Origin: a virus
Lineage: Duplodnaviria; Caudoviricetes
DNA length: 41,708 nucleotides
IMG/VR virus record: IMGVR_UViG_3300037308_000090
Location: 1-41,708 of that record
Reading direction: 5' to 3' (one strand)
Position 1 is the first letter of the stretch; each line of letters opens with the position of its first letter. Made by a program: the position numbers and the translations under genes. Below, piece by piece: positions 1 to 41,708 of this stretch. The notes beneath the pieces are model-generated. The model was given only the letters and a program-made list of their open reading frames with translations, was not told where the DNA came from and searched no databases.

Positions 1-127
1 GGGTGGGGTGGGGTGGTCAGGCTACGTGATAGGTTCCCAACCTTGGTACGTACAGTGAATAAATGAATTTGTCGGATAGAGTGTAAGACAGGTTAACAAT
101 CAAGTTAACCTGAAAACGGCCGAAAGG
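1..127. repeat. Terminal direct repeat, left copy (identical to 41582-41708)
   Basis: Exact 127-nt match between the two ends. The length equals a common assembler k-mer, so this most likely marks a circular assembly overlap. Confidence 0.95.
57..88 (+). promoter_or_regulatory. Putative early promoter element, copy 1
   Basis: GAATAAATGAATTTgTCGgATAGAgTGtAAGA closely matches 823-854. It has a -10-like TAGAGT at 77-82 and starts 85 nt before the ATG at 142. Confidence 0.55.
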
Positions 128-141
128 CCATGGAGACTCCA

Positions 142-300
142 ATGAAGATCGATGTTGAGAAGGCGCTGGCGGCGATGGAGAAGAACCGTGAGTACCACCG
201 GAAGTACTACGATACCCACAAGGAGGAGGTGAAGGAGTACCACCGGAAGTACAACAAGGCCCGCCGCGAGTTGGTGAAGCAGATCCTCAAGGCTAAGTAA
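142..300 (+). CDS. Small basic helical protein, 52 aa (paralog of 910-1107)
   Basis: Hand translation: MKIDVEKALAAMEKNREYHRKYYDTHKEEVKEYHRKYNKARRELVKQILKAK. GGAGA RBS upstream. Below the ORF-track cutoff but clearly homologous to 910-1107. Confidence 0.85.
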   Translation: MKIDVEKALAAMEKNREYHRKYYDTHKEEVKEYHRKYNKARRELVKQILKAK

Positions 301-370
301 GGCCGAAACGGAGGAGCGTGGTCCAACCCCACCTCCTCCGTCCACCGGTTAGGCCGGTGCTGACGAGGCC
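301..370 (+). ncRNA. Hammerhead ribozyme, type II (open stem II)
   Basis: GGCC-GAAA-CGGAGGAG...CTCCTCCG-TC^-CACCGG-ttagg-CCGGTG-CTGACGA-GGCC. It has an intact CUGANGA and GAAA core, a GUC cleavage triplet (340-342) and three perfectly paired stems. Confidence 0.9.
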
Positions 371-590
371 AAGAGAGTAGGCCGTTCGGGGCCGAGTAAC
401 AACCCGAATAGGTGTAAGGCAGAGTCTGCTCATATATATCCACCGAGCCTCCTCAACGGACGCCTCACCGTGGCAGTGTGGGTGGAGGCACTCAAGGTGG
501 AGGCATGCATTGGTGTGAGCCCAAGGCGCCACGTTTGTTGGTGTACCTCCGAAGAGGCACCGAAGCTCAACCGAATCGAGGCAATGTCGT
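371..590 (+). ncRNA. Candidate structured RNA downstream of the hammerhead
   Basis: No + strand ORF in the track. Pairings: TTCGGG(385-390)/CCCGAA(403-408), CCACC-GAG-CCTCC(430-442)/GGAGG-CTC-GGTGG(484-500), and a GGTG..CCTC-CGAA-GAGG-CACC hairpin (540-561). Confidence 0.35.
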
Positions 591-797
591 CAAATGAAAT
601 GATGAAATTAAGTCCGCACATCCTTGAGATATATGTGATTTGGTAAGTTGGTAATGTAGAAGGTATTCGATATTAGTATATTATAATATATTATTATATT
701 ATATTATTATTTATTATTATTATAATACTTCCGTTCCCTTTACCTAATCTATCTATTATATAGGGTAGAGCGTCATTGATTTCATCATTTCATTTGA
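590..797. other. Putative replication origin or regulatory hub: 19-bp inverted repeat flanking an AT-rich tract
   Basis: TCAAATGAAATGATGAAAT (590-608) has its exact reverse complement at 779-797. Bases 670-727 are almost purely A/T in an otherwise GC-balanced genome. Confidence 0.55.
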
Positions 798-822
798 AGC
801 AACGTTCGTTGATCCGCGATTC

Positions 823-854
823 GAATAAATGAATTTTTCGTATAGATTGAAAGA
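823..854 (+). promoter_or_regulatory. Putative early promoter element, copy 2
   Basis: Near-copy of 57-88 with -10-like TAGATT. It starts 87 nt before the ATG at 910. Confidence 0.55.
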
Positions 855-909
855 GAGAGCAGAGGAAGGGGGACAACCACAACAGGCGCAGAAGCGCCAG
901 GAGGCCGAG

Positions 910-1107
910 ATGAAGATCGATGTCGAGAAAGCGATGCAGGCGATGGAGCGGCAGCGGGAATACCGCAAGGAGTACTACGAGAAGAACAAGGACAAAGTCC
1001 GCAACTACCACAAAGAGTACAACAAGGCGCGCCGAGCCATCATCAAGCAGGCTCTCCGGGCCCACATCCTCCAGCAGAACGAGTTAACCGAAGGCGCGGT
1101 GGCGTAA
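910..1107 (+). CDS. Small basic helical protein, 65 aa (paralog of 142-300)
   Basis: AGGAGG RBS before ATG 910; MKIDVEKAMQAMERQREYRKEYYEKNKDKVRNYHKEYNKARR. Confidence 0.85.
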   Translation: MKIDVEKAMQAMERQREYRKEYYEKNKDKVRNYHKEYNKARRAIIKQALRAHILQQNELTEGAVA

Positions 1108-1159
1108 GGGACCCAAGGAAAGCAATGACGTCACCGTCAACATCAACGACGTTCTCACA

Positions 1160-1202
1160 ACGAATAGCGAAAGGGGCAACCACCGCTCCTTTCGCTACTC
1201 GT
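1160..1202 (+). other. Long stem-loop (possible terminator or processing site)
   Basis: ACGAATAGCGAAAGGGG / CTCCTTTCGCTACTCGT inverted repeat in the intergenic region after the second paralog. Confidence 0.5.
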
Positions 1203-1219
1203 ATTTGGGGGGGGAATCC

Positions 1220-1450
1220 ATGTCCGAGCCAACCAGGAAGTCTGATTCTATTGAAAAGCTTCTCAGCTTCCTTTCTGGGGACTCTAGGGAGGAAGCAATC
1301 ACCTCGGATCGTTGTGTTGCTCCGCCGATTGGTTGTGGCCAACCTTGCCCACCTAACAGTTTCCGAGACGACCTCTCTCGACGAGAGTTCCTCATTTCTG
1401 GCCTCTACCAGAAGTGTCAGGACTCCTTTTTCAAGGAGCCATCGAAATGA
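1220..1450 (+). CDS. Hypothetical protein with Cys pairs (possible Zn-binding)
   Basis: ORF containing CVAPPIGCGQPC and QKCQDSFF. Start chosen at MSEPT. Confidence 0.65.
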   Translation: MSEPTRKSDSIEKLLSFLSGDSREEAITSDRCVAPPIGCGQPCPPNSFRDDLSRREFLISGLYQKCQDSFFKEPSK

Positions 1451-1623
1451 TGCCAGCCATCAAGGTTCGCACCTTCGACTTCAAGACACACACTCCCATC
1501 GATCCACCCGAGGTCTTCCTCGACGACAAATGGGAAGCCGTTCCCCTAGATACGTTCAACGAGATCCTCAACATGGGTTACCTCATCCACTGGAATCCAA
1601 TCGAGGAGGCACACAATGTCTGA
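1447..1623 (+). CDS. Hypothetical protein
   Basis: AAGGAG RBS, ATGA overlap with the previous gene. Confidence 0.6.
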   Translation: MMPAIKVRTFDFKTHTPIDPPEVFLDDKWEAVPLDTFNEILNMGYLIHWNPIEEAHNV

Positions 1624-1849
1624 CACAAACGAGACCTTCCGACAACTTAAGGAGCTTGCCGGGCCTCGAGTTAAGGAACTCACAGATTTTATAGCCAACA
1701 AGGGTTGGGTCAGTAGTCCTCGAGAAATCGCGATCACAGGACTTGCCGTCTCCGTCGTCTACCAAGGTGTTATTGATGTTTCGAAGGCCATCGCTCTCGC
1801 TCGGATTGTTGAGAAGTTGAACGGGGGTACGAAGCCGAGCGACAACTAG
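1616..1849 (+). CDS. Hypothetical protein
   Basis: GAGGAGG RBS, tightly packed + strand gene. Confidence 0.65.
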   Translation: MSDTNETFRQLKELAGPRVKELTDFIANKGWVSSPREIAITGLAVSVVYQGVIDVSKAIALARIVEKLNGGTKPSDN

Positions 1850-1864
1850 AAGGGAGGTGAGAAC

Positions 1865-2038
1865 ATGGAGAAACCACCCCAATACATCATCGAGTCGAAG
1901 CTCATCATCGATGTTCAGGGACCCGAATCCGAGACCAAGCAGTTTGTGGACAACATCCTCCGCGCAATCCGTCTCTTCCGGATGCGCCACTTCGAGAACC
2001 CCGAAGTCAAGGTAAACTACCGCCTTACGGAGAAGTAG
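1865..2038 (+). CDS. Hypothetical protein, 57 aa
   Basis: GGAGGTGA RBS; hand translation MEKPPQYIIESKLIIDVQG...YRLTEK. Confidence 0.65.
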   Translation: MEKPPQYIIESKLIIDVQGPESETKQFVDNILRAIRLFRMRHFENPEVKVNYRLTEK

Positions 2039-2040
2039 AG

Positions 2041-2313
2041 ATGAAGATCGCAACGTACACCGTTAAAGTCGCCATTCGAGATGACGACTACGACAGTATG
2101 TGTGAGATCCAGAGCGACATCAGTTCTCGACTCCATTTCTTGGGCCACCCATCACATAAAATCACAATACACATGTCCAAGATCGATTACCCGGATCCTC
2201 TTCAGTACCCAGACGACGCCGAGGTGATGTCTAAGCTCCCGGCGAATTACGAAGAGCAGATGACAGAGGAACGGAATCGGTGGGAGATCCGAGCCAATGA
2301 AGAAATGGGGTAA
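2041..2313 (+). CDS. Hypothetical acidic protein
   Basis: 90-aa ORF directly following the previous stop codon. Confidence 0.65.
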   Translation: MKIATYTVKVAIRDDDYDSMCEIQSDISSRLHFLGHPSHKITIHMSKIDYPDPLQYPDDAEVMSKLPANYEEQMTEERNRWEIRANEEMG

Positions 2314-2449
2314 GTTCCTGATCCTAACAACATTCTTGGTCCTCTGTACGTCGCACACGTTGATTAAGCCAAACGGTCGAGTCATAGTGTGTCACACCTG
2401 CTGTGACAGGATAACCTGTTGGACAGTCTGTAACTAAGGAGGTGAGAAC

Positions 2450-2590
2450 ATGGTTAAACCTTTGCGGGAGCTCGGCACTTTGGATGGGTTCTACGTCTTC
2501 CAAGCGATCCGAGCAAAGGCTCACGCACCCAAGCTACCTTGGTGGCAACGTGCGTTCAGCTACCTCGTGTTTGACATCCTCGGATTCTAG
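2450..2590 (+). CDS. Hypothetical protein, 46 aa
   Basis: TAAGGAGGTGA RBS; hand translation MVKPLRELGTLDGFYVFQ...FDILGF. Confidence 0.6.
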   Translation: MVKPLRELGTLDGFYVFQAIRAKAHAPKLPWWQRAFSYLVFDILGF

Positions 2591-2603
2591 AAGGAGGCTC
2601 ACC

Positions 2604-2783
2604 GTGCGAAGCGCCTGGACACTCGATGACATCATCCTTTTTGTGATGTTGGTTGGGGTCCTCTGGTTCCTTCTCGCAGGCTGCGCTAGCACTCCACCCA
2701 ACTGGAACGACCCAACCAAGTGGGAGTTCTGGCTCATCGAGGGAGTGATCGACGGAGCTTGTATAGCAGTGGGGTGCTTTTGA
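2604..2783 (+). CDS. Small putative lipoprotein
   Basis: AAGGAGG RBS and GTG start; hydrophobic stretch ending in lipobox LAG-C (LLAGCASTPP). Confidence 0.6.
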   Translation: MRSAWTLDDIILFVMLVGVLWFLLAGCASTPPNWNDPTKWEFWLIEGVIDGACIAVGCF

Positions 2784-2972
2784 ATGGCGAGTGCAAGCAA
2801 GGCGCGTCAACCCGTTCAACGAGCTGACGCCAAGGTTGTTGTGCATTGGCACAAGTGCTGCTGTTGTGACAACCAGTACATATGTCAAGACCCAAAATGC
2901 CTCAAGGCTGATGACGAAGAGGGGCTGTGCCCCAGCTGCGAGGCCGAAACGGAGCAACGAAGTAGGGCTTAA
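2784..2972 (+). CDS. Small Cys-rich, zinc-finger-like protein
   Basis: KCCCC...CQDPKC...CPSC; fills the gap between neighbouring genes. Confidence 0.5.
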   Translation: MASASKARQPVQRADAKVVVHWHKCCCCDNQYICQDPKCLKADDEEGLCPSCEAETEQRSRA

Positions 2973-2982
2973 GGAGGTTGAG

Positions 2983-3150
2983 ATGGATATCCGTATGAAA
3001 CTCGTATTCGAGCGCGAGACCAAGGGCAGCGTTCTGTTCAAGTCCACCAACTACCAAGAAGTGATCCAGAACATCTACATCAAGAAGTCGGCATTCCCCA
3101 GTGGGAAGTGGCCGCAGGAGATCGCGCTCCGGGTGGACTACAATGGATAG
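2983..3150 (+). CDS. Hypothetical protein
   Basis: TAAGGAGG RBS; MDIRMKLVFERETKGSVLFK...IYIKKSAF. Confidence 0.7.
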   Translation: MDIRMKLVFERETKGSVLFKSTNYQEVIQNIYIKKSAFPSGKWPQEIALRVDYNG

Positions 3151-3349
3151 CGAGACGAAGGACCACCTCGAAGTAGGGTTTGATGAGGCCAACCCCCTAG
3201 ACGCCAAGCGTTGGGTCAACAAGATGGGGGACCTCCTAGGTTGGCTCAGCCTCGCACGTCTCATTCGGACTACGTTGAAGGCTCGGGAGCGCCAAGCTGA
3301 GCTGAACAAACTGGGTCGGCAACTGCTTCGTCAGCAAGGCCCAAAGTAG
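3143..3349 (+). CDS. Hypothetical protein
   Basis: Overlapping start MDSETKDH, packed in the operon. Confidence 0.55.
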   Translation: MDSETKDHLEVGFDEANPLDAKRWVNKMGDLLGWLSLARLIRTTLKARERQAELNKLGRQLLRQQGPK

Positions 3350-3366
3350 GGCTCATGTGGCCTCCC

Positions 3367-3409
3367 CAAATGAATGGTTGATTTTCTTGCTACCAGGACC
3401 TATATTATT
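3367..3409 (+). promoter_or_regulatory. Sigma70-type promoter with upstream CAAATGAA box
   Basis: TTGATT (3378-3383)-N17-TATATT (3401-3406); near-copy of the - strand promoter at 41430-41472. Confidence 0.7.
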
Positions 3410-3452
3410 TCTTTAAGCTTCTGGTAGAAAGAATCACGGGGGAGGAGTCATA

Positions 3453-4055
3453 ATGACGAGAACCCAACAGTTAGCCCTAAGTTTGAAGGGCCAGGTAGTC
3501 GAGGACTACGGCTACCGTGGTGTGGTGTGGGTACAAGACCAACAGGTTCATCTTCGATACCATATCACGTATGGTGTGCACGAAGTTCGCAAGGCTGGGA
3601 ACAGCTGGCAATCAGTTCGACCCCTCATGACTTCTGACGAACTGAAGATGTTCCTCATCGAATCGGGGACCGAGAGGGCCGTCGAGCAATTCAACCCACT
3701 CGATCGTTTGTGTGCCTTGCTGGGTGGAGAGCTCGTACAGCGTTTCTCGTCTGGAGGTGGAGTTTTGGCGCTGGGAGAACACAGAATCCGTGTCTCCCCA
3801 ATCACTGGGCTTAGCCTGGTGGAGAAATCTTTAACGAAGTGGAGGGAGGTGGCCAAGCTTCTTGGGATGAAGGAGCTGTACGAGACGTTGTCTTTGGACA
3901 ATGACAGGGCCCTCAACCGTATCAAGGAGGTCATTCATCATGGAGCAGACAGTCTCAACAGAGTACAAGCCGACGCAGGAGGAAGTGCAGAAGGTTCTGG
4001 CCCGGATCAAGCAGCAGAGGGAGCGCCAGAAGAACTACCAAGCCAAGCTCGTTGA
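3453..4055 (+). CDS. Hypothetical protein
   Basis: GGAGGAG RBS; 200-aa ORF whose 3' end overlaps the next gene. Confidence 0.65.
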   Translation: MTRTQQLALSLKGQVVEDYGYRGVVWVQDQQVHLRYHITYGVHEVRKAGNSWQSVRPLMTSDELKMFLIESGTERAVEQFNPLDRLCALLGGELVQRFSSGGGVLALGEHRIRVSPITGLSLVEKSLTKWREVAKLLGMKELYETLSLDNDRALNRIKEVIHHGADSLNRVQADAGGSAEGSGPDQAAEGAPEELPSQAR

Positions 4056-4305
4056 GAAGATGGAGGTCGACCCCGAGTTCAAGGACAAAGTCATCTCCCA
4101 ACGCAAGGCGTACAACACCAGCGAGAAGGCGGTGGAACGTCGGAAGGAGTACTACGCCAAGAACAAGGAGAAGATGCTGGAGTACCGGAAGGTCTACCAG
4201 CAGAAGCAGCGGGCCGTCATGGCTCAGATCCGCGAGCAGGCCAAGGCCGCTGGCATGACCATCGATCAGTTCCTCGAGGCTCAGTTGGCTGGGCAGACCG
4301 CCTAG
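3940..4305 (+). CDS. Basic coiled-coil protein (distant relative of 142-300 and 910-1107)
   Basis: AAGGAGG RBS; RRKEYYAKNKEKMLEYRKVY resembles RKEYYEKNKDKVRNYHKEY. Confidence 0.8.
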   Translation: MEQTVSTEYKPTQEEVQKVLARIKQQRERQKNYQAKLVEKMEVDPEFKDKVISQRKAYNTSEKAVERRKEYYAKNKEKMLEYRKVYQQKQRAVMAQIREQAKAAGMTIDQFLEAQLAGQTA

Positions 4306-4307
4306 CT

Positions 4308-4349
4308 AAAAGGGAGAGGTCCCGGAAGGGGCCTTTCCTTTTGCTTTTG
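4308..4349 (+). terminator. Rho-independent terminator
   Basis: AAAAGGGAGAGGTCCC-GGAA-GGGGCCTTTCCTTTT hairpin followed by a T-rich tail. Confidence 0.8.
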
Positions 4350-4390
4350 GGTGGTACCTTGCATTCAACTTTTCAATCTGGGAGAGTCCT

Positions 4391-4579
4391 ATGGAAAACG
4401 AAGGTCAGGAATTTACTCCTCTTCTGTGCACTCGGTGCAAGCGCACCATTGATGAAGGTGACGAAGCCGTTCAGGTAATCAAGGGGAACTTCAACCCTGA
4501 ACTGGGAGAGGTGGAGCCCGACGAATGGCTCGCAACGTTCCACGTTGAGTGCTTCGACACCGAGCGTCAGCTCAGCTAG
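4391..4579 (+). CDS. Small zinc-binding-like protein
   Basis: CTRC...FHVEC motif; GGGAGA RBS. Confidence 0.65.
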   Translation: MENEGQEFTPLLCTRCKRTIDEGDEAVQVIKGNFNPELGEVEPDEWLATFHVECFDTERQLS

Positions 4580-4641
4580 GGGACCCTGTTGATAGGAGAG
4601 CGGACGGTGGTTGCTCGTCCGCTCTCCTATAAGGAGTTTTG

Positions 4642-5085
4642 ATGGACATAATTGATCACCCAGCCCATTACACCAAAGGTGGCATCGAGACCATCGATTT
4701 TATCGAGGCCAAAAAACTGGGCTTCCACCTTGGCAACGTCGTGAAGTACGTTACACGTTGTGCTTTGAAGGGTGGTATAGAAGACCTGCTCAAGGCCCAA
4801 TGGTACCTCAACCGATACATTAAGTTGAAGATGAAGGAGGAGCAAAATGCCGAGCAAGGGAACATTGGTCCTGCTCAGCGGGGGCATGGACTCTGTAACT
4901 GCGTTCCACTTCGCACTCCAGGAACACTCACCAGTGAAGCTTTGCCTCGGATTCCAGTACGGTCAGGTACATGCGAAGGAGCTGGTGGCTGCTCAGAGAG
5001 TAGCTTGGGGGAAGAACATCGAGTACCGACCGATTCGTCTCCACGGGTTGGGGGGACTCTCACCTTTGACGATGTCCCCTTCTGA
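4642..5085 (+). CDS. DUF3310 family protein (T7 gp1.7 nucleotide-kinase-like domain)
   Basis: HPAHY..GGIETIDFI...GNVVKYVTR...KGGIEDLLKAQWYL signature in the first ~60 aa; TAAGGAG RBS. The C-terminal tail overlaps queC. Confidence 0.8.
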   Translation: MDIIDHPAHYTKGGIETIDFIEAKKLGFHLGNVVKYVTRCALKGGIEDLLKAQWYLNRYIKLKMKEEQNAEQGNIGPAQRGHGLCNCVPLRTPGTLTSEALPRIPVRSGTCEGAGGCSESSLGEEHRVPTDSSPRVGGTLTFDDVPF

Positions 5086-5497
5086 CATCCCAGCTCACGA
5101 ACCGGAACACGAGATCGCGTTGACGTACGTCCCAGGGCGCAACATCATTATGTTGGCCTACGCTGGAGGTCTCTGCGACTCCTACGGATGGGACAAGATT
5201 GTGGGTGGCTGGAACGCGGTCGACTACGGTGGTTACCCAGACTGCCGTGGCCCCTTTCTCAACGCAATGGAGCACGCTCTGTGTCAAGGTCTTCGCTCCA
5301 AGCTCCTCATCATCGCTCCCCTCCTCTACAAAACCAAGGCTGAAATCGTTAAGATGGGCGAGGCCCTCAGAGTTCCCTGGGCCGAGACCTGGTCTTGCTA
5401 TCGAGGTGGTGAGCGGCCATGTGGGCAGTGCAATTCCTGCTTGGTTCGAGCCAAAGGCTTCGCGGAGGCAGGGGTAATCGACCCCCTGGTGGGTTGA
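4847..5497 (+). CDS. queC: 7-cyano-7-deazaguanine synthase
   Basis: SGGMDS PP-loop, YGQ, YVPGRN, GYPDCR, TWSCY..G..PCGQCNSCLVR. Confidence 0.95.
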   Translation: MPSKGTLVLLSGGMDSVTAFHFALQEHSPVKLCLGFQYGQVHAKELVAAQRVAWGKNIEYRPIRLHGLGGLSPLTMSPSDIPAHEPEHEIALTYVPGRNIIMLAYAGGLCDSYGWDKIVGGWNAVDYGGYPDCRGPFLNAMEHALCQGLRSKLLIIAPLLYKTKAEIVKMGEALRVPWAETWSCYRGGERPCGQCNSCLVRAKGFAEAGVIDPLVG

Positions 5498-5697
5498 TGG
5501 AATTCAAACACGAAGGAGACAGGATCCAAGTGGAAATGACGTTGATGGAGGCCGAGACTTTGTACGACGACCTTCGGAACGCTCACTTTGCTCAACTCGA
5601 CCTTGGTCCTGTTTCCCGATACATTGCGGGTCAGATTCACCAAATTCTGAACCCGGAGGAGGTTGATAGTGATCCCACTGGACAACTCAGCAATTAG
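5497..5697 (+). CDS. Hypothetical protein
   Basis: TGATG coupling to queC; MEFKHEGDRIQVEM. Confidence 0.6.
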   Translation: MEFKHEGDRIQVEMTLMEAETLYDDLRNAHFAQLDLGPVSRYIAGQIHQILNPEEVDSDPTGQLSN

Positions 5698-6586
5698 CCT
5701 CTATCACGCGTGCCATCGCAAGTACTACTGGCACTACCGGCGCCAACTCGTTCCAATTGGGACGCCAGATCCCCTTATCCGTGGGGACTTGCTCCACACT
5801 GGTATCGCTACTTGGTATCGAACTTGGGATCGGGCCTTGGCGTACAACACTGCGGTGGACAAGCTTCAGAAGTACCGCCTCCTGCCCGATGAGGAAGAGT
5901 TTCATAGACTCCTCTTCAAGTATGTTATGGACGGCTACGTTACCAAGTACCCATCCGAACCTGATTGGGACATCCTCTTTATCGAGGTACCTCTAGCACA
6001 TCGGTTGAGTTTGTGTCAAAAATGGCACATCGGTGTCGCGGACGTCGTCGTTCGGATGCATGGTGGGATCTGGTTGGTTGAAACCAAACACTCAACCATG
6101 ATTCCATCGGATTGGGAGAAAAAGTATGAACTCGACAACCAAACCTTGGGATACTGCTGGCATCTACGTCGCGCTGGCATTCCTGTTGTCGGGGTCATGC
6201 TCAACTTTATCCGCTATCCAGATGGTCGCAAGACGAAGTACCCTGAGTTCCTTCGCTCTACCTACGAGGTCAAGGACCACCTTCTCCTCGAGTGGGAAGA
6301 GGAGCAAGAGGTCGTCATGGAGGAGATCACCGGGAAATGGGAACAAGCCGTAGCTGCTTGGCCGAAGAATACCAAGGCCTGCTTCGATTGGAACCGTTCC
6401 TGTGAGTACCTTCAGGTGTGCAAGGGGTCGATCTCCCCAGCCGAGGTCGAGAAATCGTTCGTTCACCGAAGTGAAGAGAGGGAGGTGACGATTCTTAGTG
6501 AAGCTATTACCTTCAACACTCAGCTACATGATCATGATCTCCCTAAAGGAATCTCCACGGGAGACGGGAGCAGTCCTACTTCGTAA
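5663..6586 (+). CDS. PD-(D/E)XK exonuclease, Cas4/AddB-like with probable Fe-S cluster
   Basis: N-terminal CHRKYYW, G...H, E...ADVVV...LVETK, Q..GY, and C-terminal C....CEY..VC. Confidence 0.85.
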   Translation: MIVIPLDNSAISLYHACHRKYYWHYRRQLVPIGTPDPLIRGDLLHTGIATWYRTWDRALAYNTAVDKLQKYRLLPDEEEFHRLLFKYVMDGYVTKYPSEPDWDILFIEVPLAHRLSLCQKWHIGVADVVVRMHGGIWLVETKHSTMIPSDWEKKYELDNQTLGYCWHLRRAGIPVVGVMLNFIRYPDGRKTKYPEFLRSTYEVKDHLLLEWEEEQEVVMEEITGKWEQAVAAWPKNTKACFDWNRSCEYLQVCKGSISPAEVEKSFVHRSEEREVTILSEAITFNTQLHDHDLPKGISTGDGSSPTS

Positions 6587-6920
6587 GCGAGATGAGCTTA
6601 CGAACTTGGCTGCTGAGCATGTATTCACCTTGAGGAACGTTGCCGAGCGCCCTGAGATAGAGTTTATAGCTAGCGTGCAGGATCAGATGGCGCTCAACAC
6701 CTTTCTGGAGAAGGGGTGGGAACTCTTTGGGCTCTTCCACTCTCACCCCAAAACGGACCCGACTCCATCGGAGACGGACGTCCTGTTCTACTACTATAGT
6801 GAAGTGCCCATGGTCATTGTTAGTGTAAAGAAAGGGGGTTTGGGTTGGACGGTGGAAGTACGTGCTTGGATGGTCGATGGGGAATCCATCAGAGAGGAGG
6901 TGATCGAGTATGAGAATTAG
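6498..6920 (+). CDS. JAB/MPN+ (Mov34) metalloprotease
   Basis: ETGAVLL...FHSHPKTDPTPSETD matches the JAMM motif E-xn-HxH-x7-S-x2-D. Confidence 0.85.
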   Translation: MKLLPSTLSYMIMISLKESPRETGAVLLRKRDELTNLAAEHVFTLRNVAERPEIEFIASVQDQMALNTFLEKGWELFGLFHSHPKTDPTPSETDVLFYYYSEVPMVIVSVKKGGLGWTVEVRAWMVDGESIREEVIEYEN

Positions 6921-7695
6921 TACAGCATCTCAACAACTCCAGTTTGAGGTGGGGAGAACAATGCTCTTCTACGGCGTGACTGGCGTCGGGAAGACGGTGT
7001 TCGGGGCTCAAGCACCCGGCTGTGTGGACTTCGATATGGAAGGAGGATCGGTGTCCATCCAACCTGGGAGGAAGGATATTCCGGTTTCTTTCCCGGATAT
7101 CCCAATCATCAACATCGAGTCCTGGTCGGACATCATGGAGGTTCAAGCGGCCTTCACCTCAATGAAGCCTGGTGAGAAGCTCATCAAGCTTCGAGGCCAA
7201 GAGATTCCTATTGAGACGGCCTTACTGGACACAATCGGAGAACTCGGGCGGATCATCATGTTTGACGTCCTTCGCGGAGCGAACCGCGAAGTTCCTCGCT
7301 TCGACGAGTGGAATCTTGCTATCGAGCGAGTGCGTCGAACATGTCGGTTCTTCCGAGACCTCAGGTTGAAGGGTCTCAATGTGATCTTCATCGCGCACGA
7401 AGATTACGAGAAGCAAGACCTCACCAGCACCATCATGGGCCTGCCCGACGTCCTAGGTCGACAGCTTCCTCAGGAAGTTGCTGGCTACATGGACATCGTA
7501 TGCCACATGACCTTTCGCACGGACCCCAAAACGGGAGTGCAAGAACGTGTGCTTTGTACTCAACGTGACGGGATCTTCGTTGGAAGGGATCGCACGTGGG
7601 CTCTCGACAAATATGAGCCTGCGGATTTCCCGAAGTTCTGGGCCAAGGTACTCAAGTCCAAGGAGCAGTCCAACAACGAACAAGGAGCGAAGTAA
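6910..7695 (+). CDS. AAA_24 / Sak4-like ATPase (recombinase)
   Basis: YGVTGVGKT Walker A, DMEGG, LDTI, IFIAHE; lies next to a DUF669-like gene and an exonuclease. Confidence 0.85.
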   Translation: MRISTASQQLQFEVGRTMLFYGVTGVGKTVFGAQAPGCVDFDMEGGSVSIQPGRKDIPVSFPDIPIINIESWSDIMEVQAAFTSMKPGEKLIKLRGQEIPIETALLDTIGELGRIIMFDVLRGANREVPRFDEWNLAIERVRRTCRFFRDLRLKGLNVIFIAHEDYEKQDLTSTIMGLPDVLGRQLPQEVAGYMDIVCHMTFRTDPKTGVQERVLCTQRDGIFVGRDRTWALDKYEPADFPKFWAKVLKSKEQSNNEQGAK

Positions 7696-8075
7696 TGGAC
7701 ATCAATGTCAACCTGCAAGATATCCCAACTGCTGGTTACGTTCCCCCAGGGACCTACGTGTTTCGCGTGACCAAGTTGGAGCTCGCGGATTCGAAGAGCT
7801 CTCCTGGGGAGAAGAAGCTCAATCTGCGGGCAGCTGTGGTTGAGGGTCCGGGAGCTGGGGAGTCCGAGGTCTGGGACAACTTCAGCCTCATGCCCGATGC
7901 GCTCTGGCGCCTGCGCGATTTCGTGGCCGCGTGTGGTGTGTACCCAGGGCCGAACGGCTTCCGCACCGAGGAGATGATCGGGCGGATGTTCCGTGCCACA
8001 GCTGAGGACAACGAGTGGCCCAAAGGGTCCGGACAGAAGCGGACTCGTTTGGTTCAGTACGCTGCCCTCAACTAA
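7695..8075 (+). CDS. DUF669-like single-stranded DNA-binding protein
   Basis: VPPGTYVFRV...SK...LNL...VWDNF....ALWRL pattern; follows the Sak4-like gene. Confidence 0.75.
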   Translation: MDINVNLQDIPTAGYVPPGTYVFRVTKLELADSKSSPGEKKLNLRAAVVEGPGAGESEVWDNFSLMPDALWRLRDFVAACGVYPGPNGFRTEEMIGRMFRATAEDNEWPKGSGQKRTRLVQYAALN

Positions 8076-8084
8076 CTGAAACAC

Positions 8085-8305
8085 AGTGCGGCGTGGCAGC
8101 GCCGGGTTTGGGTTGGTGGAGGAGAGACTGTTAGTAGCTGCCCGAAGATGCGTTGGTGGGAGCCGGGTGGGGAATCCGGCCACGGGCACAAGGCAAAGGC
8201 GGGAACGGGGCGACACTGACATACCTGCTTCGCGGGTTTGCTCAGGTTACAACACACTAACACGGTGCGTTCCTCCACCGAAAGGTGTCAACTGCCACCG
8301 TGGAA
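8085..8305 (+). ncRNA. Candidate ~220-nt multi-stem structured RNA
   Basis: Nested complementary segments: 8093-8099/8292-8298, 8115-8123/8271-8279, 8129-8135/8256-8262, 8139-8144/8183-8188, 8162-8166/8176-8180, 8192-8197/8237-8242. No convincing ORF. Confidence 0.6.
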
Positions 8306-8350
8306 AATTGTCGAGGACCTAGCCCCTAGTACCGCCTGAGCCGAGGAGGA

Positions 8351-8557
8351 ATGAATATGGGTTTATTGTTAACCACAAATGAGCGTGAACGATTTTGTTG
8401 CTGGCTGAAAAACGAAATTGAAAGCGGTCAGCTTATTCTACAGCAGATGGAAAAACTTAATGTGGGGCCACTCATACAGAAAGAGAAAACAGAGATCGGA
8501 GCAGCTATTATCATTCTGCGGAAACTTCAGTCGATAGAAGAAATGCAAGTCGGCTAG
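8351..8557 (+). CDS. Hypothetical protein (cassette 1)
   Basis: Follows repeat copy 1; visibly more AT-rich than the flanks. Confidence 0.7.
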   Translation: MNMGLLLTTNERERFCCWLKNEIESGQLILQQMEKLNVGPLIQKEKTEIGAAIIILRKLQSIEEMQVG

Positions 8558-8581
8558 TCCTGCCTGAGCCGAGGAGTTCGC

Positions 8582-8821
8582 ATGATTCTACATCATCCGA
8601 TGTGTCAATTTACGCGATGCGAGATTTGTCTAGAGGATCATCGTGCCCTAGAAGCAGAACTGCAACGCCGATGTGGCGGCGGAAATTTCGACTGGCTTAG
8701 TAAGTATCACAAATTTATGCAGGGGAGACCAGGGGGCGCAGAGACGGAGTTTGGGTGGGCGACACCGCAGTCATTTGACGAGGAGAACATTCAGGCGTTT
8801 GTGGAGTGGTGGAACGCCTGA
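8582..8821 (+). CDS. Hypothetical protein (cassette 2)
   Basis: Follows repeat copy 2; its TGA stop lies inside repeat copy 3. Confidence 0.7.
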   Translation: MILHHPMCQFTRCEICLEDHRALEAELQRRCGGGNFDWLSKYHKFMQGRPGGAETEFGWATPQSFDEENIQAFVEWWNA

Positions 8822-8835
8822 GCCGAGGAGGAGAG

Positions 8836-9048
8836 ATGACGTTTGAAGAGTGGTGGGATGAGAACTCAGACGCAGATGATATTTGTGAATATCTAAAAAA
8901 CAATTTGACGATTCGCGATGTGTGGTTTGCTGCCCAAGAAGACATGCGGGAGCGGGCGGCGTATGAATTAGAGGCCGCATTCGCAGAGTGTGACACTCTC
9001 AATTTGTTACACGGGGCGGCACGTGTACGCGCCCTGCCAGTGGAGTGA
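8836..9048 (+). CDS. Hypothetical protein (cassette 3)
   Basis: Follows repeat copy 3; MTFEEWWDEN is a typical small phage protein start. Confidence 0.7.
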   Translation: MTFEEWWDENSDADDICEYLKNNLTIRDVWFAAQEDMRERAAYELEAAFAECDTLNLLHGAARVRALPVE

Positions 9049-9051
9049 GTG

Positions 9052-9477
9052 ATGAACGGGAAGGAGATTGTTGATCAGTGGCAGAGGGACCAGATGCACA
9101 GTGTCGCACTGTGCGGATATGCGCCGTTGGTTGCTGCCATCGACCACGCCATCGCCTCCGCCCGTGCCGAGGGTGCCGCCAATGCCGTCGCCGCGTGTGA
9201 CGCGCTGAGGGCAAGGCGGAAGGGGTGCGGGAGGAGCGAGAGGCGTGTGTGGAATCAATCAATCGATTGTGGCTTTACTCTGAACATAACACCGGATATT
9301 ACTGGGAGATTATCGACGCTATTCGAGCTAGGGAGTAACACTATGACATGGTGGCTCTGGGCCGCGTTGTGGTTTGTGATTGGGGCAATCCTTGGTCCAC
9401 TCCTTTATTATTGGGGTCTCTGCGCCTGGATGTGGATTGACAATGTGCGCGCTAGAAGGAGCACACCATGCCTATAG
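9052..9477 (+). CDS. Hypothetical protein with C-terminal membrane segment (may be two genes)
   Basis: ORF with an internal RBS and ATG at 9343 before the hydrophobic MTWWLWAALWFVIGAIL. Confidence 0.45.
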   Translation: MNGKEIVDQWQRDQMHSVALCGYAPLVAAIDHAIASARAEGAANAVAACDALRARRKGCGRSERRVWNQSIDCGFTLNITPDITGRLSTLFELGSNTMTWWLWAALWFVIGAILGPLLYYWGLCAWMWIDNVRARRSTPCL

Positions 9478-9851
9478 GATTGTGCGGGTACTGTAACGTT
9501 GACTCTGGTGGGCACCACGAGTGGGGATGCCCACTTAGTCCAAAGACATTTCCTGGTCCACAAACGTGCGGGCACGAGCAGGAACTTGCCCAACTACGCA
9601 AACAGGTGGAGATTTTATTGAAGCATGCCGCGTTGGGTGCGCCTGCCCCAATCGTCATCCAGTGCGGCCACGAGCAGGAACTTTCCGAGCTTCGCGCCGA
9701 GGCGGAGAAGTTGCGGAAGGCGTGCAGATTGGCTCTAGACGAGATCGCGTCGCCAGGGTTTGGTCGGGAGGGGTACGCTAACGCCGTGAACGTCCATGCG
9801 GCATTATCACTGGCCCTCTCGCCAGCGGAGGTTCCATGCAATCAAACCTAA
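9468..9851 (+). CDS. Hypothetical protein with duplicated CGHEQEL motif
   Basis: AAGGAG RBS; internal repeat at ~9566 and ~9662. Confidence 0.6.
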   Translation: MPIGLCGYCNVDSGGHHEWGCPLSPKTFPGPQTCGHEQELAQLRKQVEILLKHAALGAPAPIVIQCGHEQELSELRAEAEKLRKACRLALDEIASPGFGREGYANAVNVHAALSLALSPAEVPCNQT

Positions 9852-10246
9852 AGGAGATTCAATTCTACTACGAGCCGAAGTGGATATCGTACAACGAGAT
9901 TAAGTGTAAGTGCGGTTGCGGAATCAACAATATTGACACAATACTCCTCATCAAATTTGATGCAATTAGGGAGATGGTTGGACGTCCTCTAATTGTTACC
10001 TCCGCATGTCGTTGTTTAGAACACAACAAAAAAGAAGGTGGAGCAGCCGATTCTATGCACATTTCTACTGTAGTCCGAAAGTGCCGAGCAATGGACATTA
10101 GGGCGGTTGGTGACAAAGAAGTTCGTGAAGTCGTTGCAGCCGCTATATACTATCAGATGCCGAGGATCTTCATCAACTGGGCTAATAACTTCATTCACTG
10201 CGATCTTCGGACAGACCTCGATTGGCCTGTATTGGGGACATACTAA
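9836..10246 (+). CDS. Peptidase M15A family Zn peptidase (probable endolysin)
   Basis: CKCGCG, IVTSACRC..HN...GGA..SMH, AMDI, FIHCD. Confidence 0.9.
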   Translation: MQSNLKEIQFYYEPKWISYNEIKCKCGCGINNIDTILLIKFDAIREMVGRPLIVTSACRCLEHNKKEGGAADSMHISTVVRKCRAMDIRAVGDKEVREVVAAAIYYQMPRIFINWANNFIHCDLRTDLDWPVLGTY

Positions 10247-10761
10247 TGGGCGAATGTAGAAAGTGTACGTATCTGGGGTGTGAGGAAGGTATTCTTTGTT
10301 GGTGCAAGAAGGGTGTTTGGTGTGAAGACGGAAAGAAGAGAGTGTACTTCAAGACCTCGGTAGACAAGAACTCCCCCCGCGTACAACAATTTGGAGAAAG
10401 GTGTAGGCACTATGAAAATGTCAATCACCAAGCAGTTCACGTTCGAAGCTTCTCATCGGTTGTTGGACTTCCCGGAGGATCATCCGTGCGCCAGGATGCA
10501 CGGGCATTCGTACCGAACAACGGTAACGTTGTCAGGTCCAGTCAAGGGGTTAGGTCCCAAACTGGGAGTGATTCTGGACTTCGGCGAGTTGAAAGAGATA
10601 TGGAAGCGAGACTTAGAGCCATTGTTAGATCACAGACACCTCAACGACACCCTCAACAGGAGGAATCCAACAGCGGAGATCATCGCAATGTGGCTTCTGG
10701 CGGCGTGGCAGGAACACATCACGGATCCGAGGATCAAAGTGGAGGAGGTAACAGTTTATGA
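10246..10761 (+). CDS. Cys-rich hypothetical protein whose frame runs through queD
   Basis: TAATG coupling; MGECRKC...CWCKKGVW...CRHY. The tail overlaps queD in another frame. Confidence 0.5.
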   Translation: MGECRKCTYLGCEEGILCWCKKGVWCEDGKKRVYFKTSVDKNSPRVQQFGERCRHYENVNHQAVHVRSFSSVVGLPGGSSVRQDARAFVPNNGNVVRSSQGVRSQTGSDSGLRRVERDMEARLRAIVRSQTPQRHPQQEESNSGDHRNVASGGVAGTHHGSEDQSGGGNSL

Positions 10762-10798
10762 AACAGCCACAGGGTGGGCAACAGCTACTTCCGATTAA
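10412..10798 (+). CDS. queD: 6-carboxy-5,6,7,8-tetrahydropterin synthase
   Basis: FEASHRL, CARMHGHSY, LDFGELK, LDHRHLN, NPTAE, VYET. Confidence 0.95.
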   Translation: MKMSITKQFTFEASHRLLDFPEDHPCARMHGHSYRTTVTLSGPVKGLGPKLGVILDFGELKEIWKRDLEPLLDHRHLNDTLNRRNPTAEIIAMWLLAAWQEHITDPRIKVEEVTVYETATGWATATSD

Positions 10799-11390
10799 CG
10801 AGATTTTCTACTCCATCCAGGGTGAGGGTCATTGGACTGGGTACCCAATGATCTTCATTCGCCTCGCCGGTTGCAACCTGAAGTGCAGTTGGTGCGATCA
10901 AGCGGACAGCGTTCCACTTGAGGGTACGAAGCTCAAGTTCACCAGAATGAGCCTCATGGAAATCGTTGAGGAGGTTTCCAAGTTCTACCACTGCAGGCGG
11001 GTATGTCTCACTGGTGGAGAACCTACGGCTCACGATTTGGAGGGTTTGGTTCAGTATCTCAGAGGTTTGGGCAAGGTTATCCATATGGAGTCCAATGGGA
11101 GCTTGTGGACCTCATGGCTCCCTCTAGTTGATTGGATCACAATCAGCCCAAAGGGGCCCATCAACTGGGACGCCTTCGAACTCGCACACGAACTCAAGTA
11201 CGTAGTAGACGCGAATTTCCAACTCAAGGATGTAATTAGCAACAAGAAGAACGTCCCTGTGTACCTGATGCCGGTAAATGATCAGTTTGCCGTGAACGCC
11301 CAAAAGATGTCGGAGGTTATCACGTTAGTGAAGAACTTCCCACAATACGCCATTTGTGCCCAGTGGCACAAGTTTATGGGGGTGAGATGA
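10758..11390 (+). CDS. queE: 7-carboxy-7-deazaguanine synthase (radical SAM)
   Basis: EIFYSIQGEG, FIRLAGCNLKCSWCD, LTGGEP, ESNG, TISPK, QWHK. Confidence 0.95.
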   Translation: MKQPQGGQQLLPINEIFYSIQGEGHWTGYPMIFIRLAGCNLKCSWCDQADSVPLEGTKLKFTRMSLMEIVEEVSKFYHCRRVCLTGGEPTAHDLEGLVQYLRGLGKVIHMESNGSLWTSWLPLVDWITISPKGPINWDAFELAHELKYVVDANFQLKDVISNKKNVPVYLMPVNDQFAVNAQKMSEVITLVKNFPQYAICAQWHKFMGVR

Positions 11391-11590
11391 GCATCACAAG
11401 AGAGGAAATTCAGAAATATGTGAAGGACACACGATGGCAGCACTTCCGTCTTGGCTTGCAAGGCCTTTCCACCACAGAGAAGTTGGTGAAGCTGGAGCAG
11501 TGGCTTCGAGAACATGGTAACAGTAGGGCGTCGCAGGTGCAGGTGGAGAACTATCGAAACGCTTTGAGGAGAGGAGGTCTCATCAAATGA
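11387..11590 (+). CDS. Hypothetical phage protein
   Basis: ATGA overlap with queE; WQHFRLGL..LSTTEKL...QVENYRNALRRGG. Confidence 0.7.
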   Translation: MSITREEIQKYVKDTRWQHFRLGLQGLSTTEKLVKLEQWLREHGNSRASQVQVENYRNALRRGGLIK

Positions 11591-11745
11591 ACTCGTACCA
11601 GTGCGTTCATGGTGTTTGGCACAGTAGGGAAGAGTCTCGGATGGCTCTCGAGTGGGCTGCTCGTGTTCACTCGAAGGACGAACTCAAACCGGGTGAGTGT
11701 TGGATCATCCTTTATCGCGAAGCTAAACAGAAAGGGAAAGCATGA
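11587..11745 (+). CDS. Hypothetical protein, 52 aa
   Basis: GGAGG RBS; ATGA overlaps at both ends (hand translation). Confidence 0.5.
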   Translation: MNSYQCVHGVWHSREESRMALEWAARVHSKDELKPGECWIILYREAKQKGKA

Positions 11746-12293
11746 ACAATAATGGGTGGGATGCCAAGAAGATTGAGGATGGCGTTCGATTGATGCTCGA
11801 AGGACTTGGTTGCGACATCAACGATCGGAACTTCGTGGGGACCCCGAAGAGAGTTGCAGATGCGTTCGCGGAGTTATTCGTTCCTCCGGATGAAGATTGG
11901 CCTCTGTTCAAGGAGGATTATTGTGGAATCGTCCTTGCAAAGAACCATATCTGCTATACGTTGTGTCCGCATCACCTGCTCCCTGTTACCCTCACAATCA
12001 GCATGGCCTACCAACCACACGGTCAATGTATCGGACTTTCGAAGCTGCCTCGAATGGTTGCTGACGTTAACAGAAAACCTCTCCTTCAAGAACAACTCAC
12101 AGCCACCCTTGCTGACCGTTTATATAACATACCAGGATCAGGAGGGTCAGCTGTGTTCGTTAAGGGTCGACATTCCTGCGTCAGCATCCGAGGTATCAAA
12201 TCTCCTGCGGAAGTCATTACAACAGCAGTTAGGGGATCTTTCGAGCAACCAGAGGCATGGGATAACTTCTGTCGGATAGCGGTGGGCCAATGA
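11742..12293 (+). CDS. folE: GTP cyclohydrolase I
   Basis: TPKRVA, LCPHHLLP, GLSKLPR, LQEQLT, HSCVSIRG. Confidence 0.95.
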   Translation: MNNNGWDAKKIEDGVRLMLEGLGCDINDRNFVGTPKRVADAFAELFVPPDEDWPLFKEDYCGIVLAKNHICYTLCPHHLLPVTLTISMAYQPHGQCIGLSKLPRMVADVNRKPLLQEQLTATLADRLYNIPGSGGSAVFVKGRHSCVSIRGIKSPAEVITTAVRGSFEQPEAWDNFCRIAVGQ

Positions 12294-14584
12294 CAGAAAT
12301 CGCAATCGACCTCAGCACAACTCAACGCGCGGTTTGTGGTTGCTACGCCACCTTCCCAGGAACACGTCATGTTCGGGGGGTTGGGCCCTCTCCAAAACCT
12401 AGGATGATGATTATTGGGGAGGCTCCTGGTGAGGATGAGGATCGAGAGGGAGTTCCCTTCTGCGGCTCCACGGGACGTATGCTCTACGTCTTATGCCGTC
12501 AGGCTGGATTCCGCCGAGATGAGTGTTATATCACCAACGTGGTTAAACACCGACCACCTAGCAACAACATCTCCGCGGTATCTTGGGACAATCTGTCTAA
12601 GCAGTACGAGCTCTTGTGGGAAGAGATTAAGTTAGTCCAACCCAACATCATCGTCCCACTAGGTGAAACTGCTCTCAACGCCTTCGCCAAGGAAGGGATT
12701 ACGGATTGGAGAGGAAGTCTCCTTGAGTGGAATGGGTTTAAGGTCCTGCCAACCTACCATCCATCCTACCTCTTCAATTTTAGAGCACCAGAGATGTGGA
12801 CTGTGGTGGTCGAGGATTTGAGGAAGGCTTGGCGTTTCAGCGACACTCCAAACTATGCCGCCCCAGTCCGTGATTATCGTAAGTACCCCACACGAGGAGA
12901 ATGGGAACATTGGGTGGAGAGTGTGAAGCCTAATGAGCCAATGGTTGTTGATATTGAAACCTTGGAGGAGGATTGGAGTGATATTCGCCTTCTTGGTTTC
13001 AGCAACAAGACCCGATTCGCCATCTGCGTTCCTCCGGACCCAGATTTCGTTCCAGGGCTCCTAACGTTGATGAACAAACCCCTGAGGTGGATTCAACAGA
13101 ACTCCTTCTTCGATGAGGACAAGATTGAGAACACCTTTGGGATTCGACTCGTTCCATTCTACGATACGATGTTGGCTCATCATCTGATTGCTCATTTCCT
13201 TCCACACAACTTGGGTTTCATGGGTTCGATGTACACAGACATGCCCTACTGGAAACACCATGCCGGTGAGGATCTGAGACACTACAACTGTGAGGATTGT
13301 GACGGAACCTTTCAGGTGTACGAAGGTCAAATGATGGACCTCGGTAAGTACAAAATGCTTCCTCTCCTCAGGTTGGTGATGAGAAATCAAAAGGTTGTCT
13401 ATAAGATGAGGAGGAGGGGAATCTGCTTCAACACACCGAAGTGTGAGAAGGTAGGCAGTAAGTACATGAACAAGGCTGCTGAGCTTCTCTGTGAGATGCA
13501 ACACCTTGTTGGTATCAAGTATCTCAACCCAGATTCTCCTCAGGAGATGGCTGACGTTCTGTACAACAAGTTGAACCTCGCTAAGCAGTTTCGGGTCGAT
13601 AAACATACGAGAGAGAAGAAGGTTACTACCAACAAAAAGGCATTGGACAAGTTGATGGAGGAGAACCCCAATCTGCCCTTTATGAAGTGTCTGAAGGAGT
13701 ACAGGCACTTGGTGAAGATGGTCCGTACCTATATCCCCAAGGAGTTTGAGATGGTAGGCGAGGGTTTAGGAATCGCTTACTTTGATTGGAAGATGAATGG
13801 TACGGAAACGGGGAGGTACTCAAGTCATGTTCATACTTATCCGCCAGAGATGAGGTGGGTTATTGTTCCGCGTCCGGGCTACAAACTTGGGTACTATGAC
13901 TACAGTCAGCTCGAGTTTCGGATTGATATGTATGAGAGTCAAGATCCGATCGGGATGGAACTCCTCAACTCAGGTGGCGATATACATCGTATGTGCGCAG
14001 CCAAAGCATTTAAGAAACCACCTGAAGACATCAGCGGCTTGGAACGATTCATGGCGAAGTTCGTTGTTCATGGTTGCCGCTATGGTAGGGGTGCTGAGGA
14101 TGTAGCAAAGCAGTTCGGGTGTTCAATACCAGAAGCGGAGGGAATCATCGAAACGGTTCTTGGTCCGTTTAGGAGGTACATGGAGTTTCGAGATGCTCAA
14201 GTCGATCATGTCAGACAACATGGTTGGCTTGCCAACTGGATTGGACGCCGCCGTTATTGGCCCAAAGGTGTAAATGTTCCCGAGGTCTACAACTTCAGGC
14301 CCCAGAGTGGTGGCCATGATATTTTGATGTTTGCCGCAGCAGAAGTTGAAGAGCAACTCGGGGACCAAGTGCACATCATTGCGGACATGCATGATGGGTT
14401 GTTGACCGAGGAGCCTATTGAAGACACCGATGGGACGCTGTGCAAGCGAGTTGGAGAGCTTATGGGTATGGAGTACATGCCTGGTTTATCCGTTCCAGGG
14501 AAGGGTGAAAACGCAATGAATTGGGGTGTCCTCGATGACCGATACACCCCAGAGGGAGAGTGGGCTTTCCTCAAGGAGGAGTGA
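12290..14584 (+). CDS. Family A DNA polymerase with N-terminal family-4 uracil-DNA glycosylase-like domain and 3'-5' exonuclease
   Basis: UDG: IGEAPG..ED..G.PFCG..G, TNVVK.RPP.N, PTYHPS. Exonuclease: DIET, N..FD, YNCED. Polymerase: TGRYSS, DYSQLEFR, RFMAKFVVHGCRYG, MHDG. Confidence 0.92.
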   Translation: MTEIAIDLSTTQRAVCGCYATFPGTRHVRGVGPSPKPRMMIIGEAPGEDEDREGVPFCGSTGRMLYVLCRQAGFRRDECYITNVVKHRPPSNNISAVSWDNLSKQYELLWEEIKLVQPNIIVPLGETALNAFAKEGITDWRGSLLEWNGFKVLPTYHPSYLFNFRAPEMWTVVVEDLRKAWRFSDTPNYAAPVRDYRKYPTRGEWEHWVESVKPNEPMVVDIETLEEDWSDIRLLGFSNKTRFAICVPPDPDFVPGLLTLMNKPLRWIQQNSFFDEDKIENTFGIRLVPFYDTMLAHHLIAHFLPHNLGFMGSMYTDMPYWKHHAGEDLRHYNCEDCDGTFQVYEGQMMDLGKYKMLPLLRLVMRNQKVVYKMRRRGICFNTPKCEKVGSKYMNKAAELLCEMQHLVGIKYLNPDSPQEMADVLYNKLNLAKQFRVDKHTREKKVTTNKKALDKLMEENPNLPFMKCLKEYRHLVKMVRTYIPKEFEMVGEGLGIAYFDWKMNGTETGRYSSHVHTYPPEMRWVIVPRPGYKLGYYDYSQLEFRIDMYESQDPIGMELLNSGGDIHRMCAAKAFKKPPEDISGLERFMAKFVVHGCRYGRGAEDVAKQFGCSIPEAEGIIETVLGPFRRYMEFRDAQVDHVRQHGWLANWIGRRRYWPKGVNVPEVYNFRPQSGGHDILMFAAAEVEEQLGDQVHIIADMHDGLLTEEPIEDTDGTLCKRVGELMGMEYMPGLSVPGKGENAMNWGVLDDRYTPEGEWAFLKEE

Positions 14585-14805
14585 TGAGCCAACCTCAAGA
14601 CAAGATTCAGGTAGTAATTGCGGTGTTGAAGAAAAGGTTTCCCAACTTGAGTGTAGCGGAGTGCATCGACATCACCTTCAACATCCTCAACGGATTGGAG
14701 GCTTTAAATGAACCCACCTCTGTTCTACTTCCGCCGCCACCTGGAGTGGCTGGAGAACTCGTTGAAGGACCTCGGAAAGGAGGAGGAGAGAATCAAGCAA
14801 GGTAA
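14584..14805 (+). CDS. Hypothetical protein
   Basis: AAGGAGGAG RBS and TGATG coupling; the 3' part overlaps the next gene. Confidence 0.5.
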   Translation: MSQPQDKIQVVIAVLKKRFPNLSVAECIDITFNILNGLEALNEPTSVLLPPPPGVAGELVEGPRKGGGENQAR

Positions 14806-14923
14806 GTTAGTTATCACATCAAACATCAAGCACATCAAAGAGGTCATTGGCAAACTTGAACAGGAGGAGCAGGATGGAAAAAGTAAAGCTGGCGTACCAA
14901 GTTCCCCTACCCCATCTAAGTGA
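14708..14923 (+). CDS. Hypothetical coiled-coil protein
   Basis: GGAGG RBS; heptad-like sequence. Confidence 0.55.
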   Translation: MNPPLFYFRRHLEWLENSLKDLGKEEERIKQGKLVITSNIKHIKEVIGKLEQEEQDGKSKAGVPSSPTPSK

Positions 14924-15596
14924 AGCTCACGGCCAAATTGACTTCGCCTTGGCTCACTTCGTGCTGAAGGAACCAAGATACGCTGAGTACTACAGGAAGG
15001 CGTACGCAACCGGCCGAGAGGTCATCTTGGACAACGGGATCCACGAGTTGGGAGAACCTCTTACCATCGAAGAAATCGACGACGCTCGTGCCAAGTTGGG
15101 TGATGTAACCTGGATCATTCCTCCTGACTGGCATGGTGACTTCGTACGTACACGTACCGCGTACGACATCGCTATCGACAGATGGGGTTTGAAGGTGGCT
15201 CCGGTAGTTCAAGGAAAGAGCTTTGATGAAATGCTGACCTGCTACAACTACATGATCCGATACTCATCGATGGTGTGTTTTCCGTATCGGACCCGAGGTT
15301 TGCGTCTCCAGCTCATTCCCCATTTGGAGCGTTACCGCCGACATCACTTTCTTGGGATGAACTACTTGGCTGAGATCCACGAAGTCAGAAAGGCTCCAGA
15401 GCCCAGTTTGGATACGGGTAAGCCTTTCAGGTACGCACAGAACAACCGCTTCATGTTGGAGACCGCAGAACGTGACCCCGAAATGATGCCCAAGTTGGAT
15501 ATGAATAGGGAGTGCAACCGTCTTGTTTTGTCCAAAAACCTTTCATTGATGGAGGCTTACTCTTATGGAGGAGCCGTTCCTCAACCTAGTTCCTAA
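14874..15596 (+). CDS. Divergent TGT/DpdA-like TIM-barrel protein (candidate deazaguanine insertion enzyme)
   Basis: Ordered TGT-like motifs VILDNG, PPD, PVVQG, HHFLG, SLDTGKP; queCDE and folE are in the same genome. Confidence 0.65.
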   Translation: MEKVKLAYQVPLPHLSEAHGQIDFALAHFVLKEPRYAEYYRKAYATGREVILDNGIHELGEPLTIEEIDDARAKLGDVTWIIPPDWHGDFVRTRTAYDIAIDRWGLKVAPVVQGKSFDEMLTCYNYMIRYSSMVCFPYRTRGLRLQLIPHLERYRRHHFLGMNYLAEIHEVRKAPEPSLDTGKPFRYAQNNRFMLETAERDPEMMPKLDMNRECNRLVLSKNLSLMEAYSYGGAVPQPSS

Positions 15597-16776
15597 ACAG
15601 GGATGGCTCCGTGATTACGTTAATTTTACCATCGGATCGGAAGCTCCCGGAGCCTTTCACTTTATGGTTGGAGCCGCGATTCTTGGAGCCACGTTGGGTA
15701 GAAAGGTTTGGTTCAATAAGGGGTACTACCGAATCTACCCAACACTTCAAATCCTGATTGTGGCCCCAACGGGAAAATGCCGAAAAAGTTCGTCGATCTC
15801 CATCGGCATTAAGACGTTGCAGGAGTTCTCGAAGTTCCCGAATAGGGAAGTCAACATTATCAGCGACAAGGTGACTCCTGAGGCTCTCGTAACCTCCCTG
15901 GACTACAGACCCGAGGTCAAAATTGACGTCGAGAGGGGAGCAGTTACATCGGAGTCTAAAGACGCCGTAGCTGTTATTGTAGCCTCCGAACTCGCGGTGA
16001 TGTTGGGCAAGCAAAAGTACAACGAGGGTATCATTGCCTTGTTCACCCAACTCTTCGACAGTCCAGAGGAGTTCACCACTCGAACGAAGAACGCTGGGAA
16101 TGTTGTCCTAAAAAATGTGGCCATCACCTTTGTGGGGGCGTCGACACCAGATTGGTTGATTTCCGCAATTCCACAAGACGCTTTTGGTGGTGGCTTCATG
16201 TCCCGTATCTTATTCGTTGTGCAAGAGGATACTCCTCGGTGTTTTCCCATTCCCAAAGCTCTCGACCCCAACGCCCAAGGGAAGCTGGTCCAAGGTTTGT
16301 TGGACATTCAACCATCAGGTCCTGTTCAGGTGGAGATGACTGGGGCCGCTTACCAGTGGTACATTTTGTGGTACACAGCCCAGAAGAAGAACATTCCTGA
16401 GGACTCCAAGATGGCTGGGTATCACGAACGTAAACCAGATCACATGGTTCGTCTAGCTCTCCTTCTCACAGTTTCTGAGGGGCGCAAGGAAATTGAGGTC
16501 GACGATCTAATCACAGCCAACAAGATTCTCACCCACCTGGAAAAGGAAATGCTCGTTACCTTCAAGTGGTTGGGAATGCGTCCTGTTGGTGCCGATCAGG
16601 AGAGGATTATTCGAACCCTACGAAGCATGGGAGGTGAGGCTGAGAGACCCGACCTCTTACGTAAGATGATCTTCTACATGAACGCGCACCAATTTGGATT
16701 GGCAATGGATACGTTGTTGCAGAGTAAGGTGGTGAGAGAGGATCAGAATAGGAAGTATTTCTTGAGGGAGGGTTAA
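15565..16776 (+). CDS. DUF3987-like P-loop protein (putative replicative helicase)
   Basis: VAPTGKCRKSS Walker A variant, TPEAL, ASEL, GASTP, GGFMSRILFV; possible C-terminal winged helix. Confidence 0.7.
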   Translation: MEEPFLNLVPKQGWLRDYVNFTIGSEAPGAFHFMVGAAILGATLGRKVWFNKGYYRIYPTLQILIVAPTGKCRKSSSISIGIKTLQEFSKFPNREVNIISDKVTPEALVTSLDYRPEVKIDVERGAVTSESKDAVAVIVASELAVMLGKQKYNEGIIALFTQLFDSPEEFTTRTKNAGNVVLKNVAITFVGASTPDWLISAIPQDAFGGGFMSRILFVVQEDTPRCFPIPKALDPNAQGKLVQGLLDIQPSGPVQVEMTGAAYQWYILWYTAQKKNIPEDSKMAGYHERKPDHMVRLALLLTVSEGRKEIEVDDLITANKILTHLEKEMLVTFKWLGMRPVGADQERIIRTLRSMGGEAERPDLLRKMIFYMNAHQFGLAMDTLLQSKVVREDQNRKYFLREG

Positions 16777-17366
16777 TCAGATGGATTCTGAAGTAAGGCC
16801 CGAGCCATTGGATGAAGGTTCTCCAATTCCTCCAGAGCAAGGTTCCGATAGTGAGGATTCTTTAGCAGATCAAATGACCAGCGACGAGCTAGCTCAGACG
16901 TTCGGACGGTTGATTGGGGTGCCTGAAGAGCAGCCCGAGTTGGAACCTGTGTCGCCAGCTCCTCGGAAAGAGCCCGAGGAGATAGACCCCCTTCAGCTCG
17001 TTGGATAAGTCTAGCGAGACGCCCTGCTTCGGGAAGATTCTGAACCTTCGTTGGCACGTGGGTAGCTGTACCCCGTGTCATTAGTTGTGGGAAGAACTTA
17101 TTCGTGCCCTGGTTCGCGATCGACTTGGCCGCATGAATAAGTTCTTCTGCTATCGCCGAGGTTTCGTGTGTCGCAAGTTGTATCGCCTGCCGTCCCGGTG
17201 TAATTGTTGTCGCCGCTGGAGCCTTCAACACCTCTCTGGTGGTCCACGTTATGGGAATGTATTGTGGTGATCTCATTAAGATGGTCCGAGCAGCAACTGG
17301 GATCCGCTCCAAAGCCATCTGTAAGGAACGCTGGACCGCTGGACTAAGAGCCGCATACCAAAGCAT
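16773..17366 (-). CDS. Hypothetical protein, last gene of the late operon
   Basis: Coupled to the upstream stop; converges on the helicase-like gene; contains EELIH. Confidence 0.6.
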   Translation of the reverse strand: MLWYAALSPAVQRSLQMALERIPVAARTILMRSPQYIPITWTTREVLKAPAATTITPGRQAIQLATHETSAIAEELIHAAKSIANQGTNKFFPQLMTRGTATHVPTKVQNLPEAGRLARLIQRAEGGLSPRALSEELATQVPTRAALQAPQSTVRTSELARRWSFDLLKNPHYRNLALEELENLHPMARALLQNPSD

Positions 17367-17641
17367 CACCTTCCCCCACTGAGGCGCTCTCCACGATCAT
17401 GAACCTCGAGTGCCCTCTTTACCTCGTCAATTCCCCGTTGAATATGTGATAAAGCCGTCTGTTGAGAGGCCATATTGATTTCCAACGACGTCACTCTAAG
17501 GTCAAGGGTATCCACCTTTCTCATCTGGCTCCCAGCCCAACCAGCAATGAGACTAACGACAACCGTTATCAACAACATTGCAATCACTTTCCAATTCGGT
17601 CCTTTCAACCCCAGATCATCATCTGTTTTGCCAGCAGTCAC
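17366..17641 (-). CDS. Membrane protein with coiled coil (holin-like)
   Basis: One TM segment (VIAMLLITVVVSLIAGWAG) followed by heptads; GGGAGG RBS. Confidence 0.6.
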   Translation of the reverse strand: MTAGKTDDDLGLKGPNWKVIAMLLITVVVSLIAGWAGSQMRKVDTLDLRVTSLEINMASQQTALSHIQRGIDEVKRALEVHDRGERLSGGR

Positions 17642-18693
17642 TTAACAACCTCCCTAAGGATCACTGGAATATGGCGGCGGGCCCGGCATGCAACAACATC
17701 AATACGATACTGTAGATTTGGGGCCTCCACCTCAGATATACGTCGAAGTAGATCCTCTTCCAATCTCGACAAGTCTTGATGAGTTGCAGTAACGTACCCC
17801 AACCTTCCAAGTTGACCAACAGTTACCAGTCCCTCACCATTCTGGCTGAGATCGAGAGGTCGAAATGAGCTAGGACATCCTACCAGTACCTTGGTTCCAA
17901 ATTGGGGATGCCCATATGGGTATGGAGGTAGAGAGATGGAAGCTGTTCCAGAGAAATCGTAACTCACGTCAATCTTCTGCAAGGTGCCTCGAGCAACACC
18001 ATAAAGGGTGTTGGCCAAGTCCTTAATCAACTCGATAATGGCCAGGTTGGGTTGAAGAGAGATTCCCTCTCTTGTGATGTTGACGAAGCCAACAAACTTT
18101 GCCTTTCTTAATACACTCGTAAGTTTGTACAACGTCTCCTTAACAATTTTGGGTCGTGCGTGTCGCCAGAACCAAGCAACCTCACCCATCAAATCTACGG
18201 AGGGACCCACACGACCCGCCATGAGCTTGTCTTCTTGAATGGATGAGTAGAACGCCTTGAAGACCCAATCATCTCCGTTGAACAAGCCCCCAATGAGGAA
18301 CTCTGGATTTTGTACTCCGCAAGCTCGAGCGATACCCTGCCCAAAGACCTTGTTCCCCTGGATAGCGTCATGGAACCTTCCCGCGTTGAGAATGAGGTAG
18401 CCACCTTCCCGCAGGTCATCCGCAGCAGCACCAAGGGCCAAACCTGGGTAGGTTCTCCCATCAAAGAGAATTAGATCCGTCCTAAGAGCCAAGGACGAGA
18501 TCAAATTAACGACGCTCTTAGAGCTCCCCAAATCAGGGTCGCACAAAATGGTTTTGGTAACGAACCCCGAACCGAACTCCACCTTGACGTTGTTCGGTCG
18601 TGCAAGGATGAAGGTAACATCGTGCCCATCTTGGTATAGTTTTGCCGCCAGTGGAAGAGCCTCTCCCTTCACACTGAAGAATGCAAATCTCAT
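17638..18693 (-). CDS. PurD (phosphoribosylamine-glycine ligase)-like ATP-grasp protein, internally shortened
   Basis: MRFAFFS..GEALPLAAKL..DGHDV, DLILFD, QEDKLMAGRVGPSVDLMG, ISLPPYPY, LQYRID; ATGA overlap at the start. Confidence 0.65.
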   Translation of the reverse strand: MRFAFFSVKGEALPLAAKLYQDGHDVTFILARPNNVKVEFGSGFVTKTILCDPDLGSSKSVVNLISSLALRTDLILFDGRTYPGLALGAAADDLREGGYLILNAGRFHDAIQGNKVFGQGIARACGVQNPEFLIGGLFNGDDWVFKAFYSSIQEDKLMAGRVGPSVDLMGEVAWFWRHARPKIVKETLYKLTSVLRKAKFVGFVNITREGISLQPNLAIIELIKDLANTLYGVARGTLQKIDVSYDFSGTASISLPPYPYGHPQFGTKVLVGCPSSFRPLDLSQNGEGLVTVGQLGRLGYVTATHQDLSRLEEDLLRRISEVEAPNLQYRIDVVACRARRHIPVILREVVK

Positions 18694-21600
18694 GGCGTCA
18701 TTCCTCTCTCCAGCATGGATCGTTGATAGAGCTCTTTGGGCATTCCCCGACCTTGACGTTGTGCTGGGGTCATCATCCTCTGCTGGACAACACGTTGAAT
18801 ATCCTCGGGGGTGATGGGACGTCCCCAAGCCTTGGTGTACTCAAGCATCGCGGCTGGGTTCCCATCCAAAATAGCTTCAATCGCTTCACGCTTCTCTAAC
18901 CGATGCCTCTGAGCGATGTTGAACAGCTCACGAGAAACGTCTCTAGCTTGGAATGCCTGCTCGGGATTGATACCAGCAAGACGGAGAATCTCTCCCATTG
19001 GGGTACTATAGTACAACAACTGATTTCGGTCGTTGACTGCATACCCTCTCGAAATGGTGTCGTACACTTTGGCCATCTTCTTCGCGTAGCGGACAGGGAC
19101 TCCAACTGCTCCACCTGCCACTGTTTGGATGAATTGGCCAAATTGCTTCTGTGCCTGAGCTCTCTCTCCTGGAGTTTCACCAAGCACAGCACCATACGCA
19201 TTCCCAATCATTCGGTAGAAGGGGAATGTGAGGTTACCAAGAACGCCTTGCATCCCAAATTGGTTTCGGATGTCCATTCCCATTTTGGCCAAGGTGGTTG
19301 GCAGGAGAGCAAAGGCTCCTGAAACAGCCATGAACCTAGCAAGGCGGCCAGCGTCTCCACTTCGGATAGCTTGGGCGATACCGTCGCTGAAACCACGCAT
19401 GCTGATTTGACGTGCAACCCCTTTCCCGCTGGACATCAAACCGCCTGTCAGGAACTGCATCTGTTGGGTTGGATAGGTGACCAACATACTGCTGAGCCTA
19501 CCAATAGAACCCCTAAACAACGGGCTCCGTGCTGCTTGGGTGGTACCAAACTGGGTCTTCGGTACAAACTTGAAGAGAGACTGCATTACGGCGTCGCTGA
19601 GCTCGAGATTGGGAACTACTTGAGACGCTCGTTGCACGGCTGAAGCAAGTCCCTGGTTGAAGGACATTCCACGCAGGGCCGCATCCTCAAGGCCCGCCCA
19701 GAAGGCGATACCCCGGTTCACATTCTCTGTAATGCTGAAGGGGCTGAGAACAAACTTAGTTAGAGTTTCATCAACGTCTTGGATTTTCTGAATCATCCGG
19801 CTTCCAGGAACACGACCATAACCCTCTCGCATGATGTCCGTGAACTCACCAAAGAGGCGGAGATGTTCCTTCGTTTTGGCCCACTGTTGAACAGTTCGAG
19901 AAACTGCTGGTAAAACTCTCCCACCTTCTGCCCAGGTGTTCAACGATTGGGTGAGGTTTACAAACGCGGAATCGGGACCCAAAGCTCCCCGATAAAACCC
20001 AGAACGGAAGAGTTGGAACGTCAACGCCAACTTGTCCGGATCAGCTAGCTCCCGACCGAGGACGGAGTTCACCTTGTCCATCATCATCTTGATGGCCATA
20101 TCCGTCTTCGCTGGCCTTTGGAGAAAGACCGAATCAACGTATCGCTTCAGATACCCCTTCTCTGTGAATGGAAGATCGGGGCCAGGTAAGGCACGAACCA
20201 TCTCTCCCCACTTTCTGATAAGGGGATCGAAATGCCTGCTATGCACCAAGGTTGGGACAATCCGCTGGAAGGATTGAACCAACGTTTCCGGAGCTCTCGG
20301 ACCTGGAACAACGTAGTGGTGGAAAATCTCTCGTGGGAGCTCGTTTCGAATGAACCCAGGTAGGAGATCCCAATCCGTGAGGCCAATCTCAGTGAAGTCC
20401 CACAACTTGTTGAAGAACTTCCGTACATCTAGAGGAGCAGATTTATATGTTGGATACTTCTGCAACCATTGCTTGACTTTCAAAAGGTCTCCCGCGGACA
20501 TTTTCATCTGCACGAGCTCATCCAAATCGGAGATGTTCTTCGCCCGAGCAAAGTGGTCTACGAACTTAGAGTACAAAGCGTCTTTGATGGAACCGTAGAC
20601 CATTGTGTGCTGGTACTTCTCTCCCATATCTTTGGCGAAATCCGAGAGCATCTTCCTGTAAGACTGTACCGCCTCTGCCACTGGACCTGAAGTGGCAACT
20701 TCATCCCCCTCTAGGACACGAAGTGCCTTTGCTGAAAGTTGAGGATCTTTCCCCACCTTGTTGATGATGTTATCTTGGAGGAATTGAGACCACCCCTTCA
20801 ACTCGAAAAGGGATGCTGCCTCGGAGCGTTGACCCTCAAACCCAGCCTGGCGGATTAAGGGAGATCCTGAAAGCATCGGCTGAGCTAATGGGTTGACGAA
20901 CTTACTCCTAATGTGAGGTACAGTTCCTGCACCACCAGCAACAGAAGGTGGAATCTTTCCCGTAAAGGCGGAGACGAATTTCAACAAATCTTCGTCAGGA
21001 ATCCCGAAGAGTTTACCCAACACCGCGTGCTCTTGAGCGTTTAGCTTGGTTGACCCACCGTTGATTGCCTTCTCGTATAGGTTGAGTGCTGTCTTGATTT
21101 CTGGTGTTAACTCACGGTAGTACACCAACTCGTATCCATCATGAGTTTGGATCAAGGTGGATTTGTGTCCAGACTTCTTGACACCAAGCACTGCCTTCAT
21201 GATGTCGTCAGATGTCCGGATATTTTCTACCGAACCCATCTGCCTCCCAGCCAAATCATACGTTGCTGTAACGGCAGATTGAGCTGGAGTACTAACCTTA
21301 ATATCGGGAAGGAGTTGTTCTTGAGTTCCCTGAACCAAAGCCCTCTGATTCGAAATGTTAATGTGGTCCGTTTTGGTGAGGGGCTGTTCCGTGATCACTC
21401 TATCAAGAGTAGTCATCCCTCCACCCGTCTCACGTTCCACAGGCATAATCTTCGCTTCGGGTTGTCCTTGAAGGAATCTGTCAGCCTCCTGCAGAGTTTT
21501 GACCTTCATTTGATTGGGGCCAAGAAGCTCATAGTCCCCTGGACCGTTCACTCGAATCTTATACCCTCGAGAAGAGGCCCGTTGATTCAAATCTCGAAAC

Positions 21601-23321
21601 GAGAGTCCAGGTTCAACGGTAACCTTGGGATCGGCAAAGTGGGACGCTCCTTTTGTCTTTAGAGGTCCCGCAAATTTTTGGGCGATGCCTTCTGGAACCA
21701 CCGCTGCTGCGAATTCGGGGAGATACCCAGCTCTCTCGACATCACCCGTGGAAGTCTGAACCTCAAACGTTTCTCCTTTCGCCAAGGTGTCTGCACGGTT
21801 TTCAACTGGACGGCCGGGCTTCCCGGTTCTCTCAACGAGACCCTCTCGTGTTTTGAAATCGGCTAGCTCTTTCGAAGCCAGATTACGGACTTCAAGAAGA
21901 CCAGAAGTTCGTTCCATGTCTTGAATCTGAGACAACGCCTCTTCTGGGCTAATGTTGAGTTCGCGTTGCAACCTATGCGCAGCGACGACTCTGGCTTGTT
22001 CATCGGAGAAACCCTGCGCCTTCAACCTTGTTGTTGGGCGGCCACGTCTCCCATGAATGTTGAGAGAGTGGAGAACCGTTGGAGCGTCTCCGGTAGCTTT
22101 GGTAAGCTGGTCGTACAAAGATTTTAGATCACGTGTCTTTAGGTTTCGGAGAATCTGCAGAGCCTCCTCGGGCTCCAAACCTTGAGCCTTCAATCCAGGT
22201 AGGACTGCTTGTTCCATTGCTGCACGTGTAATCGGCTCTGAGGCACCAGCAGTTGGTGCAAGATCGGGATAGTCAGCCAGGACTTCGGCTGGTACCTTCT
22301 CCCCACGTTGGAGAGCGGATTTGACCACGTTTTTGTGTGCTGCCATTCCCACTTCAGAAGAGTGCTCCACACCTTGTTTGGCTCTCAACCACTCCTGAAA
22401 CTCACCAAGACCCATCTGCCAGGGTTGTTTTGGGGCAGTAGTTGGTTCAACAACTCCTGCACTAGGTGAGACGGATCCGGTTGTAGCTGGTGAGAATTCA
22501 GGCCGAGGAGTGATTGGTGGTTCTGCTGCTTCAGTTAATGGAACCTTCACCGGAGATGGAAGGGCGTCCAAAACACTTGTAGCAGGTGAAGGTTCTGCTG
22601 GAGGAGGAGTTCCCCCAGTTGGAATTCGTTGGCCACGACCAAGAAGACGAGCCAAACCACGACCTGCGTAGCGTCCCGCTTGGCCGACAGCTGGTCCAGC
22701 TACAGCTCCCATCCCAGCGTGAGTTACGCGAGAAGAGAGGTTGGGAGCGTTCCATGCGCCTCCAAGAATCCCTCCCGTAATAGCTTCACGAGCTAGCAGG
22801 GCAGCAAGAGGACGTCCAGCAAAAACAGCCGCTCCACCCACAGGTCCTGTTGCAGCAAAAGCAGCAAGCCCAGGGGCCAAGCCTCCAGCAAGCTCGCCAG
22901 CAGTTTGCCAACCAGGGTTGCTAACGAGGTCGTCGGCACCCCAGTAGCCTAGAGAGACCCCCCTTTTCAAACCAGAGGCAAAGGATCCAAGACGGTCTTC
23001 AGGAAGATTGGCTCGCTGCTCCTCTGTCATTCCTTGCTGGAGCTCTTGAGCTAGGGCACCCATTCTCTGGGTGTACCCCTGAATACTTGTTTGGGTTGGA
23101 GCAGCAGACGCCTCAGGATAGTCGGACAGACCGCGCCTCATAATGTAGCTTACTTGAGGCTCAGAGAACCCAATGTCTCGAAATTCATCCTCACGCTTCT
23201 TCAATGTGTTGAGGATGATGTGAATTGGGATCCCAGCCCGCCTTGCTGCCTCAATCTTCTTGGCGTACGCTGGGTAGAGATTCTCTGGTTTGTATAGATC
23301 CATCGTTCCGGCGTCTGGCAT
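18690..23321 (-). CDS. Large internal virion (DNA ejection) protein
   Basis: 1543 aa, Ala/Gly-rich segments, last of the post-tail internal protein cluster as in podoviruses. Confidence 0.7.
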   Translation of the reverse strand: MPDAGTMDLYKPENLYPAYAKKIEAARRAGIPIHIILNTLKKREDEFRDIGFSEPQVSYIMRRGLSDYPEASAAPTQTSIQGYTQRMGALAQELQQGMTEEQRANLPEDRLGSFASGLKRGVSLGYWGADDLVSNPGWQTAGELAGGLAPGLAAFAATGPVGGAAVFAGRPLAALLAREAITGGILGGAWNAPNLSSRVTHAGMGAVAGPAVGQAGRYAGRGLARLLGRGQRIPTGGTPPPAEPSPATSVLDALPSPVKVPLTEAAEPPITPRPEFSPATTGSVSPSAGVVEPTTAPKQPWQMGLGEFQEWLRAKQGVEHSSEVGMAAHKNVVKSALQRGEKVPAEVLADYPDLAPTAGASEPITRAAMEQAVLPGLKAQGLEPEEALQILRNLKTRDLKSLYDQLTKATGDAPTVLHSLNIHGRRGRPTTRLKAQGFSDEQARVVAAHRLQRELNISPEEALSQIQDMERTSGLLEVRNLASKELADFKTREGLVERTGKPGRPVENRADTLAKGETFEVQTSTGDVERAGYLPEFAAAVVPEGIAQKFAGPLKTKGASHFADPKVTVEPGLSFRDLNQRASSRGYKIRVNGPGDYELLGPNQMKVKTLQEADRFLQGQPEAKIMPVERETGGGMTTLDRVITEQPLTKTDHINISNQRALVQGTQEQLLPDIKVSTPAQSAVTATYDLAGRQMGSVENIRTSDDIMKAVLGVKKSGHKSTLIQTHDGYELVYYRELTPEIKTALNLYEKAINGGSTKLNAQEHAVLGKLFGIPDEDLLKFVSAFTGKIPPSVAGGAGTVPHIRSKFVNPLAQPMLSGSPLIRQAGFEGQRSEAASLFELKGWSQFLQDNIINKVGKDPQLSAKALRVLEGDEVATSGPVAEAVQSYRKMLSDFAKDMGEKYQHTMVYGSIKDALYSKFVDHFARAKNISDLDELVQMKMSAGDLLKVKQWLQKYPTYKSAPLDVRKFFNKLWDFTEIGLTDWDLLPGFIRNELPREIFHHYVVPGPRAPETLVQSFQRIVPTLVHSRHFDPLIRKWGEMVRALPGPDLPFTEKGYLKRYVDSVFLQRPAKTDMAIKMMMDKVNSVLGRELADPDKLALTFQLFRSGFYRGALGPDSAFVNLTQSLNTWAEGGRVLPAVSRTVQQWAKTKEHLRLFGEFTDIMREGYGRVPGSRMIQKIQDVDETLTKFVLSPFSITENVNRGIAFWAGLEDAALRGMSFNQGLASAVQRASQVVPNLELSDAVMQSLFKFVPKTQFGTTQAARSPLFRGSIGRLSSMLVTYPTQQMQFLTGGLMSSGKGVARQISMRGFSDGIAQAIRSGDAGRLARFMAVSGAFALLPTTLAKMGMDIRNQFGMQGVLGNLTFPFYRMIGNAYGAVLGETPGERAQAQKQFGQFIQTVAGGAVGVPVRYAKKMAKVYDTISRGYAVNDRNQLLYYSTPMGEILRLAGINPEQAFQARDVSRELFNIAQRHRLEKREAIEAILDGNPAAMLEYTKAWGRPITPEDIQRVVQQRMMTPAQRQGRGMPKELYQRSMLERGMTP

Positions 23322-23332
23322 TACAACCTCCC

Positions 23333-23968
23333 CTAGTCAGATCTCCCACCGAAGATATCGGCCAGGTAGTTTGGTTGTGCCTGTACTGGACCAGGTTGGA
23401 CTCCAGGAGTCACTACTTGACCTCCTGGACTTGGAGCTGGAGTTGCCCGACCTGGTTTCCTCAACATCAGGTTGGCCTTGTACCGTTGAACCGCCCCCAT
23501 GAATTGGGGATCCGTCGCCAATTCTGGGTACATCATCGAGACGTTATCGAAGAGCCCACTAACATATTGATCGGAGCTCTGCATATGCATCTCGAGAAGC
23601 TTTCTCGTCTCCGGCGGCAAGTTCGGTGCCATGTAGGAAAACATCTCCTCAGTCTTCCGTCGCTGATCCTCGGAGCTTGTTGCCACGTTGGCCAGAGTTG
23701 CAAGAGCTTGATTGAGTCTAGTTTGCCTCGCCTTGCTTTGGAATCCTTGAGAAGCTACATCCCAAGGAACCCCGGTGTAGGAGGTGTACCCCTGTCTCTG
23801 AGGCATAGGAACTCTGGTTAGGTCCCCATAATTCTCTTGAAACTGTTCGAGGAGCCCTTGACCTCGAGTACCAATGGCACCCTCAATCCGTCGTCCTTCT
23901 CTCTGACTTCGGAGAGCCTCTTCAAGCTGGAGAGCTCGAGCAAGGCTTCCAATAGGATCCAGTGGCAT
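23333..23968 (-). CDS. Putative internal virion protein
   Basis: AGGAGGAGG RBS; Gln-rich helical sequence; position in the ejection cluster. Confidence 0.6.
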   Translation of the reverse strand: MPLDPIGSLARALQLEEALRSQREGRRIEGAIGTRGQGLLEQFQENYGDLTRVPMPQRQGYTSYTGVPWDVASQGFQSKARQTRLNQALATLANVATSSEDQRRKTEEMFSYMAPNLPPETRKLLEMHMQSSDQYVSGLFDNVSMMYPELATDPQFMGAVQRYKANLMLRKPGRATPAPSPGGQVVTPGVQPGPVQAQPNYLADIFGGRSD

Positions 23969-24856
23969 CTAACCTCCTCCTTGTAGGAACAGCATTGCCT
24001 TTCGAAGTCCCCTCAACACTTCCAACTCGTTTGGCTGGAGCCCTGGGCGCCCCATCGTTCGTGGAACAAAAATTGCGGCCTCTCCACCCGTTTGGGGTTC
24101 TCCAAAACGAACCTTTGTTGGTCGGTTTACGTAGAACGCCCCTCCCTTCGCAATTCCTGGACTCGTTCCATCGTTTCGACCGCTGTCTCCCGGTGCTTCT
24201 CCTACTCCAGCTAGTCCTCCTTCAGCAGATCCAGAACCCATAGAAGCAGTACCAGGAGTATTACCACTATCAGGGCCAAATGCTCCCCAACCTGCTTCAG
24301 GACCCACGGAAGCGCTTGGTGCACTTGGATCCCCTCCCCAACCAGCAGGACTCCCAGGTGAAACGTTCTGACCTGCCTGCATGGCATCAAACATACTCTG
24401 TCTTGCATCCAAGGCGGCTCTCTCGGCTTCAGCTGCGGCGAAGGCTCCTTGGAAGTCCGAGATATCTCTTATACTTGTTGGGTCGAGACCCAGCATAGGG
24501 TCATACTCTCGTTGGACCCCAAAATAATCGGCCAGAGCACTCGCAGATCTGATTCCGAGATTCATGGCTGTCTTAGCCGTTCCAAGACCAGGTAAACCCG
24601 CACCAAGAAGGCCAGCGACAGTGTTAGCAAGACCCAAACCACGCGAAGCCATACCTAAGGCCGCTTTCTCAGAAGCATCAAGTGGACCCGATTCGGCGGT
24701 TCCTTTAGCTCCAACATCACCTCGGCCGGAGTCTCCACCTTGTTGGAGAATTTTGGCTGTTGTAGGTAATTGGCCACCGAAACGACGTTCCTGTCCCCTC
24801 CTAGACATTTCCTGGAGGGTTCTCACTAAAGTCATCATCTGACTTTGAGTAATCAT
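23969..24856 (-). CDS. Putative internal virion protein (Gly/Ala-rich)
   Basis: Start taken at MITQSQMM just after the upstream stop; C-terminal AKGG..YVNRPT...GE...GGEAAIFVP. Confidence 0.6.
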   Translation of the reverse strand: MITQSQMMTLVRTLQEMSRRGQERRFGGQLPTTAKILQQGGDSGRGDVGAKGTAESGPLDASEKAALGMASRGLGLANTVAGLLGAGLPGLGTAKTAMNLGIRSASALADYFGVQREYDPMLGLDPTSIRDISDFQGAFAAAEAERAALDARQSMFDAMQAGQNVSPGSPAGWGGDPSAPSASVGPEAGWGAFGPDSGNTPGTASMGSGSAEGGLAGVGEAPGDSGRNDGTSPGIAKGGAFYVNRPTKVRFGEPQTGGEAAIFVPRTMGRPGLQPNELEVLRGLRKAMLFLQGGG

Positions 24857-24857
24857 G

Positions 24858-25733
24858 TTACCAGTTCCAATCCGAGACAGCCCAATCGTCGGCTTCTTCC
24901 CAAATATCCGAACCCCACAAATCTGATGGACCCGTAAAGTCACCAAGTCCGTCCCAATCACTGGAGCTCCACCAATCAATTGGATTGGAATCTCCACTGA
25001 AGAGGTTCCCAATCTGGCCACCGACCGTTCCGAGAATACTTGCTAACGAGCTCATTCCCGGGAAGCCCATAAATCCGTAGGTCAGTAAGGAGTTTGCCAG
25101 AGTTGAGTAGTCTTCGGGAGTTGTCGTCTCGGTCTGCGAACCTGTGTTCCACATCTGAGCCGAAGGCAAGCCCTTCAACGTCTCAAGATTCAAGTTGTAG
25201 GGAGCCAACACGGATTGGGCATCGTACTCGGAGGCCTTAGGATACTGAGTCCCAGCCTGCTCCAAGAAGGCTTTGGCTACACTACCCAAGCTCCCTGCGG
25301 TGTTTCTCCGATTCAACTCGGCCAAACTGAGGGCCTCAGTGGCTTGCTGACCAAATCTCCCAGCAGCTCGAACTCCAAGCTCCTGTTCACCACTTCCACC
25401 TGGAGCTCCCAATTTGGTGGCCATCGATCTGATCTGAGGAAAGATGTCCTCGGTATACGATCTTGTAATCGGCCCCAAAATGTCTTCGGTATTCAGTGGT
25501 TGCATCCCAAGGTTCATCAACGCGGTTCCATACCCCTGTCCTTGAGCTGCAAGACCTCGTAGCGCTTGTCCTGGGTCGCCCTTCTTCAACGCTTCCGCAA
25601 GAGCAGACTCAGCACTGGGCAACGCACTCGTCACCCGCGAGCTAACCAGCTCTTGATATGGAGTGAGGTACATCCCAGGAGCCCCATAACTAGTTGAGCT
25701 CTTGGTTGTCCCTCCTCCAAACAAACCTGACAT
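24858..25733 (-). CDS. Putative DNA pilot/ejection protein
   Basis: MSGLFGGGTTKSSTS start typical of podoviral pilot proteins; acidic Trp-rich C-terminus. Confidence 0.65.
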   Translation of the reverse strand: MSGLFGGGTTKSSTSYGAPGMYLTPYQELVSSRVTSALPSAESALAEALKKGDPGQALRGLAAQGQGYGTALMNLGMQPLNTEDILGPITRSYTEDIFPQIRSMATKLGAPGGSGEQELGVRAAGRFGQQATEALSLAELNRRNTAGSLGSVAKAFLEQAGTQYPKASEYDAQSVLAPYNLNLETLKGLPSAQMWNTGSQTETTTPEDYSTLANSLLTYGFMGFPGMSSLASILGTVGGQIGNLFSGDSNPIDWWSSSDWDGLGDFTGPSDLWGSDIWEEADDWAVSDWNW

Positions 25734-26165
25734 CTAGAGCTCCTTTGCGACTACGAGTTTCCAGGTTTTGTACTGAGGTAACAATTTCAAAAAGGAAGCC
25801 CTCTCTACCGCACCAGCAATCCTCTTACATCCGTTCAGCTTGGCCCAGTCTTCGATAGTCGGAAGAACTTCGTTTTCCAGGTCGGATTCTCGAACTTCGT
25901 TCTGCAGCCAGATGAGAAAGAGAAACCTCCCATCTAGCTCGTTCTCCATGACCTCCGCGATGCAAATTCCCTGCTCTCCCCACAACCAAATGACCGCCGA
26001 TTCAGTTTCCATCAACCTGACTAGGAGACGTACCAGACTTGGATTCTGAACCGTTCGTCGGAGAGCCTGCTCCACATCCTGAACAGACTCCACCATACGG
26101 AGAGATAGTTCCTTCCCAACCACAACGTTGACATCTTCCATAGGTTGGCTTGTCTCGAGTTCCAT
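25734..26165 (-). CDS. GNAT-like protein preceding the ejection genes
   Basis: IEDWAKLNGCKRI.G...R...KLL...KEL pattern; AAGGAG RBS. Confidence 0.6.
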   Translation of the reverse strand: MELETSQPMEDVNVVVGKELSLRMVESVQDVEQALRRTVQNPSLVRLLVRLMETESAVIWLWGEQGICIAEVMENELDGRFLFLIWLQNEVRESDLENEVLPTIEDWAKLNGCKRIAGAVERASFLKLLPQYKTWKLVVAKEL

Positions 26166-26198
26166 GCAGAATCTCCTTTAGTGGAAGAGGTTCCTCTG

Positions 26199-27728
26199 TC
26201 ATCGGTCCCCTCGCTTCGAGAAATTGGCTCGAATACCAGAGCCTCGAAACGCTTCTTCGGATCCCTCCGTTTGGATACGAAACGTAAAGTACTTCGCTGT
26301 CCGCCGAATTAGAATCTCCGAGACACTACCATCCATTGGAACTAGGTACCGTTCCCAAGTCAGATTTGCCTCCCCTCTCAAAAAGTCTTGCGTCCCAACC
26401 CAAATTTCTAGGTTGTAAGACCCCTTATCCTCAAAATCCATCTCAATGGTCTCGAGAGTAGTGAGCAATTCTGGGTTCTCAAACAACACCTGACCGGGGT
26501 TGACAATACCAGATTCGTAACGTCGAGTTCGTGCTGCTCCGTCGTTGTTTACAGTATTCACATCGATCAGGAGAATGTAACCGGAAGAGTTGCCCAACAA
26601 GATAATCGGTTGATCTTTTGAGAAGGAGTGATCCCAGGAGATTCTCTGACTCTCCCAGGTCCCTTGAATTGTTGACCACGTGAGAGAAACAATACGACGT
26701 GCATGACCAGAACAAACGGCTTCAACCTCTTCGTTCCTCCAGGTCTCGTTAATCCTGTTATAGATCCAAGCCTTAGTGCAAACTCCCTGAGTTCCTACAG
26801 GAGGATAGAAGAAATAGATTTCTCGTTCTATTGGATCATACACTGTGTGGATTGCATCTCTGTAAACAGCATCGTAACAAATGTTCATATCCGACAACAC
26901 ACGTTCGTTCAAAACCTTCTTGTTCACACCATCGAGGAGGTACACTGCATCTGTACCCCAATAAGCGTGTTGGTTTCCCAAGCTACACACAGCTCGAGGA
27001 GCAATGAGTCCGTGATCGTTAAAGATTTGTCGTTGACCGAAAACGAAGGGTGAACCAACGTAATAGAGAATGTGGATCGAATCTTGTCGGTAAGCGACCG
27101 CAACCTCACCCAACGGTAAGATGTTCAGAATCTTTCCTGGGCCTTGATACAAGGTTAGGAACCCCGCATCATTTCCAGTCCACACCTCTACTTGACCGTT
27201 ATCCGACCAACGAACGATTCGTGACCCTCCCGACTCGTTGGTATCTCCAAGTAGGAGGAAGGTCATCAAACCACAAACAACGGCAGCCTTGGGTGGGCTC
27301 CCACCAAGAGCAACACAATTGGTAGCAACCCCATCCCACTTTTGAATGTCATCTACCTTGTTGGCTGCGATCAACAAGTTTGCAAACGCAACCGCTGACC
27401 ACCATTGGGTACCGGATCCTGTATAATCTCCCGAGGCCCTAGTAATGTTGGTAATAGCTCCGGATCCTGTATTGAGGGAATAGATCTTAGTGGTGGTAAT
27501 GAAGTTGCATCTATAGGTTCCATCATCCATCACCCAATAGACCAACTTCAGTGGACGCCCACTGAGAACGTCAGTTGAGAACTTTGAGGTCCCAGGACTA
27601 GACTCCAATTTGCCACGATAGAAACGGCAATTGGTTAGGACCCAAGCGTCTTTGGGACTCAAGTCCTCTCGGGCCACTTCACGAAGCAGCCCCTTCTCTG
27701 CTATCCCAAACAGATTTAGGACCTTCAT
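26199..27728 (-). CDS. Tail nozzle / tail tubular protein B-like (P22 gp10-like stabilisation protein)
   Basis: Beta-rich, VRWSD..., GLIAPRAV, KAWIYN...TW; position after the fibre genes. Confidence 0.75.
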   Translation of the reverse strand: MKVLNLFGIAEKGLLREVAREDLSPKDAWVLTNCRFYRGKLESSPGTSKFSTDVLSGRPLKLVYWVMDDGTYRCNFITTTKIYSLNTGSGAITNITRASGDYTGSGTQWWSAVAFANLLIAANKVDDIQKWDGVATNCVALGGSPPKAAVVCGLMTFLLLGDTNESGGSRIVRWSDNGQVEVWTGNDAGFLTLYQGPGKILNILPLGEVAVAYRQDSIHILYYVGSPFVFGQRQIFNDHGLIAPRAVCSLGNQHAYWGTDAVYLLDGVNKKVLNERVLSDMNICYDAVYRDAIHTVYDPIEREIYFFYPPVGTQGVCTKAWIYNRINETWRNEEVEAVCSGHARRIVSLTWSTIQGTWESQRISWDHSFSKDQPIILLGNSSGYILLIDVNTVNNDGAARTRRYESGIVNPGQVLFENPELLTTLETIEMDFEDKGSYNLEIWVGTQDFLRGEANLTWERYLVPMDGSVSEILIRRTAKYFTFRIQTEGSEEAFRGSGIRANFSKRGDR

Positions 27729-29479
27729 TATGCAGTCTCAGGTTTACACTGATAGTGAAGATCAATCCGAATGTTGTCTCCTGGAGCCCACGATCCACCC
27801 CATGGTGGAGTTCCGGCAATAGCTCCAAGAGTTCCGTGGCTGTACATTTCGATACGGTTGTTGGTGCCTGGAGAGATTTGACAAATTCCTGAACGCAATT
27901 CTGATGTTGAGGCTCTAAAGTACAGTGCTTGACCCATCTCTGGGACATACGAGAGAAGCAAGGCGTCTTCAGCTGGGTACGAATCAAAGAAAACTGTCTC
28001 ACCTAAAAGGATAGGACTCACAATCGTAGTAGTTGATCCAATAATGAGTTGAACCTGCAAACGACAAAAACCACCTGGAACGCGAGTCCAGTGCCCCGCT
28101 AGTGTGCCATTTCCAATGCTGTTCCCGGTACCATACAAACCTGGCGCAGCAAAACCTCGCTGCCTCCACAACGAGTCAAGGTCCATATATTGATCTGGGT
28201 ACGTTGCCGCAACTTTTACTGTTGGGCTGTTGTGCCTCCAAACTTTTGACAAACCACCGCCAACAACAGAACGGCAAGTAACAGCAACGTCCGAAGGACC
28301 TTGAGTATCAGTAAAATTGAGCCAGTCGTGAGCACCAAAGCTGATTTTCGGTGTTCCAGTCTCAGTGTACCAAGTTCCAGCAACAAATGAGCAGTTAGAA
28401 AAGGATGCACGTGTTCGCTTGGCCAGTGTGTCACCCTGTGTTTGCAAATCGTAGTCAAGGTTTAACTCGAACCAACAGTTGTCGAAGCGCAGGTTTCGAA
28501 CTGCTGTAACTCCCGCTGTGATAACTGCCTTGCGAAGAATTTGCAAAACAGTGTCAGAGACAACAATAAGCTCACCACCTTCGATTTCAATACCTACGCC
28601 AGGATTGATACCACAAGTGAAATCACAATTGAGAACTTTTGCAAGGATTGTATACTTATCGTTGTTTGATGCGTTTTGACGGAAACGTATCATCGTCCCA
28701 TCAACACCACAGAATACACAATTTTGAAGTGTACACCCATAACCACCAAGAATGTCAAGACAATAGTCAGCTTTTACGTATTCTTCACCGGGAGCCGTAG
28801 CGGGAGCCGTGATAAAAGGACCCCCGATGACGTTGATCTTCTCTACTAGCATGTTCATCGGAAGATCGCTAACATCACCAAGGTTCTCTTCGCCGATGGT
28901 AATGATGGATGTCGGGCGGTTGTTGATTGTTTGGAGATTGAAGCGCCCAATATGGTAGAGGTGATCCTGACCCCAGGCGTGAGTTTGTATCGCAGCGCCT
29001 TTTACAAGCAGTCCAATACCGGTGGTGTCAAAACGCAAAATCGTTTTCGGACCACACCCGAGAAGTTGTAAACCTGCTTTACCAGCCCGATTAGCAACTA
29101 CTGAATTAAGATCGTACAACCCCTGAGGAATGATGACCTTGTGCGTCGCGTCGTTAATAGCATCCGTAAATGCTGTCGTATTCTGTGCTGCTGTTTTTGA
29201 TGGAGATGCCCCATATGATTCTACACAAACCTGGGAATCAACAACAACCAAATCTCCATCGTACATAAAAGCTTGACCTTTGTTGTCACCGGGCATATTA
29301 ATCTGGGAGACTTCTCCATTGGTCTCGATTTTGAGCGCCGCGGCGGTCACATTTTGACCACTTGGAGCACCTAGAACGTCAACCAAGAAGCTCTTGATGT
29401 TCTTAATGTGATCGTCCCCCAGTTGAATGTCTTCTGTCGGTGCGGGGACTGATGGGTCTATTTTTACTGGGAGTGCCAT
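27728..29479 (-). CDS. Tailspike / receptor-binding protein with beta-helix (pectate-lyase-like) domain
   Basis: N-terminal GDDHIKNIK anchor, VESYGA...NTTAFTDAIN...VIIPQGLY, L.G.G..TIL, repeated F.NC.F. Confidence 0.75.
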   Translation of the reverse strand: MALPVKIDPSVPAPTEDIQLGDDHIKNIKSFLVDVLGAPSGQNVTAAALKIETNGEVSQINMPGDNKGQAFMYDGDLVVVDSQVCVESYGASPSKTAAQNTTAFTDAINDATHKVIIPQGLYDLNSVVANRAGKAGLQLLGCGPKTILRFDTTGIGLLVKGAAIQTHAWGQDHLYHIGRFNLQTINNRPTSIITIGEENLGDVSDLPMNMLVEKINVIGGPFITAPATAPGEEYVKADYCLDILGGYGCTLQNCVFCGVDGTMIRFRQNASNNDKYTILAKVLNCDFTCGINPGVGIEIEGGELIVVSDTVLQILRKAVITAGVTAVRNLRFDNCWFELNLDYDLQTQGDTLAKRTRASFSNCSFVAGTWYTETGTPKISFGAHDWLNFTDTQGPSDVAVTCRSVVGGGLSKVWRHNSPTVKVAATYPDQYMDLDSLWRQRGFAAPGLYGTGNSIGNGTLAGHWTRVPGGFCRLQVQLIIGSTTTIVSPILLGETVFFDSYPAEDALLLSYVPEMGQALYFRASTSELRSGICQISPGTNNRIEMYSHGTLGAIAGTPPWGGSWAPGDNIRIDLHYQCKPETA

Positions 29480-29488
29480 TTTGTTCTC

Positions 29489-31846
29489 CTATTTAGCGAC
29501 CCAACCCGTGGAACCTGTCATGTTAGATTCTTTGACGTAAAATACAGAACCACCTGATCCATCCAACCTTAGGTAGATAGATCCAACAGGAGCTCTCACA
29601 ACACCTTCGGGGGACCCTTTTCCCTTGTAAACCAAGGCAACTACAGAATCCGCTTCATCCAACCTTAAGTTAATCTGCCGAACAACACTGGCAAGGTCTC
29701 CTAAAAGGATAGGAACCCTCTGCCTTTGCAAAGACCTCAACGCTTCCAAGTTGATCAGATCAATTGCCTGCAGGTGGATCAGATCTGAAACAACTAAGTG
29801 GTGATCCTGAACAAGATCCCCACCAGCATCTAGGATTTGAGAGTGTAGCAAATCCGCAACGATCAGGATAACATTACCCAAACTGACATTGTCAAGGGTT
29901 TGGGAATGAGCTAGATCACCAACAACCAAAACGTGTTTCTGTGTCAGTGAAGGTGTATCTAACCCATGAGAGTGTATCAGATTCGAAATAATGAGTGTAA
30001 TGGCTGAGCTGATAGTAACGTTATCAACAACCTGAGCGTGTAGGAGATCGTTTACGGTCAGGTTATGTTTCTGTATTAGAAGTTCAGGATCTAAACCATG
30101 AGTATGAATTAGATCAGCAACCGTCAACGCATGTTTCTGCGTCAGAACCAGAGGATCCAAAGTGTGTGTATGAGAAAGTTCTTGAACCTCCAGCTCGATT
30201 GCTGCACCAAGGCTTATTCCATCTAGAAGATGTACATGACTGAGATCGGCCACCGTTAAAACATGTTTCTGGGTAAGTGATACAGGATCCAATACGTGAC
30301 TGTGAACCAAGTCGTCCGAAGTTAGAACATGCTTTTGTGTTAAGCTTGGTGCATCAAGTACGTGACTGTGTGACAATTCCGCCAGAGCTAACAAATGCTT
30401 CTGCGTGACGCCCGGTCCCTCCAAACCATGCCCGTGCCCCAGGTCCGCCACCGCTAGCGTGTGCTTCTGGGTGAGCACCGGCGCGTCAAGTGTGTGCGCG
30501 TGGCTGAGATCCGGCACGACCAGTGTGGTCCCACCCCCCGCCGTGTAGGTGATGGTCAGTGTGGGATAATTTGATCCCACATCGTATGGGACGTATTCCG
30601 ACTCGGCTTCGTTTGGTTCTGTTGACGCGGCGGTAATCCATATGCAGACGTGTGCGCCACTGGCCAGCCCACCATACGTGTCAACGAGATGCTGGATGAG
30701 CGAGCCGATGGCAATGTCCTTGGTCCCACTCGCGGGCCACCCGGTCGCGCTCACAACCCCCGTGCCCTCGTAAGTCGCCGGATAGAGGGTTGTGCTGCCA
30801 CTGTCCTCAAAATTCGGTCGCGCTGCCGCTGTGGCCGATTGTGGCGCGTCGGCGGACTCGGTGACGTACAGACGCAGGTCATCTATATTCGCATCCCCCG
30901 CGCCGGTGTACCGGATATATGTATCACCGACATCGGTGTCGATGACTGCCCCGCTCGGAATCGCGCCACTCAGCGCGAACCGCGCCGTGCCGTACTCGTT
31001 GTGGTAATCCCAGATGCCGAACCACAGGTCAGAACCTGCATTGATGCTCCAAACGCCGTCGTAGTAAAATTGGATATCGTCGGCGTGTTCCGATTCGGCC
31101 CCCGTTACTGTGTCCGGGTAGATCGCTAACCACTCCATCGCCGCGACGGTGTAGGGGCCGAGCAACACGCGGAGGATGCGCCCGCCTGCTCCGTCGCTTT
31201 CGATCGTGGCGGCCCGGTATGGGGCCTCGGCGCGTGACCAGCGGATTGCGGTTTGACCGATGCGCCCACCGACTCGGATGATCCCCTGCCCCGGATCGTG
31301 ACGGTCCACCGGCTCCGTGATCCACACAAGGTCCACATCCTCAGGAATCTCTAGCACCCACTCCAAGCGGAACGTCCCGGCCACGGGGGAGCGGAAGCGG
31401 AACCCGTATCGCTGCCGATCCCCGCCCCCAACCTCGATACCAACCTGGAGCCGTGCGCCCGCCGCGTAGCCCTGGATCTGGTCGAACTCGAGGTACGCGG
31501 TGCAGCGCCCTTCGCGCGGGTAGTCGTGCGCCACGTTGCGCGTGGGGATGCCGTGGGGGACGTCGGTCCAGGCGCCGCCGACCAGGCGCTGGACGTAGAG
31601 CCGGGACCGGGAGACGAGCGCCTGCCCCAGGCGCCGGATGGTTTGGAACCCGTCCGCGAACTCGCACTCCCCATCGCCATGGCGTAGGCGGGCACCGTCG
31701 AGGACGTAGGGCGAGTACTCCGATCCGTCGCCGTGCACGTCCACGTTCACCTGGCCGATCGTGGTGGTGATCGTGAAGGTGTTGGGCTTGCCCTCGTCGG
31801 CGTGATGGTACTGCCGACCATGGCGGGTCCACGCAAGGTGTTGCAT
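29489..31846 (-). CDS. Tail fibre-like protein with His-rich ~22-aa repeats
   Basis: Repeats of DL.H.H.LD...LTQKH.L.V; C-terminal GSPEGVVRAPVGSIYLRLDG....FYVKES...STGWVAK typical of fibre/spike C-termini. Confidence 0.7.
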   Translation of the reverse strand: MQHLAWTRHGRQYHHADEGKPNTFTITTTIGQVNVDVHGDGSEYSPYVLDGARLRHGDGECEFADGFQTIRRLGQALVSRSRLYVQRLVGGAWTDVPHGIPTRNVAHDYPREGRCTAYLEFDQIQGYAAGARLQVGIEVGGGDRQRYGFRFRSPVAGTFRLEWVLEIPEDVDLVWITEPVDRHDPGQGIIRVGGRIGQTAIRWSRAEAPYRAATIESDGAGGRILRVLLGPYTVAAMEWLAIYPDTVTGAESEHADDIQFYYDGVWSINAGSDLWFGIWDYHNEYGTARFALSGAIPSGAVIDTDVGDTYIRYTGAGDANIDDLRLYVTESADAPQSATAAARPNFEDSGSTTLYPATYEGTGVVSATGWPASGTKDIAIGSLIQHLVDTYGGLASGAHVCIWITAASTEPNEAESEYVPYDVGSNYPTLTITYTAGGGTTLVVPDLSHAHTLDAPVLTQKHTLAVADLGHGHGLEGPGVTQKHLLALAELSHSHVLDAPSLTQKHVLTSDDLVHSHVLDPVSLTQKHVLTVADLSHVHLLDGISLGAAIELEVQELSHTHTLDPLVLTQKHALTVADLIHTHGLDPELLIQKHNLTVNDLLHAQVVDNVTISSAITLIISNLIHSHGLDTPSLTQKHVLVVGDLAHSQTLDNVSLGNVILIVADLLHSQILDAGGDLVQDHHLVVSDLIHLQAIDLINLEALRSLQRQRVPILLGDLASVVRQINLRLDEADSVVALVYKGKGSPEGVVRAPVGSIYLRLDGSGGSVFYVKESNMTGSTGWVAK

Positions 31847-31974
31847 CAGCGCACGACCTCGACGCGCACGTACCGCGCGCCCTGGACGAGCGTCACGGGC
31901 AGCGCCAGGAAGGCATCAGCCGGCGTGAGCCCGTTCGCCGTCCCGGTCGCGTCGGGGTCCAGGTAGTAGATCAT
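31846..31974 (-). pseudogene. 42-aa remnant resembling the N-terminus of a beta-helix protein
   Basis: Hand translation MIYYLDPDATGTANGLTPADAFLALPVTLVQGARYVRVEVVR; GGAG RBS; TGATG coupling to the fibre gene. Confidence 0.45.
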
Positions 31975-32017
31975 GGTGTATCGCTCCACCAGTCGTGCAG
32001 GCACTTCAGCCAGACTT

Positions 32018-32383
32018 TCACGGCCCGGGTGTTAGCCCAAGCTGGCTTGGCGCCGCAGGGATCGTAAAAGGGGGCGCGGCGCATGCCTCGTTGCTCCAGG
32101 CGGAACTGCCAGCGGGGTTGTAGGCGTTCACGTGATAGCAGTACGTCACGCCCTCCTGCACCGCCGAGTCCACGTAGGTCTTGACGTCTTTGCCCACGGT
32201 GGCCAGATCGGCATACGTGCCGCTCGATCCCACCTTCCGCTGGACCTTGAAGCCGTCCTCGTTGGTGGAGTTGTCGCTCCAGTTCAGGGTCAGCGTCGCG
32301 GCGTCAGCCGAACCAATAAAACCCACGATGGCCACCACCAGGGCCACGAAGATCATCAGGGGGATGCAGCGAGAGCATTTCAT
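32018..32383 (-). CDS. Fibronectin type III domain protein with signal peptide
   Basis: Signal peptide ending ADA-A; LNWSDNSTNEDGFKVQRK...YVD......TYCYHVNAYN.AG.SAWSNEAC; AAGGAGG RBS. Confidence 0.85.
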   Translation of the reverse strand: MKCSRCIPLMIFVALVVAIVGFIGSADAATLTLNWSDNSTNEDGFKVQRKVGSSGTYADLATVGKDVKTYVDSAVQEGVTYCYHVNAYNPAGSSAWSNEACAAPPFTIPAAPSQLGLTPGP

Positions 32384-32397
32384 GTGAAAAACCTCCT

Positions 32398-32763
32398 TTA
32401 AGACGGGTCTGAAATTTCATCATCAAACGCTGGTACCGTGACCGTGTTACCACTCGTCAACGCCTGGCTGGTGCAGGTCGTCACCAGCAGTAGGTTCGAC
32501 CCGTCGCAGATCGCGATGTGGGTTGCGGTGCCGGTGGTGTCAACTGGAATGTCAGCCTGCTGAGCGATCGTCACCTTTCGGCCGTTGGTGTCGCCGTTCG
32601 CCTTGCTGAAATCACCGGAGTCAATGACGACGTCGGCCAGCTTGTACGTCGTCACCGCCTCCGTCCGGGTGGTCGGCTGGGCGCTGCAGACCGTTAGGAT
32701 GGTTCCAGTTGCGATCTTGTCGAGAGCCGCATCCATCACACTGTCGTTCGCCCACTTAGTCAT
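32398..32763 (-). CDS. Virion structural protein (tail-associated)
   Basis: MDAALD.I......VCSAQPTT..EA...LA...GTATH.A...QALTSGNTVT.PAFD.EI.DP; AAGGAG RBS. Confidence 0.7.
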   Translation of the reverse strand: MTKWANDSVMDAALDKIATGTILTVCSAQPTTRTEAVTTYKLADVVIDSGDFSKANGDTNGRKVTIAQQADIPVDTTGTATHIAICDGSNLLLVTTCTSQALTSGNTVTVPAFDDEISDPS

Positions 32764-32872
32764 TCTCCTTCTCCTTCTTCACCGGAGGGAGAATCTTCCC
32801 GGAAAGAGTATGCCGGAGACTCTGAACCTCCAACACGATGTTTTTGGGTTTCTCTTGCTTCTCCTCACACAT
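32756..32872 (-). CDS. Hypothetical protein, 38 aa
   Basis: GGAGG RBS; hand translation MCEEKQEKPKNIVLEVQSLRHTLSGKILPPVKKEKEND. Confidence 0.4.
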   Translation of the reverse strand: MCEEKQEKPKNIVLEVQSLRHTLSGKILPPVKKEKEND

Positions 32873-33152
32873 GTTTTGGGTCCTCCCTTTTCTTCGACTC
32901 GTCAATCAAGGCTAGCTCGGCCTTCATCAACATTTCGGGAGTAGCCTTGGCCAACAATAGGTCAACACGATTTCGGACCTCGTACTCAAGGACTTTTCGG
33001 TACTCTTCAATAACACCACTAAACCTCTGTTGGAGGAGAGCTTGGATTGAGAGCCCAGAACGCCGAGCTACGTTTTCAACCACCATGTAATCCAACTCAT
33101 CAAGATGGATTACAAAACTCTTCCCCCCATGCGCACTCAAAGTTAATTGCAT
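32865..33152 (-). CDS. Hypothetical protein
   Basis: TAATG coupling; start MQLTLSAH. Confidence 0.55.
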   Translation of the reverse strand: MQLTLSAHGGKSFVIHLDELDYMVVENVARRSGLSIQALLQQRFSGVIEEYRKVLEYEVRNRVDLLLAKATPEMLMKAELALIDESKKREDPKHV

Positions 33153-33856
33153 TATCGGTCTCCATCCGAAAGGGGATTCAACCAATAATTCCCGGTTGGA
33201 CCAACCAACTTGCGTCCTCGTTTCACGAAAGTTAGAGAAGGGTTATCCTTGTCCTTCTGAATCTCCAACTTGATCATCCCCTCATAATCCCTCCTCATCG
33301 ACATGAACGCATCCCAATCACGTAAATAACGATGCAGACGCATTAACAAACCTATCTCAACTACCTCAAGTGCCCGAGATGGAAACTGAGTCATCTGGGC
33401 ATTGAAATCGGTGATCTCAGTGAACTCGGCACAGAGATAGAGTCTCAAGTTGTACACTTTATCGGGAGGTGGAGCTAACCGAGCTGTATTCTGACCGAAC
33501 CAGGCGTACTCACATGGGATTGACGCTCCCATATACGCCAGATTGGGGTACCGAGACAAGAACTCTTCGGGAGAGAGCTGTCCCAACTCATCAGAGGACA
33601 TGTCCCCAGTATCAAGAATGAGTGCGTGAACCAGATCCGGCTTCACTGTGGAAAAAGTGTAGTCGGTCTGGCTCACCACGGTGGGAAGAGTTTGAGGGGA
33701 TGCTGAGATACGCCAAGAGAACTGGTAGCGGCCCACAAAGTCCTGAATGGTCCGATTCAGGGCCCTTTGGGAGACCGTCGCTTTCGTTCCCGTGGCGCTG
33801 AGCTCCGAACGAGTTAGCTCGTCAGCTACTGCGTTTATAAGCTCTGTCCCAGTCAT
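33152..33856 (-). CDS. Head-tail adaptor / tail tubular protein A-like
   Basis: T..ELINAV..EL, ALN.....F......W, TV..QTDY, P..YAW....RLAPPPDKVY.L; position after the capsid genes. Confidence 0.75.
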   Translation of the reverse strand: MTGTELINAVADELTRSELSATGTKATVSQRALNRTIQDFVGRYQFSWRISASPQTLPTVVSQTDYTFSTVKPDLVHALILDTGDMSSDELGQLSPEEFLSRYPNLAYMGASIPCEYAWFGQNTARLAPPPDKVYNLRLYLCAEFTEITDFNAQMTQFPSRALEVVEIGLLMRLHRYLRDWDAFMSMRRDYEGMIKLEIQKDKDNPSLTFVKRGRKLVGPTGNYWLNPLSDGDR

Positions 33857-33866
33857 CCCCTATCTC

Positions 33867-34610
33867 CTACTGGCAGTCGAGCATGACGACGGCCTTGCGG
33901 CGCACCGTATCGGAAGCCAGATTCTGCAACGCCGTTGCGACGGCCACTTCGTTGATGTCATCCGTGGTCGAGGCGTTGTTGGCCACTGTGGCCATGAGCG
34001 CGAGAAGCGCGGCGCCAGCTGCAAGCCGATCTCCCTCGGCCAATGCGGTACCGGCAGCGAAAACGTTGGCCTTCATGTGAATGCCACGGCACTGCACCCA
34101 ACCGCAGTACCCATCGGCGATGTCGGCCATTGGGACACCAGCCACACGCTTACCTGCCTTGGCCGCGGCTGCGATGATGCTGAACGGTTTGATGATCCCA
34201 ACCGTGTCGGCGTTGGCCAAAGCCACCGTCAACGCAGGCAGGAAGTCGATCCGAAGCGCCGCCACCTTGGTCAGGTAGCTTGTCTCACCTTCTGGAGCAG
34301 CACCCGCCGCACCGGCATCGTCCACCACGTGGACAATGTCACCAGGCAGTGCCTTGTCCGTGATCCACGAACCCGATGCACGAGTGGCGTACGTGGTGCC
34401 CGTCCCCGTATTGGCCACCGCGGTCGTCATCGTTCCATCGTACATCACAAGCGTGTCGGCAGCAAGAGAGCCACCCGACCTGTTCTGTACGCACCGGAAC
34501 CACCGCTCGCCGAGCTTGTAGTCGAACTCCCGGCGAATGATTCCGATCTGATCCCTCATCTTGGTTACCAACCAGGTTTCTGTCAACGCCGAACCAAACA
34601 CGGTCTTCAT
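33867..34610 (-). CDS. Capsid decoration/cement-like protein
   Basis: Directly after the major capsid gene; GGAGG RBS at ATG 34610; AGVPMADIADGYCGWVQ..G; Ala-rich. Confidence 0.65.
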   Translation of the reverse strand: MKTVFGSALTETWLVTKMRDQIGIIRREFDYKLGERWFRCVQNRSGGSLAADTLVMYDGTMTTAVANTGTGTTYATRASGSWITDKALPGDIVHVVDDAGAAGAAPEGETSYLTKVAALRIDFLPALTVALANADTVGIIKPFSIIAAAAKAGKRVAGVPMADIADGYCGWVQCRGIHMKANVFAAGTALAEGDRLAAGAALLALMATVANNASTTDDINEVAVATALQNLASDTVRRKAVVMLDCQ

Positions 34611-34719
34611 CCCAAGTCCTCCCTGGGTGAAACCCCTCATCGGGGTATGGAGGTCAGTGTACGGCCTGACCTCCAGAAATTGCCTGCCGTACCAGGACCA
34701 GCCGCCTGCCCGGCGCTGA

Positions 34720-35787
34720 TTACGAGATGGTGTGCAGAACTCCCTGCATGCGGCGGTTGCTGGTGGTGAGCTCGCCCTTTACCACCACCTGAGCCACACG
34801 ATCGAGCTGCTTGGGAATGGTTTTCCACGGCGTCATGTAGAAGTACGCCGAGGACTCCGCGATGAACTCGAGGTACCGCTCGTTCAGGAAGCGGATCTCG
34901 GTCTCAGGAGCGGAGGGGCTGTAGGTGATGGCCATGCCCTTGTACCGCAGAGCCTCGAAACCAGCGTCGCCCATATCCCGATCGTACACCTGCAGGAGCT
35001 GGGTGAGCGCGGACTCGTAGTTCTCGTACACCAGGCTGTGACCGATCCCCAGGGTTGGGTGGTCGTTGCCGATGGAGCACAGAGTGTACAACTTACGGAA
35101 GTTGTACGCGTAGCTGTTGTCGCCGGACGGCATGGCGGCAACTTCCCACGTTCGGGTCTTGTTCTGCCAGTACGTGTTGGTGGCCGCATCGATGCCACCG
35201 ACAGCACCGCTCGCTGGGTTGGCCGTGGGGACGTTCTGAACTAGGGCCTGGATGCCCAGCAGATCGAGACCACTGTTCCCGGTGCCGTCCCCAAAGACCA
35301 TCGTCTCCAGGGCGTCGATCATCGAGAGCTCGAGGTTCTTGAGCTTGGTCTCAGCCAAGTTCATGATGGCCTCTTTGTTTTTGTTCTCGGTGTCCTCGCT
35401 GAACAACCGCATGAGGGATCCCGCCACGTACTTCCAGTTGTACTGGGCGGTCGTGACGATCTGCGGGTTGGCCAACTCGATCTCGGCACCAGGTGCGATG
35501 GAGCTGACGGTGGTGTTCTTACCGTACATCACCTGGACGCCGATCCAACGACCACCGGACTCCTTCCGGATCCGGCCCCGCTTGTTCAGCCAATACCACA
35601 ACGGGGTGGCGTTGAAGATGTTGTCCACAGCCTCCCCACGCATCAGCTGCCACGTGGTGGAGTAGTAGTTGTCGAGAACCTCCGTGATCGACTCCGGAGA
35701 TGCGGCGCCGAACATGATCGGCAGGAACTTCCGATCGAAGGTCGGCCGGTAAACCTTGTTGGGTGCCAACTGGATGTAGGGTTTCAT
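34720..35787 (-). CDS. Major capsid protein
   Basis: Start MKPYIQL overlaps the scaffold stop (ATGA); DNIFNATPL..WL, GDGTG, GGID...NTYWQN, GFEALRYKG, FLNERYL, GELTTSNRRMQG; strongly biased codon usage. Confidence 0.88.
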   Translation of the reverse strand: MKPYIQLAPNKVYRPTFDRKFLPIMFGAASPESITEVLDNYYSTTWQLMRGEAVDNIFNATPLWYWLNKRGRIRKESGGRWIGVQVMYGKNTTVSSIAPGAEIELANPQIVTTAQYNWKYVAGSLMRLFSEDTENKNKEAIMNLAETKLKNLELSMIDALETMVFGDGTGNSGLDLLGIQALVQNVPTANPASGAVGGIDAATNTYWQNKTRTWEVAAMPSGDNSYAYNFRKLYTLCSIGNDHPTLGIGHSLVYENYESALTQLLQVYDRDMGDAGFEALRYKGMAITYSPSAPETEIRFLNERYLEFIAESSAYFYMTPWKTIPKQLDRVAQVVVKGELTTSNRRMQGVLHTIS

Positions 35788-36482
35788 GCTAGACTGTCCT
35801 TGTTGCCCACGACCTGCTGCCATGCACGTTCGAGAGCGGCCGCCGTCCCCTTGGTCTTGGGTTCTACAACATTCCCACCCTGAGGGTTGTTCGGCGTTGC
35901 TCCCGGAGTTGGCTTCGGTTTGGGCTGTCTTGGTCCAACTTCGGCTTTGGCAAGGTTGTAACACTGCTGGGCGGTCAGGTTCGGATTTCTCTTGGCCAAT
36001 TCGAACATCTCCTTCTGGTAGAGCCAGAAGTCTTCGTGCTTCGCCGCAGTTGCCTGGATGTCCCTGTTGGCACGATCCATCTCCGTTGTATCCCGAATCG
36101 GAGTGACCGCTGCGTTGATCTCGCCCTTGAGTGCCATCATCATGTATTGAGCGAAATCTTTCATGGACATGTTGTCCCAATCAGGCTCCGCTCCCTGTTT
36201 CGGTTGTGCCCCAGAGGTATCACCTCGAGGCCTCCCACCCTGAGAATCACCACCTTGTTTGCTGGCGATGAATTCCAGGTAGGATGGATCGAGCAGCAAC
36301 CTTGCGTACTCTTGGTTCTGCTCGGTCAACCTTGCGAGCTGAGAGGTCACCTGCTGGAACTGCTCCTGCGTGACTCCTGGGTTTGGTGGGGGAGTTCCTT
36401 CATTATTTGGAGGAGGGTTTCCGCCGGCCGTTTCTTGCCTACCGAAGTGGATTGGTTTGTTGGTCAAATCAATTCGCATCAC
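35784..36482 (-). CDS. Capsid scaffolding protein
   Basis: Pro-rich and helical, lies between portal and capsid, ends AAALERAWQQ. Confidence 0.7.
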   Translation of the reverse strand: MMRIDLTNKPIHFGRQETAGGNPPPNNEGTPPPNPGVTQEQFQQVTSQLARLTEQNQEYARLLLDPSYLEFIASKQGGDSQGGRPRGDTSGAQPKQGAEPDWDNMSMKDFAQYMMMALKGEINAAVTPIRDTTEMDRANRDIQATAAKHEDFWLYQKEMFELAKRNPNLTAQQCYNLAKAEVGPRQPKPKPTPGATPNNPQGGNVVEPKTKGTAAALERAWQQVVGNKDSLA

Positions 36483-36774
36483 GAGCCTCCTCGTAGCTCT
36501 CCGGGAGCCTCCGCCCCCGTTTGTTGGTTTTGGTTGGGGCTGTTTTGATGTAGCCCCCCACCTTCTCCAGCTCTCTATCGAGCTGTTTCGTTGACGTGAT
36601 TTCCACAGGTGCGTGACCCAAGTGTGGATGCCAAAACGGAGTAAACTTATACATGTTGGCCTTCGGCAACCACACCGTGTCAGCAGACCCGCAGTAGGGA
36701 CACTGAACGTTGGTAATCCTTAGGGCTTCAAAAACCTTCTTACAACCATTACACTCGAGATCGTGTCTTGGCAT
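36469..36774 (-). CDS. FmdB-like zinc-ribbon protein
   Basis: MPRHDLECNGCKKVFE.....CPYCGS; this type of gene commonly follows the portal. Confidence 0.75.
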   Translation of the reverse strand: MPRHDLECNGCKKVFEALRITNVQCPYCGSADTVWLPKANMYKFTPFWHPHLGHAPVEITSTKQLDRELEKVGGYIKTAPTKTNKRGRRLPESYEEARDAN

Positions 36775-38533
36775 TGTTGTTCCCACCACTGTTGCGGCCA
36801 CCTTGCTGAGTCTGCCTATTGCTACCAGGCTTAGGTTGACCACCACCTTGACCCAACTGTCCAGATTGAATGGCCTGCATCAGTATTTGCATCTGGTACT
36901 TTTTTTCGTCCACCAGCAGGTCTTGGGGCATAATGTCATCGAATTGGCTGATTGCCCACGAGTACAACCTCTGCTGATCAATCCGAGGATCTCCCCGGAA
37001 CATTTGGAACGTGTTGGTCGCCACCTTCTGTCTCTGCATCCGAGTGAGGGGTACTACCGAGTCTGGAATCACTGAGAGGGTATAATCTCCTCGGATCTCT
37101 GGCCCAGAGTAAGGAGTCCACCCACCCAGTGACGTTACTTCAATAATCCTCCTTTCTGTCCACTGATCAAAAATGATAGGGTGGATCTTCCCTCGGAAGA
37201 GCCGTTCAAGTAGATCCGCTACCTGATCTCGTCGCTCATCCGACCTGAGTTGGAGTGCTTGCTGAACAATGTGTGCCTCGGTGGCGGTCCGTCGAGACAC
37301 ATCAAAGTCGCCCGCTTGGTTTCGGCTGAATCCCAAAACCTCACGTACATCATCCCGAATGACTTCGGATACCTTAAACAAGTCGCTGGACATGTTGGCG
37401 GCAAGGGGGAGGATGAGTTGCCTTGGATCACCGTTCACTCCCACAGCACAAACCTCTCCATTCATCATCTTTGTGATCTCTCCACGATCAATCAAATTCT
37501 TATCGTAGAGGAACTTCAAGATGGCGGAGCGTTTGTGCATCATCTCCAACGTTCGTGTCTCGTTGTACTCAATCACTTGTTGATGAATTTGGTGAGCATC
37601 CGACTCGCCCCAGAAGTCCCAACCTACAGAGTTGAACTGCAAAATCTCGGCTGGAGCATCGATGCTCAAATTGTGTTTGTCATCTCTCAAAAACTTCTCA
37701 TGTTCCTCAACAACAAACCTGATACGACGCTCCCGTTTGTCCCAAACCTCCCAACCCTCAACCATCGGAATCTGGTCGCGAACCTCTCCCTGCTTCACCA
37801 AAGAGGGACTCTTTAAAGGAGATGAGTCCATATCCCAAGTAACGTTCTCCCTAAGGTCCCTCGTATGGGAGTACACAGGATCGCTCTGGAAATCTTCCAA
37901 CGGTCTCCGGACTCGGAACGCACACCAAGGTGCCCCATAAAAGTCCGTGCACCCATATGGAACAACGAAATCCTCGGGCTGACAACGAAGTACCCAAGGA
38001 CTGTTGGGCTTAACCCAATCATGATAGGAGTACTTCCTCAAATCCTCGTCTTCTTCCCCCAGCTCCTCGGAGCTCATTGCAGGACCAAGAAGTTCCGCTA
38101 TCGCACTCATTGCTCCAGAAGGGGCGGCCAGGTTGGTTCCCTCCTTAGGCAACTCCGTTCCAACAGAGTGGTACCCAACCTTGAAGACAGCCATGTTGGT
38201 AAGAAATGCATCAATGATGCCGAGCTTCAGCTGTTGCTTCAACCCAATATGAGGAATCAACCACTTGTCAACAGCTTCGACGATTTTCGCGTTGCGAGCG
38301 TACTGAGGTGCGTTGGGTGTCACAAGAATTGTTGGCTGCTTGAAATACAATTGTGGAACCAAGGCGCGACCTATCGCAAAGATAAGGTTGACGCTAACAG
38401 CGTCTTGTGGGTACTCATTGTGATACCAACCTTGGTACCTCTTCCACTTCTCAAGTCGGCGCTTGGCTCCAAGGTAGGAGACACCGTACCCCAATTGTTC
38501 CTTCCACCACGATAGGTCGCGCTTGATTGCCAC
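36749..38533 (-). CDS. Portal protein
   Basis: 594 aa after the terminase; VNLIF....LVPQLYFKQP, EVWDK, RRTATEA, Gln/Gly-rich tail. Confidence 0.88.
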   Translation of the reverse strand: MAIKRDLSWWKEQLGYGVSYLGAKRRLEKWKRYQGWYHNEYPQDAVSVNLIFAIGRALVPQLYFKQPTILVTPNAPQYARNAKIVEAVDKWLIPHIGLKQQLKLGIIDAFLTNMAVFKVGYHSVGTELPKEGTNLAAPSGAMSAIAELLGPAMSSEELGEEDEDLRKYSYHDWVKPNSPWVLRCQPEDFVVPYGCTDFYGAPWCAFRVRRPLEDFQSDPVYSHTRDLRENVTWDMDSSPLKSPSLVKQGEVRDQIPMVEGWEVWDKRERRIRFVVEEHEKFLRDDKHNLSIDAPAEILQFNSVGWDFWGESDAHQIHQQVIEYNETRTLEMMHKRSAILKFLYDKNLIDRGEITKMMNGEVCAVGVNGDPRQLILPLAANMSSDLFKVSEVIRDDVREVLGFSRNQAGDFDVSRRTATEAHIVQQALQLRSDERRDQVADLLERLFRGKIHPIIFDQWTERRIIEVTSLGGWTPYSGPEIRGDYTLSVIPDSVVPLTRMQRQKVATNTFQMFRGDPRIDQQRLYSWAISQFDDIMPQDLLVDEKKYQMQILMQAIQSGQLGQGGGQPKPGSNRQTQQGGRNSGGNNNAKTRSRV

Positions 38534-38536
38534 GTC

Positions 38537-38668
38537 TTACCCCTTGTTGGACTTGTTGGCCGTCGCTGGTAGGGTCGAGCTGGGCCGCTTCAGCACCCCG
38601 TCCTCGGACTCGGTATCCTTGGGCGACTTGATCTGCCCACCACCTTTGTACACAGGACCGATTGCCAT
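38537..38668 (-). CDS. Small hypothetical protein, 43 aa
   Basis: AGGAGG RBS; hand translation MAIGPVYKGGGQIKSPKDTESEDGVLKRPSSTLPATANKSNKG. Confidence 0.55.
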   Translation of the reverse strand: MAIGPVYKGGGQIKSPKDTESEDGVLKRPSSTLPATANKSNKG

Positions 38669-38713
38669 GTTACCCTCCTGGAGCATCCGTACGACACGGA
38701 CGCCTACGTTGTA

Positions 38714-38914
38714 CTACAGCCCCCTCTTGCCCATCTTGAACCCGGCCGCGCTTGACCGAGCGGCTAGGGGCTTCTTCCTCAAACCGGAACTCTTCCCAAT
38801 CCCACTAACCCCCCCTCCGGTAACCAGGGCGGCCTTAGGACCGAGGGAAAGTCCCCCCGCCAATGCGCTCCTCCCCGCTTTGGAACCTTTTGGACCAAAC
38901 GGCACCTTCGGCAT
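38714..38914 (-). CDS. Small very basic Gly/Lys/Ser-rich protein
   Basis: GAGGAG RBS; 66 aa with no acidic residues; overlaps the terminase end. Confidence 0.5.
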   Translation of the reverse strand: MPKVPFGPKGSKAGRSALAGGLSLGPKAALVTGGGVSGIGKSSGLRKKPLAARSSAAGFKMGKRGL

Positions 38915-40394
38915 TGTACTCTCCTCTCCTCATCCAGGTTGGTTTCGTTTGTGAACGTCGGTACGCTTCCTCGGCCTCAGCCAAGATGGCATCAATGTTG
39001 AAAGGACCAAGAACCCTGGCCTCTACTTGGTCCGCAGGTCTTGCCATCTGGTAAACATGTGCTAGGGCATCAATGATATCATCATGAGCCCCAAATGGAA
39101 ACTCCGTGAGTTCTTTCACCAAGTCTTTGAGATCTGATCGGATCCAAAATGTACCGTTGGCAAAAGGTTCGTGCAAGGCACTGATACGTCCTTCCTTTGT
39201 AATCCGAGACGAAGGACGCAGTTCTCGAATGCTAAACGTGATTCCTGAGCGGCGCATTGCCTCGCGTATGGGCCACATCAACACCCGCTGGAACATAATC
39301 GTCTCGAGTCCCACTCCAGCTGGCTTCCATGTAACATAGGTATCGAAGATCTGATCGATCATCTCGTCGACGCCCCAACGTCCATGCTTGGCGTCCATAA
39401 TGTAGATGTTGAAATCAGGGTCGACACCAATAACGCAGATTCCCGTAAAGTCTCCTCTGATACCTTGACTGAGTGCTGGATCAACAGCCATAAAATACCG
39501 AAGAGGTACGGGAGGTATTTTATCGAAGTACCTAAACCAATCTCGGTTGAAGCTCCGCTGGTCCTCATGTACTGGATCGTTCATGTATTGACAACTAAAG
39601 ATTCGAGGACCTTGTTTGTATAAAATCTGCTGCACTACTTCCTCGGTGAACCGTTCCGGCCAGATAGGAGTCCCCGGATAAGCTGGCTTACCAGTTTCCG
39701 GGTCAATGGTGACCGAGCGAAAAAACTTGTCGTAGTGTGGCTCATTCTCAATTACCCAGCTGATCAAGTCGTTGAAGGCCCACCGAGTTCCAACCACGAT
39801 GTTCTGATACGTTGCTGGGTTCACCGACAAGCTCACAGAGTACTTATGCCAGTCAACCACCTTCTGCATTTGCTCCGGGGTGAGAATCTGATCATCGCCA
39901 ACCAAGTCGTCCTCAACAATTAGATCGTAGTGACGACTGGTAGCTGTAGACTCAACGCCCATTGCCTCGAAGGTGGCTTCTGGGTGGAATTCCGTACGTT
40001 TGATCTCAAATTCAGTGGCAGTGCACTTAGTGGTCTTGAAGTCGGGAATGATCTCGGGGAAGAGCCAACGGAACATCTCATTCTCTTTGTAGAATGAGAT
40101 GATCTTCCTGAGGAAGTGCTGTGCGTTGGTTGCACTTTCGTTGACGAGCAACGTTCTCATGTTGGGATTGCGGATGGTCAACCAAGTTGGGTAGCCTATT
40201 GTAGCAATGTGTGATTTAAGATGCCCTCTAGGTAGGACAAGCAACTTGTGCCTGCTCTGCCCATATTGAAGGAAGTTACACACATCTTTGTGTAGTTGTG
40301 CCGTCATGTCTCGGTAGCCGAAGACCACCTTGCAACAGAAGTAGAGACTGTCTGTTGCCTGCTGACGCATAAATTGACGAAGGTCTTCAGCCAT
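38835..40394 (-). CDS. terL: Terminase large subunit
   Basis: LPRGHLKS Walker A, SRHYDLIVEDD Walker B, VGTRW, AVDPA....GDFTG, HDDIIDAL nuclease motif. Confidence 0.95.
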   Translation of the reverse strand: MAEDLRQFMRQQATDSLYFCCKVVFGYRDMTAQLHKDVCNFLQYGQSRHKLLVLPRGHLKSHIATIGYPTWLTIRNPNMRTLLVNESATNAQHFLRKIISFYKENEMFRWLFPEIIPDFKTTKCTATEFEIKRTEFHPEATFEAMGVESTATSRHYDLIVEDDLVGDDQILTPEQMQKVVDWHKYSVSLSVNPATYQNIVVGTRWAFNDLISWVIENEPHYDKFFRSVTIDPETGKPAYPGTPIWPERFTEEVVQQILYKQGPRIFSCQYMNDPVHEDQRSFNRDWFRYFDKIPPVPLRYFMAVDPALSQGIRGDFTGICVIGVDPDFNIYIMDAKHGRWGVDEMIDQIFDTYVTWKPAGVGLETIMFQRVLMWPIREAMRRSGITFSIRELRPSSRITKEGRISALHEPFANGTFWIRSDLKDLVKELTEFPFGAHDDIIDALAHVYQMARPADQVEARVLGPFNIDAILAEAEEAYRRSQTKPTWMRRGEYNAEGAVWSKRFQSGEERIGGGTFPRS

Positions 40395-40911
40395 TGATCG
40401 TCTTCATCGACATCTCCTGAATCACCGTTCGGGCAAACTCAATGATGTCAGGAGGTAGGTTGACAACCTGAGATACCTGGTGACGCTCTACCGGTTTGTA
40501 TCCAGCTCGATCAGCAAGATCCCTACCTGCATCCAGCTGCACCTTCTCACTCTGCGCCGACCTCATCAAGGTAGCGATCTTAGCAATTGCCTCTGGTGCG
40601 AGGTTCTGCAACTGACAATCCACCAACGTCTTAATAGTGGAGTGAAGCTCAGAACGTCGAGACTCAAGGAGTTCCTTGAACGATGGCTCCAACATCCACC
40701 TTGTGACACATCCAGCTGACACTCCAAGTTGGTTCGCAATATCCACACGGGGTGTCCCAAGGAGAATGAGTTCGATAGCTACCATCTTCTTCTGATCGAT
40801 ATCGGACGTACCGTGAACGGTGTCCGTGATAGCTTGTAGGCTATCCTCGATAGTGAGATCGGGAGCCTTGTCGTAGAGCTTCATTGGTGCCGAGTTCATT
40901 CTCAAACTCAT
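40387..40911 (-). CDS. terS: Terminase small subunit (HTH)
   Basis: IANQLGVSAGCVTRW HTH, SEKVQLDAGRDLADRAG; immediately upstream of terL. Confidence 0.8.
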   Translation of the reverse strand: MSLRMNSAPMKLYDKAPDLTIEDSLQAITDTVHGTSDIDQKKMVAIELILLGTPRVDIANQLGVSAGCVTRWMLEPSFKELLESRRSELHSTIKTLVDCQLQNLAPEAIAKIATLMRSAQSEKVQLDAGRDLADRAGYKPVERHQVSQVVNLPPDIIEFARTVIQEMSMKTING

Positions 40912-41372
40912 GGTGACACAGGCTCCACACGAACTGGAACAACAGTGGATCCAGGTGAGTGAACTTCGAGTGCATCACATTTGACGTCGCCATTGACGAT
41001 GTTGGTTCTGCTAACGGTCATCGTTCCGTAAATGGTCGTAATCCTGGCACAAAAGGTTGCATTGTCTTTGGCCAAGGCCTCGAACACGGCTGGGTCGATC
41101 GAACATCCTAGAATGGGAGCGGGAAGCAAAAGGAAGAGGAGCCCTTTGATCAACATTGGCCTTGAACTAGTGGATGGAGGTCTATACGCCGTTAGTTGGG
41201 TGGTTCCATCAGTGTTGTACGAGTGGGCCACTATTCCGATAGCCCCCTGGATGAAACCCAAGATGAGGAGGATGAGCACCTTGTTGGCTGGTTGGACGAA
41301 GTCGCAGTATTGATTGGCCAACTGACAACCAAGTAGGAGGATTTGCATTAAGGCATTCATCCAACGTGGCAT
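40908..41372 (-). CDS. Membrane protein, holin-like N-terminus plus lipoprotein-like C-terminus
   Basis: Two hydrophobic segments, then an internal MLIKGLLFLLLPAPILG-C lipobox-like signal; GGGAGG RBS. Confidence 0.55.
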   Translation of the reverse strand: MPRWMNALMQILLLGCQLANQYCDFVQPANKVLILLILGFIQGAIGIVAHSYNTDGTTQLTAYRPPSTSSRPMLIKGLLFLLLPAPILGCSIDPAVFEALAKDNATFCARITTIYGTMTVSRTNIVNGDVKCDALEVHSPGSTVVPVRVEPVSP

Positions 41373-41429
41373 TGAAGACCTCCCTTCGTTTCTACGTCAA
41401 CATTTCTTCAGGAACCCTGGCAATCTATG

Positions 41430-41472
41430 AATAATATAGGGCCTGGTGCAAAGGAAGTCACGTTTTCATTTG
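41430..41472 (-). promoter_or_regulatory. Putative late-operon promoter with upstream CAAATGAA box
   Basis: The - strand reads CAAATGAA-aac-GTGACT-N17-TATATT and shares ACCAGGnCCTATATTATT with the promoter at 3367-3409. Confidence 0.7.
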
Positions 41473-41560
41473 ATTCGCCTAAAGACGGACTTTCCGACGT
41501 TTGCTTTAGCAATTGCCTCCTCAGGTTTTTGGTGGTCGGTACTAGAATACCGCTCCCTCT

Positions 41561-41597
41561 GGGGGGGCGGGGGAGTGTGGGGGGTGGGGTGGGGTGG
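41561..41597 (+). other. G-quadruplex-like G-tract cluster
   Basis: G7-C-G5-AGTGT-G6-T-G4-T-G4-T-GG. Confidence 0.6.
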
Positions 41598-41708
41598 TCA
41601 GGCTACGTGATAGGTTCCCAACCTTGGTACGTACAGTGAATAAATGAATTTGTCGGATAGAGTGTAAGACAGGTTAACAATCAAGTTAACCTGAAAACGG
41701 CCGAAAGG
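41582..41708. repeat. Terminal direct repeat, right copy
   Basis: Identical to 1-127. Confidence 0.95.

Follow-up and report, generated by a model that had tools for sequence, protein, structure and literature searches.

A type II hammerhead ribozyme motif flush with the stop codon of a small gene in a circular tailed-phage genome

Results

Genome and gene order at the locus

The DNA analysed here (the window; 41,708 nt) is a closed circle of 41.6 kb, in which positions 1-127 were identical to positions 41582-41708. The record is classed under direct terminal repeats and has a CheckV completeness estimate of 54%. A second assembly consisted of a 41,611-base contig with the circle opened elsewhere. 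Given this and the terminal repeat, position 1 is arbitrary. Two DNA runs labelled freshwater metagenome are possibly the contig's own source and thus do not constitute independent support.

The 42 proteins scanned were those of a tailed phage, with terminase, portal and capsid genes on the - strand, and QueC, QueE, GTP cyclohydrolase, a Sak4-like protein, a family A polymerase and a primase on the + strand. The gene at 142-300 (gene 1) was the first rightward gene beyond the point at which the two gene arms diverge. A preliminary description of this DNA had called it the first gene, with the leftmost early transcript. As a statement about the end of the sequence this reflects only where the assembly opened the circle, but as a statement about the rightward arm it holds, and gene order, its only basis, makes "early" a fair reading. 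The locus comprises the following features.

57-91, + strand: conserved block (direct repeat D5) lying 85 nt ahead of the gene 1 ATG, possibly a promoter or a regulator site
142-300, + strand: gene 1, encoding a 52-aa basic protein, with a Shine-Dalgarno-like GGAG and the stop codon UAA at 298-300
301-370, + strand: type II hammerhead motif
371-909, + strand: post-ribozyme region of about 540 nt, probably non-coding, with no convincing ORF
601-790, no strand assigned: the tract with the highest AT content in the genome (GC of 16% per 100 nt, against 52%), possibly an origin of replication or a regulatory region
755-795, - strand: promoter-like motif AAATGAA-N26-TATATAAT, pointing leftward on the strand opposite the ribozyme and gene 1, one of three copies with equal spacing
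910-1107, + strand: gene 2, a paralogue of gene 1 (proteins 59% identical), followed by a terminator-like hairpin at 1165-1197

Gene 1 had a codon score of 0.55, above the in-frame median of 0.26. Its protein had no Pfam or PHROG family, and its Atlas neighbours were hypothetical proteins. The upstream block recurred before gene 2 at 823-857 (86% identical). These were its only two copies in the genome, and the 35-nt block sits 85-87 nt upstream of both genes. The duplicated unit consists of the block plus a small basic gene (57-300 and 823-1107), and the gene 2 unit contained no hammerhead. A further gene, at 3940-4305, has a Lys/Glu/Tyr-rich repeat similar to that of genes 1 and 2. The hairpin at 1165-1197 was the only + strand terminator predicted in 1-1300, none being predicted between gene 1 and 1165.

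The ORFs in the post-ribozyme region (470- or 497-646, and 505-597) had codon scores of 0.07, 0.01 and -0.02, where the in-frame 5th percentile was 0.078 and the off-frame 95th percentile 0.153. The candidate at 497-646 is preceded by GGAGG and accounts for the score of 0.01; no gene with a ribosome-binding site lay within 60 nt of the ribozyme. Folding of 371-600 gave nothing unusual that would indicate a structured RNA (z of -0.75 on the + strand and -0.69 on the - strand). The AT-rich tract is flanked by 22-nt inverted repeats at 590-611 and 776-797. Written as AAATGAA-N26-TATAT[AT]AT, the promoter-like motif occurred three times with identical spacing, at 3368-3408 (+), 41471-41431 (-) and 795-755 (-). 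The copies at 3368-3408 and 41471-41431 precede gene blocks; that at 795-755 crosses the AT-rich tract and has no clear ORF behind it.

Searches for close relatives of the phage with gene 1 recovered only the phage itself, and none were found through the primase, the small terminase in metagenomes or the upstream block. A blastn search with 40-1200 yielded matches of 30-35 nt only. Six distant loci, comprising four terminase relatives (23-38%) and two records from polymerase and capsid searches, were without a hammerhead.

The hammerhead motif

The motif at 301-370 is an intact type II hammerhead with a predicted cut between C342 and C343, that is, 42 nt 3' of the gene 1 stop codon. Its parts, and the neighbouring segments that bear on its folding, are listed below.

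291-294, + strand: GGCT within the final codons of gene 1, a competitor that can pair with 301-304 (from folding)
300, + strand: A300, with which the UAA stop ends, predicted to form a Hoogsteen pair with U349 (from conservation in relatives)
301-304, + strand: 5' strand of stem II, GGCC, pairing with 367-370
305-308, + strand: core GAAA (G12, A13, A14, A15.1), from sequence and the Rfam match
309-340, + strand: stem III hairpin (309-316/333-340, then 318-321/329-332), from pairing probability and compensatory changes
340-342, + strand: GUC triplet with the predicted cut C342/C343, from the hammerhead consensus
343-359, + strand: stem I hairpin of 6 bp, CACCGG (343-348)/CCGGTG (354-359), with loop I TTAGG at 349-353
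360-366, + strand: core CUGACGA (C3 to A9; G362 is G5 and G365 is G8)
367-370, + strand: 3' strand of stem II, GGCC
380-383, + strand: GGCC, a second competitor (from folding)

The core elements CUGANGA, GAAA and NUH carried no substitutions. Three helices close the core, with 7, 4 and 8 pairs by the descriptor; stem II is open and loops cap stems I and III, which is the type II permutation. U349, the first base of loop I, corresponds to position 1.7, and A371, immediately 3' of stem II, to the purine of the R...A tertiary consensus. Type II identity, the coordinates of the element and a cut after C342 had all been proposed in the preliminary description. The coordinates agree with the sequence, and both the identification and the predicted cut are supported by the sequence and by covariation among relatives (below). 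Loop I had been given as TTAG and is in fact one nucleotide longer.

A comparison with the Rfam hammerhead models by Infernal, which had been suggested as a check, gave a qualified answer. At the E-value level RF02276 (Hammerhead_II) was the sole match in the whole window, at 301-374; its E-value was 0.025 there and 2.4e-4 when 401 nt were searched. Its score of 30.3 bits, however, falls under the gathering score of 37 bits, and at gathering level the window had no Rfam match. A DUF805b match at 350-383 (12.7 bits, E 0.82) was taken as chance. A descriptor covering the three hammerhead topologies, run on both strands of the window, found 301-370 as its only site. In 100 dinucleotide shuffles of both strands it found one match with all stems of at least 4 bp and none in which the stems totalled at least 18 bp. 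Taken together, the Rfam E-values, the unique descriptor site and the shuffle counts indicate that the motif is not a chance occurrence. No additional ribozyme was found in the genome by the descriptor, Rfam or a custom model. The genome thus has a single hammerhead copy, and no cluster of copies flanking single genes.

Relatives of the ribozyme

Relatives were collected with three pattern scans, which returned at least 125 and at least 129 viral loci and at least 123 loci in cellular genomes. The first viral pattern fixed the core and part of stem I and gave 120 distinct copies. The second fixed only the core and the stem II strands GGCC/GGCC, and covered 15 of 64 parts of the collection; 139 distinct copies were listed, of which a stem filter kept 115 and dropped 24. 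Stem II, being fixed by the search pattern, lies outside the covariation test, and the relatives lack phylogenetic independence. For one strict pseudoknot-free pattern about 530 stored viral stretches were estimated.

Two hammerhead forms were apparent among the matches listed from the first scan, 90 with a long loop I and 30 with a short one, and the present copy is short-looped. A pseudoknot between loop I and the 3' tail was possible in 75 of the 90 listed long-loop copies (shuffled mean 20.6) and in only one of the 30 short-loop copies; a second short-loop set gave 11/101 among the matches listed, against 8.5 after shuffling. In the present copy the loop TTAGG is unmatched in the adjacent tail, so that the RF02276 pseudoknot (at least 4 bp) is absent. 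On its sequence, this copy is assigned to a common pseudoknot-free form with a 4-bp stem II, a 6-bp stem I and a 5-nt loop I. Rfam's type II model would miss this common form if the score of the present copy, the only one scored, is typical.

The stem I region was 17 nt long in 101 of the 115 filtered viral copies among the matches listed, and in those 101 all four Watson-Crick pair types occurred at positions 1.1-1.5. An alignment of 55 copies showed changes on both sides at 6/6 stem I pairs and 4/6 stem III pairs; it comprised the window and 54 of 58 candidates, four with a bulged stem III being omitted, and all had been preselected for a paired stem I. The cleavage triplet was GUC in 104, GUA in 10 and GUU in 1 of the 115 filtered viral copies listed. 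Six viral contigs carry runs of at least three type II hammerheads of the pseudoknot-free form. Many of the relatives listed share a GTCAG or ATCAG tail, which is complementary to CUGA of the core.

Among the matches listed, the stop of an ORF of at least 40 codons lay 2-8 nt before G12 in 95/120 copies, against 812 of 24000 random positions. In the cellular genomes a stop was found within -2 to 12 nt in 33/45 listed copies that passed the structure filter and in 2/56 clear failures. For the pooled relatives listed, the stop ended no more than 6 nt from stem II in 113/151; in a further 19 it lay 8-36 nt away, and for 19/151 there was none of any ORF in the nearest 40 nt. Downstream, a ribosome-binding site and start within 60 nt were present in 95/117 listed copies of the first scan and in 66/109 of the listed pseudoknot-free relatives, of which 24 had none within 280 nt. 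The nearest such candidate in the present copy is 126 nt away.

A300 and U349

Among the pooled, filtered relatives listed, the base immediately before stem II was A in 156/156 and position 1.7 was U in 149/156. This A was absent from the search pattern. It was present in 115/115 filtered and 138/139 unfiltered viral copies among the matches listed, including 23 of the 24 that the stem filter dropped; U1.7 occurred in 111 of the same 115. Reducing the listed matches to 67 distinct stem I strands left A in 67 and U in 63. A replicate from cellular genomes gave A in 47 and U in 43 of the 47 filter-passing copies listed, compared with 17 and 7 in 57 listed clear failures, an internal control; 21 intermediate copies were placed in neither group. 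U1.7 was found in 1/89 listed long-loop copies, which have a different stem II.

The stop codon supplied the A in 61/151 pooled relatives among the matches listed. For the 112 usable viral copies listed, the A lay inside the stop in 50 (32 UAG, 13 UAA, 5 UGA), and it was kept in all 62 of the others. Since it is retained where it lies outside a stop, the constraint comes from the ribozyme, and a stop codon often coincides with it.

According to PMC11875169, two crystal structures show a Hoogsteen pair between U1.7 and the final A in the loop that caps stem II. In a type II ribozyme stem II is open, and the base immediately 5' of it, here A300, is the equivalent of that A. Both positions were conserved without covariation in the 55-copy alignment. 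The tail position after stem II was a purine in 137/156 relatives among the matches listed. The penultimate loop I position, where the consensus has a pyrimidine (83/137 listed relatives), is G352 in this copy. A contact of the form U Nm Y N - R Nm A is scored for types I-III in Fig. S5 of PMC3088659; three of its four bases are present here, which would be "imperfect" in the terms of that figure. Contacts of this class are thus already known.

The preliminary description had tentatively proposed that loop I pairs instead with CTAA at 293-296. This was rejected. Pairing of at least 4 bp with the upstream 12 nt was possible in 0/30 listed short-loop copies (shuffled mean 2.05) and in 12/101 of the second listed set (8.9 after shuffling, maximum 20), and in the alignment 40.9% of cells were paired against 34-40% in slid controls. 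The comparative data point to the predicted U349-A300 contact over loop I/CTAA pairing. In the open-access literature no paper was found that ties a stop codon to the docking A.

Predicted folding

Stems I and III were predicted to form in all folded contexts, stem III with a pairing probability of 0.98-1.0. Stem II depended on the ends chosen: its probability was 0.996 for 298-378 and no more than 0.12 once 380-383 was included. Over 280-400 (ViennaRNA) the active fold, at -47.5 kcal/mol, lay 4.5 kcal/mol above the minimum of -52.0. For 285-385 there were two competing GGCY/GGCC segments, and the minimum-energy fold was without stem II. A negative cleavage result with 285-385, the fragment that had been suggested for in vitro transcription, would therefore not refute the ribozyme. 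The folding model ignores tertiary contacts and Mg2+.

Low stem II pairing was found across the class. With 40-nt flanks the median probability among the matches listed was 0.014, with values below 0.1 in 73/109, and 33/109 listed relatives had a value equal to or below that of the window. Hence the low value calls for care in designing assays but is evidence neither of a switch nor of inactivity in this copy. The idea that the flanking GGCY/GGCC segments form a designed switch was dropped, as the window's stem II probability lies inside the class distribution. Both competitors were present in 4/115 listed relatives and are not conserved.

Discussion

Proposed mechanism

We propose, with a probability of about 0.62, that the hammerhead flush with the stop codon of gene 1 severs the transcript that carries it, at C342/C343, which would separate the gene 1 mRNA from the downstream RNA and give it a defined 3' end closed by a hairpin. 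Once + strand transcription had passed 370, stems I and II would dock through a trans-Hoogsteen pair between U349 and A300, the end of UAA, and G305 (G12) and G365 (G8) would catalyse the cut. The upstream product would be the gene 1 mRNA, carrying a 2',3'-cyclic phosphate and ending in the stem III hairpin; the downstream product would be a 5'-OH RNA opening with the stem I hairpin. With only the 4-bp stem II joining them, the products would be expected to separate. Cutting would occur during or soon after transcription and would require no host nuclease. RNA ends of this kind slow decay.

For the majority of relatives, what is released downstream is the mRNA of the next gene. Here gene 1 has no predicted terminator, the 540 nt behind the ribozyme contain no clear gene, and an upstream block of its own seems to precede gene 2. 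Given that both a terminator and an immediately following gene are lacking, the main role of this copy is probably to form the 3' end of the mRNA, as a terminator otherwise would.

Alternative explanations

The overlap with the stop codon could itself have been selected, such that a terminating ribosome prevents pairing of A300, G12 and the 5' strand of stem II, and cleavage is gated by translation. In a variant, a passing ribosome also clears the competitor at 291-294, and the cleavage rate reports ribosome traffic on gene 1. We consider such gating unlikely. Its geometry would be forced at termination: when the P site holds codon 295-297, the mRNA channel, 11 nt long according to PMC7282821, reaches about 306, so that about 295-306 would be covered. 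Blocking 260-307 reduced the predicted stem II probability to 0, while blocking 260-297 alone left it at 0.996 for a transcript ending at 378. The frequency with which stop codons supply the A, or end close to stem II, among the listed relatives is as gating would have it, but tight packing of phage genes together with a required A predicts the same offsets equally well. The listed relatives with a distant stop or none within 40 nt, and the poor conservation of the competitors, also count against it. Moreover, the dwell of a ribosome at a stop codon is short relative to typical cleavage times. A reading in which the stop codon takes part in the working of the ribozyme, with its A docking onto U1.7 and the fold forming only when the stop is free of ribosomes, is doubtful. 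If it were true, phage hammerheads of a widespread class would sense translation, and cleavage of the message would depend on how many ribosomes pass along the upstream gene.

The lack of a nearby downstream gene raises the question of whether the copy is a relic or slow, left from a cassette of stop, hammerhead, ribosome-binding site and gene in which the downstream gene has decayed (ORF 497-646) and the flanking GGCC segments trap an inactive fold. The distant start with its non-coding-like score, the paralogous unit without a ribozyme and the 285-385 minimum-energy fold would all be consistent with this. We nevertheless regard decay as decidedly improbable: core bases and stem pairs are unsubstituted, the A before stem II is retained, as are the tail purine and U1.7, no sign of decay was seen, 24/109 listed relatives likewise have no start with a ribosome-binding site within 280 nt, and predicted misfolding is class-wide. 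A link to replication seems very unlikely indeed. Cleavage would in that case free a ribosome-free nascent RNA that enters 601-790 and opens or primes an origin there, or it would shield the gene 1 mRNA from a leftward transcript starting at 795. The extreme AT content of the tract between its inverted repeats, the leftward promoter-like motif aimed at it and the phage's own family A polymerase and primase fit this idea. However, none of 197 other listed copies had a comparable tract (the largest GC drop was 0.25, against 0.46 here), and an origin role is thus not the function of the class. The 197 were those of 200 rows with 450 nt of downstream DNA, after exclusion of a row with a masked-base artefact and of the window's two entries. 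Furthermore, the cumulative GC skew tracks gene strand and has its minimum near 39,900-40,700, not at the tract, and a 5'-OH product would have no primer end of its own.

Relation to known systems

The motif at 301-370 is a known element in a known setting, hammerheads of this kind having been known in phages since 2011. As described in PMC3088659 (Perreault et al. 2011), type II hammerheads are common in bacteria, flank prophage genes, cleave in vitro and in E. coli, and were proposed to process transcripts into gene-length mRNAs. Three type II copies cleave in Desulfovibrio RNA (PMC8782182), and PMC6765202 calls the function of bacterial and phage hammerheads unresolved. In the main text of PMC3088659 the words "translation" and "ribosome" are absent and "stop" appears in the methods only; the alignments in its Dataset S1 may contain members of the pseudoknot-free form.

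The present copy shares with the type II hammerheads of RF02276 and PMC3088659 the topology, the core, an intergenic position in a phage and the proposed splitting of long transcripts into gene-sized pieces. It differs from them in having no pseudoknot between loop I and the 3' tail, a 4-bp stem II and a 5-nt loop I, a score below the cut-off, a single copy in place of a cluster, and no clear gene directly downstream. The active copies of Desulfovibrio vulgaris (PMC8782182) and of the Agrobacterium ardA locus (PMC3088659) are also near hypothetical or phage genes; their cleavage was seen in cells, whereas here it is predicted from sequence. Hammerheads that dock through a trans-Hoogsteen pair of U1.7 with A (O'Rourke et al., cited in PMC11875169) likewise have U1.7 after a 6-bp stem I, an A beside the 11.4 end of a 4-bp stem II and a purine on the other side of stem II. 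Unlike in those ribozymes, the A would come here from the open 5' flank of stem II, in the stop codon, and not from a tetraloop, and the loop I pyrimidine is missing.

What is less familiar here is the prediction that the A ending the stop codon takes part in the ribozyme fold. Since the stop codon and the predicted docking contact share this one base, A300 offers a handle for separating mRNA processing from ribosome gating. Two features merit follow-up: the stop-codon A in its predicted docking role, and the AT-rich, non-coding stretch beyond the ribozyme.

A comparable arrangement exists in the early mRNA of T7, where structured RNase III sites between early genes split the transcript and leave structured ends. 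The hammerhead would work alike without a host enzyme, leaving 2',3'-cyclic phosphate and 5'-OH ends, and there is no homology between the two.

Other features of the genome

The genes for QueC, QueE and GTP cyclohydrolase I lie at 4847-5497, 10758-11390 and 11742-12293, and this set likely represents a 7-deazaguanine DNA modification pathway; none of the 42 scanned proteins was identified as a transglycosylase. The family A DNA polymerase (12290-14584) has a uracil-DNA-glycosylase-like domain at its N-terminus, and a JAB-domain protein (Prok-JAB; 6498-6920) is encoded amid the replication genes. About 250 nt of GC-rich, apparently non-coding sequence without an Rfam match lies between ORFs at 8076-8325. 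In the adjoining stretch (8326-8830) a short repeat occurs three times at junctions of small ORFs; it includes the ribosome-binding site of the next gene and resembles a cassette joint. The ORF of the major head protein (34720-36180) has about 170 extra N-terminal residues ahead of the capsid match, possibly a fused scaffold.
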